The translations under genes and the position numbers were made by a program. From Candidatus Wirthbacteria bacterium (GTDB taxonomy: Bacteria; Patescibacteriota; CG2-30-54-11): a stretch of DNA of 64,000 nucleotides. Below, in pieces: positions 1 through 64,000 of the stretch. The stretch lies in NCBI GenBank assembly GCA_903889905.1, contig CAISZI010000047.1:80096-144095 (forward strand), in the 5' to 3' direction. Under the pieces are notes generated by a model. That model was not told where the DNA came from. It searched no databases and saw only the letters and a list, made by a program, of their open reading frames with translations. Numbering within the stretch: position 1 is the first letter of the stretch; every line of letters begins with the position of its first letter.

Positions 1-1
1 G

Positions 2-448
2 GACACCCGTGGGGAAGGCATTTTCTGCAGCCGCGTACTCGGTTTCAAACCTTATGCCGGCGACATTGAAATGCGCGATTTCGGCTCCATGGTTACGATG
101 ATTACAGGAAAAGCAGCAGCCTATACCATGGCCAATCTGGAAGAACGCGGCAACCTGTACATTGCACCCATGACCGAAGTTTATGAAGGCATGGTTATCG
201 GCAGCGTCACCAAAGGTACCGACATGCGTGTCAACCCGGTCAAAGGCAAACATCTAACCAATATGCGCATGTCCGTCGCCGAAGAAGCGATTCACCTGTC
301 GCCGCCACTCACCCTCAGCATCGAACGTGGCCTGGAAATCATGGCCGAAGATGAACTGCTCGAAATTACACCAAAAAGTATTCGGTTACGCAAAAAATAC
401 CTGACTGATCTGGAATTCAAAAAAGCCAAACAAGCGGGACAGATCTAA
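2..448 (+). CDS. typA: Translational GTPase TypA/BipA, C-terminal part (5' end outside window)
   Basis: Frame is open from base 2 (DTRGEGIF...). It carries the BipA C-terminal motifs EVYEGMVIG, VNPVKGKHLTNMR and ELLEITPKSIRLRK. Confidence 0.95.
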   Translation, partial: DTRGEGIFCSRVLGFKPYAGDIEMRDFGSMVTMITGKAAAYTMANLEERGNLYIAPMTEVYEGMVIGSVTKGTDMRVNPVKGKHLTNMRMSVAEEAIHLSPPLTLSIERGLEIMAEDELLEITPKSIRLRKKYLTDLEFKKAKQAGQI

Positions 449-467
449 ATTCTCCGATCGTATTCCC

Positions 468-498
468 CTAGGGGCGGGTTCATGAACCGCCCTTTTTT
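468..498 (+). repeat. GTAG-type REP-like palindrome that probably doubles as the typA terminator
   Basis: ctaggggcgggttcatgaaccgccc followed by T6, between convergent genes. Same family as 7803-7866. Confidence 0.6.
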
Positions 499-1151
499 GT
501 GTTCTCCAAAAACTCCCCAATCGCCGTCACTGTCGCGTCATCATGCAAAATCCGCGTATGCCCATTGACTGCCACCTCGACATTCTTTGCCCCCGCCAGT
601 ATCAGGCTCGATTTGGGAATGATGTGATTGTCGAAACGCGGATACAGGTTCAAAAACAGATGATTTAACCCGCTCGCCTGGTTGAGTTCACTTAAGAGAG
701 CACTACCGGGGACCAGTTCCCGCTGCTTTGGCCCCAGCCACTTTGCCCGATGGGAGCCACCGAACGGTGCCGAGATCGACACCACTTTGTCCACCTTGGC
801 GGCAAACAGCGGATACTTGAACAAGGCGTATTTGATGATCAGGCAACCTTTGCTGTGCCCAAGCAAAATGACCGGACCAGCTACACTCTGCAGACGCACG
901 ACCAGTTCATCGGCGAGCTGCGCCACGGGTTCCGTTCCCACTTGTTGCAGGCCAATAACAATGTGGAATCCCATCCGATGCAACGCATTGCCAATTCTGC
1001 CCAAAAACCAAAACGACTCATGCAGCCCTGGCACCAGCACAATCGTCTCGCGGGTATCTGTGTTCCAAGCAAACGGCGGTCGGCGCTGCCAGAGCGCAGC
1101 GATTTTGAGCCAGAGGATTAACCCATATTCCTTTACCATGTCAACCAGCAA
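480..1151 (-). CDS. Alpha/beta hydrolase (lipase/esterase-like)
   Basis: LVPG oxyanion region, GHSKG nucleophile elbow, SAPFGGS, candidate Asp (FDNHI) and His (NGHTRIL). SD ggggagga precedes the TTG start. Confidence 0.85.
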   Translation of the reverse strand: MLVDMVKEYGLILWLKIAALWQRRPPFAWNTDTRETIVLVPGLHESFWFLGRIGNALHRMGFHIVIGLQQVGTEPVAQLADELVVRLQSVAGPVILLGHSKGCLIIKYALFKYPLFAAKVDKVVSISAPFGGSHRAKWLGPKQRELVPGSALLSELNQASGLNHLFLNLYPRFDNHIIPKSSLILAGAKNVEVAVNGHTRILHDDATVTAIGEFLENTKKGGS

Positions 1152-1321
1152 CAGTTCCTCCCCATGTCAAAAAAAGTTAGTTGTCGATTAGATTGTAGCG
1201 ACTTTATTTCCATAAGCAAAGCGTGATAAACTCAACTTAAAAGTATCTTAGTTGACTTGTTTGTTTATTGCTTCGGCTTTCGTATAATCAATGCCAGTGG
1301 TCTATTAAATAAAGACAACCC

Positions 1322-1870
1322 ATGGTCCAAAACGAAGTGCTGCATGCGATCGAAACCCGACGTTCCGTCCGTGATTTCCAGGATCGTCCCGTGGAAGCAG
1401 AAATCATTCAACAACTGCTGCACGCTGCGGTCATGGCACCTTCGGCACGCAACGTCCAGCCCTGGCATTTTTCGCTTGTCCAGGGACGTGAAAACATCCA
1501 GATTTTTGGCGAAATGGCCTATGCTGACCAACATTTTTTGACCAAGGTCGGGTTTAAAATCGCCTCTGTCAAAAATATTTTTTATAATGCGCCGCTGCTG
1601 ATCGCCATTTCCGGTCCGCGTTCCCATCGCTGGCTCCGCGACGATGCCAATCTGGCTGCAGAAAATATTTTACTCGCTGCACACAGTCTCGGGTTAGGTA
1701 GTTGCTGGATCGGTTATGCCGAAGGTTTGAATCACAACGCCCAGGCCAAAGACAAACTCCAGGTCCCACCGGACTTTGATCTGGTCATTTTTCTGATTCT
1801 GGGTTACCCCAGCCAGCCGCTGTCGCCACCGCCGACGCGTACCCCAAAAATATTGAAATGGATCAAATAG
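1322..1870 (+). CDS. Nitroreductase family protein
   Basis: RRSVRDF, APSARNVQPWHF and AAHSLGLGSCWIG motifs. Confidence 0.93.
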   Translation: MVQNEVLHAIETRRSVRDFQDRPVEAEIIQQLLHAAVMAPSARNVQPWHFSLVQGRENIQIFGEMAYADQHFLTKVGFKIASVKNIFYNAPLLIAISGPRSHRWLRDDANLAAENILLAAHSLGLGSCWIGYAEGLNHNAQAKDKLQVPPDFDLVIFLILGYPSQPLSPPPTRTPKILKWIK

Positions 1871-1956
1871 TAAACGGAAGCAGATAGCCAGCACTACCTT
1901 TTCCTCATCGGTTTCTGCTAATATCTGGCTGACTCATTCATCAGTATAGGATTACC

Positions 1957-2685
1957 ATGCGCAAATTCCTGCTCGGCGCTTTGATCACGCTCGGATCCAT
2001 CTTGGTCGTTGCCTTGCTGGTCCTGGGTTATCTGGGCTTCATTCCGGGACTTTCCAGTGTGTTTGGTGCTGACAAACCCAGAAATCTGGGCGTTACCTAC
2101 ACCGCCGCGGATTATGACAGCGCCCACCGCAAAAGTGGCATACAGCTAAGTAGCCTGCCTGATACCGGCAAGAGCGAAGGGAGCATTGTCATGACCGGGA
2201 AACAGCCTTTGACCAGTACCTTTAGCTCCGCCGAAATCACCGCCGCGGCCAATGAACGCAAGTGGAAATATTGGCCAATCAGCAAAGTGCAGGTCAAATT
2301 CAACAGTGACGGCAGCATGGAATCCTCAGGTGTCCTCAATATCGGCAAACTGGTTAGCTACGCACAGGCTCTGGGCCTGGCACAGGCAGACATCAAACAG
2401 GCCTTGGACGCGCTCAAAAGCATTCCCACCAATCCCGCCTTTTATGTCAAACTCAAAACTACCGTGACCGACAACAAGGTCAGCATGGATGTGCAGCAGG
2501 CCGAACTGGGCCGACTGTCTCTGACACCAGACATTATCAAAAACGCCCAAGGCAAAGTCATCGATGCCTTTAACGCTTACCTTGCCTCAAGCCCCAACAT
2601 CAGCATCAAATCGCTTTCCTTTGCCGATGGCAAAGTTAATTTCGATGGGACTCTGCCCGCTGCGGAAGCCACAGTGAACCGTTAA
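1957..2685 (+). CDS. Hypothetical N-terminally membrane-anchored protein
   Basis: Long ORF with an N-terminal hydrophobic helix and host-like codon usage. Confidence 0.8.
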   Translation: MRKFLLGALITLGSILVVALLVLGYLGFIPGLSSVFGADKPRNLGVTYTAADYDSAHRKSGIQLSSLPDTGKSEGSIVMTGKQPLTSTFSSAEITAAANERKWKYWPISKVQVKFNSDGSMESSGVLNIGKLVSYAQALGLAQADIKQALDALKSIPTNPAFYVKLKTTVTDNKVSMDVQQAELGRLSLTPDIIKNAQGKVIDAFNAYLASSPNISIKSLSFADGKVNFDGTLPAAEATVNR

Positions 2686-2728
2686 AATGGTATAATAAGA
2701 TTGTCCTCTTCCCACCCAAAACAAAAAA

Positions 2729-3574
2729 ATGCCAAAACCTCACAAAAAAATATTGCTGACGATTATCCCGATAGTCTGGGGAATATTTTTTGTGCCCCTC
2801 GTGGTGCAGAATTTTACCCGGCATGGCGCCATCAGCTACTATCCAACCGTGTCCACCACATTGCAACCGGAACTCGGGGACCACTGGTATGCCTTGAGCA
2901 AGGACGGCAAATCCATTGGTTATATCTTTAACCACCTGGATCTCACCGATAGCGAAAGTACGACGCCGTATTTCAGCAGCGAAGAAAGTTATGTGCAAAC
3001 CGCCATTGCCGGGACGACGATTGACTTGATGATCCTGGAACAAAGCCAGCTTAACCGGAATTTGAGCCCTGCCACCCTGTCTGGAGTAATCGACATCGGC
3101 GATCTCAAGCTGGACATGGTCATGACCAAAACCAATAACGATTACAAACTAACCCTGACCGGACTGGGCGAGACCATCAACAAATCCTGGAGCAGTCTCT
3201 CCACCACCTACACACCGCTCAGCATGTACCTGCAACTCACAGCCACCAAAGCCAAACCACACCAGTCCGGCGCTTTCCCGACGCTGAATGCACTCACTCA
3301 GACTCCTGGTGTGACCATTGCCACATTTGTTGGAACAGAAACACTATCCCAAGGCGAACGACAAATCAAAACCAATCACTTCGCCATCACGAGCCAGGGA
3401 CTGACCTCGCAGGTCTGGCTGGATGAACATGGCACTCTGATCCGCGAGGCAAACAGTGGCTACACATCAGAACTGGTCGATGCCAAAGCGGTCCGCGCCA
3501 TGTATCTGAACCAACATCTCAAACAAAATCAACCGATCCCGACGCCGCTCTCGGCACCACTTAATAACCATTAA
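2729..3574 (+). CDS. Hypothetical exported beta-rich protein, first gene of an ABC operon
   Basis: N-terminal TM segment, TGGTATAAT extended -10 at 2688-2696, and an 11-bp gap to the ABC ATPase. Confidence 0.8.
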   Translation: MPKPHKKILLTIIPIVWGIFFVPLVVQNFTRHGAISYYPTVSTTLQPELGDHWYALSKDGKSIGYIFNHLDLTDSESTTPYFSSEESYVQTAIAGTTIDLMILEQSQLNRNLSPATLSGVIDIGDLKLDMVMTKTNNDYKLTLTGLGETINKSWSSLSTTYTPLSMYLQLTATKAKPHQSGAFPTLNALTQTPGVTIATFVGTETLSQGERQIKTNHFAITSQGLTSQVWLDEHGTLIREANSGYTSELVDAKAVRAMYLNQHLKQNQPIPTPLSAPLNNH

Positions 3575-3585
3575 AAACAAAAAAC

Positions 3586-4335
3586 ATGCTGGAAATCAAC
3601 CACCTGAGTAAACGTTTTGGCAAACTGGAAGCCGTGAATGATGTCCATCTGGATGTCAAAGACGGTGAAATTTTTGGCTTCCTGGGCCCCAATGGCGCTG
3701 GCAAAACGACCACCATCAAATGCATTGCCGGTCTGCAGCATCCCAGCGCCGGCTTCATCCGCATCAATGGCCACGACGTGCACCACGACCCACTGCAGGC
3801 CAAAGCGGCGCTCTCATACATTCCCGACGAACCCTATTTGTACGAAAAATTAAGTGGCCGTGAATACCTGGAACTCGTCGGCCAGCTCCACCTGATGCAA
3901 CACGAGGATATCCAGACGCGCATTGACGAACTTCTCAAATTGTTTGGCATCGAAGAATACCAGGCCGAGCTGACCGAAGGCTATTCGCACGGCACTCGCC
4001 AGAAATTCGTCTTTACCGCTGCGCTGCTGCCACGGCCGGAACTGCTCCTGGTCGACGAACCGCTGGTGGGACTTGACCCCCAGAATGCCCATCTGGTCAA
4101 AGAACTGCTTCGACTCATTGCCCGCGACCACCATGTCACCATTTTCATGTCCACACATACACTTTCTCTGGCGCAGGAAATCTGCGACCGCATCGGTATC
4201 ATCCATCGTGGCCGCCTGGTCGCCCTCGGTACGTTAGCTGACTTGCAGCAACAGGCTTCCACCGTCAACCAGAATCTCGAAACCATGTACCTCAAACTAA
4301 CCGGTGAATCCGCCCATGTCCAACTCTCCTGGTAA
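3586..4335 (+). CDS. ABC transporter ATP-binding protein
   Basis: Walker A GPNGAGKTT, signature YSHGTRQK, Walker B LLVDEP, H-loop STH. Confidence 0.95.
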   Translation: MLEINHLSKRFGKLEAVNDVHLDVKDGEIFGFLGPNGAGKTTTIKCIAGLQHPSAGFIRINGHDVHHDPLQAKAALSYIPDEPYLYEKLSGREYLELVGQLHLMQHEDIQTRIDELLKLFGIEEYQAELTEGYSHGTRQKFVFTAALLPRPELLLVDEPLVGLDPQNAHLVKELLRLIARDHHVTIFMSTHTLSLAQEICDRIGIIHRGRLVALGTLADLQQQASTVNQNLETMYLKLTGESAHVQLSW

Positions 4336-6022
4336 TTTCGATACTTACCTCCGCTTCCCTTTGAAGTTGCTGGGTCTGCGCTTCAAGTCAATTCCACGCG
4401 GGTTCAAAACGCTTGGCATTGGGCGGCAGGTGTTATTTGTCCCATTTGCCTTTGTTGCTCTGGGATTTGTGGCACTGCTTTATATCATCACGCGGCAGGT
4501 GGTGGTTTTTACTCTCGCGCAAGGCGACGCGGGAACGTCTATTTTGATGAATGGATTGGCAACGGTGATGTCCAGCCTGTTTTTCCTGCTTTTGGTCAGT
4601 ACGTTGATCACCGCGACAACCACCCTGTTTCGAAGCCGAGAAACCATCTGGCTGTTTGGTCAGCCGATCAAACCGATCACAATCTACATTTACAAAGCCA
4701 TGGAAACGTCGCTCTACAGCGCCTGGATCATGTTTGTGCTGGCTATTCCCATCCTCGCTGGACTGGTCATAGGCGTAGGCGCCGGAACGCTGAGTGTGCT
4801 GTGGATGGTTTTGCTCGCATTATTGTTGTTTGCCATCAGTTGTGTGCTGGGCTTATTGCTCGCGTTTGTGCTGGTATGGGCGCTCCCTTGGATTCAGCGC
4901 TACGCCCTGGTGCTGCTCACGGTAGTGTTGGGTATTGGCATCTATTCTTTCCTGCAATCCCGCAACAGCACTTCCACCAATTTACTTCCTGACCTCAACA
5001 GTTTCAGCGCCGTGGAACAATATGTAAACGGCCTGCAAACCTCCTCGCCACTCATGCCCGGCAGCTGGTTTTCGCTGGCCTTCTGGAATTTTGTCCACGG
5101 CAATTTATCCCAAGCCCTGTATTGGGCAGCGCTCATGCTGACCAGCCTGCTCATGGGCATTGAAGTGGTACTGCTGGTTGCAAAAAGCTGGTATATGCGC
5201 CTGTGGTGGTATGCCTGGGGCAATGGCTTTGCCACCAAAAAACGTAAACTCGCCCACATGCTGCACTCACCCGTATTCCCACGCATGGTAACGTTGCTCG
5301 AAAAAGACGCCAAAACATTTGTGCGCGACACCCGCCAGTGGTTACAGAGCCTGTCGCTCCTGGGGCTGCTCTCGGTCTTTGTCCTGCTGCTTAGGCAAGT
5401 GCCCTCGCATTTCAAAGTCATGCAGGCGATGTTTGCCACCATGGTAGCCTATTTGTCATTTGCCACAGTTGGCTATTTTTTTACCACCTTTGCCCTGCGC
5501 TACGTATTCCCAGCCATGAGCCTCGAGGGCCGTTCATTCTGGTCGTTGCTGACGTTACCCATGCGCCGGTCAAAAGTATTGCTGCTCAAGCTGATCCCAC
5601 TGCTTGTGGCCATGCTGGTCGTGGCTTTATTGGGCACAGTATTCATCAACTCGCTGCTCGGGTTACCGCAGGAAATCGCTAAGCTGTCGCTGATCGCAAC
5701 CCTCGGTGTCGTGCTCGTGATCGTTTTCCTCACCTTTGGCGTGGGCACGATTTGGATCAACCTCAAGGAAAACGACCCGGCCAAACTCTCCAGCAGCCTG
5801 CCGGCGATCGTTTGTACCATGGTTGTTTTTGGCTATCTCACCCTGATGGTCGTGGCACTCGCAGTGCCGTTTGACCAGTATTTCAAATCGATTTTCGGCA
5901 GCGGCACCTTTGACCAGAGCCTTGCGAACGCTATTTTGACCGGCATCGTTGGCAGCGCGCTTATCCTCAGCGGAACGCTGTGGCTGCTCACGGCAAAACT
6001 ATTTGAGGGGAAGGATTTCTAG
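4316..6022 (+). CDS. ABC exporter permease (~12 TM)
   Basis: Two halves of multiple TM helices, KD...RD and SLEGRSFWSLLTLP motifs, overlaps the ATPase stop. Start could instead be GTG 4304. Confidence 0.88.
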   Translation: MSNSPGNFDTYLRFPLKLLGLRFKSIPRGFKTLGIGRQVLFVPFAFVALGFVALLYIITRQVVVFTLAQGDAGTSILMNGLATVMSSLFFLLLVSTLITATTTLFRSRETIWLFGQPIKPITIYIYKAMETSLYSAWIMFVLAIPILAGLVIGVGAGTLSVLWMVLLALLLFAISCVLGLLLAFVLVWALPWIQRYALVLLTVVLGIGIYSFLQSRNSTSTNLLPDLNSFSAVEQYVNGLQTSSPLMPGSWFSLAFWNFVHGNLSQALYWAALMLTSLLMGIEVVLLVAKSWYMRLWWYAWGNGFATKKRKLAHMLHSPVFPRMVTLLEKDAKTFVRDTRQWLQSLSLLGLLSVFVLLLRQVPSHFKVMQAMFATMVAYLSFATVGYFFTTFALRYVFPAMSLEGRSFWSLLTLPMRRSKVLLLKLIPLLVAMLVVALLGTVFINSLLGLPQEIAKLSLIATLGVVLVIVFLTFGVGTIWINLKENDPAKLSSSLPAIVCTMVVFGYLTLMVVALAVPFDQYFKSIFGSGTFDQSLANAILTGIVGSALILSGTLWLLTAKLFEGKDF

Positions 6023-6677
6023 GGCTATCGGTAAATTCACTTATGCGCTCAGACAAATCCCTCAGAAAAACATCGGGTACTAAATGATATTGACTCAAAA
6101 CAAAAAAATACTCTTTAACAATGATTAAATGCGCCAGCTGGATATGCCCATTAATAATTGCCTCTCTTTTAATTTTCTCGTTGCCCAATTCCATAATTTT
6201 GAAGATCTGCCGATACATTTCAGGGCTGACACCCGCAACTAATTGCTCCCATGATTGCTGAACTTTGTGGGTATCACTACCTTCAATCACTGCTGATGGT
6301 AACTCACCGGACTGTTGGCCTAGCTGGACATGATGAAACAAAGCGACTAATTTACTCAGGGCGCAAAATTGCTCAAGCTTGTCGCTGGGATAATATTTGC
6401 TGTCAACTAACGCCTTGAGATAATTCTCGATCAAGACAAAATCGTGATCACTCACGTCCCCCAACCCATGTAAGGCATGATTGGCTGTGGTGATGTCTCC
6501 CGCTTGTAACAACAGTTTGACATGATCATGGTTGACGGACTGCCCTTTTTCAAAGGTTTGATTGTATTTAGTAACTCCAACTGTTTGTACCATTTCAAGC
6601 CAGGCGCTTTCTATGGTTTCTCTTGCTTGATCCAAAATTGGCATGCGCGTCGCTTGCTCAGAAAGATCATCCGCCAT
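5988..6677 (-). CDS. Hypothetical alpha-helical protein
   Basis: 229-aa ORF with ATG start, visibly more AT-rich than its neighbours, no recognisable motif. Confidence 0.7.
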   Translation of the reverse strand: MADDLSEQATRMPILDQARETIESAWLEMVQTVGVTKYNQTFEKGQSVNHDHVKLLLQAGDITTANHALHGLGDVSDHDFVLIENYLKALVDSKYYPSDKLEQFCALSKLVALFHHVQLGQQSGELPSAVIEGSDTHKVQQSWEQLVAGVSPEMYRQIFKIMELGNEKIKREAIINGHIQLAHLIIVKEYFFVLSQYHLVPDVFLRDLSERISEFTDSPRNPSPQIVLP

Positions 6678-6711
6678 AAATAAACAACATTTAATAGACT
6701 AAGGACAATAA

Positions 6712-7791
6712 TTATATCACCTTTTTCGGACTGGCCAAGCCAAGTCCCCTATCCAACACGGCAGCAATCATCCCCCCCGCCAGCACCGCCACAAAAGGAT
6801 AAACCGGTAGCAGGTACCACGCCAGCTTGGTCCCGGCCAGTGAAATAATGACGAACGTGCCCAATGTCATTCCCAATAGTACAAACTCCTCAAACCGTCT
6901 GCGTTTGACCCAACGCCACGCGCCAAACGCCAGCGCCGCGACAAACAACCCAATACCGGGAAAAAATTCCGGTTTCATCAGCAACCCCAAATAATACCAC
7001 CCCCCCTCGCGATGGCCCTCTAGCGCCCCACCAAGCCTGGCCAAAAGATGATAACCCAGATACTCGTTCCAAAAGCGGCCGCCATAAAAGATTGTCATCA
7101 ATAAATGCCACGGCAAGACCATGAACCCAAAAAGCCCAAAGGCGGTCAAAACTGACTTGCTGGTGAATTTTATACGTTGGCCCAAAACCCAAACAGCAAA
7201 CAAAAGTGTTGGCAGAAATGCGAGCGGCCCCTTTGTCATAAACGCCAATCCAGTAAGCAGCGCGCCCAGATAAAGCCAGCGCTGTGACTGCAAGGCTTTG
7301 GTCAGGGCAAAAACAGTCAGTGTCATGAGCAGCATTTGCAAGGCATCACTGTCTGCTGACCGTAAGTTGTGTGTGGCAAAAACATTGGCTGGATTGTATT
7401 GCCAGAGTTGGCCGATGCTCAGCATGACAAGTCCCGCAACCGATCCCGAAAGTGGCGAATACCACGCCCGCGCCATGCCGTAAACCAGCAGGACAAGCAA
7501 GAATCCCGCCACGGCAGTTACCAGACGGAGGCTGAAAATTGAGTTGCCAAAAAAGGAAACACTCACCAGTCCGGCGTCATACCACAGTGGCGGCTTTTCC
7601 CAAAACGGCCCATCGTTCAACTTCAAAATCCACGGCGACGAACTCTGCAGCGTTTCCGTAACAACCTGCAAGTTCGTGCCTTCGTCCCATCGTTCCACCG
7701 GATGAAAGCTTAGTCCCCAAAAACACTGGACCGCCGCCATCACCACGAGCGCACCAAATAACAATCTGTGAATATTTTTGGTTGACGACAT
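6712..7791 (-). CDS. ArnT/PMT-family (GT-C) membrane glycosyltransferase
   Basis: WDEG, EKPPL, MTKG and KLAWYLLPVYP motifs; multiple TM helices. Confidence 0.9.
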   Translation of the reverse strand: MSSTKNIHRLLFGALVVMAAVQCFWGLSFHPVERWDEGTNLQVVTETLQSSSPWILKLNDGPFWEKPPLWYDAGLVSVSFFGNSIFSLRLVTAVAGFLLVLLVYGMARAWYSPLSGSVAGLVMLSIGQLWQYNPANVFATHNLRSADSDALQMLLMTLTVFALTKALQSQRWLYLGALLTGLAFMTKGPLAFLPTLLFAVWVLGQRIKFTSKSVLTAFGLFGFMVLPWHLLMTIFYGGRFWNEYLGYHLLARLGGALEGHREGGWYYLGLLMKPEFFPGIGLFVAALAFGAWRWVKRRRFEEFVLLGMTLGTFVIISLAGTKLAWYLLPVYPFVAVLAGGMIAAVLDRGLGLASPKKVI

Positions 7792-7802
7792 TGCATTTCA
7801 TC

Positions 7803-7866
7803 GTAGGGGCGATTCACGAATCGCCCTCCTAATCAAGACAGTGGGCGGTTCGTGAACCGCCCCTAC
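7803..7866. repeat. Inverted doublet of GTAG-type REP palindromes (REPIN/BIME-like)
   Basis: gtaggggcgattcacgaatcgccct (7803-7827) faces gggcggttcgtgaaccgcccctac (7843-7866). Confidence 0.75.
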
Positions 7867-7872
7867 AAACAA

Positions 7873-10092
7873 TTAATACACCACCATCGCCACCCCAAAC
7901 CAGCTCCACATGCTCTTGAACTGGGCGGGAGACAAGGTGCGGTAACCCAGCCACGGATCATTGACATATATTTTCGTTGGGTTGGTGGGAGTGCCATCGT
8001 AGCCGGTCACCACCACGCTGTGCATACCACTCACACCGAGCACGGACACCCCATCCTTCGCGGTCCAGTTCATGGGCGTGGGTGTCGAAAAACCATTCTG
8101 GCCCCAGGTTTCAACCGGATTGCCATTTTGCACTTCGGTCAGCAGTGCTGTGAGGTCGGTTCCGGTGATCATTTTGGTCGACCGCAAACTGCCGACATAA
8201 GTCGAAATCGGCTCCCAATATGTCCCGTAACCATTAACAAAACCTTTGTGAGGATCCCCGTTGTTGCCTGAACCCGCGTTGTAAGTGCCGGCATCTCCCA
8301 CACCCGCACGTATTTGAGCATTGGAGACATAGACGCCATGATAAGCGAGCAACATTCGTGCTGCCACCAAATTACAATACCAGGCTCCATCGCCGCTGTG
8401 ATCCTGCAGGTAAAGTGGCACACTTAATTTGACCGAGGGCGGCAGTGTCGTGAAACTCGATTGAAAGGCAGTGGTCATGGGTAAGCCATAGGTACTTATC
8501 ACTCCGGCTGCCAACTGATATGTGTAAGTGGTCAGAAAACTCAAATTGGTTGAAGGACTAAACGTCATCGTGTTTCCGTTCCAGCCAAAATTTCCAGCCA
8601 CCGCGGGTGTCAGGCTAAAACTTCCTTGGGCAGATGCATGCTCCATGGGCTGGTCAAACGTGATGACAAGATTGGGTTGCAATCCCACATTACTCACGCC
8701 GCTGGCTGGATTCTGGCCAACAATTTTCGCGGCGCCAATCGTTGTAAACAGATAATCCACTTCCGCCTCAAGTCGGCCGCCGTGACTGTTTTTGGCGCCT
8801 GACGCAATCGCCAGTTTGTAGTCGGTCGCCTTCTGCCAGGCTTGCGGGGTAAAGGTCAACGTTTTGCCATCAGCCTGCCATTGCCAGGTGCCCTGCGTGG
8901 CCGGGGTAAGGGAGATAGCGGACGTCACACTGGTCTGATCCATGGCATCGTCAAAGACGATCGCAAGTCCGTGATCCGCGTGGATATTATTCCCCTGCGG
9001 CGCAAAGGACTGAATGAACGGGGCCCTTACCGTCGTGAAGTGAACTTCGCTGATCATCGCCGGATCGGTCTGGCTGATGGTTTGGCCGGTGGCGATATCA
9101 TAAATAACATCGGAACGCAAAAGTTTGACATCGTAGACAGTCCCCTGGCTCAGCGGTTTGGCAAATTTCAGTATCAGCGCCAGCGCGTTGGTTGGTTCCA
9201 GGCTGAAGTCGACAGGAGGAACTACCTGCGCCTGCCACGCCACCTGTTTGCCATCTTCGGACGACAGGTTAAAAATCAAACTGGCATTGGTGAGTACATT
9301 GTTGGCATTGTCAGGGAGCGAGGTACTGGCCACGGCAGGAACCGGTACAGCCTTAAAATTCAATTCGAATTCGTTGCCTGGTTTGGGATAAACCGGGTTG
9401 GCAATGTAAGCAAGATAAGACATTACCGACCCGCCCGGCGACAGCGTCTGTTCCGGATAAAATTTCACTTTACGGGCAAGGGGCAGCCAGGAAACGTATT
9501 TTTCATACACGACTTTGCCTGGCAAATCTGGTGCAAAGTTCAAGGCCAGTTTGGAGGTGTCGATCGGTACGTTAAATTCGTAGGTAATGGGCTGGTCGTA
9601 GGATTTGAGTGCGGCACCTTCACGAGGATAAGTCGCGATGATCCCAGGCTTGGGCAATAACAACAAATTATATTCCCAGCCACAGACACCAATCACTGCC
9701 AGATTCAGTGCCAGCAGCCAGTGTTTCCATAATCTGGCAAACAGCGTGGGTTTACTTTTGGCCGGAACTCGCGTGGCGGATGCAACCACGGGTGATTTTA
9801 ATTTGCGGGGTTTTGCTTTAATTTTGCTGGCGTGGAAAGGTTCCACTACCATTTGGGCTTCACTTTCAAACAACTCTTTTTGCCGCGTGCGCTTATGCGG
9901 CGGTGGTGTTTTGACATACAGTGATGATTTTTCCAGGTACTGCTTCCGCCCGCCTTCCTGTTTGTGCTCGGGTCCAGCCGCTTCACCCTCATGGCTGGCA
10001 TCACCGAGCTTTTTTTTCACTCTGTCTGACAGCACCAGCGACAGATGTTGCCTGGGCTTATGCCTGTGTTTGGAAAGTATTTTTTTAGACAT
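7873..10092 (-). CDS. Membrane-anchored protein with ~4 Ig-like (Big_5/SbsA-type) domains and a C-terminal C39-like cysteine peptidase
   Basis: Basic N-terminal tail, TM, repeats of I.F..PMD..S / LTFTP...Y. Catalytic triad WYC, MHSVVVTGY, VNDPW. Confidence 0.85.
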   Translation of the reverse strand: MSKKILSKHRHKPRQHLSLVLSDRVKKKLGDASHEGEAAGPEHKQEGGRKQYLEKSSLYVKTPPPHKRTRQKELFESEAQMVVEPFHASKIKAKPRKLKSPVVASATRVPAKSKPTLFARLWKHWLLALNLAVIGVCGWEYNLLLLPKPGIIATYPREGAALKSYDQPITYEFNVPIDTSKLALNFAPDLPGKVVYEKYVSWLPLARKVKFYPEQTLSPGGSVMSYLAYIANPVYPKPGNEFELNFKAVPVPAVASTSLPDNANNVLTNASLIFNLSSEDGKQVAWQAQVVPPVDFSLEPTNALALILKFAKPLSQGTVYDVKLLRSDVIYDIATGQTISQTDPAMISEVHFTTVRAPFIQSFAPQGNNIHADHGLAIVFDDAMDQTSVTSAISLTPATQGTWQWQADGKTLTFTPQAWQKATDYKLAIASGAKNSHGGRLEAEVDYLFTTIGAAKIVGQNPASGVSNVGLQPNLVITFDQPMEHASAQGSFSLTPAVAGNFGWNGNTMTFSPSTNLSFLTTYTYQLAAGVISTYGLPMTTAFQSSFTTLPPSVKLSVPLYLQDHSGDGAWYCNLVAARMLLAYHGVYVSNAQIRAGVGDAGTYNAGSGNNGDPHKGFVNGYGTYWEPISTYVGSLRSTKMITGTDLTALLTEVQNGNPVETWGQNGFSTPTPMNWTAKDGVSVLGVSGMHSVVVTGYDGTPTNPTKIYVNDPWLGYRTLSPAQFKSMWSWFGVAMVVY

Positions 10093-10261
10093 GTTGATCT
10101 CCTGCCGTTTGCTTTTCAGTTTTTTTAATCTGACGGCGTCGATGTACTGTCCTGCCGGTGCGCAGCAACAGGATCAACAAGTCAAAAGCAAGCAGGCATG
10201 CGAGCACCGCCGCCCAGAACAAAAACTTTTGCTCAAATGTCGTTAATTGGAAAATGACCAT
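10085..10261 (-). CDS. Small single-pass membrane protein (58 aa, below the ORF-track cutoff)
   Basis: MVIFQLTTFEQKFLFWAAVLACLLAFDLLILLLRTGRTVHRRRQIKKTEKQTAGDQHV. SD-like agaggt upstream; overlaps both flanking genes. Confidence 0.7.
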   Translation of the reverse strand: MVIFQLTTFEQKFLFWAAVLACLLAFDLLILLLRTGRTVHRRRQIKKTEKQTAGDQHV

Positions 10262-13125
10262 AAATCATAAACCTCTTTAAGCGTCACGTACACCACCGGA
10301 CCGGCGTCTTCGCTGAACAATGACTGATCGGTCGTGCCCAACACCAGGTCCATTTTGGGCAAATCGGTTTGCTCCCAAATCGGATGGCTCAGAAATACGA
10401 TCACTTTCTGGCTGTCTGCCTCACCGCCAGCGTAATTCTGCTGATAACGCGCAAGCATCTGTTCTGCAGTATACGCATAGGCATCCGCCCCGTTGTTGGG
10501 AATTTCCATAAACGTACCCACCGTCGTGGCTGGTTTGTTCTGGTTGCTGGTGGATGGAAAAAAAGGTTGCGTCGTGGCGGTCAGATCCCAGGGGCTCAAG
10601 ACTTTACCATTCCACATTTTTTTCTCGCGCCCCGACGCATCAAACAAGTAGCCCCGCTCACGGAGGACATTCAGTTGCGCAGTATTGATAAACCAGCCAC
10701 CGGCGCGATAGGCACTCGGTTGCGGCAGGCCATGCGCGTTGAATTCGCTTTCGGCCCAATGCAGCATCTGGTTGAATTCGGTGGCCGAGTAAGCGGTCGT
10801 TTTGGTATCGTAGCCACTATCGAGCGGATTGCTGCTTTTGTAACCCCACCTGGGACCGGACCTGGGCGTCACCCCGGCAGCCTGCACCATATTGTCCTGC
10901 ATGTGGAGATGCAACTCGATTTCATCGCCGTAATTCCCGGACCGATCCGTGACCCACTTGGTTAAATAATCCGCACGGGCTTTAGTCATGACATCAGCGA
11001 GGTATATGCGCGGATTAAAAAAATGCGTCAACGGCAAGTCATGGTGACGCTTCACCTGGGCGGTAATCGCATCCAGATTGGCTTGTGGCACATCCCAGCC
11101 TTCCCAGTCCATAGTCCAGGCGACCAGCACCGGCTCCGAGACCATAATCCTGACAATGCGGCTCAATCTTGTACCATCCTGTTGTTTGGCCGTCACCACC
11201 ACGTCCAGATTGCCCGCGGGCAGTGTACTGGGATCGATATCGGCGCTAAACTCACCAGCGGCACCGGCATCCATCACTCCCGTCATGGTCGTATTGCTGA
11301 CGGCATAGGTAGCTGATTGGGCATGCACTGCCGTGGCGATCAAAATAACCGGTGGCGACGACACGCCCATCGGCGCACGGCGCAAAAACCACAGCCGATT
11401 GACACTCACCTGCAAGCCATTGTCCATTTCATCCCCCAGTTTCGTCTCAAAGTGACTGGCTTCGGTTCCACCGCTTAACAACTCCCGGTCAAGCGCACTA
11501 GCACCACCATAATACAAAAAATAACGATTGTCGGTGGTGCCGGGGTAGATGCGTTCCTGGCTCGCGAAAACAATTTCCGCCTTGTCTGTATTGGCATTCG
11601 CCAGAGAAAAGGGAACAGCTTTGTATTGATTTTTGGCAAAGTAAACCAGCTGCAAATCTTTACCATCTGCCAGACTCTTGGACGCTTTGACCAGTGCGCT
11701 GTGGTCAAAATGAAGCATGAGTCGAGCTTTGGCGTCGATTGGCACAAGCAGATCCTGATCCCGCGCACTAAGTTGCCGTGCGTAGGCAAAATTGCCGTCA
11801 TACCAGGGAACAGTCGCTTGATTGGCCCCGTTGATCGCAGGCAAGGGTTCATAATCTGATCCCACGATCTCACTTTTATCAATGCTGCCACCGATCGTGG
11901 AAGCCTGTCCGTTGTAATTAAAAATAATCCACACCAATCCGGAAAACAACACCGCCCCAATCAGCATGCGTTTGGTAAAACGATAACTGGACTGTGGCAC
12001 GACATGGTCGGCATTGAGACGAAAGATGGAATGGTTGGTTTTCCAGTTGAGCGAAGCGATCACCACGGTTGACACAAACAGCCCGGCAAACCAGACCAGC
12101 ACCACCCACGGCTCCCCAAATTGTGTACCCCAGAGGCGTTGGTAACAAAACAGCAGCAACAGATGCACTACGTACAGGTCAAACGCGTCTTTGCCCAGGT
12201 AGTACACCAGCCGCACTTCGGGCATCCACTTCCGGCCAATTTTAATCGTGTGGTAGAAAACGTAAAGCAAAAAAGAAAATGTCAGGCCAAGCATCAGAAA
12301 ACCCACCGACGGCGGCCACCGTAGCAGCGGGTCCAGCACTTGCAGCGGATAATGGTTGCTCAGATACCAGCACACTGCCGTGGCCACCGCAAAAACAATA
12401 CCGGCGATCAGTGCTGCCATACTTTTGCGCCACTGCGGCCGCTCGTGACTGATGAAGCGGCCAAACCACAACCCGATCAGATAAATCGGAAAGTATTGCA
12501 TGAGCGGAAACCGGTTCAGACCTTGCTCTCCCACCAGCAGTGCCTTGTATTCGTTCCATGGCGAGGCGAGCACAATCGGATAGAGCAGACAGGCGACCAG
12601 ATAAACCAGATATGAAACGACCAGGGTCAGCATCAGGTCGTGGCTGCATTTGTGGTAAAAGCGACGCAAAGGAACGGTGAGCAAGGCAAAGATCACAAAC
12701 GGGATGAGAAATTCACTAAAAGGCGGCAGATTCTGCCACAAAACCAGTTTGGCCCAGGACGAGAGGAAACTCTCCAGTGTCAAATTGGCAGTCGAGACCA
12801 AGAGCGAAGCCGTGCCCACCACATAAAATCCAAAAAGCACAGAAATCGCCCGCCGCATCGATGCCCGCCAAAGCACACCGGTTGTTTTGTGTTCATCCCG
12901 GATCGAGGCATAAAAAGCCGCAGCACCAGCGACAAACAAAAACAGGCTAAAACACAGCAGGTTACCGGTCCGGCCCAAAGCGTTTAAAAACCAGTTGGAA
13001 CCACTGTGAAAAAAATACACCGCATGTGCCAGAATCATCAGCAGCACAGCCGTCCCCCGGATGAAATCCAGCGAGGTTTCACGCGGCGGATGCACTGTTG
13101 GAGGGGAGGATGGCGCTGCGTTCAA
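10243..13125 (-). CDS. Fusion protein: membrane acyltransferase-like domain (DUF1624/OpgC-like), DUF2341-like domain and polysaccharide deacetylase-like domain
   Basis: N-terminal RETSLDFIRG..LMILAH plus ~10 TM. Middle PWYDGNFAYARQL...DLQLVY...YFLYYG. C-terminal TMDWEG, ELHLH, YRAGGW, FLSHP. Confidence 0.8.
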   Translation of the reverse strand: MNAAPSSPPTVHPPRETSLDFIRGTAVLLMILAHAVYFFHSGSNWFLNALGRTGNLLCFSLFLFVAGAAAFYASIRDEHKTTGVLWRASMRRAISVLFGFYVVGTASLLVSTANLTLESFLSSWAKLVLWQNLPPFSEFLIPFVIFALLTVPLRRFYHKCSHDLMLTLVVSYLVYLVACLLYPIVLASPWNEYKALLVGEQGLNRFPLMQYFPIYLIGLWFGRFISHERPQWRKSMAALIAGIVFAVATAVCWYLSNHYPLQVLDPLLRWPPSVGFLMLGLTFSFLLYVFYHTIKIGRKWMPEVRLVYYLGKDAFDLYVVHLLLLFCYQRLWGTQFGEPWVVLVWFAGLFVSTVVIASLNWKTNHSIFRLNADHVVPQSSYRFTKRMLIGAVLFSGLVWIIFNYNGQASTIGGSIDKSEIVGSDYEPLPAINGANQATVPWYDGNFAYARQLSARDQDLLVPIDAKARLMLHFDHSALVKASKSLADGKDLQLVYFAKNQYKAVPFSLANANTDKAEIVFASQERIYPGTTDNRYFLYYGGASALDRELLSGGTEASHFETKLGDEMDNGLQVSVNRLWFLRRAPMGVSSPPVILIATAVHAQSATYAVSNTTMTGVMDAGAAGEFSADIDPSTLPAGNLDVVVTAKQQDGTRLSRIVRIMVSEPVLVAWTMDWEGWDVPQANLDAITAQVKRHHDLPLTHFFNPRIYLADVMTKARADYLTKWVTDRSGNYGDEIELHLHMQDNMVQAAGVTPRSGPRWGYKSSNPLDSGYDTKTTAYSATEFNQMLHWAESEFNAHGLPQPSAYRAGGWFINTAQLNVLRERGYLFDASGREKKMWNGKVLSPWDLTATTQPFFPSTSNQNKPATTVGTFMEIPNNGADAYAYTAEQMLARYQQNYAGGEADSQKVIVFLSHPIWEQTDLPKMDLVLGTTDQSLFSEDAGPVVYVTLKEVYDLWSFSN

Positions 13126-13194
13126 TTTGGTTCCCGTTGTTGAGAGTCAAGTTGGGCAAAGTATACCAAAAAGTTACGCCGGGCGTCGAACCGA

Positions 13195-13935
13195 TTATCC
13201 GTTCCAAAGTCTTTTTGACACAAGCCCAAAAGACAAAGTGAGCCGCTGCAGCTGATGCCATGCCTGTAACCCAAACCGTAAATATTGGCGGACCGGTAAG
13301 CTCGATTTACCAGCAGTACGCTCAAAATGCTGCACCGACAGCTCAAACAGTACTTGCTCACGACAGGCCAGCAGGGCCATCGCAATGTTGGGCACCAAGG
13401 TTGTCGTTTCGAACAGCGCTAACTTTTTGACCAGCCAATCCCGGCGTATCAGACGAAACGGACTATTGGTGTCGCGCAAGTACGTTTTAAAACGCCAGAG
13501 GAGTCCCGCACGCAAAATCCAACTCCCCAGTCGTCGCACCCAAGGATCATTCCTCTCTCTCCGTACGCCCAAAACCACTATTGCCGCGTCCCTTTTGTTC
13601 CACAACAAAGCAAAATCCGCCAGATCAAACTGCCGGTCGCCATCCACCTGAAACACCCACTTGCCACGCACCGCCGCATAGCCAACAAGTAGCGCACTGC
13701 CATGCCCGCAGTTGATCAGTTGCCGCAGGACTCTGAGCCAAGGGTAGCGTCCCAAAAGCTGTTGCAAAAGTTGCGTGGTTCCATCCGTGCTGGCGTCATC
13801 GACCATCACCACTTCTAGCGCAGGCACCAGGGGGACAACCTGCTGTTGCAGCTCTTCCAGCAGACTTCTTAGGTTTTGCGCTTCGTTGTAGATCGGGATA
13901 ACAACCGAAAGCTCAGGATTTGACGGTGTAGTCAT
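13195..13935 (-). CDS. GT2 glycosyltransferase (DPM-synthase-like)
   Basis: SVVIPIYNE, VDDASTDGT, VDGDRQF and RDTNSPFRL. ATG 13935 overlaps the queH end; the upstream part of the track ORF is a queH shadow. Confidence 0.9.
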   Translation of the reverse strand: MTTPSNPELSVVIPIYNEAQNLRSLLEELQQQVVPLVPALEVVMVDDASTDGTTQLLQQLLGRYPWLRVLRQLINCGHGSALLVGYAAVRGKWVFQVDGDRQFDLADFALLWNKRDAAIVVLGVRRERNDPWVRRLGSWILRAGLLWRFKTYLRDTNSPFRLIRRDWLVKKLALFETTTLVPNIAMALLACREQVLFELSVQHFERTAGKSSLPVRQYLRFGLQAWHQLQRLTLSFGLVSKRLWNG

Positions 13936-14503
13936 TGCCCTCACGCTGTTGCATGGAATACTGACATCCGCAGTAATCCTGACGATAAAACTGCTCCGTG
14001 GCAATGATGCGCAGCATGCGTTCCTGCCCGCCTTGTTTGCGCCAGTTGAAATCCCAGAACTGAATGCCATGCGTTGCGGCTGCCTGCCTGCCGCAGGCGT
14101 ACACCTGTTGCTGGTTTTTCCAGCGTGAAATGCCCAAACTGGTCGCAAAGACATCATAACCAAAAGTTTTGGCATATTCAGCTGACCGTCTCAGGCGTAA
14201 ATCAAAACAGACAGTGCAGCGTTTGCCACGTTCCGGCTCATGTTCCAACCCGATTGTTGCTTTAACCCATAGCTCAGGCTGGTAATCGGCGTCGATAAAC
14301 TCAAGGTTGCGTTTGATGGCAAAGCGTTTGATCTCGGCTTTCCGGCGCTCGTACTCAGCCAACGGATAAATATTGGGATTGAAGAAAAAAACCGTTGGCT
14401 GAATCCCACTTTCCAGCAGCCACTCCAGCATACCTCCGGCGCAGGGCCCGCAGCAGGTATGCAGCAGTAAATGGGACGTTCCAGCAGGAAGTTGTAATTG
14501 CAT
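13913..14503 (-). CDS. queH: Epoxyqueuosine reductase QueH (DUF208)
   Basis: LLHTCCGPC, NPNIYP..EY.RR, EPERGKRCTVC and YRQDYCGC motifs. Confidence 0.9.
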   Translation of the reverse strand: MQLQLPAGTSHLLLHTCCGPCAGGMLEWLLESGIQPTVFFFNPNIYPLAEYERRKAEIKRFAIKRNLEFIDADYQPELWVKATIGLEHEPERGKRCTVCFDLRLRRSAEYAKTFGYDVFATSLGISRWKNQQQVYACGRQAAATHGIQFWDFNWRKQGGQERMLRIIATEQFYRQDYCGCQYSMQQREGNDYTVKS

Positions 14504-14631
14504 AGACGTATTGTAACGAATCAACCGCTAACCTCCAAGCCTTATCTGATCATCATCTGGTTGTGCTGATGGTGTTGAATCCATTATCATAGATGCAAAC
14601 AGTTGCCGATTACTTTTCATGGAGCATAGCG

Positions 14632-15528
14632 ATGCGGAAAAAAATTCTCATTATTCTGGGCGTGCTGATCGGTTTAATTGTGATTATCGTGGCGCTGGCC
14701 TTTTTTCTGACCCAGGGCGCTGTCACTGCCGTAACCGATGAGCTTGCCGCGCTCAAAGCCAAAAATACAGACAATGCCTATGCGCTCACAGATGCCGCCT
14801 TTCAATCAGCCACAGCCAAAACCACCTTTCAGTCTTATCTTGATGCCAACCCGTACCTCACCACCTACCAGAGTTATTCGATTCCGGAACGTTCCACCGA
14901 AAACAACTCTGGCAAGGTCGTCGTTGCACTCAAAGACCAAACCGGAACTGTCATCCGTTATAACTTTTACGTCCAAAAAGACGCCAACACCTGGAAAGTC
15001 CACGCCATCGAAGTCTTCCCCGACGACAAGTCCAAAATACCCGCCGTGGCTCTCCCGTCATTCAAAACCTATGAAATCACTTCCCAGGCCTATACCGATC
15101 AAGGCTACACCCTGACACTGCCCAAATCCTTTACCGTCGAGCACCCTGACAAATACAGCACGACGGCATACGGCACCGGTGCCGAAGACAAGGAAGTCAC
15201 CATCGATATCCAAAAAATCATCCTGATTGATCCTGCCGTCGAATTGGACAAACTCAAAAACCAATTCAAACAGATCGACCCCAACAACAAATTCGGCAAC
15301 GAAACTGACTACACCTATACCTTTGCCGATGGCACCAGCGTCCTCAGCAAAAGTGTGCTGGTCACATTCAAACAGGACAACAAAGACTACAAACAATGGG
15401 TTCTGCTTGTTCCCAATACCAAAACCGGCATCCTCTATTTCTGGACTTATACGACACCAGTCTCTCTGTTTGAGAAATACATCACCCTGGCGCAGGACAT
15501 TGCCAAAGCCTGGGATATCGCCCTATAG
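14632..15528 (+). CDS. Membrane-anchored protein with a DUF4864/NTF2-like N-domain and a PsbP-like C-domain
   Basis: N-terminal TM; AYAL...FQ...WKVHAI; GYTLTLPKSF. SD ggag before ATG 14632. Confidence 0.7.
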   Translation: MRKKILIILGVLIGLIVIIVALAFFLTQGAVTAVTDELAALKAKNTDNAYALTDAAFQSATAKTTFQSYLDANPYLTTYQSYSIPERSTENNSGKVVVALKDQTGTVIRYNFYVQKDANTWKVHAIEVFPDDKSKIPAVALPSFKTYEITSQAYTDQGYTLTLPKSFTVEHPDKYSTTAYGTGAEDKEVTIDIQKIILIDPAVELDKLKNQFKQIDPNNKFGNETDYTYTFADGTSVLSKSVLVTFKQDNKDYKQWVLLVPNTKTGILYFWTYTTPVSLFEKYITLAQDIAKAWDIAL

Positions 15529-15573
15529 GAACGCTCTAAAAGGTAATTCTCCAACCGCCCCAATGAAACCCAT

Positions 15574-15702
15574 CCTTGGGGCGGGTTTGTTGAGGGCGGC
15601 TTCGTGGGAAGCTGTGACGACACTGCCGCCAGAATTATTCAACAAACAGTACGATCAGCTCGGGCGCGATTTGAAGACGCCCTCAACAAACCCACCCCAA
15701 GG
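15574..15702. repeat. 129-bp element bounded by 30-bp inverted repeats (REPIN/MITE-like)
   Basis: ccttggggcgggtttgttgagggcggcttc and gaagacgccctcaacaaacccaccccaagg are 28/30 complementary. Confidence 0.75.
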
Positions 15703-15819
15703 GGAGACACCCAAAGGGAGACGCTTCCCATCACCGCCCAATTCCCCTTATAATGCCTTCGTTCAACGGGTTGCCTTTTCCCATCTCCCAACCCAATTAC
15801 TCATTACCAAGCACTGCTT

Positions 15820-16737
15820 ATGAGCGTGATCAAAGTTCAAGACCTGCACAAACACTACGGTGACCTGCAGGCTGTGGATGGCATTTCCTTTGACGTGAAC
15901 GAAGGTGAAATCTTCGGGCTCTTAGGCCCCAACGGCGCCGGCAAAACCACCACCATCGAAATCATCGAAGGCCTGCGCCCCAAAGACAACGGCGTGGTCG
16001 AATTGCTCAACCTGGACGTGGCCAAAAAGCTGCAGGACGTCAAGGAAACGATCGGGGTGCAATTGCAGGCAAGCTCGATGATTGACCTGCTTACTGTGCG
16101 GGAAATTCTTAATCTCTTTTCGTCTTTTTACAAACACCGTGCTGATATCAACAAGCTGATGCATGACATGAATCTCACGGAAAAAGCGAAAACTTTGACC
16201 AAAGAATTAAGCGGCGGCCAAAAACAACGACTGGCGATTGCATTGGCGCTAGTCAACGATCCATTGGTAGTATTCCTCGACGAACCAACTACCGGATTAG
16301 ACCCGCAAGCCAGACGATCCCTGTGGGAAGTCATCCGTTCTATTCAAAAGCAAAAGAAAACGGTATTGCTCACGACGCACTATATGGAAGAAGCCGAAGT
16401 GCTGTGCGATCGCATCGCCATCATGGACCACGGCAAAATCCTGGCCATGGACACGCCGCAAAATCTGATCAACACATATTTCAAAGAAAAAACGATTGAA
16501 ATCGAATTCACGGAACAAATTCCGCAGCTCGACTGGTGTAAACAAATCCCCAAAGTCGAAAGCTGCCATGCCGACGGCCAGTTGCTCACCCTCTACACGA
16601 CGCACTCGCAAACCGTGCTCAGCAAAACGCTGGAACTCGCGGCGGCAGAAAAATGGACCTTCAAAGATGTCCGCATCCGCAGTGCCACGCTCGAAGACGT
16701 TTTCCTCAAACTTACCGGCAGCCGCATTCGCGAATAA
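15820..16737 (+). CDS. ABC-2 type transporter ATP-binding protein
   Basis: GPNGAGKTT, LSGGQKQR, FLDEPTTGLDP and TTHYMEEA motifs. Confidence 0.95.
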   Translation: MSVIKVQDLHKHYGDLQAVDGISFDVNEGEIFGLLGPNGAGKTTTIEIIEGLRPKDNGVVELLNLDVAKKLQDVKETIGVQLQASSMIDLLTVREILNLFSSFYKHRADINKLMHDMNLTEKAKTLTKELSGGQKQRLAIALALVNDPLVVFLDEPTTGLDPQARRSLWEVIRSIQKQKKTVLLTTHYMEEAEVLCDRIAIMDHGKILAMDTPQNLINTYFKEKTIEIEFTEQIPQLDWCKQIPKVESCHADGQLLTLYTTHSQTVLSKTLELAAAEKWTFKDVRIRSATLEDVFLKLTGSRIRE

Positions 16738-16752
16738 CAGGATCAAGCCAAA

Positions 16753-17832
16753 ATGAACAAAACCCTCAAACTGCTTCAAGCCAATCTGCTGGAACTTACC
16801 CGCAACCGCGCCGCCATTTTCTGGACGATCATGTTCCCGATCATGTTCATCCTCATCTTTGGCTTGATTTACACCAACAACGACACCAGCAAACTCAAAG
16901 TCGGCCTGGTGGTAAACGACCCAAGCCCGGTGACCCAGCAAATCAGCGACAGCGTCGCCAAAATCCCGGTATTTGAAATCAAGTCCGGGACGCAGGCTGA
17001 CCTCGAAGACCAGCTTAAAAACGGCAAATTGAGCGCGGTCATCATCTTTGGCCAAACCTTTAGCCAGGATCTGGCCAAACAAAAAGCGGAAATCATCATC
17101 AAGTACGACCCCGGCAGTCAGACCACGGCACAAATCGCAATCTCGGCCTTGCATGCGGCGACCGAACAAATCAACCAAGGCATCACCCAGGTCAAACAAC
17201 CCGTTACGGTTGTCTCCACTTCGGTGCAAGCCCAAAAAACGCGCCAGATCGACTGGCTCGTTGCCGGCATCCTGGGCATGTCGATCATGCAGCTCGGTTT
17301 GTTTTCCTCGGCCGCGCTGGTCACGCTGCGGGAAAAGAAAATCCTGCGGCGCTTTGCCGTGACACCGGTTAGCCGCATCCATATCGTCATCGCCCAGGTT
17401 CTCTTCCGTCTCTGTTTTGGACTGACCCAAAGTACCGTGCTGCTGATCACGGGACGACTCGTTTACCACGTGCAAATTGACGGCAATATCCTGCTCATGT
17501 ACGGCGTCATCATCCTGGGCCTGATGATGTTCCTCGCCATGGGTTACATCATCGCCTCGCTTGCCAAAAACGAGGAAGTCGTGGAACCGCTGGTTCAAGT
17601 CTTCAGCATGCCGATGATGTTCCTGAGTGGCGTATTCTTCCCCATCGACCTAATGCCCAAATTCATCCAGCCCGTGATCAAAATTCTGCCCCTTTCGTAT
17701 CTCAACAACGCCCTGCGTGCCGTCATCAATAACAACCAAAGCCTCTATGCCATCCGCATGGACATTACGGTTATGGCTATCTGGCTGGTTGTGTCGCTGG
17801 TGGTGGCAGTTAGATTATTCAAATGGGAATAG
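16753..17832 (+). CDS. ABC-2 type transporter permease
   Basis: TM, extracellular loop, then 5 TM. REKKILRR...TP and FLSGVFFP motifs. Confidence 0.93.
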   Translation: MNKTLKLLQANLLELTRNRAAIFWTIMFPIMFILIFGLIYTNNDTSKLKVGLVVNDPSPVTQQISDSVAKIPVFEIKSGTQADLEDQLKNGKLSAVIIFGQTFSQDLAKQKAEIIIKYDPGSQTTAQIAISALHAATEQINQGITQVKQPVTVVSTSVQAQKTRQIDWLVAGILGMSIMQLGLFSSAALVTLREKKILRRFAVTPVSRIHIVIAQVLFRLCFGLTQSTVLLITGRLVYHVQIDGNILLMYGVIILGLMMFLAMGYIIASLAKNEEVVEPLVQVFSMPMMFLSGVFFPIDLMPKFIQPVIKILPLSYLNNALRAVINNNQSLYAIRMDITVMAIWLVVSLVVAVRLFKWE

Positions 17833-17839
17833 ACGTAAA

Positions 17840-17955
17840 ATTCTAAATACGAATAACTAACATCCAAACTAAACCAGGGGCAGGCTTCACGCCTGCCTCT
17901 TTTTGTGTCTGTCTTTATCTCCTGTTTGGTGATTAGTGCATAGAATTTAGTTATT
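17840..17955. repeat. AT-rich, roughly 7-bp-periodic inverted arms (GTTTGG..TTAG..TTAG) around the terminator; related copy at 55629-55660
   Basis: 17840-17869 is an imperfect reverse complement of 17924-17955. 55629-55660 reads gtttggatattcagatttagttattagaattt. Confidence 0.5.
17876..17904 (+). terminator. Rho-independent terminator of the ABC operon
   Basis: aggggcaggc-ttcac-gcctgcctct followed by a T run. Confidence 0.8.
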
Positions 17956-18290
17956 ATTTCCCTCTCTATCTCTCCATCAATTCTTCACACAATGGCGCTA
18001 TAGTAAGGATGTTGAAAGGTACACAAAACAAAAAATCCAAAATAGCTACTTATCCATCAGTAGGAGATAAAAGCAAAATGCAAAACAAAAAACTCAAAAA
18101 ATTCTGGTCGTCCGCCTACAATTTGCAAGTTCCCCTCAACACCCGCGGTCACCCTTAATACCCTGTCCCCTATTTCCGGGGTAGCACCCGAACACCAGCC
18201 CCGGCTGCTACCCCAAACCAAAATCCGACTTCCAGCCCCGGATTTAGACCAAGCCTTACATTTATTCATTAAAACAAATACCCAACACCC

Positions 18291-18488
18291 ATGCCGTACC
18301 GCTTCCAACTTATTAATGAAAGTCAAAATTACTCAATCTCCCATGATTATCTCTATACTGCCTTTGTCAAAAAGCGTTTGTCTCCTACCCTCCAGCCCCG
18401 GGAGACATTAACCTCAAACATTCACGACAGGTCGAGACCCAGCTTAGCTTTTAATTTTGAGGAAAACCCCATTCCGTCACCAGTCTAA
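18291..18488 (+). CDS. Small protein (65 aa), paralog of 18659-18895
   Basis: QNYSISHDYLY and PSLAFNFE align with the paralog, and the differences in the first motif are mainly synonymous. Confidence 0.6.
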   Translation: MPYRFQLINESQNYSISHDYLYTAFVKKRLSPTLQPRETLTSNIHDRSRPSLAFNFEENPIPSPV

Positions 18489-18596
18489 TCCCACTGGTAC
18501 GGTTGATCTTGAACTTCCGCCTCAAGTTTGCCTGATGCTATTCACGGCAAACTTTTCCTTACCAGCCATTTTGTAAGCCTTACCGCCCCCACATGG

Positions 18597-18625
18597 TTGA
18601 CCTCTACCGCTATTCAGACTATAAT
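18597..18625 (+). promoter_or_regulatory. Sigma70-type promoter
   Basis: TTGACC-17 bp-TATAAT, 33 bp upstream of ATG 18659. Confidence 0.75.
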
Positions 18626-18658
18626 AATATGATAATCAAATTTCTATGAACTGCAGCC

Positions 18659-18895
18659 ATGCACAAGCCCCGTTCTCGACATCTTTACCAAAACTACTCC
18701 GTAGCCCATGATTACCTTTACGTTAATCATGGCAAACCAATCCTTTCGGGCAGCCCGAGAATGATTTTTAAATACGACAAACAGACCATCTTTGGCCCAC
18801 CCAAAAGGCAAAATTCAGCAACCATGACCAGAACCAAAGCAACCGCCGATCCGCCACTTTCACTCTTGGGTAAACTGGGCCAAATGTTATTTTAA
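18659..18895 (+). CDS. Small protein (78 aa), paralog of 18291-18488
   Basis: QNYSVAHDYLY and PRMIFKYD motifs; has its own near-consensus promoter. Confidence 0.65.
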   Translation: MHKPRSRHLYQNYSVAHDYLYVNHGKPILSGSPRMIFKYDKQTIFGPPKRQNSATMTRTKATADPPLSLLGKLGQMLF

Positions 18896-18961
18896 GCATT
18901 GCTACTCACCTCGCTGCGTGGTATAGACAACCCATCGGCTATTATGTAGAGGCAGGTAGCG

Positions 18962-19357
18962 ATGGACATCTATTTTACGGGCAAGGGCCAGCAGGTTTTT
19001 GCTGATTTCAAAGGCTTTACCATCCAAACCGACCAGAGCGCCGCTGCTGGGGGAACGGGGATAGCCCCCAATCCATTCCAGCTTTTCCTGGTGTCGATAG
19101 GCACTTGCGCTGGCTACTACGTGCTGCAGTTTTGCCAGGAACGTGGGATCGATGTAAGTGACATTCGCCTGCACGCCGACTTTGAACGGGACAGCATCAC
19201 CAACCTGACCACCAAGATCAGCATCAGCATTCAACTTCCATCTTCTTTTCCTGCCAAATACAAAACTGCATTAGAACGTGCCGCAAACCAGTGCACGGTC
19301 AAAAAGCATCTCGTTCATCCACCCGAAATTCTGATCCAGGCCAAACTCGCCGAATAA
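18962..19357 (+). CDS. OsmC-family protein
   Basis: TDQS...GG...APNPFQLFL.SIGTC and CTVKKHL (two Cys). Confidence 0.88.
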   Translation: MDIYFTGKGQQVFADFKGFTIQTDQSAAAGGTGIAPNPFQLFLVSIGTCAGYYVLQFCQERGIDVSDIRLHADFERDSITNLTTKISISIQLPSSFPAKYKTALERAANQCTVKKHLVHPPEILIQAKLAE

Positions 19358-19363
19358 CCGAAA

Positions 19364-19663
19364 CTATTCCACCGACTGCGCATCCGCTTCGTCCAGACCC
19401 CAAAGGTGCGCGAATTCGTGTTTGGTGATGCGGTAAAGTTCGTCATAAGTCACGCTGTGGATATTGCGCAGATAATAGACAATTTTGGTGGGTACGCCAC
19501 CCCCGCGTGTCGTAGTTGCCAGGACGATATGACGGCCACTTACGGGCGCTGCTTCAGTATCCAGCTCGATCACGTAATTGTCGGCACGCTTAAACCAGGA
19601 TTCCTGCTGCAATGCAGCATAAACCTGATCTAACACCAGCTGAAAATCTTCAAGTCTAACCAT
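19364..19663 (-). CDS. Minimal zincin (Zincin_1/DUF1025-like) metallopeptidase
   Basis: PTKIVYY...HEFAHLWGLDE. SD aaagga before ATG 19663. Confidence 0.75.
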   Translation of the reverse strand: MVRLEDFQLVLDQVYAALQQESWFKRADNYVIELDTEAAPVSGRHIVLATTTRGGGVPTKIVYYLRNIHSVTYDELYRITKHEFAHLWGLDEADAQSVE

Positions 19664-19791
19664 CGTTGTCCTTTGATGCGTGACGATTGAATTATAGCAG
19701 AAGCATCGTGCAAGGTTTTCACGCTGCCTTGCTTTAAAATTCCATTTGCGGCAAAATTGCACTCGCTTGTTGCTCCACTTGAAAGCTAACC

Positions 19792-20799
19792 ATGTCATTT
19801 ACCAAACGTTATGTCTCTGGCCTCAATCCCAGCTCCGCCAAAGGATTACACCTGGGCAATTACCTGGGCGCCGTCAAACAGCATGTCGAATTCCAGGACC
19901 AGGGTGAAGGCTTTTTCTTTATTGCCAACCTGCACGCTCTCAATTCCATTTTTGACCGTGCAACCTTTGACACCAATACGCACAACACCTACCTCGATTT
20001 CCTGGCGCTCGGGCTGGATCCGGCGAAATGCACGTTCTATATCGAATCCGACATTCCGGCCATACCCTATCTCCAAACAATTTTGAACAACTGTGTCACG
20101 GTTGGCGAAATGAAGCGTATGCACGCCTACAAAGACAAACTCCAAGGTGACACCGATCCCGACACCATCAACATGGGGCTGTTTAACTACCCGATTTTGA
20201 TGGCCGCCGATATTCTGGTCTTCAACCCCGACAGTGTGCCCGTGGGCAAAGACCAGCAGCAGCATGTTGAAATTTGCCGCGAGATGGCCAAGACGTTCAA
20301 TAACCGCTATGGCAAAACGTTTAAAGAACCCGAAGCGTATATCAAAAAAGAAGCCGCTGCCGTGCTTGGCACCGACGGCGAACGCAAAATGTCCAAAACC
20401 CTGGGCAATGACATCACGATTTTTGCCGACGAAAAAGTAATATACAAACAGGTCATGGGCACGATCACCGACCGCAATCGCATTCACCCCACCGACCCGG
20501 GCGACCCGGCCAAAAACGTGCTGTTCAGTTACATGCGCTTTCTCAATTTCGATGCTGCCAAACTTGCTGACTACGAAGCCAAATATCGCGCCGGCACCAT
20601 CGGCGACGTACAGATCAAAAAAGACTTCTACGAACATTTTCTCAATTATTTTGCTGCCCAGCGACAAAAACGTGCCGAACTGGTTGCCAACCCCGACTAT
20701 GTCACCAAAGTGCGCGCTGAAGCCGCCGCCCAAGCCAACGCCATCGCCAACCAGATGCTGGAACGGGTCAAGCTGGCCGTGGGCATAAAGTCGGCATAA
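19792..20799 (+). CDS. trpS: Tryptophanyl-tRNA synthetase
   Basis: LHLGNYLGA, YPILMAADIL, VPVGKDQQQH and KMSKT motifs. Confidence 0.97.
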   Translation: MSFTKRYVSGLNPSSAKGLHLGNYLGAVKQHVEFQDQGEGFFFIANLHALNSIFDRATFDTNTHNTYLDFLALGLDPAKCTFYIESDIPAIPYLQTILNNCVTVGEMKRMHAYKDKLQGDTDPDTINMGLFNYPILMAADILVFNPDSVPVGKDQQQHVEICREMAKTFNNRYGKTFKEPEAYIKKEAAAVLGTDGERKMSKTLGNDITIFADEKVIYKQVMGTITDRNRIHPTDPGDPAKNVLFSYMRFLNFDAAKLADYEAKYRAGTIGDVQIKKDFYEHFLNYFAAQRQKRAELVANPDYVTKVRAEAAAQANAIANQMLERVKLAVGIKSA

Positions 20800-20822
20800 A
20801 AACGACCAACTGGCTCAATTTT

Positions 20823-20852
20823 CTCCGTCAAGACTGACGGAGTTTGTTTTTT
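20823..20852 (+). terminator. Rho-independent terminator after trpS
   Basis: ctccgtca-agac-tgacggag followed by tttgtttttt. Confidence 0.8.
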
Positions 20853-20894
20853 GTGTTAAAATTATACCCTTTGCTTATTATTTCCAAGGTGCCT

Positions 20895-23800
20895 ATGCAA
20901 CGGTTACGCTGGTTTGTCCTGATGGTTATCGCCACGCTGTTGACGACGACAATGCCCGCAATGACAGTCAAGGCGGCAACTACCCCTAGCCCGATCAATA
21001 TCATCAAACCACTCCCTATTGCCGACACTCCCCTGACCGGTCTGATCGTCAAACTCAAAGACGGCATCGCTGAAAGCTATCTGCAGAACCTGATTACTCC
21101 CCCCAAAACGACTTTGCCCGTGACGACCGCAAAAAAGACACTTGCAACCACGCAACCCATTATCAAAGTAAGCACTGCAAGTTTGACACGCTTGTACAAC
21201 ATTGGTAGTGATGGAACGAAAAACCCCGCCACAATCAGCCCACCCAGACTTTATCTGATCAACACAGACACCACCACGGCAGACGTTCTTAGCAAAACCC
21301 TGCTCAGTGATGGTAAGGTGGATTATGTCGAAAAAAATCTGACTCGCTCCACCTCTGCCGAGCCCAATGACCCTTATTTTAGCCAGCAGTGGGCTCTCAA
21401 CAATTCCGGTCAAAATTTCGGTACTGCGGGCGCAGACATTCAGGCCATCAATGCCTGGACCCTGCAACCCGCAAAAACGCCTATTACCGTGGCAGTGCTC
21501 GATACCGGCGCTGACCTGGCACACGAAGACCTGGTCGGCAATTTCTGGACTAATAACAAAGAAATTCCCGGCAATGGCATCGATGATGATGGCAATGGCT
21601 ATGTCGACGACACGCTGGGATGGAACTTTGTCAGCAACAACAATCAACCCGTCGACGGCAGTGGCCATGGCACCCACGTCAGCGGCATTATCGCAGCCAC
21701 CCGCGACAACAACAAAGGGATTGCCGGCATTTGTGGCAACGACGCAGCGCTTGGTATCAGTGGCTGCAAACTGATGGAACTCAAGGTGTGTAATGACAAC
21801 AATAGCTGCAATTATTGGGACATCATCCGGGGTATTGTGTATGCCGTCGACAATGGCGCTCAAGTCATCAACCTGAGTTTGGGTTCTACGGCTTACTCAC
21901 AATCTGAACAGGACGCCATTACTTATGCCTGGAACCGTGGGGTTGTGGTGGTCGCCGCAGCAGGCAATAACAGCACGAACACCCGCGTTTATCCGGCGGC
22001 CAATGATCATGTACTGGCGGTCGCCGCAACCGACAATGGCGACAATCCGGCTTATTTTTCCAGTTATGGTGACTGGGTGGATCTGGCGGCGCCTGGGGAT
22101 ACCATCCTCAGCACGACGTTAAATAACGGCTACCGGACCTTGAGCGGGACGTCCATGGCCTCGCCGCATGTGGCGGCGGTTGCTGCCCTGGCCAAAATGC
22201 AGCATCCCTCCTGGACCAATGACCAGATCGCGACTTTGCTGCAATCTTCTGCAACTTCCATCGACAATCACTATATGACCTATGCCGGCCTAATCGGAAC
22301 AGGTCGCGTGAGTGCCTATGCAGCACTGGCCAACGACAACCTCATGACCTCACAATTGCTTACGCCACTTCTCTATGGAACTTACAACGGAGCACAGATA
22401 AATATCGTCGGCAGTGTTACCAACTGGAGTGAGACGGGTACAACCTCTCAGCTGCGGTGGAATCTAGAATTCGCCAGCGCCAACTCTCCGGACACATGGA
22501 CCTTCCTCACTCCACTTGCTGTTCCCCGCTTCTACCCCAACGCCGAGTTGCTCGCGACCTGGGACATCCATACGCTGGTGGACGGCAGGTACTACCTTCG
22601 TTTTACTGCCAACACGTACTCCTCGATGAAACGCCCTTTTCCCGCCGGCGAGCTACTCTATCCCTTTCGCCAATTGGTCAAAATCATCCCCATTAACATT
22701 GATCACACCTCGCCCGTGGTCCAACAACCAGGCTGGCCCCAAAACACCACGGGTAGCAGCATCTTTTCATCGCCACTGATCACTGACCTGGACGTTCCCG
22801 GCACCTCTTTCAATGGCCAGGAAGTCATTGCCGGCGACATTGGCGGCAACCTGTATGTCTGGAATGTCGACGGCTCAATACGCAGTGGTTTTCCCAAAAG
22901 AATCAGCTCGCCCGGTGATGGTATTTATGGCGCGATCAGCGCCGCTGACATTGATGGCGACGGCAAACAGGAACTGTTTGGTACCACGTTTAATGGCAAT
23001 GTCTTTGCCATACGCAATGATAGCTCACCCGTTGCTGGCTGGGAAACTCCCAAACAAATGGCCAGAATGTGGGCCGTTGCACCCATCCTGGCCGACATCA
23101 ACAATGACCACAAGCTCGAAGTCATCGTGGTCGATGGCAATGGCACACTTAATGTCTGGAAAACCGACGGCACTCTACTTTGGACCAGAACACTCGCTGG
23201 TGGAGTCATTCATTCTACCCCAGCTGTGGCAGACATCAACCGTGATGGCAACAAGGAAATAGTCATTGGCACGGCTAACAAACAACTGTTTGTGGTTAGT
23301 GGCGACGGCGTTGTGACTCAAATCGCCACAACCGCCGGCAGTGTTAATGGCGAAATTATTCTGGCTGATCTGGACCAAAACAATTCTGACCTGGAAATCA
23401 TCGTGCCTTCCAACAATTCGTCGACTGATGGCAGCGTGCAGGCCTTTGAACCAAACGGTGCTCTGCGCTGGCAAAACAACATTGCTTCTTCTCTCTACGA
23501 TTTGGCGGTAGGCAAATTGGATTCGTCCAAAACCACTTTAAGCGTCGTCACGGGTGACTTAAACGGCAAAGTTGCTGTTTGGGACGCAGCTGGCATTGGC
23601 GGCAATATCGCCACACTGGACAGCGCCATCAAATCCCAACCACTTGTCGCTGATTTCAATGGTGATGGCCAACAGGAAATTCTCGTCACCAGTTCCACCG
23701 GCAAAGTGTATGTGATGAACAAAACTGGAACCCAATTGCTCGCGCAACCCTACCCATTATCGACAGGTGTCGAAAACGCATCTCCCACGATCGGCAGTGT

Positions 23801-24185
23801 CGATCAAAACGGCAATATTGAAGTCGCTTTTGGCAGTACAGATGGCAAAGTTCAACTGCTAAGTTTCAAAGGCGCACTGACCGCAACGTCGGTTGAATGG
23901 GGAACGTACCATGGGAACAATACCCGTACCGGCGAATACAGTCATCTATCCACCCAGGCTGGCGACGCCACGCTCAATGGCACGATCAGCTCGCTCGATG
24001 CCTATTATGTCTCACAATACCTGGCCGGCTCCATGACACTCTCAGCACAAGCCTACGAAAACGGGGCAAAAATGTGGGCACCTTATGACTCCATCACCAG
24101 CGCCGACACCATGGCCATTTTGTATTGCTCAGCCAGCGGTTTGCCATACCCACGCTGTCTGGGTGGATTTGTGGCGCAAAACTAA
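20895..24185 (+). CDS. Secreted S8 subtilase with FG-GAP/VCBS propeller repeats and a C-terminal dockerin-like domain
   Basis: Signal peptide; triad VLDTG, HGTHVSG, GTSMASP; repeated P..ADxDGDG.xEI; GDATLNGTISSLDA...ITSAD. Confidence 0.92.
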   Translation: MQRLRWFVLMVIATLLTTTMPAMTVKAATTPSPINIIKPLPIADTPLTGLIVKLKDGIAESYLQNLITPPKTTLPVTTAKKTLATTQPIIKVSTASLTRLYNIGSDGTKNPATISPPRLYLINTDTTTADVLSKTLLSDGKVDYVEKNLTRSTSAEPNDPYFSQQWALNNSGQNFGTAGADIQAINAWTLQPAKTPITVAVLDTGADLAHEDLVGNFWTNNKEIPGNGIDDDGNGYVDDTLGWNFVSNNNQPVDGSGHGTHVSGIIAATRDNNKGIAGICGNDAALGISGCKLMELKVCNDNNSCNYWDIIRGIVYAVDNGAQVINLSLGSTAYSQSEQDAITYAWNRGVVVVAAAGNNSTNTRVYPAANDHVLAVAATDNGDNPAYFSSYGDWVDLAAPGDTILSTTLNNGYRTLSGTSMASPHVAAVAALAKMQHPSWTNDQIATLLQSSATSIDNHYMTYAGLIGTGRVSAYAALANDNLMTSQLLTPLLYGTYNGAQINIVGSVTNWSETGTTSQLRWNLEFASANSPDTWTFLTPLAVPRFYPNAELLATWDIHTLVDGRYYLRFTANTYSSMKRPFPAGELLYPFRQLVKIIPINIDHTSPVVQQPGWPQNTTGSSIFSSPLITDLDVPGTSFNGQEVIAGDIGGNLYVWNVDGSIRSGFPKRISSPGDGIYGAISAADIDGDGKQELFGTTFNGNVFAIRNDSSPVAGWETPKQMARMWAVAPILADINNDHKLEVIVVDGNGTLNVWKTDGTLLWTRTLAGGVIHSTPAVADINRDGNKEIVIGTANKQLFVVSGDGVVTQIATTAGSVNGEIILADLDQNNSDLEIIVPSNNSSTDGSVQAFEPNGALRWQNNIASSLYDLAVGKLDSSKTTLSVVTGDLNGKVAVWDAAGIGGNIATLDSAIKSQPLVADFNGDGQQEILVTSSTGKVYVMNKTGTQLLAQPYPLSTGVENASPTIGSVDQNGNIEVAFGSTDGKVQLLSFKGALTATSVEWGTYHGNNTRTGEYSHLSTQAGDATLNGTISSLDAYYVSQYLAGSMTLSAQAYENGAKMWAPYDSITSADTMAILYCSASGLPYPRCLGGFVAQN

Positions 24186-24197
24186 TCCGTTTCTACT

Positions 24198-24635
24198 TCA
24201 GGGCTCTCCTTGGCTAACTTTACTGATACAAATTGACTGTTTGCTATCAAATTTATAATACCAGTCACCACCACTGTAATTGGTCAGTGATCTTATTTTG
24301 CCACCCAGAACTTGGCAGGCCAATGGATTGGTGATGAAACAGCCTTGTGCATAGCCTGAATCGTGCGGCCCAAAATCTCCAACATCATAGTAATAGTTCC
24401 GTCTTGTTCCACCCAACAAACTGCAGAACATGGAGTTGGTACTGCCGAGTTTGTTTTGATAAACCCCACCTGCTTCATTAATATTTTTCAGCAGCACGAA
24501 GACACAACCGGCGGCAAGAATCAGCACAACAGCAACTATTATAATGATCTTGATATGGCGCTTTATCCAGAAAATCACCATTTTGATTATGGAAAACAAA
24601 TGGGCAAAAGTTGGAAATGTTTCTTTGATTTACAT
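24198..24635 (-). pseudogene. Small Cys-rich membrane protein (cassette D) with an in-frame TAA at codon 2; may reinitiate at TTG 24599
   Basis: aaggtg-SD...ATG TAA ATC AAA GAA ACA TTT CCA ACT TTT, versus paralog MSVKEIFPTF. The rest of the frame is intact. Confidence 0.65.
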
Positions 24636-24660
24636 TGCAAATCACCTTAAACTTATAAGC

Positions 24661-25086
24661 CTAGAATCTAACTCCATTACAAGAATCTGCCGCATTTTGA
24701 GTCTGACAAATTGGTTTATTTGAAGTGCCTTGGAACTCATCGCCGCACGTTTTTGGTACTAATTTTCCACCTGCTATAAAACAAGTATCAGGTGAAGTAA
24801 CAAAACAAGTACTTTTGAAATTGTTGTATTTGTCTTGAGGTGGCAGCAAGATAGTTCTATATTCGCCACCGATAACAGCGCATGTTAATGAATTATTGAT
24901 TAAACTTGAATTATAAGTAAATATTGAGGAATAATTTCCAAGCGTCGTTGATTCCCCAACCAATCCATAACGAAACAAAAAGTACATGCCTAAAACTAAA
25001 ATTATTACAATCCGATTGATCCGTAACTTTCGCCAATTTACGATGAAAGAATGATAGAAACTCGACATCGTTTCTTTGAATGCCAT
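24661..25086 (-). CDS. Small Cys-rich membrane protein (cassette C)
   Basis: MAFKETMSSF, TM, then C-x3-GG...CF...P-x2-C-x3-GGK. AT-rich. Confidence 0.8.
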   Translation of the reverse strand: MAFKETMSSFYHSFIVNWRKLRINRIVIILVLGMYFLFRYGLVGESTTLGNYSSIFTYNSSLINNSLTCAVIGGEYRTILLPPQDKYNNFKSTCFVTSPDTCFIAGGKLVPKTCGDEFQGTSNKPICQTQNAADSCNGVRF

Positions 25087-25091
25087 GTTTA

Positions 25092-25159
25092 TTTACCTTT
25101 AAAAAAAATTGGCACGACTTTATAATTCAGTTGCAAATCCGTGTAATTCCCACTCGGCT
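25092..25159 (-). repeat. Orphan copy of the last ~19 codons, stop and downstream SD of the 1447-aa gene (original at 25787-25852)
   Basis: Encodes PSGNYTDLQLNYKVVPIF. Four substitutions, all synonymous, plus an A8 versus A6 run. Confidence 0.92.
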
Positions 25160-25163
25160 TCAA

Positions 25164-25586
25164 TTAATAATCGGATAAATTTCTAAAAGTGCAGACCGAT
25201 TGCATGCTGTTAAACTTAATAGATGGTCCATCGACACCTTCAGCTCGTGCTGTTATTGTAATGATTTTCCCTCCAATCATGACACAGGCTAAGGGACTTG
25301 ATATAAAACATCCATGGTCGTGAATGCTAGTATCGACGCCAGGTGTCCACCCGCCGTTAGAGGTATACTCCAAATAACTCCCACCCATAACTCCACAAAG
25401 CAACGCGCTGTGGCTGGCGAGCTTGTTGTGATAAACACCAACTAAAATATTGATATTAAGCAAGACGAAAACACAATATACAGCAATTATCAGCGTTATC
25501 TTGACCCAACGTTTCAACTGGGTAAAACTTAATATAATTTTGGTTAACAGGTTTACAAAAGTCGGAAAGATTTCCTTAACAGACAT
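25164..25586 (-). CDS. Small Cys-rich membrane protein (cassette B)
   Basis: MSVKEIFPTF, TM, GVYHNKL...CGVMGG...GCFISSPLAC..IGGKI...QSVC. Closest to cassette D. Confidence 0.8.
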   Translation of the reverse strand: MSVKEIFPTFVNLLTKIILSFTQLKRWVKITLIIAVYCVFVLLNINILVGVYHNKLASHSALLCGVMGGSYLEYTSNGGWTPGVDTSIHDHGCFISSPLACVMIGGKIITITARAEGVDGPSIKFNSMQSVCTFRNLSDY

Positions 25587-25612
25587 AGTGTTCCCTAAAA
25601 ACAATGTTAATT

Positions 25613-25781
25613 CTACAAGCTAACGGTACCACAAGTATTATAAGTTTATCCCCACAAATTCTTGGTAAGAATCCCCCCCGCAACGAGCAGTATCCTCTTG
25701 GACTTTTTGTAACTTGGCTATCAACGACTTAATTCTGGGAATTGGAACGATAAAACTCGGAAAGGCTTCTTTGATTGACAT
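25613..25781 (-). pseudogene. Decayed remnant of a cassette C paralog (cassette A)
   Basis: Starts MSIKEAFPSF and then frameshifts. Ends TCGTVSL*, matching SCNGVRF* of C. The TM and core are deleted. Confidence 0.65.
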
Positions 25782-25793
25782 AGCTTTTTACCT

Positions 25794-28700
25794 TTAAAAA
25801 ATCGGCACGACCTTATAATTCAGCTGCAAATCCGTGTAATTTCCACTCGGCTGCAGGTTGTTGGATTCAAATTTAAACGTGAGATAGGCAAAATCCTTGC
25901 CCTCGATCTCACCTGAGCTTGCGGTTCCGTTATACAGGACTTCATAAAACTGCTTGAGGTCATCAAACCCAGCCCAGGTATCAGGATTGGCAAAACGATT
26001 ATGGGTACCGGTCCCCAGTGACCCATCACTGGTGTGGTAGCCGACAAACGCCGTATCCTCACCCACGGTTGTGCCCAACGGCGAGGCCCAGGCAACGGGC
26101 GCGGCATTGGTACCGACAGTGCCATTTTTGACAAAATCCACCACCACCGACGAATTGGTCTGCAAAGCCATTTTCTGGCTGGCGCTAATGTAGACGCTAT
26201 AACCCGATTGGGCATTGGAAACAATGCTGACTTTCTCTACCGCGGTTTTGGGTACGTTGGGCAAGACCTGGGTGATGGCCACCAAACCGTTTTGCCCACT
26301 CAAATCGATCTCGCCGCGATTCGTGCCTTCCAATACCAGCGAAAGCGAAGGTTGAATCCAGGTCGTAAGCTGCGCGTTGTTGGAAAAGGGCGTTTCCAGC
26401 TCGTCGGTGTTGCGCGCTTTCACTTTGACCGTATAGGTTTCGCCTCCGCTCAAGCCGCTGAGCAAAATCCCGCCTTCGCTGCCGAAGTCAGCGTAGGACT
26501 TCCAGTCCGCAGCATGCAACGTGGTGGCCAGCGTCAAATTGGCCTGCACATAACGTGTGTCGTGCACAAAATTATCTGAGGATATTGCCACCGCGAGCAG
26601 CACGGAAGCGGGATTGCTGCCATTGTCCAAAATCACATGCATTTTGGTGTAGTCACCATTACTGAGTATGGGTGCTCCCGGCGTGTTGGCGGCCGTATAA
26701 CGACTCAAAACGCTGCTGTATGCGGAATTCCCCGCGCCGTTCTGGGCTCGAATTTTGTAAACATGAAACGTATTGGGCAGCAGGCTGGTGTGGGCAAATG
26801 TGGTCACATTGGCGGCGGGTGCGTTGAGTTGAGTAAACATGCTGCCGTCCGTGGAATGTTGCAAATCGAAACTGTCTTCCTGGGATTGGCCACTGGCGTT
26901 GTCGGTCCAGCTGAGGCTGATCGCCGTTGGCGTGATCGACGTTGCAACCAGCAAACTAGGAGCCGCAGGGCTGTCCTGCATACCAAAAGCTGCGGGAGAA
27001 CTCCAGACCCCGGTATTGCCTTCCGCATCCCAAAAGCGAAGACGATAATAATACGTAACATTGCCATCATTGGTCGTCAGGCTTTGCAAAGGTGTGCTGC
27101 CAAAGCTGCCATAGACCAGATTGGAGTTGCGGCTGCCGATGTTGACGGATGCAATTGCTGTGCCACTTGCGCCACTGTCCCAGTGCGTAATTGAACCAAA
27201 AGAATTGTCGGTTGAAACCTGTATTTCGGCTTTGGTCGCGGTGTCACCACTGTCGGCATCCTGGTAGACTGCGCTAAAAGCGGGTGTGCTGCTGGTCAAA
27301 CTGATCGGGTTGGCACGACCGGTTTGAGCCGAAGTATTGTCGACATAGAGCGTTGTCGGCGCTGCTGGCGCGTTTTGGTAATCCAATGTAATCGAACTCA
27401 ATTGTGGCGAAGGACCCGTAAAATAGGTGCGAAAAGCAAAGGCACCGCTGCCGACTTCACTGACAAAACTGCTCACATTACTGTTCACTGTACTGGCATC
27501 ATTGCCAATCAGGCCATTGGGAGCCACCACCCAGGCGTTGCCTTGATGCATGTACCAGGTGCTGCCACCATCATTGGAAAGTTGGTAAGTCAGCAACCCG
27601 TTATGTCCACCACCGGTTACTTCGTCAAAGCCAACCAGTTTGGTAAAAATGGGTCGATATGTGGCATTGGAAATCGTCGGCACAAATTCGCTGCGACTGA
27701 TGTTTTTGGCATTCACCAACGCAGCAATCTGACCGGAATTAAATGGCGCGTCAGCAATGCGGACTTCGGCGATCACGGCATCGGCTTGATTTTGGTCACT
27801 TATATCCGCGCCCACATGAATCGTACTCCCCAACGATGGCGGATTAAAACCACCGCTGACTGCTCCGGCCACCCCATTGACATAAAGCTGCATGTCACCA
27901 CTCCCCCAATTGGCCACCACCTGGTACCATTTCCCTGGCACCCATACCGACACATCAAACGTGGCGTCATGTACTCCGTCGTTCAAGGTCAACTGTCCCG
28001 CGCTGGATTTGAAGAGTTTGAATTGACCGACGCTCGTGTCAAGTGTGAATAACGCATGTTCAACCCCATCAGTGCCACGCCAAAGTGGTTCCACCCACAA
28101 ACTGAGGCTGCCCGCCGCTGCCTGCACATGACCAGTGGTCAAAAAATGCAACACGTCGTCGCTCCGGGTACTGGTACTGTTGTTGGCCGAACCGGTCCAG
28201 GCGTAACCCGTTCCCAGCGAACCATCACAATAACTGGTGCTGGCCTGGTTGGCCTCAACCTGGAAACCATCAAGATAGAGATGCTGCCCGGCTTTGACCG
28301 CCACCCCAAAATCTTTGACGGCAAGGCTGGCACTCACATTTTCGGCTGCCAATCGCCACCAGCCCCCGCCCAAATTTTGATATATTGTCGTGACCGTCGC
28401 ATTATCATAATAAAGTTCGGCTACACTATTCGTCACTGTTCCACCCAGACTACCTGATGTGGCATTGTAAACAAAGGCCGACAGACTGACCGTGCTGGCG
28501 CCAGGATTCAGAGCCGTCGTATAGGTGCCGTCCGCATACAGATAAGTGTTGTCCAATTTGACCGAATGCGCCCCAAAGCGGGCAAAACTGACACTGCTGT
28601 TGTTACTCGCCGAAAGTCCGGATGACGACCAATGACTGTTGTAGGTGCCCGCCTCAAAGGACGGATTTAATACCAGATTGCTGGTGCCGCGCTCAATCAC

Positions 28701-30137
28701 AAGGCCATCGAGTTTCGTCAGGCTACCAGCAGGAACAGGACCACTGTCATTGTTGTTGCCATCCACACCGCTTAACCCTCGTACCAAACCGGGGTTGCCA
28801 TTCACCGTAATGGTCGCACCATGGCCGCTGCCGTCCTGCGTCAGACTACTCCAGTTGTCGGTGACGGAGCCATCCAGGGGAAGCAGCAAAACGGTATAGT
28901 CGTCGTTACTCCAGGGGGCAAGCGCTGGCGTAAACGCCTGACTGTAACGCACGGTGCTCGAAAGCCGTGCTGCACTGAGATAACCGGCAAACCCGCTGTT
29001 GCTGCCATTCCCCGAAACATACAGCGTGGAAGAACTCGCTGGAATCGGTACCGTGGATGTCGCGGCACCGTCCTGGTTACCATTCAACCAGAGTTTGAGC
29101 TGGTTGGTGGAAGTGTGGCGATCAAAAGTCATGGCCACATGGGCAAACGTGTTTAAACTCAATGTTGCGCTCGACGTCGCAATCACCCAGCTGCTACCAT
29201 TCCAAAGCCCACCGGCAAGCTTACCCGTCGCGTTAATTTTGAGAAAATAATTGCCGTTGCGATGCAATAAATACTGATCTGCGGCCGGCATCATTTTGGG
29301 CGACACCCAGGCTTCCAGCGTCAGGTTGTCAGAGATATTGAACGATGTACTACTTGCAACGGCAAGCGCATCATCCGCGCCATTAAAACTCACCGCCGCA
29401 CTTTGCCCGGCAAATCGCCCGGTACCACTGCTAGCGGTCGGTGTGCTGCCATCGACGGCTGCCAGATCGCGGTGCAAATCCACCCCCAGTAACGTGGTGG
29501 CTGCGCCGACATTCAGTGCGTCTGTCGGAGCGGTTTGGGCGCTCGCCGCAGCATAGCCATGATAAAGATAAAACTGGGTATTGCTGCTACTGCCAGCCAA
29601 AGCAACAGGGAGCTGAAACGTGAGGCGCGTAGCCTTGGAATCATTACATCCACTCGCACCTGCGGCAATCGCCACGTCGACCGGCAATTCCTGATTGGCG
29701 CTACCGTTATAATAAACAAGGTGTGCATCGTAGCAATTGTTTAAAAAATTCCCGAGGTCCGCGCTATTCACTGTCACTGTCGATGGCGTCAATGCATCCA
29801 CCGTGTTACCACCCAAATTTTCTAGTTTCATTATTTCTCGGCTACTGTAGTGGCTATCCCACCAAGGAACTTTAAGCTCAGCCATCCCGCTTTGCACCTG
29901 CACGTGGTCAGCATCAAACTGATAATCCGACCCCATGCCAAAATCCCAAGTCTGACTGCCGGCATAGGCATGCAACCAGTTTTGGTAATACTGGATAACA
30001 AGTGCAGTGGTGACAAAAAAGAAAATCGAAACGGACGCGAGTAGCACCAATAAAGCAAAATACCGCGGTCGGGGGGCGGATGATTGCGGATTGTTTTGCG
30101 TTAATTTTTCGTAAACCGCCTTGATCGAATTCAGCAT
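25794..30137 (-). CDS. Large adhesin-like protein: TM/signal, DUF2341-like, two LamG/ConA-like, CBM-like, FN3 and a C-terminal WxL-like domain
   Basis: LTLEAWV...HVAMTFD...LWLNG; GSLSLWV...WYQVVANW...LYVNG; ISLSWTDN...YKIRAQN. C-terminal ~180 aa is homologous to the 384-aa protein. Confidence 0.85.
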   Translation of the reverse strand: MLNSIKAVYEKLTQNNPQSSAPRPRYFALLVLLASVSIFFFVTTALVIQYYQNWLHAYAGSQTWDFGMGSDYQFDADHVQVQSGMAELKVPWWDSHYSSREIMKLENLGGNTVDALTPSTVTVNSADLGNFLNNCYDAHLVYYNGSANQELPVDVAIAAGASGCNDSKATRLTFQLPVALAGSSSNTQFYLYHGYAAASAQTAPTDALNVGAATTLLGVDLHRDLAAVDGSTPTASSGTGRFAGQSAAVSFNGADDALAVASSTSFNISDNLTLEAWVSPKMMPAADQYLLHRNGNYFLKINATGKLAGGLWNGSSWVIATSSATLSLNTFAHVAMTFDRHTSTNQLKLWLNGNQDGAATSTVPIPASSSTLYVSGNGSNSGFAGYLSAARLSSTVRYSQAFTPALAPWSNDDYTVLLLPLDGSVTDNWSSLTQDGSGHGATITVNGNPGLVRGLSGVDGNNNDSGPVPAGSLTKLDGLVIERGTSNLVLNPSFEAGTYNSHWSSSGLSASNNSSVSFARFGAHSVKLDNTYLYADGTYTTALNPGASTVSLSAFVYNATSGSLGGTVTNSVAELYYDNATVTTIYQNLGGGWWRLAAENVSASLAVKDFGVAVKAGQHLYLDGFQVEANQASTSYCDGSLGTGYAWTGSANNSTSTRSDDVLHFLTTGHVQAAAGSLSLWVEPLWRGTDGVEHALFTLDTSVGQFKLFKSSAGQLTLNDGVHDATFDVSVWVPGKWYQVVANWGSGDMQLYVNGVAGAVSGGFNPPSLGSTIHVGADISDQNQADAVIAEVRIADAPFNSGQIAALVNAKNISRSEFVPTISNATYRPIFTKLVGFDEVTGGGHNGLLTYQLSNDGGSTWYMHQGNAWVVAPNGLIGNDASTVNSNVSSFVSEVGSGAFAFRTYFTGPSPQLSSITLDYQNAPAAPTTLYVDNTSAQTGRANPISLTSSTPAFSAVYQDADSGDTATKAEIQVSTDNSFGSITHWDSGASGTAIASVNIGSRNSNLVYGSFGSTPLQSLTTNDGNVTYYYRLRFWDAEGNTGVWSSPAAFGMQDSPAAPSLLVATSITPTAISLSWTDNASGQSQEDSFDLQHSTDGSMFTQLNAPAANVTTFAHTSLLPNTFHVYKIRAQNGAGNSAYSSVLSRYTAANTPGAPILSNGDYTKMHVILDNGSNPASVLLAVAISSDNFVHDTRYVQANLTLATTLHAADWKSYADFGSEGGILLSGLSGGETYTVKVKARNTDELETPFSNNAQLTTWIQPSLSLVLEGTNRGEIDLSGQNGLVAITQVLPNVPKTAVEKVSIVSNAQSGYSVYISASQKMALQTNSSVVVDFVKNGTVGTNAAPVAWASPLGTTVGEDTAFVGYHTSDGSLGTGTHNRFANPDTWAGFDDLKQFYEVLYNGTASSGEIEGKDFAYLTFKFESNNLQPSGNYTDLQLNYKVVPIF

Positions 30138-31108
30138 CAGGGCCCTCCGGCGTGTTGTTGCTCAAACACGGCCCGCGCCTTGGCGTCTTCAAACACCAGC
30201 ATGGCTCCCACCGGACGGCTGGCTTTGCCTACGATCGGCTGAATGCTGAGCCGCACTGCAAACGGCAGGGTTTGCGGCGTGGCAAAATGCACCATCAATT
30301 GACTCACACTGCGACTGCGATAAAGCACACCCAGCAGCAGGCCTTCTCCGACTTCAACGTCCGCGTGACGACTGTCGGTAATCGTCAGTATATCGGTGAT
30401 CACCTGACCTTTGACCTCGACCTCACGCAGGCCTGTCATGGTGGCAGCGGCTTTGGAAAATTCTTCAATCCGTAATTCCATGTCCACAAAGCACACCCCT
30501 GCACTGATGGCGTCAATCAGCGCTTCATCGCCCTCTTCTACGGTCTGCAGTAATTGTTGTGTCAGATACAGCTCGCCAAGTTCCTTTTCCGCCAGCTGGT
30601 AACGGTATCCCAGAAAAAGTGAAAGGGGTGCGAACGCCAGCAGAGAGCCTAAACGCGTCAAAGTGAAATACATTTGCTCCCAGGTGATGACACTCATCCC
30701 GTGCTCGAACCAGACCAGCGCGACCAGCATTAACCCCAGTTCTGCCAGTGACACCTCGAGCCGCAGCGCAAAGCTGCCGAGTAACAGCGCGATCAGCAGC
30801 AGAAAAAAATACGCCGATCCAGTCCCACCGGTTAGTTCCACCCAAAGCAAACTAACCATCCAGATCAACCAGACATTAAGATAACGATAGAGCGTCCGCG
30901 AGAGGATTTCGGCACGCAGTCCGATCATGAGGTTAAACATGACAAACAACCCAATCAGACTGATTATCAAATAGTGCTGCCACCCGCTAGGCAGGAACGC
31001 AAGTGGCAGCACCAGTGATAACAAAAGTATTTGGCCAAGCCCAACCAGCGCGCGACTTCCCAGCGTTTTTGTTTTCCATTGTTGCAGTTGTTGTACATAC
31101 AGCACCAT
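30137..31108 (-). CDS. Membrane protein (~6 TM) with a C-terminal PAS domain and no output domain
   Basis: LTGGTGS in the TM region; IDAISAGVCFVD...SKAAATMTG...EVKGQ...GAMLVFED. TGATG coupling to the adhesin. Confidence 0.8.
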   Translation of the reverse strand: MVLYVQQLQQWKTKTLGSRALVGLGQILLLSLVLPLAFLPSGWQHYLIISLIGLFVMFNLMIGLRAEILSRTLYRYLNVWLIWMVSLLWVELTGGTGSAYFFLLLIALLLGSFALRLEVSLAELGLMLVALVWFEHGMSVITWEQMYFTLTRLGSLLAFAPLSLFLGYRYQLAEKELGELYLTQQLLQTVEEGDEALIDAISAGVCFVDMELRIEEFSKAAATMTGLREVEVKGQVITDILTITDSRHADVEVGEGLLLGVLYRSRSVSQLMVHFATPQTLPFAVRLSIQPIVGKASRPVGAMLVFEDAKARAVFEQQHAGGP

Positions 31109-31120
31109 GGCTTGGCCTTT

Positions 31121-32404
31121 TTATTTTTTCCGCAGACGAAAATTACTTTTGGCAATTTTAACCGTGGCTGGCGCTGCTTGCTTTTCCCAGGGGAATTTCT
31201 CCCAGTCACTGCGTATCATGGAGACCTCCACCGGATGAGTGAGCGCCTCCCCGCGCTGCATCACGACGTGCTGAAGTGCGGAAACTTGTTGGACGACCGG
31301 TGCCACCTGCTTACGATCACCCGGCCAGGCAACGGGTTCAAAGGTGAATTTAGAATGCTGTTTCGTCATTTTTGTGGCAAACAAATGGGTGCGCTGTTTG
31401 ATGGACTTCAACCAACGGAGAGGAATCCCCCTCTGCCACTGACGGCGTTGTTGTTTTTCTTTTTTGGCGTCATCATCCTTACCCAGCAGCGCCATCAGCC
31501 ACCGGCCCAGGTAAATCAGATTAACCAGCGTTTGCATGGTCATCGAGAGCAGCATCACCAACAGCAAAAACAGTATAAACTTGCCGATACCCGTATTAAA
31601 AAAAGCACTTAACGCGTCTGCCGACAGCATGCCCGGCAAATAGCCATAAGCCCCATCAAGGCTGCTGGCCTGCGTTACCGTTAAAATGGCATCTGTACTT
31701 TTCAAACTACTTACGCCGCTGCGTTTGGCTGTCGCCACAATAAAATATTTGCCAGCGGCAATCCCGCTGACGAAATCATATTGCGCCAAACCATACGAAT
31801 CAGTCGTAGCGGTATAAGTCTGCGTGTCACCCTTGTCGCTGCGCATGCCAAATTCCACGCTGCAACTGAGGCAGGCATAGCCAAGCAAACTGACCGCCTC
31901 ATTGCTTTTGACGCTTTTTTTGCTTAAATCCACCAGCGGCGGCAGCACTAAATTCTTGGTCGCGTCGATCTGATAGGCCGAAGGTTTGAAGACAAATGGC
32001 AGATGCGCGCTTTCCAGGCCTTTGTAACTGCTATAAAGGCTGAAATGCTCTTCCATGTCTTTTTTGCGATCCAGCACAAACGGTAGGTTGAAAGTACCAT
32101 CCGTACCGACTTCCTGCTGGATATAGATGCGTTTCGCTGTTTCGTCGTACAAAATAGCTTTGGCATAAGGCACGGTAAAACCGCTGAACTCCACCTGTAC
32201 AAACAAATCCGTGGGTGTCACCACCTGCGCCGACATCTGCACCTGCGCTTCGTCCGCGCGCAGACTGGCTGTTGGTAAAATCATACCAAACACAAAAAAC
32301 CCAAGCAGAATCAGCTGCCTGGGATGCCGCAGTAACCACAACGGAAGATCGATAAAAAATTTTAGCTCACGCTGACGCGTAGCTCTCCTGCCAGGAGTAC
32401 GCAT
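31121..32404 (-). CDS. Bitopic surface protein with two Ig-like domains, a TM and a basic cytoplasmic tail
   Basis: Signal/TM; VEFSGFTVPYA...DGTF; TATTDSYG...GKYFIVATA; second TM near residue 280. Confidence 0.75.
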   Translation of the reverse strand: MRTPGRRATRQRELKFFIDLPLWLLRHPRQLILLGFFVFGMILPTASLRADEAQVQMSAQVVTPTDLFVQVEFSGFTVPYAKAILYDETAKRIYIQQEVGTDGTFNLPFVLDRKKDMEEHFSLYSSYKGLESAHLPFVFKPSAYQIDATKNLVLPPLVDLSKKSVKSNEAVSLLGYACLSCSVEFGMRSDKGDTQTYTATTDSYGLAQYDFVSGIAAGKYFIVATAKRSGVSSLKSTDAILTVTQASSLDGAYGYLPGMLSADALSAFFNTGIGKFILFLLLVMLLSMTMQTLVNLIYLGRWLMALLGKDDDAKKEKQQRRQWQRGIPLRWLKSIKQRTHLFATKMTKQHSKFTFEPVAWPGDRKQVAPVVQQVSALQHVVMQRGEALTHPVEVSMIRSDWEKFPWEKQAAPATVKIAKSNFRLRKK

Positions 32405-32449
32405 GTCGAGTTTGTCTTTTTGATATTTGTTTTTGACGGACGAACAGGG

Positions 32450-33388
32450 TTATTTTTTGCGGACAACCAGGAAAATGCCGACGCCAATCAGGAGCACGCC
32501 GGCGATCACTACGCTGTAAACCAGGATGTCATTGTTTTTGCTGTTCACCACCGTGGCGGTATTTTTGACCGTCACGCTTTGCGCTGAACTGCTCTGCAGT
32601 GTCGATTTGTCCAAGGGCTGGCTCGCAGTCAGGATTTTATTGTCATGACCATAGGCGAGCGAGACGCGGGCGGTATAGGCTTTGGTTTCAAAATCCAAAG
32701 CGTCGATCGCGATGGTTACCCGGCGATCTTTGCCAGGGAAAACATTGACGCTGTCCACGCTGTAGGTTTCGGCGACCGAGCCGTTCAACATCAAATCGAT
32801 TTTGCCGGAAACCGTGGTGTGCACATTGCCGGGGTTATGTAAAACCAAAGTAATGTCTTTGGTTGTTGGCACAATCTGGCTGAGTTCCATTTTTTCGGTT
32901 GGGCTGCCAATGACCACAGAATAGAGCGTCTGCAGTTGTTGCTTAGTCTGGTTGGAGCCACCGCTCTGCTGGCCGGAAATCGTGGTGATCGCCGTCACAT
33001 AATAACCTTGCGCGGTCGTATTTTTGGGAACTGTCACCGTGACTTTGACATCTTTGGAAGCAGCTTTGGCCAAGGTGAACGCCGCGCTGTCAGTACCAAA
33101 CCAAGCCGCTGGATTGGCGGTCGTGGGAGTGGTGAGTTCGGTTGGTGAACCACTGTCATCGACGGTAAATTCCTTGAACGTGACCGTAAAATCCTTAATC
33201 TCGGCGGTGTTGTTCTGAATTTTCAAAATCAAACTTTTGATATCTCCGGCGTTGGCTGTAACCGTTTCCTTGATGGGATCGATCAAAATCGCTTCCGCTG
33301 CAGCCCTTGCCCCGCTCACGACACTCCCCATGGCCACGAACATCGCCACTGCGGTTAGGCCAAGGCTGAGAGGTTTACTCAATTTCAT
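32450..33388 (-). CDS. DUF916/DUF3324-like (WxL-interacting or chaperone-like) protein with a C-terminal TM anchor
   Basis: Signal peptide; IDP...KIQNNT...AAWF...VKVTVTVPKN..AQGYY; LHNPGNVH...NVFPGKDR...YTARVSLAYG; TM followed by RKK. Confidence 0.7.
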   Translation of the reverse strand: MKLSKPLSLGLTAVAMFVAMGSVVSGARAAAEAILIDPIKETVTANAGDIKSLILKIQNNTAEIKDFTVTFKEFTVDDSGSPTELTTPTTANPAAWFGTDSAAFTLAKAASKDVKVTVTVPKNTTAQGYYVTAITTISGQQSGGSNQTKQQLQTLYSVVIGSPTEKMELSQIVPTTKDITLVLHNPGNVHTTVSGKIDLMLNGSVAETYSVDSVNVFPGKDRRVTIAIDALDFETKAYTARVSLAYGHDNKILTASQPLDKSTLQSSSAQSVTVKNTATVVNSKNNDILVYSVVIAGVLLIGVGIFLVVRKK

Positions 33389-33442
33389 TTTTGTCTCCAG
33401 GTAGGTGAGATTTGTTTTGGGTGCTGCAGTGCGTCGCCAGGA

Positions 33443-34597
33443 CTAAAAGATTGGCTTGGCGATAAAGGTAATTGTATTGGCATAGTTACCCGAAGGCTGC
33501 AGGTTGTTCGTTTCCAGTTTGAATGTTACATCAGCGCGATCTTGACCGTCAACATCACTCTGTGTGGCATGACCATGATAAAGCACTTCAGATGAAGTAG
33601 CCGTGAGTCCTGCCCAGGTATCCGCATCGGTAAAACGGTCAGCCGTGCCCACACCCAATGTCGCGTCGCTGGTGTGGTAACCAAGGAACCCGGTATCCAC
33701 CCCGATCGTTGTCCCGGCAGGAATCGCCCAGGCAACAGGAGCGGCATTGGTGCCAACCAGAGTGTTTTTGATCGGGTCAATATCAATTGTCGCGTCAGCA
33801 CTGTGCTGCATGTTGTGATCCTGTTTGACGTAAACCGTGAAACCCTGCTTGGCGTCAGTATTGACCTTGAGGCGCATAACAGCGGTTTTGGCAACACCAG
33901 GGGTCACTTCGCGCCATTCAATGAAGTTGGGGCCAATAGTGCCACCCGCAGGAGCGGTCTGCCCAGCCACGGAAAAAGTCATCTGGGGTTTCTGTGAACC
34001 ATAAATGTCAACATGTTCGATGGTGGCGACCAGAATATCAATCGTATCAATGGTGGCACTAGTGCCATCCTGGGAGGTCACATCAACATTCCAAATATCC
34101 GCCGTGCCGGTTGCGGCGACTTTGGCCGGGTTCAAGATCTGATGCGTGCCACCCGCATTGGTTCCAATCTCAATCGTGATAGCTGACGCTGCAATCACCG
34201 TATCTGTGTCATTATTGGTCAGGGTGATGCTGCCGCTTGTGCCAGAAACAATATCCACGCCCCAGGCTGAATCCGCGCCGGTGCCTGGAGTTGCTGCCAG
34301 AGTTTGTGCCGTGACACCGAGTTTCAGACTGATGTCGCCAAACACCAATCCAGCAGGAATGCTGAATTTGGTGGCTTCCGGTGTAATCACCAATTTCCCG
34401 TTTACCGGGATTGTCTGTACCGTCGTGAATTTTAGTGTCCAGTCTGACGCTGTCGACGGATTGGAATCACTGAGCTCGAGGGAAGCCGCGTTGAACTGAT
34501 ACTGCACCGCGTGGGCAATGTTGGTAAATGGGATCATTGCCAGCACGAGGGTGCAGGTCATGGCCCAAGATAGCCATTTTTTGTTTTGCAGGTTCAT
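33443..34597 (-). CDS. Secreted two-domain protein with a C-terminal WxL-like domain (candidate major subunit)
   Basis: Signal peptide (AHA); LSDSNP N-domain; VNTDAKQGFTVYV...GYHTSD...QPSGNYANTITFIAKPIF. Strong SD aaggaga. Confidence 0.75.
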   Translation of the reverse strand: MNLQNKKWLSWAMTCTLVLAMIPFTNIAHAVQYQFNAASLELSDSNPSTASDWTLKFTTVQTIPVNGKLVITPEATKFSIPAGLVFGDISLKLGVTAQTLAATPGTGADSAWGVDIVSGTSGSITLTNNDTDTVIAASAITIEIGTNAGGTHQILNPAKVAATGTADIWNVDVTSQDGTSATIDTIDILVATIEHVDIYGSQKPQMTFSVAGQTAPAGGTIGPNFIEWREVTPGVAKTAVMRLKVNTDAKQGFTVYVKQDHNMQHSADATIDIDPIKNTLVGTNAAPVAWAIPAGTTIGVDTGFLGYHTSDATLGVGTADRFTDADTWAGLTATSSEVLYHGHATQSDVDGQDRADVTFKLETNNLQPSGNYANTITFIAKPIF

Positions 34598-34820
34598 TTA
34601 ATTTCTCCTTTTTTGTAGGTCTTTTTACAGTTATGTTTTTAAAAATGTATATAAAAATTTGGCTATCAACCGTTGATTTAGTTTACCCAAATCAAATTAT
34701 TATACGCCTTATTCAGGAAATCTGTCTAGTATGCTAACAATACTGCCACTGGTAAGCAAGTTTTGTTATAATGATCGCGCTTTATCAACCATCCATTTTC
34801 TCATGCACGGGACGATGCTT

Positions 34821-35816
34821 ATGAACTGGAACCTGCTTGCGTTGGTGGCCGTCACTTTTGTCGGGACGCTGGTGTTGACACCGGTGGCCGGAGCAATCGC
34901 CAACCGCCTCAACATTGTCGATCGACCCGGAGGGCGGCATCAGCATGCCCGCGTGATACCAAAACTCGGCGGACTCTCCATCTACATAAGCCTGTCTGTG
35001 GTGGCGCTGCTGTCGCTGGGCCGTTCAACCAGACTGCTCGAGATCCTGGGCGTTGGTTTTATTTTTCTGCTGATCGGCATCATTGACGACGCGTTCCATC
35101 TCACACCCTGGACCAAACTGTTTGGCCAGCTTGCCGGCGCAATCGTGCTGGTTATGTGTGGCGTCACCATCAGTTCTTTTGGCAACCCACTGACAACCCA
35201 ACTTTATTCCCTGGGTGGGTTGGCGATGCTGGTGACTGTCCTCTGGATTGTCTCAACCGTCAATATCGTCAATCTTACCGACGGAATTGATGGACTGGTC
35301 AGCGGACTCACCATTATCAGCGGGATTGTTCTGGCAATCTTGAGTTTCAAAACCGGCCATCCCAATACCGGCAAACTGACCTTGATTTTTGTGGGCGCCG
35401 TGGCGGGTTTCTGGGTTTATAACTTTTATCCGGCCAAAATTTTTCTCGGGGATAGTGGCAGTATGCTGATCGGTTTTATGCTGGCAGTGCTGGGGTTCCA
35501 AGGTGGTGCCAAAATCGCCACCGCTTTCCTGGTACTGGGCGTTCCCATTCTGGACGCAGGTTTGATTGTTGCCTATCGTTTCCTCTCGCACCGCCCGATC
35601 TATCAGGGCGACCGCAACCATTTGCATTTTCGGCTGCTCGATAGCGGCATGAGTCAAATCAAAGTTTGCCTGCTACTCTATGGCGTGAGTGCCATCTTAG
35701 GCGCGATTGCACTGCTGGTACCAGGCAAACAAAAAATGCTCACCCTGGCATTGTTTGCCATCACATTTGTGATTGGGTGGGCACTTTTGTGGCGTTACGA
35801 AAAGCGCCTGAAGTAA
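34821..35816 (+). CDS. WecA/TagO-like polyprenyl-phosphate GlcNAc-1-phosphate transferase (MraY family)
   Basis: DRPGGRHQH...PKLGG, GIIDD, NLTDGIDGL, NFYPAKIFLGDSGS and DRNHLH. Exact start uncertain. Confidence 0.92.
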   Translation: MNWNLLALVAVTFVGTLVLTPVAGAIANRLNIVDRPGGRHQHARVIPKLGGLSIYISLSVVALLSLGRSTRLLEILGVGFIFLLIGIIDDAFHLTPWTKLFGQLAGAIVLVMCGVTISSFGNPLTTQLYSLGGLAMLVTVLWIVSTVNIVNLTDGIDGLVSGLTIISGIVLAILSFKTGHPNTGKLTLIFVGAVAGFWVYNFYPAKIFLGDSGSMLIGFMLAVLGFQGGAKIATAFLVLGVPILDAGLIVAYRFLSHRPIYQGDRNHLHFRLLDSGMSQIKVCLLLYGVSAILGAIALLVPGKQKMLTLALFAITFVIGWALLWRYEKRLK

Positions 35817-35834
35817 TTGACGGGCCAATAACGC

Positions 35835-37235
35835 TTAAACATTGGCAGCAGCTGGTTGGGCAGGCGCGGCAATGGACAGTGGCGGCGCAGCAACCGGGGA
35901 TGATTTGGGCATCGCCTTGGAAGCATCAATACCTTTGACTGTGGGCACGCTGGCGCTGGTGTCCGCGTCGCTTTGGACTTTTTCGGTTTCCTGCATCAGC
36001 TTGCCAATGCGATCAATAATCTGTTCTGGCGTAAGCGGTTCGGGTGGTGTCGCTGACGGCTTGGTTTCCTTGGCTGGCGCGGTGATCTGGAAGCTCGCAT
36101 TCGTAAGATGTTCACGGATTTTGGTGAGCACTGATTGGGAGGCTTCATCCAGGCTAAGGCCCGTTAAAGTGAACCCGGCGGCTGGATCATGTCCGCCACC
36201 ACCAAAGAGAGCGGCGATCTTGGAGGCACTGAATTTGGGGGAAGTACGGATGCTGCCGCGCACCTGTTTCTGGCCGTCTTCGTAGAGTACCATGGCGACT
36301 TTGGTGTCAGGGACATGGGCAATCAAATCATTGAGTGCGACCGAGGCGTCGTCTTCATCGGCCTTGGTTTCTTTGAAATCCTGCTGGCTGACTGTAGCCC
36401 AGACAATGCCATGTTCGCTGTCCTGCTTAATCTTGGAGAGAATGCGGCCCCACAATTTGAGCGTCGCCACGGATTTGCGGCGATAGATATTTTCGATCAC
36501 CAGCTGCAGGTCACCACCGGCTTCCATGAGGCGCGCGGCTGTGGCAAAGGAATCGGCTGTGGTCGAAATATGCTGAAAACTGCCCGTGTCAGTGACAATG
36601 GCTGTCAGCAGCGCAGTTGCCGTGGAGGCTTCGAGGGCATATTGCAAATATTTGGCAAACTGGTAAACGATTTCACCCGTGGAAGGCGATTTGCTATCCA
36701 CCAGATTGAGCTTGCCCGGTACGGAGTTGCTGACGTGGTGGTCAATATTGAGAATGTCCGTGGATTCAAAAAACTGCTGGTTTTTGGCATACAAATCGCC
36801 AAGCAGGGATAAATCCGGGGTGTCGAGCATGATGATCAGGTCGTAATTTGGTTTACCATAATCCAGCGACACTTCCTCAAAATCGAACTCGCCGCTAACA
36901 GGGGTAACGACCAGGTTAAGCACGTCGTCAATGATGTTGTAGCTGACCTTGTCCACGGTCGTTTTTTGACAATTGATGCGGACAATCAGATCGAGTGAAT
37001 CAAACTTGGGCTTGATGCCCACGCTGCCGCCAATAAAATCAAACTTGGCCGGGACGGGATCGCTGCAGAACATATCAAGCTGTTTGCCGCGGCTTTGCAG
37101 GATATTGCGCAAGGCCACCATGCTGCCGATCGCATCGCCATCCGGGCGACGGTGGGTGATCATCAGGATTTTTGCTTTGGTATTAATGAGCTCATCCACA
37201 CTCTTGAATTCGGCAGACGTCAGACTGGAAGCCAT
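35835..37235 (-). CDS. DHH/DHHA1 phosphoesterase (NrnA-like)
   Basis: THRRPDGDAIGS, NIDHH, TDTGSF and GGGGHDPAAG. SD aggggg before ATG 37235. Confidence 0.92.
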   Translation of the reverse strand: MASSLTSAEFKSVDELINTKAKILMITHRRPDGDAIGSMVALRNILQSRGKQLDMFCSDPVPAKFDFIGGSVGIKPKFDSLDLIVRINCQKTTVDKVSYNIIDDVLNLVVTPVSGEFDFEEVSLDYGKPNYDLIIMLDTPDLSLLGDLYAKNQQFFESTDILNIDHHVSNSVPGKLNLVDSKSPSTGEIVYQFAKYLQYALEASTATALLTAIVTDTGSFQHISTTADSFATAARLMEAGGDLQLVIENIYRRKSVATLKLWGRILSKIKQDSEHGIVWATVSQQDFKETKADEDDASVALNDLIAHVPDTKVAMVLYEDGQKQVRGSIRTSPKFSASKIAALFGGGGHDPAAGFTLTGLSLDEASQSVLTKIREHLTNASFQITAPAKETKPSATPPEPLTPEQIIDRIGKLMQETEKVQSDADTSASVPTVKGIDASKAMPKSSPVAAPPLSIAAPAQPAAANV

Positions 37236-37279
37236 AAAACCCCCTGTATCATTAGACCGGATGAAATAGTACCGACAGA

Positions 37280-37305
37280 TCGGGCCCGCTGCGCCGCGGG
37301 CCCGA
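37280..37305 (-). terminator. GC-rich hairpin after the giant adhesin (terminator or 3' stabiliser)
   Basis: tcgggcccgc-6 nt-gcgggcccga 10-bp stem; the U-tract is weak. Confidence 0.5.
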
Positions 37306-37317
37306 CCAGCCTGAAAT

Positions 37318-40300
37318 TTACTTGACGGAAGATTTTCGTTTTTTGAGGACGAGGAACAAGCCATAGGCAGCAATCACGGCAAGCACGATCAGGATGACCA
37401 CGCTGAGGTTGGTACCCGTACCAGCCAGGACTGAGACAAAGGGAGCGGTCGTGGTGGCGCTCAGGACCTGAGGTACCGTCACCATGACGGTCGCAGAAGC
37501 ACTCGCCGTCCAGCTGCCAGAAGTCGCCGTGGCAATGTTGGTGTAGTAACCAGCCAGGTTGGCTGACTTGGTCTGATAGGTGACAATGATGTTGTGACCA
37601 GCGGCAAGGTTGAGGCCTGACCAGGTGATGCTACTGGCGGTTGTGTTGACCTGGGGCTCAGCAGCGGTACCGGCGACGTTGGCAGAACCGGCAACATAGG
37701 CAAATCCAGGTGGAAGAATATCTTGCAGAGTGAAAGTAATTGCGGCATTACCATTATTGCTGACAGAAACCGTATAGCTGACATTGTTGCCATGGACAAC
37801 GGTTGTCACATTGGCGGCTTTACTGATCAAGAGCGGATTGGGTGTCGGTTGCGTCGGTGGTGTCACAACGGTCACGGTCGCATGGGCTGTATCGAAGGGA
37901 CTCCCCTGAATGTCGGTGAGCGAAGCCAGGTTGGTATAGGAACCGGCTGCCGCGGGAGCCAAAGTTGTGTATGTAACAATGGCAGTGGTATTGGCGGCCA
38001 GATTAACTCCTTGCCAGACCAGGTAAACTCTACCATTAACGGTTGACTGCTGGGGAACGGCGGCTTGTCCGTTGATCTGCGCCTGACCGGCATAAGTGAA
38101 GCCAGCGGGCAAAAGATCAGTGATGAACAGATTGGTGGCATTTTGGGCAGTGGAATTTTTGAGCGTCAAGGTGTAAGTGATGACCCGGTTGGTGTCGCTA
38201 TCCGTGCTGTTAACCTGGGTTGGGCTGGCCACTTTGGTCAGGGACAGGTTAATCAGTTTGACGGTCGTGGTGTCACCATAAGTGTTGGTCATGGTGAGAT
38301 CACCATTGGCTGGCCAGGTGCTGAAGTCTTTGACAGTAACTTCGAAGCGACGGGTAACCGTGGCATTGGCGGCAAGGTCGGCAGCGGCCCAGCTGATCTT
38401 TTCGATCACACCATCTTGATTGACATCGGTCGTTGTGAAGGCAGGATCGGTGGTGACGACTTTGCTAAAGTTGCCGGCATAACGCGTCAGATTGGAGACA
38501 TCATCGGTAAAGACAAAGCCAGGAGCAACGTTGCTGCTGTGATTGATGGCAGTCAGGGTATAGACGAGCTGATCACCGGCGCGCAGGGCGCGATTCACGG
38601 CTCCCCCATCAACGAATGAGACAGCTTTATGCAATTCAATGGAACCAACTGGAACCTGGGTCTGGTTTCCAAAAACGTTGCTCATGATGAAGTTGCCGGT
38701 GGTGGGCAGCGGATTTTTGACCTGGACCTGGAAGGTGCGAGACGCTGAACTTCCGGCATTGATTGTGCCGATCGTGGGCCAGACCACGGAATTATTGACC
38801 AGAGTACCACCGTCGGAAGCGGTTTTGAAGTCGGCATAGGTCAGCACATTGCTGATCTCATCCATGAATTTGTAATTGACGGCTGTGCCATCACCTGAGT
38901 TGCTGACTTTAAGGGTGTAGGTAACGATATCGCCAGCCTGGGCTGTGCTCGATTGGGCATCTTTGTTCTGTGTGGTGTTGAAAGCGGATTTGGACAGGAC
39001 CAGATTGCTCAGCGGGACATGGATGGTGATGGTTGTTTCACCATGATATTCCTGATTCTGAAAGGTGAAGGAAGCGACGTTTTTGACCAGATCGCCTTCT
39101 TTGAACCCATCGGCTTTGAGCACGGCATCCAGCGTAAAGACTTCGGCATTGTTTTCGGAGGTGCCGGCTTTGACGGTGATTTGCTGAGTCTGATAGTCAG
39201 TGCCAATGTATTTGGTACCATTATTGTCAGCATCCTGATTGAGTACGCCGATTGAAGCATACTGGGTGGCGTCAAGCACATCATTGACTGTAAGCGACAA
39301 GTCGCCGTTGCCCTCGTTCCAGACCAGGACTTTGTATTCAACCGTAGCGCCGGGGATGGCATTGACTTTGTCAAAGAAATTTTTGCCATCGAGGCTGACG
39401 TATTTCTTGATCGCGGGTTTGGGTGACAGGACAACGTTGACTTTGACGATGTTGCTGGGGACATTATTGGCCCAAACCTGGTTGGTGAGGCTCATGGAAT
39501 TGCCGGGGAACGGCGATTTGACCACCGCCTGAATGGTGAAGGATTCAGTCTGACCGACATCGAGGTTGGTGAGGGTCATGTTGTCCCAGCTGCCCACAAA
39601 CGCTTTGCCATCGGCATCGCTGTCGGCGTTATTCACGCCAATGTTGGTGAAGTAGGTGTCGCGGCCCTGCAGGGTGTCGGTGACGTTAACGGAAGGAATG
39701 GCGACATAACCATTGTTGATAACTTCAATTTTGTACTGGAGTTGATCGCCAGGAGCGGCAGTTACATTGTCCACCACCCAACCGGAATTGGTAGTGAGAT
39801 TGCGGACATATTTGGTGACCTGCAGGCTGGGGGTCAGGCTGACTTTGACCACGGCTTTGTCTTCGGCCAGCACATTGAGGGTACGGGTCTGCAAAGCGCG
39901 GGCAATGTTTTCGTTGCTGGTTTCGTTTTGATAGAAACTGGGACGGATCTGTGCTTCGATCAAGTAGGTGCAACCCGTGCACATATTGGCAGGATTGGTG
40001 GCGTCAGAACTACCGGCTGGCACAAGAAGCCCCTGAACAAGCGCGATGGTGCTGTCATGATAGGTGGAAGCAAAGTAGGTGGCAGTCAGCACGTCGCCAG
40101 TATTGGTGTGTTTGTAGACTTTGAGCTGATCATAGATGCGTTGGGGTGAGGTGAAGTCAACCACGTCGGACAGGTTCACGGTTTCGCCCAGCTGGCCGGG
40201 ATTGGAAACCACGACGCGATAGGTGACCCAGGTGTCGTTGGACGTGTGATCCAGAAGCAAAGTTTTGGTCCAGGCATTGCCGGAAGCAATCTTGCCTTCT

Positions 40301-43300
40301 TTGACATCTTTGGTGATCTGGACGTTGGCCGCTTTGACAGCATTGACGTTCACGATCGCGGTCGACGTATCCTGGAGTTCGGCACCGATCAAGACTTGGG
40401 CCGTATTGGTGAACTGCGTGTCAGTTTTGACCGAGGGTGCTTTGGCGCCAATGGAAATGATGATTGATCCACCTTTGACCAATTTGAAGCCGTCATTGTT
40501 GTTGGGCCAGACATAGGTGGTGCTGTTGTAGGAACTGTTGTAACTGCTTACCGGGGTCATCAATAACTGGCTGGTGACATTGCCGCTGCCGTCTTTGATG
40601 GTGATTTCGGCGCGTTTCACTACTTGTGAGTTACCAATCTGTTCCATCATTGCGGTGAAGCCAGGTGGCAGGACATCTTTGACAAAGACGTTGGTCTCGT
40701 CGCGTCCGCCATTGTTATTCACTTTGATTGTCCAATCGGTTTCGCTCAAACTTTCAACGGTCTGGTTGCTGGGCGATTTGAGGATGCTGAGGGAAGTGGT
40801 GGGTAGCGGTTCTACCATAACCGTGGCTTCGGCAATATTGCTTTGTCCGCCAATGAATTTGGCCTGGGCACGATTGATGTAGGACGTTGCGACGGTTGGA
40901 TTGACGTTAACGAGGGCGTTGAAGACGATCTGGATCTGCTGGGACTGATTGGGTGCCAGGTTGATGGCATGGCCATAATTGTCCTTGGTCCACCAGAGTT
41001 CAACGGTCTTGGCGGGATCAAGTGCGGTGCAGCTGTATGACTGGTTGACTTTGTCCCAGGCGCAGGGGCCGGTAGGGTGTTGCTGCGTGATGCCAGAGGT
41101 AACACCTGCATAGGTAAACAAGGGGCCACTCGCGTCCTGTGGCAAGAAGTCGACGATGGCGACGTTATTGGCTGTGTGATTACCGTAGTTGGTGGCGGTG
41201 ATGGTGAATTTGATCTGTTGACCAAAACTGGTGGTCTGGGAATCAACAACTTTGGTAACCCGCACATCAGGTGAAACAATTTTGACCGTGATGGTATCGC
41301 CATAAGTGTTGGTCATAGTGTTGTCATGGTTGGTCTGGATATCGCCAGCTTTGACATAAAAGATGTAGCTGATCGTCTGACCGGGAGCAATATCAGGATT
41401 GTTGCCTTTGACCAGGGTGAGCTCCGAGCCGCTGCCCTGGATTACGCCTTCGCCCAGTTTGACGTTTTCGCTTTCGGTCCAGGGGCTGTTCACGTCATCC
41501 ATGACCTGGGAAATATTGTCGCTGAAGATAAAGCCGTGCATGGGTGCGCTGCCGGTATTGGTGGCGGTCAAGGTGTACTTGATCCAGTCGCCGGGATTGG
41601 CGGGGTTGGTTTCAGGATCCATTTCACGATCGGGTGTTTCGATCCAGGCATATTTGTGGAGCACAATATTGGGATTGGCGTTGATATTGAGCACCGCACT
41701 GGATTGTTTGACTTTGCTGCCATAGGCGACCTGGGCCATGTTGTTGACAATGGTCGTGCCGGACTGGAGCATATCGGCTTTGACTTTGGCCGTCAGGGTA
41801 TAAGTAATGCTGGAACCAGGCGCAAAGTTCACGTTACCCGTGCTGCTCAAAACAATCGGATTCGGGATTGGCTGGGTGTAGGTGTGGGTGTAGTTATTGG
41901 GACCGCTTACGGTGATGGAATCAAACACCGAGACATCGGGGTTGCCATTGATGGACATGAGGTCGGTAACAGCGCCCGTTTCGGGTGCGGTGCCAGAGTT
42001 ACCCACCTTGATCTGGTAGTAAGCGGTGTCGCCAGCTGAGACGAGAGCGCTGCCGCTATTCGTGCTCCAGCTCGGGCTGCTGCTGACGAATTTATTGATC
42101 CACATGTCAGAATCGACAACGATGTCACTGTCCACGGCGTGGTTGTTGGCGGGATTGACATCACGGGGAGAGGCATTGATGACATCGGCCAGATTGTCGA
42201 TGGAAGTTCCGGCCGTGACAGAAGATTTGAGTTTGATCGTGACTTGTGCAGTTGCGGTCTGGCCCAAAGGCAGATCAAAGGCTGACCAGAGGATCTGGCC
42301 GTTGGTATTGCTGACTACAGGATAAGAATGCGTCCCCAATGTAATGCTGGTAGCAGTCGCTGTATCCAGAAGGGAAGCGGCAGGAAGTGTGTCGGTCAGG
42401 ACAACGCCCAGGGCGGTCGTGGTACCATTGGAACCATCGTTGGTGATCGCAAGGGTATAAGTCGTGCTCGCGCCGGGAAGCAATGTCGTGACGCCGTCGT
42501 CTTTGGTGACTTTGACGTCCACGCGGGGCGAACTGACATAAACCACGGCGCTGGAGGAGCCAATCAATTTATCGTTGATCGATGCCGTAGCGGTATTGGT
42601 GTAACCAGTCGTCAAACTTTCGGCAATCGCGGCAGGAACATTAACCGGATAATTAATCGTCAGGGATGAACCAGCGGGCAGAAAGGAAGGAGTGCCGCAA
42701 GTCCAGGTGACGCTCTGGCCGCTCACGTTGGTGGCGCAGATCACGGTGGTGCTGCCGACTTTGGCAACGGTGCTGCCATCCACATAACTAAAGACATGGC
42801 CATTGCTGTCCTGGGGCAGGTTGTCGGTGACGATAACCTTGTCGCCGGCAACGTTGCTGGTGCTGTTGTTGGTCACGGTCACAGAGTAGTTCAAGACTTT
42901 GGCGTGGACGGTATCGGTATCCATCTGATAGCTGCTCGTTCCCTCTACAAGCTTGTTGATCTTGCCGGAAAGGCGAGTACCCACGTCAACCCAGGCACAG
43001 CTGACACCAGGGATCGCGTGAACATCACTGCCGTCTATAACCACCGTCGAGGCACAGTTCTGAAGACCATGACTGCCCGTTCCTGGTGGCTGGCTGGCGC
43101 TTACCTTGGTGCCGAAATAAAAAGTTACATTATGCCCGCTGAAATTGCTCGGTTGCACTACCCATTCCACCGTCGTGTCATGTTTAACCGTTTCCGCTAA
43201 ACTCACACCCGATGTCACAATTTGTCCCAAACCGCCATAGCTTGTGTTGGCTGGTAAAAGATCCGAAATCAATAAGCCGCCGAGTCCGACGGAACCTATT

Positions 43301-46300
43301 TCGGTAACACTAATCTTCCAGATCGCGTTATCACCAGGCATGACCAACGGATTAACTGCTGTTTTGGTAATCACGATATCCCGTACCGGGACATTAACGG
43401 TCTTGCCCTGAAACGAATTGGTCATCACATAGTTTGACGTACAATTCAGGCCGGCGCCAACCCCAGTGCTGATGGAACAAACTGGCCAGGTATCGGATGT
43501 GTTGATCACGACCACGAAGGATTCGGTAATCGTCTGTCCGGCGGGTATGGTTTTGGTTCCCCAACTGATCGTATTGCCATTAACGGTGCCATTATCCGAA
43601 ATTGACAATATGTGCGCGAATTGGAGAACACCGCCAATGTCGTCACTGAAGACAAAATTGGGATAATCTGCTTTACCTGTGGTCTCGGTGACGGTTAAGG
43701 TGTACTGCACCGGATAATAGGGATAAAGCGGATGATCTGCGCCGGCGATAATGGTTGAATTGGGCAGTGTTGCCGTTTTGTTAAAGCTGAGGTTGGGAAC
43801 GAAGTGGCTGACATAAACCACAGCGCTGGCTGAACCAACGGATTTGGTGACAGTGGAAGTACTGATCGTTGCCGTGGCGGTATTGGTGTAGCCAACTGTC
43901 AGGTTATTGGCAATCGCGGCAGGCACGCTGACCTGATAATTAATCGTCAGGGTAGCTCCAGCGGGCAGAAAAGAAGGAGTTCCGCAAGTCCAGGTGACGC
44001 TCTGGCCGCTCACGTTGGTGGCGCAGATCACGGTGGTGCTGCCGACTTTGGCAACGGTGCTGCCATCCACATAACTGAAGACCTGGCCATTGCTGTCCTG
44101 GGGCAGGTTGTCGGTGACGATAACTTTGTCGCCGGCAACGTTGCTGCTGCTGTTGTTGGTCACGGTCACGGCATAGTTCAACACTTTGGCGTGGACAGTG
44201 TCCATTTCTATCTGATCACTGCTCTGGCCTTCAACTTGCTTGGTTATGTTTCCTGTCAATCTGGTGCCAACGCCCACTTTGGCGCAGCTTTGGTTGGAGG
44301 TATAGCCATCGTCCGCAACCACGGCGCAGTTCTGGAGGCCGTTCGTCTGCACCACGGGAGGCTGACTGGCATTCACTTTGGTGGCAAAGAAGAAACTAAC
44401 GCTCTGCCCGCTGTAGGTGCTCGGCGCAACCGTCCAGGTGACGGTGTTGTGGGCGGCATCCAGGGATTCACTCAGTGAAATATTGGGTGTCACAATCTGA
44501 CCGAGCATGGCATAAGTCGTGCCAACGGGGAAAGTATCTTTGATCTGCGCGCCGCCCATGCCCATATTTCCGATTTCTGTGGCGGTGATTTTCCAGATGG
44601 CGTTGTCGCCAGACAGGACCGTGGGGTTGACCACGGTTTTGACAATGACCAGGTCACGCAGTGGCACATTGACTGTGACACCGTGGAAATTATTGGTCAT
44701 GACAAAACTGGAGGTGCAGCTCGTGCCGCAACCAACCCAGGTATTGGAAGGATTGACAACGACTTTGAATGTTTCGGTCATGGTCTGACCAGCCGTAATC
44801 GTGCCGCTGCCCCAGCTGATTGTGGTTCCAGCCACAGTGCCGGTCGGTGAAATGGCGGTTACGTTGGCGTATTTGAGGATATTGCTGATGTCATCGCTAA
44901 AGTCAAAGTTGGAATAATCCGCCTTACCTGTGGTTTCGCTCACGGTCAAGGTATAGAGCACGGTGTCGCCGGGGTAAGCGGGATGCAAGGCATCGGGTGT
45001 ACCGGTTTTGCCACCCGCAAATTGCGCTGTTTTGTTAAAGCTGAGGCTGGGGACGTAGTGATTGACATAAACATTGGCCGAATCCGTGGCGGTTTTGGTG
45101 ATGGAAGCGTAGCTGCCAGTGGCGGTCACAATGTTGTAAATGTCGGCGGTGACATTGAGTTTGACTTTGGTATAAGACTTGAAAGCACCATTGGTCAGAT
45201 TAAAAGTCGGAGCACTGTCAAGGTTGCCCAACTGGTCGTCAATAACGGAAACATTTGTCAGGGGTACGTTCCCGTTATTGGTAACTGTGTAACAATAGGT
45301 GACGGCTGTGCCGGAATCCACATGAACTTGTTTGACGAGTTGGCCATTTGCATCCAGTGGGCAGGAGGAAACACTACCCACGGCCACAGTTTTGACCACT
45401 GTGATCGAGGGTGCCGGGGAAACGGTGACACAGACAAAGGCTTTGTCAGTCGCCGACAAATTGCGGGCATTGCTTGTGCCAGGAATGGTAAAGGTGGTGG
45501 TGGCGGTGACAACGTTTTTGATCACCTGAGGACTCACGTTCATGGTCTGCGATTTGCTCAAGGGCTGGCTGGCACCTGCGGCAAGGGAGGCGATGGTGCC
45601 GATATTGCCCAGTTTGTCATCGTTCACCAGGACGTTGGTCAGGGTGACGTTGCCAGGATTGGTGACCTGATAGCAGTAAGTGACGGTTGAACCTTGAATG
45701 ATATTAAACGGATTATTGACGTCAGTCGCTATGCCAGGGCACTGGCCATTGTTGGAAACGGTTTTGACGATCGAAAGCTGAGGATTATCAACAATGATAC
45801 TGGCCGAAGCAGTCACTGTGCCATTGTTGTCGGCAACAGCAGTCGCGGTATTGGTGTAGGAATCGTTGTGCGTTGCGCCGGCGGTGCTTGCATTACCGGT
45901 TACGGTCACGGTACGGCTGCTATTGGGATTAACGTCGCCGAAGTTGCAGCTGATCGCATTACCCGTGCCCGAACAGGCGCCAGAATAGTTTGTGTTCGTA
46001 AACTGGCTGGGAATCGTGTCGGTCAAAACCACGTTATGGGCCAACCCCAGACCATTATTGGTGAGGGTGATTGTAAACTGGATGGCGTCGTTCAAGAAAA
46101 CTTCAGGAGTCGAAGTCGTTTTGGTAATGGCGAGAATAGGAATCAAGACGTGAACATTGGCGGTAGCTTGAATTTCACTGACCTGGTCAGCATGGGTTCT
46201 GGCAACGTTGGTGGAATCCTGTGCAACGCTGGCTTTACCTGTAACCGTGATGGTATGGCTGGTTCCGGCATTCATACTACCAAAATTGCAAATCACTGAA

Positions 46301-48588
46301 TTTCCGGTGACGGAGCACCCAGTGCCAGTCACAGCCACATTGCTGATCTGGCTGGGCACATCATCATTCAAGACAACATTGTTGGCAGTTACGGTACTGG
46401 TATTGTTAACCGTAATGTTCCAACTGACATTGTCTTTAAAAGTAACCGTTTGGTTGGCGGGTGTTTTGGTAATGCTGAGTGTAGGCAGTACCGGAGTATT
46501 TTTGACCAGAAGAATCAAGGTCTGGGTCTGACCGTTGGCAATTGTCACGCTTGGAATACATCCCCCTGTAGTCCCACAAATACCGGTGATATCGCTGTAG
46601 TTGGCTGCGAGTCCACCCATGTTTTGATAAGTATAAGTACCCAGTGCCACGTTAGCGGCAGTGCCTTTACCATTGACAATGGAAACTGGGGATGAAAGCC
46701 CATTCACGTTCACACTCAAATTGCTAGCCGTGTAAAAGGTATCCCCCTGACTGATCATGTTGTCGTTGTTATCGTCCTGATAGACTTCCACTTTCACGTT
46801 GCCCACCTGGGGAGGTGCGGCATTCACGGTAATATTGGCAGTATCGCTAACTGGTGAAGTCTCGGTGGCTGTAGCAGTTGCGGTATTGGTTGCATTCCCT
46901 GCGGTGTTTGCGGTTCCACTCACAGTGATGGTTTTGGTCTGACCGGCGGTCAGTGTCCCGACCGGAATCGAAATATTGTTATTTGAACCACTATAGTCGC
47001 CGCTGTAGGAAACAGCATTGACAAAGTTGGGTACACTGTCGGTCAAGGTCACATTGGTCAAGGTTCCGGTGCCGGCATTTTTGACGGTGACTGTCCAGGG
47101 ATCAACCGTCTGTCCAACAGTTTTCGTCTGGTTCTTGGCATCGCCGACGCTGTCATTCTTGGTCACAACCAGATTGAACGTTGGTGCTGGGTTGACGCTA
47201 ATGTTAGCCGAATCGCTGACTGGCGAAGTCTCGGTGGCTGTAGCTGTTGCGGTATTGGTTGCATTCCCTGCGGTGTTTGCGGTTCCACTCACGGTGATGG
47301 TTTTGGTCTGACCGGCTGTCAGTGTCCCGACCGGAATCGAAATATTGTTATTTGAACCACTGTAATCGCCGCTGTAGGAAACAGCATTGACAAGGTTGGG
47401 TACGCTGTCGGTCAAGGTCACATTGGTCAAGGTTCCGGTGCCGGCATTTTTGACGGTGACTGTCCAAGGATCAACCGTCTGTCCAACGGTTTTCGTCTGG
47501 TTCTTGGCATCGCCGACGCTGTCGTTCTTGGTTATGGACAAAGAATAAGTCGGTGCAGCCACCACATTCACAATGCCCGTATCGGTATAATACTTCGTTC
47601 CGCCAACCGTTTCTGTGGTCGGGCCGCCCGGGATGTTGTCGATGTTGTAGCAAGTCACGCCGGCTTTATTATTCAGGGTTCCGGTAGCACCAGCGGCAAT
47701 GGTCATGTCAAAATTCTGGTTAACAGTAGCTCCCGGAGCGATATTGCCAATTGTACGAGTTGTGGAACCTTCGACAAACTTGCCGGTCTCGGGCCAGTCG
47801 ACCAATGTGCAGGTGTAAGCGCTGCCCTGTGCTCCGGTCGTATTGTTGGTAATGGAAACGGGGAAACGCACCACATCGCCGGCAGTAATCGTGCCGGTGC
47901 CGTCTTTGTCAGTCAGCAGTGTACCGTCGCCCTTGTTGATGGTCAGATTGGCGGCAAAAAACTGGTATTGTTCACCATCCGTATTGGCGTGTTGATTGGT
48001 GTAACCAGTATAAGAATAGGTCCATTTGGAATAATTACGCAAAATCGTGCCACTAGCCAGATTGGCATTAGGCTGAAAGGTCATACGGACACTCAACACC
48101 TGATTCTTGGCAAGATTTATTGAACCCGATGCTGGCCAGGTTGCCATTGTTCCGGAAAAAGCCCCAGTTCCCATATTTTCAGATCCTGCCGGGCAACGTT
48201 GTGCATACAATACATTATTGCTGTCATAAACATTTTCCAAACTGCCATAGTCGCAACGCAATACTTCCAAAGCCTGGATATTGCGTGCGCCAGTGTTCAA
48301 CGATGCAGTGCCTGCTAGCGCAGTTGCAAGTCCAGTATCAGTCAAATCAACCAAACCTGAGACGCTAGTTAATTCCATACTGGCCGAACTGGGCGAGATC
48401 GCATAATAAGTCGCGGTATTGGCAGCATTGTTGTCCCGTTCCCATTTGGTAGTTTGCACAGCTGCGCTAACCGGGGAAGCGCTGATGTTGATAAAGGGCA
48501 CAATTTGATTGAGAATAACTGCCAACGACAAAACCACGCCCAGTTTTTTGCGTGGATTATGTACGAATCGGCTGAATATGTTAGTCAT
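37318..48588 (-). CDS. Giant (3756 aa) surface adhesin with many DUF11/isopeptide-type Ig domains and an LPXTG-like C-terminal signal
   Basis: SD agggagg before ATG 48588; signal peptide; repeated L.I.K...Y.ITV.N.G...TD.LP...N.A; ends VLAGTG + TM + KKRK. Confidence 0.9.
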   Translation of the reverse strand: MTNIFSRFVHNPRKKLGVVLSLAVILNQIVPFINISASPVSAAVQTTKWERDNNAANTATYYAISPSSASMELTSVSGLVDLTDTGLATALAGTASLNTGARNIQALEVLRCDYGSLENVYDSNNVLYAQRCPAGSENMGTGAFSGTMATWPASGSINLAKNQVLSVRMTFQPNANLASGTILRNYSKWTYSYTGYTNQHANTDGEQYQFFAANLTINKGDGTLLTDKDGTGTITAGDVVRFPVSITNNTTGAQGSAYTCTLVDWPETGKFVEGSTTRTIGNIAPGATVNQNFDMTIAAGATGTLNNKAGVTCYNIDNIPGGPTTETVGGTKYYTDTGIVNVVAAPTYSLSITKNDSVGDAKNQTKTVGQTVDPWTVTVKNAGTGTLTNVTLTDSVPNLVNAVSYSGDYSGSNNNISIPVGTLTAGQTKTITVSGTANTAGNATNTATATATETSPVSDSANISVNPAPTFNLVVTKNDSVGDAKNQTKTVGQTVDPWTVTVKNAGTGTLTNVTLTDSVPNFVNAVSYSGDYSGSNNNISIPVGTLTAGQTKTITVSGTANTAGNATNTATATATETSPVSDTANITVNAAPPQVGNVKVEVYQDDNNDNMISQGDTFYTASNLSVNVNGLSSPVSIVNGKGTAANVALGTYTYQNMGGLAANYSDITGICGTTGGCIPSVTIANGQTQTLILLVKNTPVLPTLSITKTPANQTVTFKDNVSWNITVNNTSTVTANNVVLNDDVPSQISNVAVTGTGCSVTGNSVICNFGSMNAGTSHTITVTGKASVAQDSTNVARTHADQVSEIQATANVHVLIPILAITKTTSTPEVFLNDAIQFTITLTNNGLGLAHNVVLTDTIPSQFTNTNYSGACSGTGNAISCNFGDVNPNSSRTVTVTGNASTAGATHNDSYTNTATAVADNNGTVTASASIIVDNPQLSIVKTVSNNGQCPGIATDVNNPFNIIQGSTVTYCYQVTNPGNVTLTNVLVNDDKLGNIGTIASLAAGASQPLSKSQTMNVSPQVIKNVVTATTTFTIPGTSNARNLSATDKAFVCVTVSPAPSITVVKTVAVGSVSSCPLDANGQLVKQVHVDSGTAVTYCYTVTNNGNVPLTNVSVIDDQLGNLDSAPTFNLTNGAFKSYTKVKLNVTADIYNIVTATGSYASITKTATDSANVYVNHYVPSLSFNKTAQFAGGKTGTPDALHPAYPGDTVLYTLTVSETTGKADYSNFDFSDDISNILKYANVTAISPTGTVAGTTISWGSGTITAGQTMTETFKVVVNPSNTWVGCGTSCTSSFVMTNNFHGVTVNVPLRDLVIVKTVVNPTVLSGDNAIWKITATEIGNMGMGGAQIKDTFPVGTTYAMLGQIVTPNISLSESLDAAHNTVTWTVAPSTYSGQSVSFFFATKVNASQPPVVQTNGLQNCAVVADDGYTSNQSCAKVGVGTRLTGNITKQVEGQSSDQIEMDTVHAKVLNYAVTVTNNSSSNVAGDKVIVTDNLPQDSNGQVFSYVDGSTVAKVGSTTVICATNVSGQSVTWTCGTPSFLPAGATLTINYQVSVPAAIANNLTVGYTNTATATISTSTVTKSVGSASAVVYVSHFVPNLSFNKTATLPNSTIIAGADHPLYPYYPVQYTLTVTETTGKADYPNFVFSDDIGGVLQFAHILSISDNGTVNGNTISWGTKTIPAGQTITESFVVVINTSDTWPVCSISTGVGAGLNCTSNYVMTNSFQGKTVNVPVRDIVITKTAVNPLVMPGDNAIWKISVTEIGSVGLGGLLISDLLPANTSYGGLGQIVTSGVSLAETVKHDTTVEWVVQPSNFSGHNVTFYFGTKVSASQPPGTGSHGLQNCASTVVIDGSDVHAIPGVSCAWVDVGTRLSGKINKLVEGTSSYQMDTDTVHAKVLNYSVTVTNNSTSNVAGDKVIVTDNLPQDSNGHVFSYVDGSTVAKVGSTTVICATNVSGQSVTWTCGTPSFLPAGSSLTINYPVNVPAAIAESLTTGYTNTATASINDKLIGSSSAVVYVSSPRVDVKVTKDDGVTTLLPGASTTYTLAITNDGSNGTTTALGVVLTDTLPAASLLDTATATSITLGTHSYPVVSNTNGQILWSAFDLPLGQTATAQVTIKLKSSVTAGTSIDNLADVINASPRDVNPANNHAVDSDIVVDSDMWINKFVSSSPSWSTNSGSALVSAGDTAYYQIKVGNSGTAPETGAVTDLMSINGNPDVSVFDSITVSGPNNYTHTYTQPIPNPIVLSSTGNVNFAPGSSITYTLTAKVKADMLQSGTTIVNNMAQVAYGSKVKQSSAVLNINANPNIVLHKYAWIETPDREMDPETNPANPGDWIKYTLTATNTGSAPMHGFIFSDNISQVMDDVNSPWTESENVKLGEGVIQGSGSELTLVKGNNPDIAPGQTISYIFYVKAGDIQTNHDNTMTNTYGDTITVKIVSPDVRVTKVVDSQTTSFGQQIKFTITATNYGNHTANNVAIVDFLPQDASGPLFTYAGVTSGITQQHPTGPCAWDKVNQSYSCTALDPAKTVELWWTKDNYGHAINLAPNQSQQIQIVFNALVNVNPTVATSYINRAQAKFIGGQSNIAEATVMVEPLPTTSLSILKSPSNQTVESLSETDWTIKVNNNGGRDETNVFVKDVLPPGFTAMMEQIGNSQVVKRAEITIKDGSGNVTSQLLMTPVSSYNSSYNSTTYVWPNNNDGFKLVKGGSIIISIGAKAPSVKTDTQFTNTAQVLIGAELQDTSTAIVNVNAVKAANVQITKDVKEGKIASGNAWTKTLLLDHTSNDTWVTYRVVVSNPGQLGETVNLSDVVDFTSPQRIYDQLKVYKHTNTGDVLTATYFASTYHDSTIALVQGLLVPAGSSDATNPANMCTGCTYLIEAQIRPSFYQNETSNENIARALQTRTLNVLAEDKAVVKVSLTPSLQVTKYVRNLTTNSGWVVDNVTAAPGDQLQYKIEVINNGYVAIPSVNVTDTLQGRDTYFTNIGVNNADSDADGKAFVGSWDNMTLTNLDVGQTESFTIQAVVKSPFPGNSMSLTNQVWANNVPSNIVKVNVVLSPKPAIKKYVSLDGKNFFDKVNAIPGATVEYKVLVWNEGNGDLSLTVNDVLDATQYASIGVLNQDADNNGTKYIGTDYQTQQITVKAGTSENNAEVFTLDAVLKADGFKEGDLVKNVASFTFQNQEYHGETTITIHVPLSNLVLSKSAFNTTQNKDAQSSTAQAGDIVTYTLKVSNSGDGTAVNYKFMDEISNVLTYADFKTASDGGTLVNNSVVWPTIGTINAGSSASRTFQVQVKNPLPTTGNFIMSNVFGNQTQVPVGSIELHKAVSFVDGGAVNRALRAGDQLVYTLTAINHSSNVAPGFVFTDDVSNLTRYAGNFSKVVTTDPAFTTTDVNQDGVIEKISWAAADLAANATVTRRFEVTVKDFSTWPANGDLTMTNTYGDTTTVKLINLSLTKVASPTQVNSTDSDTNRVITYTLTLKNSTAQNATNLFITDLLPAGFTYAGQAQINGQAAVPQQSTVNGRVYLVWQGVNLAANTTAIVTYTTLAPAAAGSYTNLASLTDIQGSPFDTAHATVTVVTPPTQPTPNPLLISKAANVTTVVHGNNVSYTVSVSNNGNAAITFTLQDILPPGFAYVAGSANVAGTAAEPQVNTTASSITWSGLNLAAGHNIIVTYQTKSANLAGYYTNIATATSGSWTASASATVMVTVPQVLSATTTAPFVSVLAGTGTNLSVVILIVLAVIAAYGLFLVLKKRKSSVK
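42648..44196 (-). repeat. Near-identical intragenic direct repeat, 42648-42909 and 43935-44196 (offset 1287 bp)
   Basis: Long exact matches such as gcaagtccaggtgacgctctggccgctcacgttggtggcgcagatcacggtggtgctgccg in both copies. Confidence 0.9.
46843..47532 (-). repeat. Tandem 369-bp (123-aa) near-identical domain duplication
   Basis: 46843-47163 versus 47212-47532; TKNDSVGDAKNQ...TETSPVSD occurs twice. Confidence 0.93.
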
Positions 48589-48749
48589 GCAACCTCCCTG
48601 ATAAAGCAGATAAAATCTAGGTAAAAAAGTAGAAAACAACTTTCAGGTGCATCAATATGCACCAAGGTTATTTGTTTTTATTTAAGACTATATTTTAACT
48701 TATTTATACTATTAAATCAAACAACTAATATAATTATTTAAACTATCTG

Positions 48750-51700
48750 TTATCCATTTGGCCTCTGTCCATCACCTGCTGAACGAATAACGGGAGCCGG
48801 TGGCGGCTGACCATCTCCAGGTGGGCGAATATCGGGAGGTGGCAGCTGACCATCGCCAGGTGGGCGAATCACCGGAGAACTACCGCCAACAGGCGTAGAC
48901 GGATGGTTAACAATGCTCTCAAACGGCGCAACTGACTGCAAAGTCTTGGGATCCTGGATATACCACGCCGCTTTGTCCGCTTTCCAGACTAACTGAAATT
49001 GCCACCGGGCACCGTCACGTACTGGAGAAAATTCGCGACCGGCACCCAGTGCAGTTGGCATGCCAAAACTAGGATTGTTAGCATCCTCGCGTAGCAAAAG
49101 CGTTGCTCCATCCTTGATATTACCCGTTCCAGAGTCAATGAATTCTGGCGGAACCGTGGTACGATCCGGGATACCCGAAAGTCGTCCGCCATTGACATCA
49201 AGCGACGCAACCGTCTGGCCGGCGTAGCCACCTTTGAGAATCGCTTCACCCAAATGGTGATTGTATCCCATGTCTACAGGTTTATGTGTGACAGGACTTT
49301 CCATCAGTTTAAAGAAGGCCACTTTCTCGTTTTCCACGAATTGGCCAGCATTCGCACATTTGTTGGCTGCAATTTCTAACACTGTTTCTACCTTACCATT
49401 CTGGCCAACTTTGGCTAGGACAGTAATGACATCGCCTTCCTTCCAGTTGGCATCTGACACAGAGAGACCACCTGCCTGGTCATAGGTAGCATTGTTGGCC
49501 ATCATCCCATGACGCGGAATCTCAAACCCGGGATAATGCTTTGAAAATTCACCAACAGTTAATGTTTCAAAGGAAAATTTAGTGTCCCCAGCATCGTCAA
49601 AGCGACCATTGCCATTCGTGTCCACTGCATAGAATTGTTTACCAGCGATCATCTCAAGCTTCTTAAAATTCCCATTGGCAATGGCTTCAATCATACCTGG
49701 CGCTTTGACACCCGCCGCCGCGCGGAACAACTCTGCCATATAAGCCCAGTCCTGACGGTCTCCAGCACTTGCCTGTGCAATGGTTTCAGGGGTACTGGCA
49801 TGATTCGCCGTAAATGTTCCCGGAGCTGTCTGCCCTTTGGGAAGGTTGCTCAAAACGGCTGTAGCTGCGGCTTTTTCCAGGATTGCTGGATGGTTTGCCG
49901 CTACGGCACTGATATCAACAGACTTTGTTGCAGCAGGTGCTGCCACGACAAGGGGTTCAACTCCCCTACCCACGTCAGCTTTCACAGATACACCCGTCAC
50001 CTCCACTAAATTGCTATTTAATATTATGGGGTCATTGGAAGAATTAAGACTTCGAGAAGGATCTCCAATATCATTGTGAGAAATCGTCAACGCACCGAAT
50101 TGCAATTCAATATTGCCATTGGGATAGATATGGATACAGGTAGGATCGAGGACAAACTTGTCACCCGGATAGACATTGCCTTCGACACGCTGGAACTGCG
50201 TGGTTAATGCGGCGGTCAAGGTATTGACATTCATGTCCTTGAATTCAGGAATATTTTTGACCAGGTCTTTGGCAATGTTGGAGGATTCAGACCAAAAGCT
50301 GTCACCCGGGTGCGCCGTAGATTCAAATGTCTGGAGACTAGACTTGTTCCCAGATGTAATTTGCACTCTTAATGAGTTATCAGCAATTGCCTGACTTAAC
50401 TGGGTATCATTTATCCCGGTACCGTTCGTATGTTTGACCATCACGGTGACTTTGGCAAAATCCACGATGACATGGCCGTCATTACCAACGGTGACGGCAT
50501 CATTAGCAATACTTAAACCAACCTTATCCCCAGCATTAACCGTAATTTTTTGATCAGTAGCCAATCTGACAAGCATGTTCGTCAATTCATCAAGCTGAGC
50601 TATTCGAAGATTCAATTTAGGAAGATCAGGGGTAGATTCATCAAGGAGCTTAGTAATGACATCTCTGATAGTCAGGGTCGCATCACCAGAAGCAGTTGTA
50701 TTGATCTCAATATAACTAAAAATTTTGTCAGGCGGCTGTTGCCCTGCCTGTTCGAAATGGTCAACCTTGATCGGAGAATTCAGCTTGCCGCCGCTGCTGC
50801 TGCGCGCGCGACTGGCCAAATCAGATATTGCTGTGTCGGTTATCGTCGCATGCTGAGCCACTGACTGCTCCACAACCACAGTTCCACTAGGATGGGTTGA
50901 GGTGCTGGCCTGCGCGGTTGCGATCAGGTGTTCGGCTCCGGCGACTACTTTGCCGGCGACAAAATTGGCGCCCATAGCGATTTCGGTCCTGATTCCCTGC
51001 ACCAGCGGTGTATTCATCACCAGGCTTCCGACGGTACGGCTGGCCGCAGTGGCGATACCGGTAATCCCGGCTTTAATCAGGACGTTTTGGAGTATGGACG
51101 AATTCATGCGCTTTTTGGCCTCACTGACATTGTCCTGTGCCGCTGGCATGGCCTCGGCAATTAAATCTCTGGCCGCCACGATAGCCTTGGCCTGATCAAC
51201 GGCTGAATCGCCTCGACGTAATTGATTGATCAATAAATTGCCAAAAAAGGATGCTTTGTCTTCAATGCCCATAATTTGGGCTTCGGCCACAAGTTGAGCC
51301 AATTTTAGCGGGGTTGTTCCGTCATTGTGATCCAAAGCACCGAAACGTTCATCCAAACGGCCGGCAAAAGCCATCTGTTCAATTTGCATGGCCTCTACGC
51401 CACCGGCATTCCCGGCAGTTCCGATCGACGCCACTGCGCGGGCTCCTGAGACCACTCCCCCCACTGCTCCCAGCGCAAAAGAACCGGACATGACAAGGTT
51501 TGATCCTCTCAGCCATTTTTCACTTTTAACGAATTCCATCACCTGTTTGACGCCATCGCTGCTGACAACTCTTTGGGCGATCGCCGCAACTTTGGCCACC
51601 AAGTCCTCTGGTTGAGAATCCTTTTTGTTGTCGGTGACTGCATGCCGCAACATTGTCAACATGACTGCTTCGGCACGCGCCCGGACCATTTTATCTACGT

Positions 51701-53162
51701 TCAGATTAGCGCCCTGCAACTTATCTGACATGCCGTTCATGATATCGGTCAATGCCGTGTTGTAAGCGATAATCAATCGCGGCAGCTGCTCGGCATTATC
51801 CAACCCAGCCCGTAAGTCATGGATGGCCGGCTGCAGTTTACGTTCGATGATTTTGTCGATCATCTTGGCGGCAGCGGCATTGGGGTCACGTTCAAAAGCG
51901 TCATGGGCCTCAGCAGCTTTGTTACGGTCAAGGTTGGTCGCCACGGCCAGCTGCGTGGACACGGTTTCAATACCGATCTTGCGACCGCTAAAGCTGACAC
52001 TTCGTGATGTCCCCATGACCGACGAGACACCGAAATTGAAATTCCGTAAATTCTGTTGAAAACGATCCTTGCTGAACATACCTCTCGGATCAAAGGCATT
52101 TTTGGTGCTGAAATCCGCGGGCACATAAGCCATGACATCTTTATTCGCAAAAAAGCCGGTCAAAGACCCGCCGTGCTGTAAATGCTGTTTCAAATCGGCA
52201 TGTGTTTCCACCATAGCCAGCAGCATCCCCACAAAGTCCAATCCGCCCATTTCCACGGTACGTTTATTGACCGTCATCTCGGCCATGTCAGCCTGACGCC
52301 CCATGATACGGCTGGCAAATTGCACCAGGCGGCTTTTGGGTTGATTACTCTCCACAAGCTCATCGTTGACCAAGGACTTCAGTTCGGCTTGCCATTTGCT
52401 GACCTGTTGCTGGGTGCGAACAGCGGCATCTGCGGCTATGGCCATTTCGACTTGATGTTTGGTGCCGGAATACGACACCATCCGGTCGTAGCGAAGCACA
52501 TCAAGCTTTCCCGCCAGGGTTGTCGCCTGAGGACGGTTTTGCTCGGCGAGTTGCTCTACCACTCTGGCAACATGTTTGCCCGTTTCGCCGATTTCGATTT
52601 CCTGTGCAGCATTTCTGGCACGTTCATCCAGGCGATCATAGGCTTCAAACCTGCGTCGTTCGGAACGAGGCCTCTTACTTTCGTGTGGAGCCTGATTTCC
52701 GTCCAGACCATCGGTATCAGCCGTGAGTGCTGTGTCGTTGATCATGATGTCCCGGCTGCGAATCTGGATACCTTGACGAGGATTTGGATCCAAATTGACA
52801 ACAAAAGTTGTCTCAACTTTAAAATTCCGTTCATGCCTGCTTTGCAAATAAGCAACCAACGCCAAAACTAGGGTTGTCTGGATCTCCTGTTCGGTTCCAG
52901 CTCTGTTCTGCCCGTGGACTTGATCCATGATTGCCTGCGTCAAGACCTCGGCAACGCGTTGCGGGCCGGCTTTTTCACGCAACCTATAGGGTACCTGCAT
53001 TTTTTGAGGTTCATATTCGAATATTTGCTTCCCAATAGATTCATCCCGCCTGCTTCCGCCCCCGACACCTGTGTACATTACCGGTAGGCTTCCCCTGCCG
53101 CGAATTTCGGGAAACACCATAGCCGAGGCGTCATATCTTGAAAGTGTCATATTTCCCACCAT
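48750..53162 (-). CDS. Large hypothetical protein: helical N-region, Gly/Ala hydrophobic segments, divergent LysM-like repeats and a Pro-rich C-terminal repeat
   Basis: 1470-aa ORF with no signal peptide; AHPGDSFWS...NVYPGDKFVL; IR(PP/SA)GDGQ three times. Confidence 0.8.
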   Translation of the reverse strand: MVGNMTLSRYDASAMVFPEIRGRGSLPVMYTGVGGGSRRDESIGKQIFEYEPQKMQVPYRLREKAGPQRVAEVLTQAIMDQVHGQNRAGTEQEIQTTLVLALVAYLQSRHERNFKVETTFVVNLDPNPRQGIQIRSRDIMINDTALTADTDGLDGNQAPHESKRPRSERRRFEAYDRLDERARNAAQEIEIGETGKHVARVVEQLAEQNRPQATTLAGKLDVLRYDRMVSYSGTKHQVEMAIAADAAVRTQQQVSKWQAELKSLVNDELVESNQPKSRLVQFASRIMGRQADMAEMTVNKRTVEMGGLDFVGMLLAMVETHADLKQHLQHGGSLTGFFANKDVMAYVPADFSTKNAFDPRGMFSKDRFQQNLRNFNFGVSSVMGTSRSVSFSGRKIGIETVSTQLAVATNLDRNKAAEAHDAFERDPNAAAAKMIDKIIERKLQPAIHDLRAGLDNAEQLPRLIIAYNTALTDIMNGMSDKLQGANLNVDKMVRARAEAVMLTMLRHAVTDNKKDSQPEDLVAKVAAIAQRVVSSDGVKQVMEFVKSEKWLRGSNLVMSGSFALGAVGGVVSGARAVASIGTAGNAGGVEAMQIEQMAFAGRLDERFGALDHNDGTTPLKLAQLVAEAQIMGIEDKASFFGNLLINQLRRGDSAVDQAKAIVAARDLIAEAMPAAQDNVSEAKKRMNSSILQNVLIKAGITGIATAASRTVGSLVMNTPLVQGIRTEIAMGANFVAGKVVAGAEHLIATAQASTSTHPSGTVVVEQSVAQHATITDTAISDLASRARSSSGGKLNSPIKVDHFEQAGQQPPDKIFSYIEINTTASGDATLTIRDVITKLLDESTPDLPKLNLRIAQLDELTNMLVRLATDQKITVNAGDKVGLSIANDAVTVGNDGHVIVDFAKVTVMVKHTNGTGINDTQLSQAIADNSLRVQITSGNKSSLQTFESTAHPGDSFWSESSNIAKDLVKNIPEFKDMNVNTLTAALTTQFQRVEGNVYPGDKFVLDPTCIHIYPNGNIELQFGALTISHNDIGDPSRSLNSSNDPIILNSNLVEVTGVSVKADVGRGVEPLVVAAPAATKSVDISAVAANHPAILEKAAATAVLSNLPKGQTAPGTFTANHASTPETIAQASAGDRQDWAYMAELFRAAAGVKAPGMIEAIANGNFKKLEMIAGKQFYAVDTNGNGRFDDAGDTKFSFETLTVGEFSKHYPGFEIPRHGMMANNATYDQAGGLSVSDANWKEGDVITVLAKVGQNGKVETVLEIAANKCANAGQFVENEKVAFFKLMESPVTHKPVDMGYNHHLGEAILKGGYAGQTVASLDVNGGRLSGIPDRTTVPPEFIDSGTGNIKDGATLLLREDANNPSFGMPTALGAGREFSPVRDGARWQFQLVWKADKAAWYIQDPKTLQSVAPFESIVNHPSTPVGGSSPVIRPPGDGQLPPPDIRPPGDGQPPPAPVIRSAGDGQRPNG

Positions 53163-53276
53163 AAAAAAAACTAGCTTAAAGTTCTGTTTTTGTTACTTTT
53201 TTGCTAGTTCTGCTTTTTGGTGGAGACGTATTTTGGTGCTTAGCCAACTCCGATTTGGTTCGGTGGCCAAGGTGAT

Positions 53277-53305
53277 ATTATCACTTTTATTCTCAATACT
53301 GTCAA
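53277..53305 (-). promoter_or_regulatory. Sigma70-type promoter for the 1470-aa gene, with a palindrome over the -10
   Basis: TTGACA-17 bp-GATAAT; gtgata-t-tatcac dyad at 53272-53284. Confidence 0.65.
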
Positions 53306-53417
53306 TAGTCTAAGACCTTCGCGTTGCTTTTTCAAGGCCCAGTTGATCGTTGCTTTACTTATATCAAATTCATACACAGATTGCAACAGTTGCCAATTCC
53401 TCAACCACTACACCCTC

Positions 53418-53459
53418 TTTCTTCCCCTCTCCTAGTTTAGGAGAGGGCAGGGTGAGGTA
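53418..53459. repeat. REP-like palindrome (CCCTCTCCT...AGGAGAGGG type), copy 1
   Basis: 42-bp direct repeat of 54378-54419, differing only at 2 loop positions. Confidence 0.85.
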
Positions 53460-53479
53460 AGCCCCCTCCCCTTCCCATC

Positions 53480-53506
53480 AAAAAAAAAGTCCCCCCACGG
53501 GACTTT
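53480..53506 (-). terminator. Rho-independent terminator closing the structured transcript
   Basis: aaagtccc-gtggg-gggacttt followed by a T run on the minus strand. Confidence 0.75.
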
Positions 53507-53604
53507 AACGCAAAATCCAGTAAAGCCTGAGGAAACAGACGGGAGAAAAGAAACGGAGTGACAGGCAGGCTCAGGGAAGCCTCTGTCACTCCATAAACAC
53601 CTTT

Positions 53605-54138
53605 CTACCGCCACATAGCGGGCAGAAAGGTGTGACGGTCTGCTGCAGCGGGCAGTGAAAACTGCACGCTGTCTACCAGCTGACCATCAAGCTGGTAGAG
53701 CGCCAGGGTCAAGGTCAAACCCTGGCGCCAACTCCCCACTGCGAGAGCGTAGTGATCCTGGGGGAAAATCACTACGGACTGGGTGTACACGGCCCCGGAT
53801 GGGGTCGGTACGAATTGCTCCCAGTCGCTCTGGTCTGCGCCCGTGAGGGCTACCAGACCAGTCTCTGTCATTCTACCCCAACACCGTGGAGTGGTGTTGG
53901 GGCAACCGAACAAGGAAGCGGTGATGGTGTAAACCACCCCGCTCCGTATTTCGGTAGCGTATTGCCCATCGGGGGCCAATACGCCGAATGAAACTCCGCC
54001 GGTCGGGACCAAGGGTCCCTGGCTGGCGGAATTATTTTGCACCGGTCCCTGCACCAGTGCAAAAGCTGGGGTCACCCCCACCAGCAGGGTTGCCGTCGCG
54101 ACTATGGCCGCGACGGCACGAAAAAACTTTCCAAACAT
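53605..54138 (-). CDS. Secreted 177-aa hypothetical protein with a C-terminal HTFLPAMWR motif
   Basis: Strong SD aggaggt before ATG 54138; signal peptide ending AFA; visibly GC-richer than its flanks. Confidence 0.8.
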   Translation of the reverse strand: MFGKFFRAVAAIVATATLLVGVTPAFALVQGPVQNNSASQGPLVPTGGVSFGVLAPDGQYATEIRSGVVYTITASLFGCPNTTPRCWGRMTETGLVALTGADQSDWEQFVPTPSGAVYTQSVVIFPQDHYALAVGSWRQGLTLTLALYQLDGQLVDSVQFSLPAAADRHTFLPAMWR

Positions 54139-54685
54139 TTTAGCACCTCCTAGTGCTAAGGGGTTTGAGGTCCCCCTGCCACCCGTGGAACGCCCGCTAA
54201 CCAGGCTCCTTTTGTATTGCAACCCGACGAATTAATCTCGTTGCAAAACAAACCAGAAAGCCAGGAGCTTTCTAGTCCCTACCGCGCACGGTAGGATTGC
54301 TCACCCAACGGCACGGGTCGGCAGAAAAGAGAGAAGAGCACCTCCCCAACCCCTCCTAATCTAGGTGGGGCAATGCATTTCTTCCCCTCTCCTAAGTTAG
54401 GAGAGGGCAGGGTGAGGTATTTCCCCCCTTTCTGCCGCCCGCGACATTCGGCACCCGGCGCCGGACTATTCATGGCGGCATCTGATATTGTGTCTGTTTC
54501 CTCAGGCCATGAGCACCACCCATTCCACGTTAGCTGGCCGCCGCAATGGCGGCTGCTCACTGGAAGCGGTGACTCAAAGCCCAAGGGCTCTGAGATTTTT
54601 AAGGTACGCCGCTTCGATTGAAGCGGCAAAGGAAAGCCTTGGCATTGGACAAGACCTTCCGCTGCCACTTCGCAATTGGTTTTAG
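54139..54685 (-). ncRNA. Candidate large structured 5' leader or ncRNA of unknown family
   Basis: At least 8 stems, many with G-U pairs that work on the minus strand; no credible ORF; complementary to the 3' trailer at 53516-53540. Confidence 0.6.
54341..54419. repeat. REP-like inverted doublet, copy 2, at the apex of a long RNA stem
   Basis: cctccccaacccctcctaatctaggtgggg...cccctctcctaagttaggagagggcagggtgagg. Confidence 0.8.
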
Positions 54686-54690
54686 ATTCT

Positions 54691-54699
54691 ATTATAACA
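54691..54699 (-). promoter_or_regulatory. Extended -10 promoter
   Basis: TGTTATAAT on the minus strand, immediately upstream of the first stem. Confidence 0.6.
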
Positions 54700-54757
54700 T
54701 TGTCCTGAGTTTTTTAGGCTCTCGACATGGTTATCTGGTCGAATTTCCCAACAATTC

Positions 54758-55165
54758 CTATTCTTGCTTATTCACCGCAACAAATTCCGCTGGACTCAAA
54801 ATGCGGGTCTGCTTCCATTTGTGGATTGGTAACAGATGCTTTTTATCTCCAGTAATCAACCATGAGGCTCCACATGTTTCGCACAATGCCAGCAAATAGG
54901 CATCCGCCGGATCAGGATCAAAAACTACGGTTCGCTTTACGTTGTAAACACTTTCCTGGCCAACCCACTGCTTAAAAAACAAAATCGTGTCATCGTCAGC
55001 GGCAAATTTGGTGCGCAATTTACGGATAACTTCAATGATCAACTCTTCCGAAAAGCACCACTCCAGTCCGGCGTCCAAAATTGAGTTAATGGCCTCAAGT
55101 GGCGTACCACCAAACAGCAATGCCGACAGGAGGACATTCGTGTCCACCACCACTTTGTCAGGCAT
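54758..55165 (-). CDS. PIN-domain (VapC-like) toxin
   Basis: VVVDTNVLLSA, E, DPADAYLL and LITGDKKHLL. Overlaps the upstream gene's stop. Confidence 0.9.
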   Translation of the reverse strand: MPDKVVVDTNVLLSALLFGGTPLEAINSILDAGLEWCFSEELIIEVIRKLRTKFAADDDTILFFKQWVGQESVYNVKRTVVFDPDPADAYLLALCETCGASWLITGDKKHLLPIHKWKQTRILSPAEFVAVNKQE

Positions 55166-55439
55166 TTTTGACCATTTCATATAATTCGTCTTCGCTCAAT
55201 TTCGACTTTAACTGCCCCTGCGCCTGGAGCCACTTTTGCCCCAAAGCTTTGCTGGCACGCCGCAGGTCTTTCAATCCCTGTTTGCGGGCCAAGGTGTCGG
55301 TTTTGTTGGTAATCAATAATTTTTCTGACAAAACAACCTTGACGATTTCGGCCTGACTTAAGAGCGGATAGCGCTGCGACTTCAGCGTGGCCAGTGCTTC
55401 CCTGACTTCGGCGGTTAAGGTGATACGCAACTGCTGCAT
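55158..55439 (-). CDS. Putative antitoxin (RHH-like N-terminus)
   Basis: MQQLRITLT strand followed by helices; directly upstream of the PIN gene; SD aaggag. Confidence 0.75.
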   Translation of the reverse strand: MQQLRITLTAEVREALATLKSQRYPLLSQAEIVKVVLSEKLLITNKTDTLARKQGLKDLRRASKALGQKWLQAQGQLKSKLSEDELYEMVKNA

Positions 55440-55474
55440 GTTTACTCCTTTGACACTAAATACATCTAACTGTA

Positions 55475-55502
55475 ATTATAAGACAATAAATATCATTGTC
55501 AA
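55475..55502 (-). promoter_or_regulatory. TA operon promoter with an overlapping inverted-repeat operator
   Basis: TTGACA-16 bp-TATAAT; gacaat-N7-attgtc dyad at 55482-55500. Confidence 0.75.
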
Positions 55503-55666
55503 TTGAAAACCACCTGCTGCAACCTTCCTTTTTCCCTCGCCAACGCCTATAATCAGCACGACTGCAAACCCGAACCAAGATAAAATCTGCCAAGTTAAAA
55601 AACTCGCGTCTCCGTTGGCTTCACGATCGTTTGGATATTCAGATTTAGTTATTAGAATTTAATCGT

Positions 55667-56362
55667 TTGATCTCCATCATCATCCCAACTTATAACGAAA
55701 ATGACCACCTGGCGGCCTTTGTGCAGCATCTGTTTGAGACTCTGGGCCGCTACCATATCCCGTCGGAAGTGATTATTGTGGACGATAACTCACCCGATGG
55801 CAGCGGCGAAACTGCCTACTATCTGCGCAAGCACTTTCCCAACCTGCGCACCCTGCACCGCGAACACCGCCATGGCTCCTCCACCGCGATTCTGGCCGGC
55901 ATCCGCGCCGCCAAAGGCACAGTCATCGGCATCATGTCCGCCAAAATGGGCTATCCCCCCGCTATGATCCCGCAACTTCTCAAACCCATCCAGGCTGGCA
56001 ATATGGATATTACGGTCGCGAGCCGGTTTGTGCCGGAATCCGCACTGCCGGGCTATCCTTTCTGGGACAAATGGCGGGCACGCTGTCAGGCCTGGCTGCT
56101 GCGCCCCGTCACGGCTGTGCGCGACCCCATGAGCAATGGTTTCTTTTTCCGCCGCACGGTGCTGGACAAAACTGTTTTGCGGGGCAATTTTCCCAGGATT
56201 CTTCCTGAACTTCTGGTCAAGGGCCATTTTCGGGCTGTCCAGGAGATTCCATTTCATTATCATTATTACCCCAAAACTCATCCCGATTCCGGATTCCTCT
56301 TGCCATCACCTGGCTTTGTGTGGCATCTTATTCAATTGTATAAGGCCCATTTTTGGTCATAA
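55667..56362 (+). CDS. GT2 polyprenol-phosphate mannose synthase-like protein lacking the DxD motif
   Basis: ISIIIPTYNE, VDDNSPDG and DPMS are present; the expected MDAD reads MSAK. Confidence 0.8.
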   Translation: MISIIIPTYNENDHLAAFVQHLFETLGRYHIPSEVIIVDDNSPDGSGETAYYLRKHFPNLRTLHREHRHGSSTAILAGIRAAKGTVIGIMSAKMGYPPAMIPQLLKPIQAGNMDITVASRFVPESALPGYPFWDKWRARCQAWLLRPVTAVRDPMSNGFFFRRTVLDKTVLRGNFPRILPELLVKGHFRAVQEIPFHYHYYPKTHPDSGFLLPSPGFVWHLIQLYKAHFWS

Positions 56363-56374
56363 AAAAGGAAAGTC

Positions 56375-57796
56375 ATGGAGATTACCCAAAAGAGCATTGG
56401 CCAGGGTAAAGTTGAACTTACTATTTCAATCCCTGTTGCCGATGTTGCCAAGGCCGAAGAAACCGCTTTCCGCAAGCTTCAACTCAACCTCAAAGTCAAA
56501 GGTTTTCGTAAAGGCAAAGTGCCTGACAGCATTGCACGCGAACAGGTCACGCTGGCCGACATCCGCTCCAAAGCCATCGAAGACAACCTTGGCAAATGGT
56601 ACATCGAAGCCATCGACAAACAGGGCCTCAAAGTCATTACCAACCCCGAACTGCAAATCACCGAAGCCGCCGAAGACAAGCCTTTGGTCTTCACCGCCAT
56701 CATCTCGGTTTATCCTGAAGTTACCATTGGCGACTACAAAGCGATCAAGGTCAAACACAGAGCAGTCAAAGTCGAAGCAGCTGACCTGACCACAGCACTC
56801 GACAATCTGCGCCAGGAACAGGTCCGTTATGAGGATAAAGACAAAGCCGTTGCCGATGGCGATGTGGCTGTCATGGACATTGGTGCCAAACTGGACGGCG
56901 AAGTGGTCAAAGCGTTTACCCGCTCTGGCTACGAACTCTATATTGGTGATGGCTATTTTGCACCCGGATTTGACGACCAGATCAAAGGGCTCAGCAAAGG
57001 TGACGACAAAACGTTCACCCTGCACATGCCAGCCGATTACCCCCTCGAACGCTTCCGCGACAAAGACCTCGTCTTTACCGTCAAAATGCTGGGCACCAAA
57101 GTACGTGTCATGCCTGAGCTGAATGATGAATTTGCCCAGAAACTCCAGGCCAAGGACGTCGCCGACCTGCAGGAAAAAGTCAAAGAATCCCTGGTCAAAA
57201 TGCGCACCGAACAAACCGAACGTGATTTCCAGACCGAAGTGTTGGAAGCAACCGCCAAGCTGGCCGGCGAATTTGAAGTGCCGCACGTGCTGATCGAAGA
57301 AGAAGTGCACAAAATGGAACATGAATTCGAATGGAGACTCAAACAGCAAGGTTTTTCGCTCTCTCAGTTCCTGGAAACCAAAAAGCAAAGCATGGAAGAT
57401 TTGCACAAAGAATGGCATCCCCACGCCGAAAAAGTCTCCCGCCAGGACATGATCATCGATCAAATCTCGGTGATTGAAAAAATTCAGGCAAGCGAAGCAG
57501 AAGTCCAGAACGAAATCGTCGCCTGGCTCCAACCCTATCGCGACAACCAGGGCAAGTTGACCCAAAAAGGCAAAGACAGCCTGCGCAGCCTGATGAGTGA
57601 AAATGGCCAGCTTTACATGCGCCAGCTCATCCGCCGCGAAAAAACGCGTCGCCTGCTGTATGAAATCGCCACCCAAAACGCCGCCCCCAAAACAACGGAC
57701 AAAAAAGCAGAACCGGTATCCGAGACGACTGCCGAAATTGCCAAACCCAAAGCACCCCACAAGTCGACCAAAGCCGACAAAAAAGATAATTCTTAA
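56375..57796 (+). CDS. tig: Trigger factor
   Basis: GFRKGKVP ribosome-binding motif; FKBP-like PGFDDQIKG; PELNDEFA. Confidence 0.96.
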   Translation: MEITQKSIGQGKVELTISIPVADVAKAEETAFRKLQLNLKVKGFRKGKVPDSIAREQVTLADIRSKAIEDNLGKWYIEAIDKQGLKVITNPELQITEAAEDKPLVFTAIISVYPEVTIGDYKAIKVKHRAVKVEAADLTTALDNLRQEQVRYEDKDKAVADGDVAVMDIGAKLDGEVVKAFTRSGYELYIGDGYFAPGFDDQIKGLSKGDDKTFTLHMPADYPLERFRDKDLVFTVKMLGTKVRVMPELNDEFAQKLQAKDVADLQEKVKESLVKMRTEQTERDFQTEVLEATAKLAGEFEVPHVLIEEEVHKMEHEFEWRLKQQGFSLSQFLETKKQSMEDLHKEWHPHAEKVSRQDMIIDQISVIEKIQASEAEVQNEIVAWLQPYRDNQGKLTQKGKDSLRSLMSENGQLYMRQLIRREKTRRLLYEIATQNAAPKTTDKKAEPVSETTAEIAKPKAPHKSTKADKKDNS

Positions 57797-57828
57797 CGCC
57801 TTCCAAACCATAAACAAAGATTCACGCT

Positions 57829-58503
57829 ATGTATTCATGGCGCGAAGAACAGCTCCGCAAACAACGCCGCCTGCGCATTCTCCTCATCATAGGACTCTGC
57901 CTGCTTGTGCTCGGGAGCGGAGCAACTTTCCTGATGCTACGACGCGGCTTGCCCCAGCAAAAAACTAGCGCCGCCAGCAAAAACACCCCTTTGCAAAACA
58001 CACCGACCGCGGCGTTGGTGAACAAACTTTCCTTTGAAGCGGATCTCGACATCCCTGTGTTGGACGAACTGCTGCACCGCCCCGACGTGCTCAACGTGGC
58101 TGACCAGTTGATTTTATCAACCAGGGAATCTGACCGTTACCTTGGGCTGCTGATTTACAGCCAGGTGCCGGAACTCTCCAAAACGACACTTTCCAGCAAC
58201 CGGCTGGAAAAAATCGCCAGTAAACTCCAGGACGCTTCCCCCAGCATCCGTATGTATGCCGCGGGCAGCCTGGTCCAGAACCACAACATGACCGGCGTCC
58301 CGATCCTGATCGACAATCTCACCAGCGAACTGGCACTTACCTACATGGAACCACCGGTCAGCCAGGGAGAATATGCGCAACAAATTCTGTCTAATTATCT
58401 GACCGCAAGCATCAATTTCGATCCTGTCCACCGTATTGACACCCAAAACGCCTGGCTCAAATGGTGGCAAGAAAATCGCGTCCATTATATGCCAACGCTA
58501 TGA
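57829..58503 (+). CDS. Membrane-anchored HEAT-repeat-like protein
   Basis: N-terminal TM; LQDASPSIRMYAAGSL...VPILIDNL; WLKWWQEN terminus. Confidence 0.7.
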   Translation: MYSWREEQLRKQRRLRILLIIGLCLLVLGSGATFLMLRRGLPQQKTSAASKNTPLQNTPTAALVNKLSFEADLDIPVLDELLHRPDVLNVADQLILSTRESDRYLGLLIYSQVPELSKTTLSSNRLEKIASKLQDASPSIRMYAAGSLVQNHNMTGVPILIDNLTSELALTYMEPPVSQGEYAQQILSNYLTASINFDPVHRIDTQNAWLKWWQENRVHYMPTL

Positions 58504-59588
58504 AACCAGCCCCTAAAATTTTAATCAGCCTGGGCCTGACGCTGCTGCTAGTGGCGTCGGCGGGAACGTCTTCCAAAGCCAATACCACGCTTTCCTTTGC
58601 GGATGCCAAAAACTGTGAGCAGCAGTTCACGATTGGCGTGGTACTGGCGTTTAGCGATGACGGCAGTGCCGCCAAAGCCACGGAGCTCACCACCAACTGG
58701 CAAAAAGAAATCAATAGCTACTGGAACTCCAGCCCCCACATCATTTTGGGTGGACCATGCGCCGTGTATTATCATTTTCAACTCACCACCCTGCCCCAAG
58801 CTGAGGACTGCACCAAATCGCTCAAAACCGGCCACTGTATCACGGTCGTGAGTTCTGCCCTCAACCGCCGCGGCAAAATCGGCGATGTGCTCAAAGCCAA
58901 TCCGCAGGGCAAATCCTGGAGCTATGGCGAATGGACAACCTCCTTAAGTGGCGTGCAGGTCGCCTACCTCGCCGGTCATTTGCTTGGACTCGGCAATGAT
59001 TTCAGTTTCGCGGATGTCAACAAAGACAACATCCTCGAATTTGAGCTCAAAAATCCCGCTCAAACCAATCCCTTCAGCCTCATGGGCAAACCTTTTCCCG
59101 CCAATGTCAACGCCGCAGCCTTACCCGAACATGACGCCCAGATCGCCGCGCTTTACAATTTAACCTGCCCCGCGGCCTGTTTTTGTGGCAACAGCAAAGT
59201 GGACGTCGGTCAAGGTGAAATGTGCGACTCCAAAGCCACCCCCACCGGTTGCAAAGCCGAAGAAACCTGTGACCAGAGTTGCCAGTGCCAGTCCACGCCG
59301 GCACGCTGCGGAGACGGCAAGATCAACCCCGGCGAACAATGTGACCCGCAAGCCTCACCCAAGGGATGCACCCAAAATCAGGTCTGTTCGCCCGCCTGCC
59401 TTTGTATCGACTTGCCTGCCAATCTTCAAACGCAGACGACAACACCGGTATCCTCCCCCACGACACAAGTCGATCTAACGCTGGGCAAACCACACAGTGG
59501 CGATGGTATTTGCGAAGTCGGCGAGACCTGCACCAGTGCTTACGATGATTGCAAAGCAGTTCTAAACTGCCCGCCACGAATTCAATAA
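58500..59588 (+). CDS. Secreted metzincin-like domain (degenerate) with Myxococcus-type Cys-rich repeats
   Basis: ATGA overlap; AYLAGHLLGLGND; SLMG Met-turn; CGNSKVDVGQGEMCD and CGDGKINPGEQCD. Confidence 0.75.
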   Translation: MKPAPKILISLGLTLLLVASAGTSSKANTTLSFADAKNCEQQFTIGVVLAFSDDGSAAKATELTTNWQKEINSYWNSSPHIILGGPCAVYYHFQLTTLPQAEDCTKSLKTGHCITVVSSALNRRGKIGDVLKANPQGKSWSYGEWTTSLSGVQVAYLAGHLLGLGNDFSFADVNKDNILEFELKNPAQTNPFSLMGKPFPANVNAAALPEHDAQIAALYNLTCPAACFCGNSKVDVGQGEMCDSKATPTGCKAEETCDQSCQCQSTPARCGDGKINPGEQCDPQASPKGCTQNQVCSPACLCIDLPANLQTQTTTPVSSPTTQVDLTLGKPHSGDGICEVGETCTSAYDDCKAVLNCPPRIQ

Positions 59589-59657
59589 AGAGCACCCACC
59601 AAACCCGCGTTTTAGTGGTATATTTTAAGTGTTATTTCTAACCCCCAAGTCAACCCT

Positions 59658-62600
59658 TTGCGCAAGCTATTTGTTTTGCTTTTTTGCCTGGTGGTATCGG
59701 TGACGACGGCGGTGGTCGTTGTGCCTGTGCTTGTGTCCGAAACGGCTAATCCCAAGACCAAAACCAAAGCCACCAGTAATACCAACACCCCGGCCGGCAT
59801 TACCTCGATCACGGTCCCGACGCGCAATGCCAACGAAATCAACCTGCCGATTCCGATCAACTACCGCTATGATGCGCAGGCCAGTCAAAAATACGCCCTC
59901 GGCGGCGCCAGCAGCCCGCACAACATGAATAACGGCACTTTTGTACTGCCGCCACCTGACAGCCAGATGGTGGGTGGCCCGCCCGTAGGTGGCACCACCT
60001 GGGGCTGGACCATTCCCGACAATTATGCCGACTATGGCACGCGCACCGTCATGTTGGATTACAACAATCACCAGTGCTCCAAATCAGGCACGCCCTATGC
60101 TGTTGACCTCTCGGTTTTTAACTCGCCCAATGACTTTATCCCGGTCTATTCGACCCTGAACGGCACCGTCATCGAAGCCCTGGGCTCAGATCCAGCCACA
60201 CAGATCAAGGCCCCCGACTGCACTGCCGGCAGCAGTAAAAACTGCGACGGCTACGGCAACTTTGTCCGCATCCGTAACACGCGCTGGGCCTCGGTCAATG
60301 CGGTGAAATTATTTACCGATACCAATGTTTGTCCGGTCGGCAAAAGACTTCCAACCTATGATTCAGTCAAAGATCAACGCTGCATGACTGGTTTGTATAC
60401 TGACGATAACTGCCCGATTAAATGCATTGAGAACCCTGCACCTCTGACAAAAACTTGCCCAGGTGTTGCTACAAACGACGTCAGCGGATGTCTACCAAAA
60501 GGTTGTCCTGCCAACTCCGAGCCTTATCTTGATGAAGACTCTCTGAATCATTTTTGCACGACCACATGGACAACACCACTACCTCCAATCCCAGCTGTGC
60601 CAACCACCACCTGCACTTTAATGTATTGTTACGAAACCAAGTACAACCCCACCTATTCCAACCAATACACCTCCTGCATGACAGGCATGCAACCGGGAGA
60701 ATTCCGCAACCAGGTAATCAGTGACAAATGCGGTTATGACAGCCAGGGTGCCGCCATCCCGGCCAAGTCCGGCAAGCCAGACCCCACCTGCAATGGTATC
60801 AAAGGTGACAAACAGTACGTCGACATGGCCAACGTCCACATTGCCAACTACGATGTGGTAATCGCGCACCTCACGTCCGGTTCCATGACTGGTTTAACCG
60901 CGGATGCTAAAACTTTCGTCCCTGGCGTTTTTACGCCTGGTTACGGTGATCAGCTCAAGGTCAAAGACATCACCAACTGGAGCCAAATTGGGACAATGGG
61001 CGCAAGCGGTTATTACTGGGACGGTGGCAAAAATCAATATGTCAGCAACACCCAAACCCCCATGGTGCATTACGAAGTCTGGCGCAACAACGCCTGCGAC
61101 GCCAAACTCAGTTCCCCAACCACCAACATGGTGGTGGTTAATCCGGCCACTTTCATTGGCCAAAAAACCTCCTCCTTGGTGCACCAGAATTCCCCACCCG
61201 ACCTGACCCTTGGCTATGACAACAAAGACGCGGCCAAATATCCTACCTGTTCTGACTGGATGACCGCGATCAAGACAAAAGTGCAACAACAAACACCGCA
61301 AATCATTCAATGCCGACATGCCGCGCTGCTATTTCGAGCCATCATCCTGACCCGCGATCTGGCTGCCTACCCGTCCAGCATCAACAAGCAATATGATCCG
61401 CAACTGTACTTTGAACTGGAAACCAAAACAGATGCCAATACCCTTGGAACCGGCACTTTCATCCTTGGTAATCCAGACTTCGGCAAATCGATGCCTGCTT
61501 CGCACAACATGTGGATCACAGTCGAAGGCGACAACAAATTTGGTCCATTTGATGGTGGAGCAGGCCCGGTCGACCTTGTCGGTGGCAAAAAGAACCTACT
61601 CATGAGCTTCGGCATTGATGGCGCCCAAACCCTTCCCGACGGCAAAATAGATTTTATTGACTGCCCTTCTGAAATGCAAACCGTAACCTTTGGCAATATT
61701 CCCACTTACAAAATGGAAGACATTTCAACGCTCAAAACCAACTTTGCCTTCATGCCTGACCTCTGCCTGGGCAAAGACAATGTCGATGCTAATCCCTATG
61801 GCCGCCAGGTGATCCCCAGTGAACAGGAAACCGGCAAAACCGGTGCCGATGCCATCTGCACCCAACCGTCCACTGCCAGTACCTGCCCAGCCGGCCCCAC
61901 CGTGAGCGCCTTTGTCTCGGACAACAACGCCTGCGGACAAACACTCGACCTGCTTCCCTATATGCAGGGAACCTCTGGATTACAAATAACCATGGCGGAC
62001 AAAGAAGTCTTGAGCTACACCCAAGCCACGCCACTGAATGCCAAAAATCGGTTCTTTATGGTCAAAAATACGATTGGTGATAACTTTGAAGAATTCACCT
62101 ACGACAACGACTGGATTTATCACGTACGGGACACCACAGCGACCGAAGGTTTCAATGGTCCTCCGATAAAATGTATCGATGTTGCACATGCCGGTCAGGA
62201 TGCCATTTTTGACAGCATCACGGGTCAATTTGGCAATGGGTGCAGTGCCTTCAACAGTAACTCTGCACTTGAGGGATCGCCATTTCGCCCCCGCAACATG
62301 CAGGTTTGTTCCACCAGCGCAGAAATGGCCAACACCATCATTGGCTTTGGCAAAGACAGTTGCACCTGTTGTGAAACCAAATACAGTGGCGCCAACACCA
62401 ATCAAATCAAGCTGGTGGACAAGGGCACACTCAAGCTCTCTGCTGGCAGCTCATACAGTGATGTCATTGAAGTCGCCAACATCAAAGGCGCCGGTTCCGG
62501 CGAAACCTTCTTTTACCAAAAAAATGTCGGTTTGATTGGTTATGGTACCGGCAATACGGTTGACCCGACCCAAATCGTCCCCCCAACGCAACTGACTTGC

Positions 62601-62690
62601 GTCAACTTCGTCACCAGTACCACCAAGGGCAGTGTTCCTAACGTAGTCGACAAATGCATTGGCAAGCCAGCTGGCAATCCGTTACGCTAA
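59658..62690 (+). CDS. Large secreted or anchored protein with a split, degenerate M23-like peptidase domain and Cys-rich regions
   Basis: YAVDL, PVYSTLNGTV, GYGNFVRI, IAHL, IGTMGASG and PMVHYEV motifs. Confidence 0.75.
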   Translation: MRKLFVLLFCLVVSVTTAVVVVPVLVSETANPKTKTKATSNTNTPAGITSITVPTRNANEINLPIPINYRYDAQASQKYALGGASSPHNMNNGTFVLPPPDSQMVGGPPVGGTTWGWTIPDNYADYGTRTVMLDYNNHQCSKSGTPYAVDLSVFNSPNDFIPVYSTLNGTVIEALGSDPATQIKAPDCTAGSSKNCDGYGNFVRIRNTRWASVNAVKLFTDTNVCPVGKRLPTYDSVKDQRCMTGLYTDDNCPIKCIENPAPLTKTCPGVATNDVSGCLPKGCPANSEPYLDEDSLNHFCTTTWTTPLPPIPAVPTTTCTLMYCYETKYNPTYSNQYTSCMTGMQPGEFRNQVISDKCGYDSQGAAIPAKSGKPDPTCNGIKGDKQYVDMANVHIANYDVVIAHLTSGSMTGLTADAKTFVPGVFTPGYGDQLKVKDITNWSQIGTMGASGYYWDGGKNQYVSNTQTPMVHYEVWRNNACDAKLSSPTTNMVVVNPATFIGQKTSSLVHQNSPPDLTLGYDNKDAAKYPTCSDWMTAIKTKVQQQTPQIIQCRHAALLFRAIILTRDLAAYPSSINKQYDPQLYFELETKTDANTLGTGTFILGNPDFGKSMPASHNMWITVEGDNKFGPFDGGAGPVDLVGGKKNLLMSFGIDGAQTLPDGKIDFIDCPSEMQTVTFGNIPTYKMEDISTLKTNFAFMPDLCLGKDNVDANPYGRQVIPSEQETGKTGADAICTQPSTASTCPAGPTVSAFVSDNNACGQTLDLLPYMQGTSGLQITMADKEVLSYTQATPLNAKNRFFMVKNTIGDNFEEFTYDNDWIYHVRDTTATEGFNGPPIKCIDVAHAGQDAIFDSITGQFGNGCSAFNSNSALEGSPFRPRNMQVCSTSAEMANTIIGFGKDSCTCCETKYSGANTNQIKLVDKGTLKLSAGSSYSDVIEVANIKGAGSGETFFYQKNVGLIGYGTGNTVDPTQIVPPTQLTCVNFVTSTTKGSVPNVVDKCIGKPAGNPLR

Positions 62691-62731
62691 AAAACACCAA
62701 CTCCCGCCCAGCACTTCTCCTCTGGAACTGG

Positions 62732-62752
62732 GCCCGCAGGAAGCGGGTTTTT
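62732..62752 (+). terminator. Probable terminator
   Basis: gcccgc-aggaa-gcgggt followed by tttt. Confidence 0.5.
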
Positions 62753-62854
62753 GGCAAAACTGACACTGATTGATGCAACAACGATAAGTCCTCCTGGGCG
62801 CGATTCGGGCATAGCCCAAGCGAGCCGCGCCGGGCAGTTGAAAATAAAACAACT

Positions 62855-62907
62855 AGATTGCCCCACTGTGTAGGACGAAGGCTACGTCGAAGATTCCTCG
62901 CAATGAC
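62855..62907. repeat. Half of a GTCATTGCGAG-type REP-like element
   Basis: agattgcc...cctcgcaatgac ends; single copy in this window. Confidence 0.45.
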
Positions 62908-62975
62908 GGGATTACCAACTTGCTTAATTCACCTTTATTCAGTATTATTAACGCCGTTCATCTATTTATCTTGCA

Positions 62976-63045
62976 CCCTCGCGGATTGCGGACGGAGTGG
63001 TCTCGGTCATTAGATCGAGGATACGTCGGCAAGTTGAACCGAGGG
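62976..63045 (+). promoter_or_regulatory. rpsB 5' leader hairpin (candidate S2 autoregulatory RNA)
   Basis: Nested pairs ccctcg/cgaggg, ttgcggacg/cgtcggcaa and ctcggtc/gatcgag just upstream of SD ggagg. Confidence 0.55.
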
Positions 63046-63074
63046 GAAGCATTAACTCAATTGGAGGTTTTGTT

Positions 63075-64000
63075 ATGTCTGAAATCATCCCAACACCAGG
63101 AGCCACGGAACCCACTTCCACCGCTCCTGTTTCTGTGTCCGCCCCTGCCGCGACAGTTGCCGCAAAACCCGCCGAGCCCAAAACTCCCCGGGACGCCAGC
63201 ATTGAAGCGCAACTCAAGCTCATGCTCAGCTACGGCGTGCACTTTGGCCACCAGACCAGCCGCTGGAACCCCAAAATGAAAAAGTACATTTTCACCACCC
63301 GCAATGGCATCCACATTATTGACCTGCTGCAGACCGTTGACCTCCTGGCCGAGTCCAAAAGCAAAGTGCGTGAAATTGCCGCCCGCGGTGGCAAAGTTTT
63401 GTTTGTCTGTACCAAACGCCAGGGCCAGCAGAAAACCATGGAAACTGCCCAATCCTGTGGTATGCCCTTCATTGTCAGCCGCTGGGTCGGTGGCATGTTC
63501 ACCAACTTTCGCGTCATCAGCAAACAGATCAAGGAATACATCGAAATCAAGGCCAAAAGTGACAGCGGCGAACTCGATGTCATGCTCAAAAAAGAACGCA
63601 GCGTACTCAACAAAAAACTGGAACGCATGAATGACCTCTATCAGGGTTTGACCGAAGTCACTCGTCTCCCCGACATGATTTTTATCATTGACCCCCATCG
63701 TGAACGCATTGCCATCAAAGAAGCCACGACCCTGCACGTCCCGATCATGGCTTCGGTTGACACCAACTGCAATCCTGATGAAATCACCTTCCCCATCCCG
63801 GCCAACGACGACGCCATCCGTTCCATTAACTTTGTGCTGGACGAAGTTGGCGCTGCCATCAACGAAGGCCGTGCGGAATTCATTGCCAAGGGTGCCAAAG
63901 CGGCAGCCGCAGCGGCTGCTGCCAAACCCGAAACCGTGGTCGAAGAAATCAAGGTCAACCTCAACGATGTCACCGAAGTCGCCGTACTTGAACAACAGGA
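63075..64000 (+). CDS. rpsB: 30S ribosomal protein S2 (3' end outside window; absent from the ORF track)
   Basis: GVHFGHQTSRWNPKMKKYIF, GIHIIDL, VDTNCNP and PIPANDDAIRSI; SD ggagg. Confidence 0.97.
   Translation, partial: MSEIIPTPGATEPTSTAPVSVSAPAATVAAKPAEPKTPRDASIEAQLKLMLSYGVHFGHQTSRWNPKMKKYIFTTRNGIHIIDLLQTVDLLAESKSKVREIAARGGKVLFVCTKRQGQQKTMETAQSCGMPFIVSRWVGGMFTNFRVISKQIKEYIEIKAKSDSGELDVMLKKERSVLNKKLERMNDLYQGLTEVTRLPDMIFIIDPHRERIAIKEATTLHVPIMASVDTNCNPDEITFPIPANDDAIRSINFVLDEVGAAINEGRAEFIAKGAKAAAAAAAAKPETVVEEIKVNLNDVTEVAVLEQQ

Follow-up and report, generated by a model that had tools for sequence, protein, structure and literature searches.

A protein-coding RNA of Candidatus Wirthbacteria folded along its whole length, from an apparently undescribed class of bacterial mRNA

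Type I toxin mRNAs, as described for aapA/IsoA of Helicobacter pylori, hok/Sok and ldr/Rdl, possess a promoter and a terminator of their own, a leader with structure, 5' and 3' ends that pair around the ORF, a folded ribosome site and a membrane-targeted product (PMC6733600, PMC8167048). The aapA3 mRNA comprises 225 nt with a 90-nt ORF; long-range pairing is reported to trap its Shine-Dalgarno (SD) sequence, and 3' trimming to activate it (PMC6733600). We have analyzed a locus with the general features of these mRNAs on the minus strand of a 64,000-nucleotide stretch of genomic DNA from a Candidatus Wirthbacteria bacterium (hereafter the window). In outline the locus is similar to a type I toxin mRNA; the tests applied here, however, do not place it among them. 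It is one of nine loci of the same build in the source genome, which apparently form an undescribed class of bacterial mRNA. Literature listings and abstract openings yielded no account of mRNAs of this kind from Patescibacteria, most subscription papers lying outside this coverage.

The transcription unit of about 1.2 kb consists of an extended -10 promoter, a leader of about 545 nt, a 177-codon ORF (the cargo), a 125-nt trailer and a terminator. Sequence inspection and promoter scans located the promoter (TGnTATAAT, TGTTATAAT) at 54691-54699, and transcription would start near 54684. The leader opens with a 5' hairpin (54607-54671) for which there are two alternative lower stems, and here folds of nascent and full transcripts differ. 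According to minimum-energy folds, the next hairpin (54573-54594) would depend on prior formation of the closing helix; as long as the transcript is incomplete, the 5' strand of this hairpin is predicted to pair with 54500-54508 instead. A rod with a c(AUUGC)g pentaloop cap (54505-54575, loop 54543-54547), common to two other loci of the source genome, is followed by the 5' arm of the closing helix (54492-54507; 16 bp and a G-U pair 54508/53524), the 3' arm of which is located at 53525-53540. An inner multi-branched leader domain (54179-54480) holds a long rod and the hairpins 54278-54295 and 54253-54275. This rod of about 30 bp had been described in the original prediction and is present, but its tip (about 54334-54425) is an inserted pair of genome-wide G/C palindromic repeats, assigned to neither strand, with further copies in the source genome (G000) and in the related genomes G002 and G003. 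Another copy, likewise without strand, lies downstream, outside the transcript (53418-53466). The SD hairpin (54140-54159; AGGAGGT 54151-54145, AGGA in the loop) adjoins the ATG at 54138, and the cargo coding sequence (53605-54138) is folded throughout. A strong 3' hairpin (53555-53592) and a U-rich tract (53553-53545) follow, which could act as a leaky terminator ahead of the closing arm, and the unit ends with an intrinsic terminator (53480-53506, hairpin 53506-53486). Promoter, leader stems, SD hairpin, 3' hairpin and terminator were all found on the minus strand at the positions originally proposed. Directly upstream of the promoter, a PIN-domain toxin (TIGR00305) and a 93-aa partner encoded upstream of it (window 54758-55439, minus strand) likely constitute a type II toxin-antitoxin pair; a downstream ORF of 1470 aa (window 48750-53162, minus strand) showed no family match at cut-off.

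Folding was stronger than expected by chance even when the palindromic repeat was removed: z-scores were -4.5 and -5.9 for the leader halves and -5.6 for the trailer, with none of 100 dinucleotide shuffles as stable for each part; the whole leader reached z -11. Furthermore, the cargo ORF, for which no structure had been proposed, was found to be a series of consecutive hairpins. Its coding sequence was more stable than all 25 synonymous-codon shuffles (z -8.5); control coding sequences averaged -0.24 (sd 1.37, n = 323), the two lowest of them being members of the class. When 19,858 windows of 120 nt were scanned, the locus came fifth among 520-nt stretches. Within the class, the sense strand outfolded the antisense strand in eight of nine loci, and G-U pairs were more numerous on the sense strand in eight of nine as well, which argues for selection on the RNA. 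In silico, sense-strand RNA structure is shown to be selected along the whole transcript; the structure is real, not a chance product, and larger than previously described.

The class was delineated from 15 structured runs, comprising the nine loci, four runs overlapping tRNA genes, one apparent repeat cluster and one run on contig C57. Eight loci owe their selection to structure, and their starts were chosen by SD sequences, so that both features are circular as class evidence. Three further features were outside the picking criteria. A hydrophobic segment is encoded in nine of nine cargoes as compared to 312 of 914 control ORFs. Perfect leader-trailer helices of at least 12 bp were found in five of the nine loci versus 14 of 1506 ORFs genome-wide (three of these being class members); the other four loci lack a long perfect helix. 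The motif TGnTA(A/T/C)AAT is present upstream of five loci (expected, 0.047 per 700 nt). Whether related loci carry different ORFs had been suggested as a check, and the nine cargoes are indeed unrelated to each other, with lengths of 46, 55, 61, 72, 92, 174, 177, 184 and 330 aa and coding-sequence z-scores between -4.0 and -11.4. Family scans of all nine yielded nothing at cut-off, and the three cargoes searched for relatives were orphans.

Two members adjoin each other (L023:626-1150 and L023:1414-1692; G000:C51:31225-32291, plus strand) on the contig where the tmRNA is located. The first encodes a 174-aa membrane-anchored protein and has a 13-bp closing helix; the second, which encodes a 92-aa three-helix membrane protein, has a trailer with a c(AUUGC)g hairpin. 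Hydrophobic products of 46-72 aa are encoded by L024:734-874, L025:624-809, L026:380-598 (minus strand) and L028:633-800, with closing helices of 14 bp in L025 and 12 bp in L026. L026 and L028 share a 16-nt sequence at the promoter as well as the pentaloop rod, their ORFs being unrelated. This promoter motif was not found in G001-G004 or in the genome contigs searched; of two viral matches, one was inspected and judged to be due to chance. L027:369-923 (minus strand) and L029:982-1974 encode a 184-aa lipobox protein and a 330-aa membrane protein, respectively, both from folded coding sequences, and the 16-nt closing arm of L029 competes with a local trailer hairpin repeating part of the 5' arm. 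Two structured stretches, G000:C40:183500-184100 and C57:4401-4820, are devoid of an SD-led ORF.

The window gave no match to any Rfam family at the gathering threshold; the best of eight weak matches had E 0.098, far below threshold, and the locus region gave none at E ≤ 10. The kinds of RNA weighed were RNase P, tmRNA, SRP, group I and II introns, ROOL, GOLLD, OLE and riboswitches. An undescribed RNA scaffold had been proposed, and a structured transcript does enclose a real cargo ORF; conservation of a non-coding scaffold between loci was, however, evident nowhere beyond a domain of about 65 nt in three of nine loci, this one included, namely the c(AUUGC)g-capped rod just before the closing arm. 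In this rod, both partners differ in seven of 15 pairs, and slid controls collapsed, in a comparison of three sequences from which the structure itself was derived. In 61 genomes, the rod model R1 recovered only its own three training sequences. Hairpins with c(AUUGC)g loops showed no enrichment across the genome (stems ≥ 6 in 6 of 396; 1.5% versus 0.9% for all loops), and the motif, noticed post hoc, occurs in four of nine loci. A second copy of the leader was not found in the source genome, and a search of 61 genomes with the leader DNA matched the palindromic repeat only.

The source genome (1.99 Mb, 97% complete) belongs to a lineage which we infer to be a basal class of Patescibacteria (CPR), and the bacterium is ultra-small and probably host-dependent. 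Ribosomal protein uL30, the absence of which is reported as a CPR trait (PMC9297842), is kept here (G000:C5:55747-55899) and in G002 and G004; it is missing in 36 of 36 sampled phylum-mates outside the class, with genomes of 0.5-1.5 Mb. Genes for histidine synthesis (C40:71442-75957), Lgt and LspA are also retained, unlike in typical CPR. A VirB4-like ATPase (G000:C1:3984-5792), followed by a 1032-aa ORF, adjoins recF-dnaN-dnaA, an arrangement reported for the type IV secretion systems of Patescibacteria, most of which are without relaxase (PMC12102498); their role is called completely unknown (PMC11665869). In the sister genus G002, of which 514 kb of about 1.4 Mb were scanned, one more class locus was found (L042:16745-16915, 56 aa, z -9.3). 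It is located in a region (L042:16480-17030, contig C11) with a promoter, a folded leader of about 260 nt, a strong SD sequence, a two-helix ORF and a terminator; no leader-trailer helix was seen, and G000, G001, G003 and G004 contained no relative. Neither the complete 786-kb genome of phylum-mate G007 nor 473 kb of the about 2.1 Mb of class-mate G004 revealed class loci. G007 does contain a 39-aa hydrophobic ORF with a strong SD sequence in a mildly structured region (L095:4121-4240) and a candidate structured intergenic RNA of about 200 nt behind promoter-like sequence (L094:7650-7850).

The cargo of 177 aa has an N-terminal hydrophobic signal-like segment and the C-terminus HTFLPAMWR, that is, the (Y/F)LPxxxR motif at the extreme C-terminus by which Chloroflexota tail proteins were recognized. 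Genomes were searched with the codon pattern T(Y/F)LPxxxR-stop, and at least 120 stretches matched. Among the 80 listed, 31 were from Chloroflexota by title; among the matches listed, 31 end a long open frame, and 26 of these 31 are from Chloroflexota. A tail of the FLPxxxR type is a Chloroflexota hallmark; literature listings and abstract openings held no description of it. In the source genome, the strict tail terminates one of 1585 ORFs, the cargo itself, and a looser pattern three of 1585. For 24 Chloroflexota tail genes the folding z averaged -0.78 with a lowest value of -3.96; by the same measure, the cargo gave -6.8. A homologue search returned the cargo alone among 655 candidates, a comparison with 1.84 billion representative proteins gave a single match, a repeat protein, and viral contigs gave no homologue. 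Two metagenome matches were dropped because they fell in frames of unrelated genes. The structure model (pLDDT 45, best fold Z 5.4) was too poor for use. One Atlas search matched a cluster commonest in Chloroflexota with a score of 0.75, below the level that shuffled proteins often reach, and a second was blank. Since the tail is intact on a protein otherwise without relatives, it looks retained and foreign. The cargo may thus combine an intact export signal of host type with a protein body that is not recognisable, and its RNA would have gained extreme structure. A mis-binned Chloroflexota contig was considered and rejected, given the single tail protein in the genome, VirB4 beside dnaA and the uL30 pattern.

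The explanation we favor, although held at somewhat less than even confidence, is that loci of this class give rise to mRNA parcels that are long-lived and free of ribosomes and that may be destined for a host's translation machinery. Such a self-contained mRNA would be built to persist without ribosomes; its folding would shield it from nucleases and keep translation low in the cell that makes it. By computation, the closing helix ties together the ends of the cargo domain, the ribosome site is strong although folded locally, and the cargo is targeted to the envelope; refolding of the 5' region could mark the finished RNA. The parcel might then go to an attached host, probably a member of the Chloroflexota, which is the least certain step, perhaps by way of the relaxase-poor type IV secretion system; host ribosomes would make the protein and host export machinery would place it in the host envelope. 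That Patescibacteria deliver sealed, nuclease-proof mRNAs for host-type membrane or surface proteins, with host ribosomes and export building the effectors, is a claim of its own that we regard as doubtful. Translation in a host cell had been a speculation of the original prediction; it gains one independent support from the Chloroflexota-type tail but remains speculative, and the tests that would force it were all negative. The source genome has an anti-SD sequence, S1, Lgt and LspA; nothing forces the cargo to be translated elsewhere, and the bacterium could make these proteins itself. The tested mark of a host lineage is present on one of nine cargoes; two others may have an Anaerolineae look. 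The tail could also have been left behind by gene transfer, or it could serve for binding at the surface of the maker itself. We know of no precedent for the transfer of mRNA from bacterium to bacterium for translation, nor was one found.

With this machinery present, delivery is favored only slightly over storage in the bacterium's own cell, which is nearly as likely. The RNA would then be an mRNA kept for its maker, sealed through an unattached, non-dividing stage and translated by the maker's own ribosomes on attachment, its products being surface and membrane proteins, some borrowed from the host or mimicking it. All folding evidence fits storage equally well, the machinery for translation and for lipoproteins is at hand, and unattached, non-dividing swarmer cells have been described (PMC11665869). 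We nevertheless hold storage to be slightly less likely than delivery: no activating switch is predicted, core attachment genes should be conserved and yet the three cargoes searched are orphans, and a tail found on no other strict-match protein of the genome is left unexplained.

Silencing of the hok or aapA type by the 5'-3' helix, as originally suggested, was not borne out. The 16-nt arms are 100% complementary and pair with a probability of 1.00 in the full-transcript model; an additional 9-nt extension (53516-53524 with 54556-54564) is complementary as proposed, but its pairing probability is 0.00, a local stem out-competing it. The proposed hairpin around the SD sequence is likewise present, but it leaves the AGGA core unpaired in the loop, only the flanks and the start codon being paired; the UCCU loop 54263-54266 is a possible kissing partner. 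The SD duplex amounts to -13.9 kcal/mol, and opening of the ribosome site costs 14.4 kcal/mol, or 13.7 kcal/mol once the 3' arm is taken away, in a secondary-structure model that does not include kissing loops. This reduction of 0.7 kcal/mol, and of at most 1.0 kcal/mol across ten loci, compares with drops of about 10 or more for mokB (from 16-17.5 to 3-7 kcal/mol) and of about 4-6 for ldrD (from about 16-18 to 11.7 kcal/mol), determined as positive controls by the same method. In the model, about 108 leader nucleotides change partners through the closing helix; hence, finished and unfinished transcripts would differ in 5' shape. We infer that the closing helix probably acts as a seal and not as a translation switch.

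These results bear on the possibility that the loci are related to type I toxin-antitoxin systems, i.e. inert, stable toxin mRNAs closed from 5' to 3' and activated by trimming, with small RNAs that were not recognised here. Their outline is that of hok and aapA (PMC6733600), five of nine cargoes are hydrophobic proteins of 46-92 aa, and in six of nine loci the opening cost reaches or exceeds about the 90th percentile among 120 controls. Apart from the small effect of 3'-arm removal, however, consensus scans, which cannot exclude an antisense promoter, found none facing into the locus, and no convincing trans antitoxin RNA was found, the best match being 17 nt inside a coding sequence. Furthermore, four cargoes have 174-330 aa, this one with its signal-like segment, and the coding sequences of hokB and ldrD gave z-scores of only +0.2 and -2.9. 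We therefore consider this relationship improbable.

Slightly less probable still is that the loci are horizontally acquired genes undergoing domestication, their translation tuned down by accrued structure, with no special role of the RNA. The foreign-looking tail would fit, as would the occurrence of the loci as isolated insertions between unrelated neighbours with a GC content of 0.50-0.60 (genome ORFs, 0.50 ± 0.04). Consensus promoters and very strong SD sequences were kept, however, and structure over the whole coding sequence together with long-range helices goes far beyond any need for damping.

Mobilisation, also part of the original prediction, is very improbable, and so is a mobile element of RNA or single-stranded DNA of which the loci would be genomic copies and the 16-bp arms the ends: the arms are perfect inverted repeats and the dense short hairpins recall RNA replicons, but the five long closing arms have five different sequences, the sense strand is preferred, no reverse transcriptase was found in the 97% complete source genome (PF00078, 0 matches), and the locus matched nothing in phage, plasmid or viral collections. 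A MITE-like cargo transposon was rejected as well, terminal inverted repeats common to the copies being absent.

Manipulation of hosts by Patescibacteria and the cargo of their essential, mostly relaxase-free type IV secretion systems are open questions (PMC11665869, PMC12102498). If sealed mRNAs are indeed delivered into the host bacterium, mRNA would be an inter-bacterial effector and a candidate substrate of this system. Such loci can be detected from sequence alone by coding-sequence folding far beyond that of synonymous shuffles, so that the delivery idea is testable in cultured Saccharibacteria; if the RNAs are read in a host, foreign marks on their cargoes would predict which hosts uncultured lineages have. 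Should the RNAs never leave the maker cell, protein-coding RNAs folded from end to end would be a new class of bacterial mRNA and, as natural examples, a model for the design of stable mRNAs.

As compared to aapA3, this locus is far larger, with 1.2 kb and 177 aa; no gating is predicted, and consensus scans found no antitoxin. Its coding sequence (z -8.5) is folded as those of hokB and ldrD (+0.2 and -2.9) are not, and its product has one N-terminal hydrophobic segment, unlike the small hydrophobic type I toxins; hydrophobic products of 46-92 aa do, however, occur at five sister loci. Dense stems over several hundred nucleotides are also characteristic of the ROOL, GOLLD, OLE and HEARO RNAs, and GOLLD can enclose tRNAs; the cargo here, in contrast, is a protein gene, and little sequence is conserved between loci. 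Consecutive hairpins in coding sequences and start sites controlled by structure are known from the genomes of ssRNA phages such as MS2 and from viroid-like RNAs, whereas this locus is chromosomal, has a single ORF without replicase or coat gene, shows a sense-strand bias and was without match in phage or viral collections. With the Chloroflexota tail proteins, finally, the cargo shares a signal-like N-terminus and the location of the tail, at the extreme C-terminus; it differs from them in a body without sequence relatives and in an mRNA that, unlike theirs, is hyper-folded.
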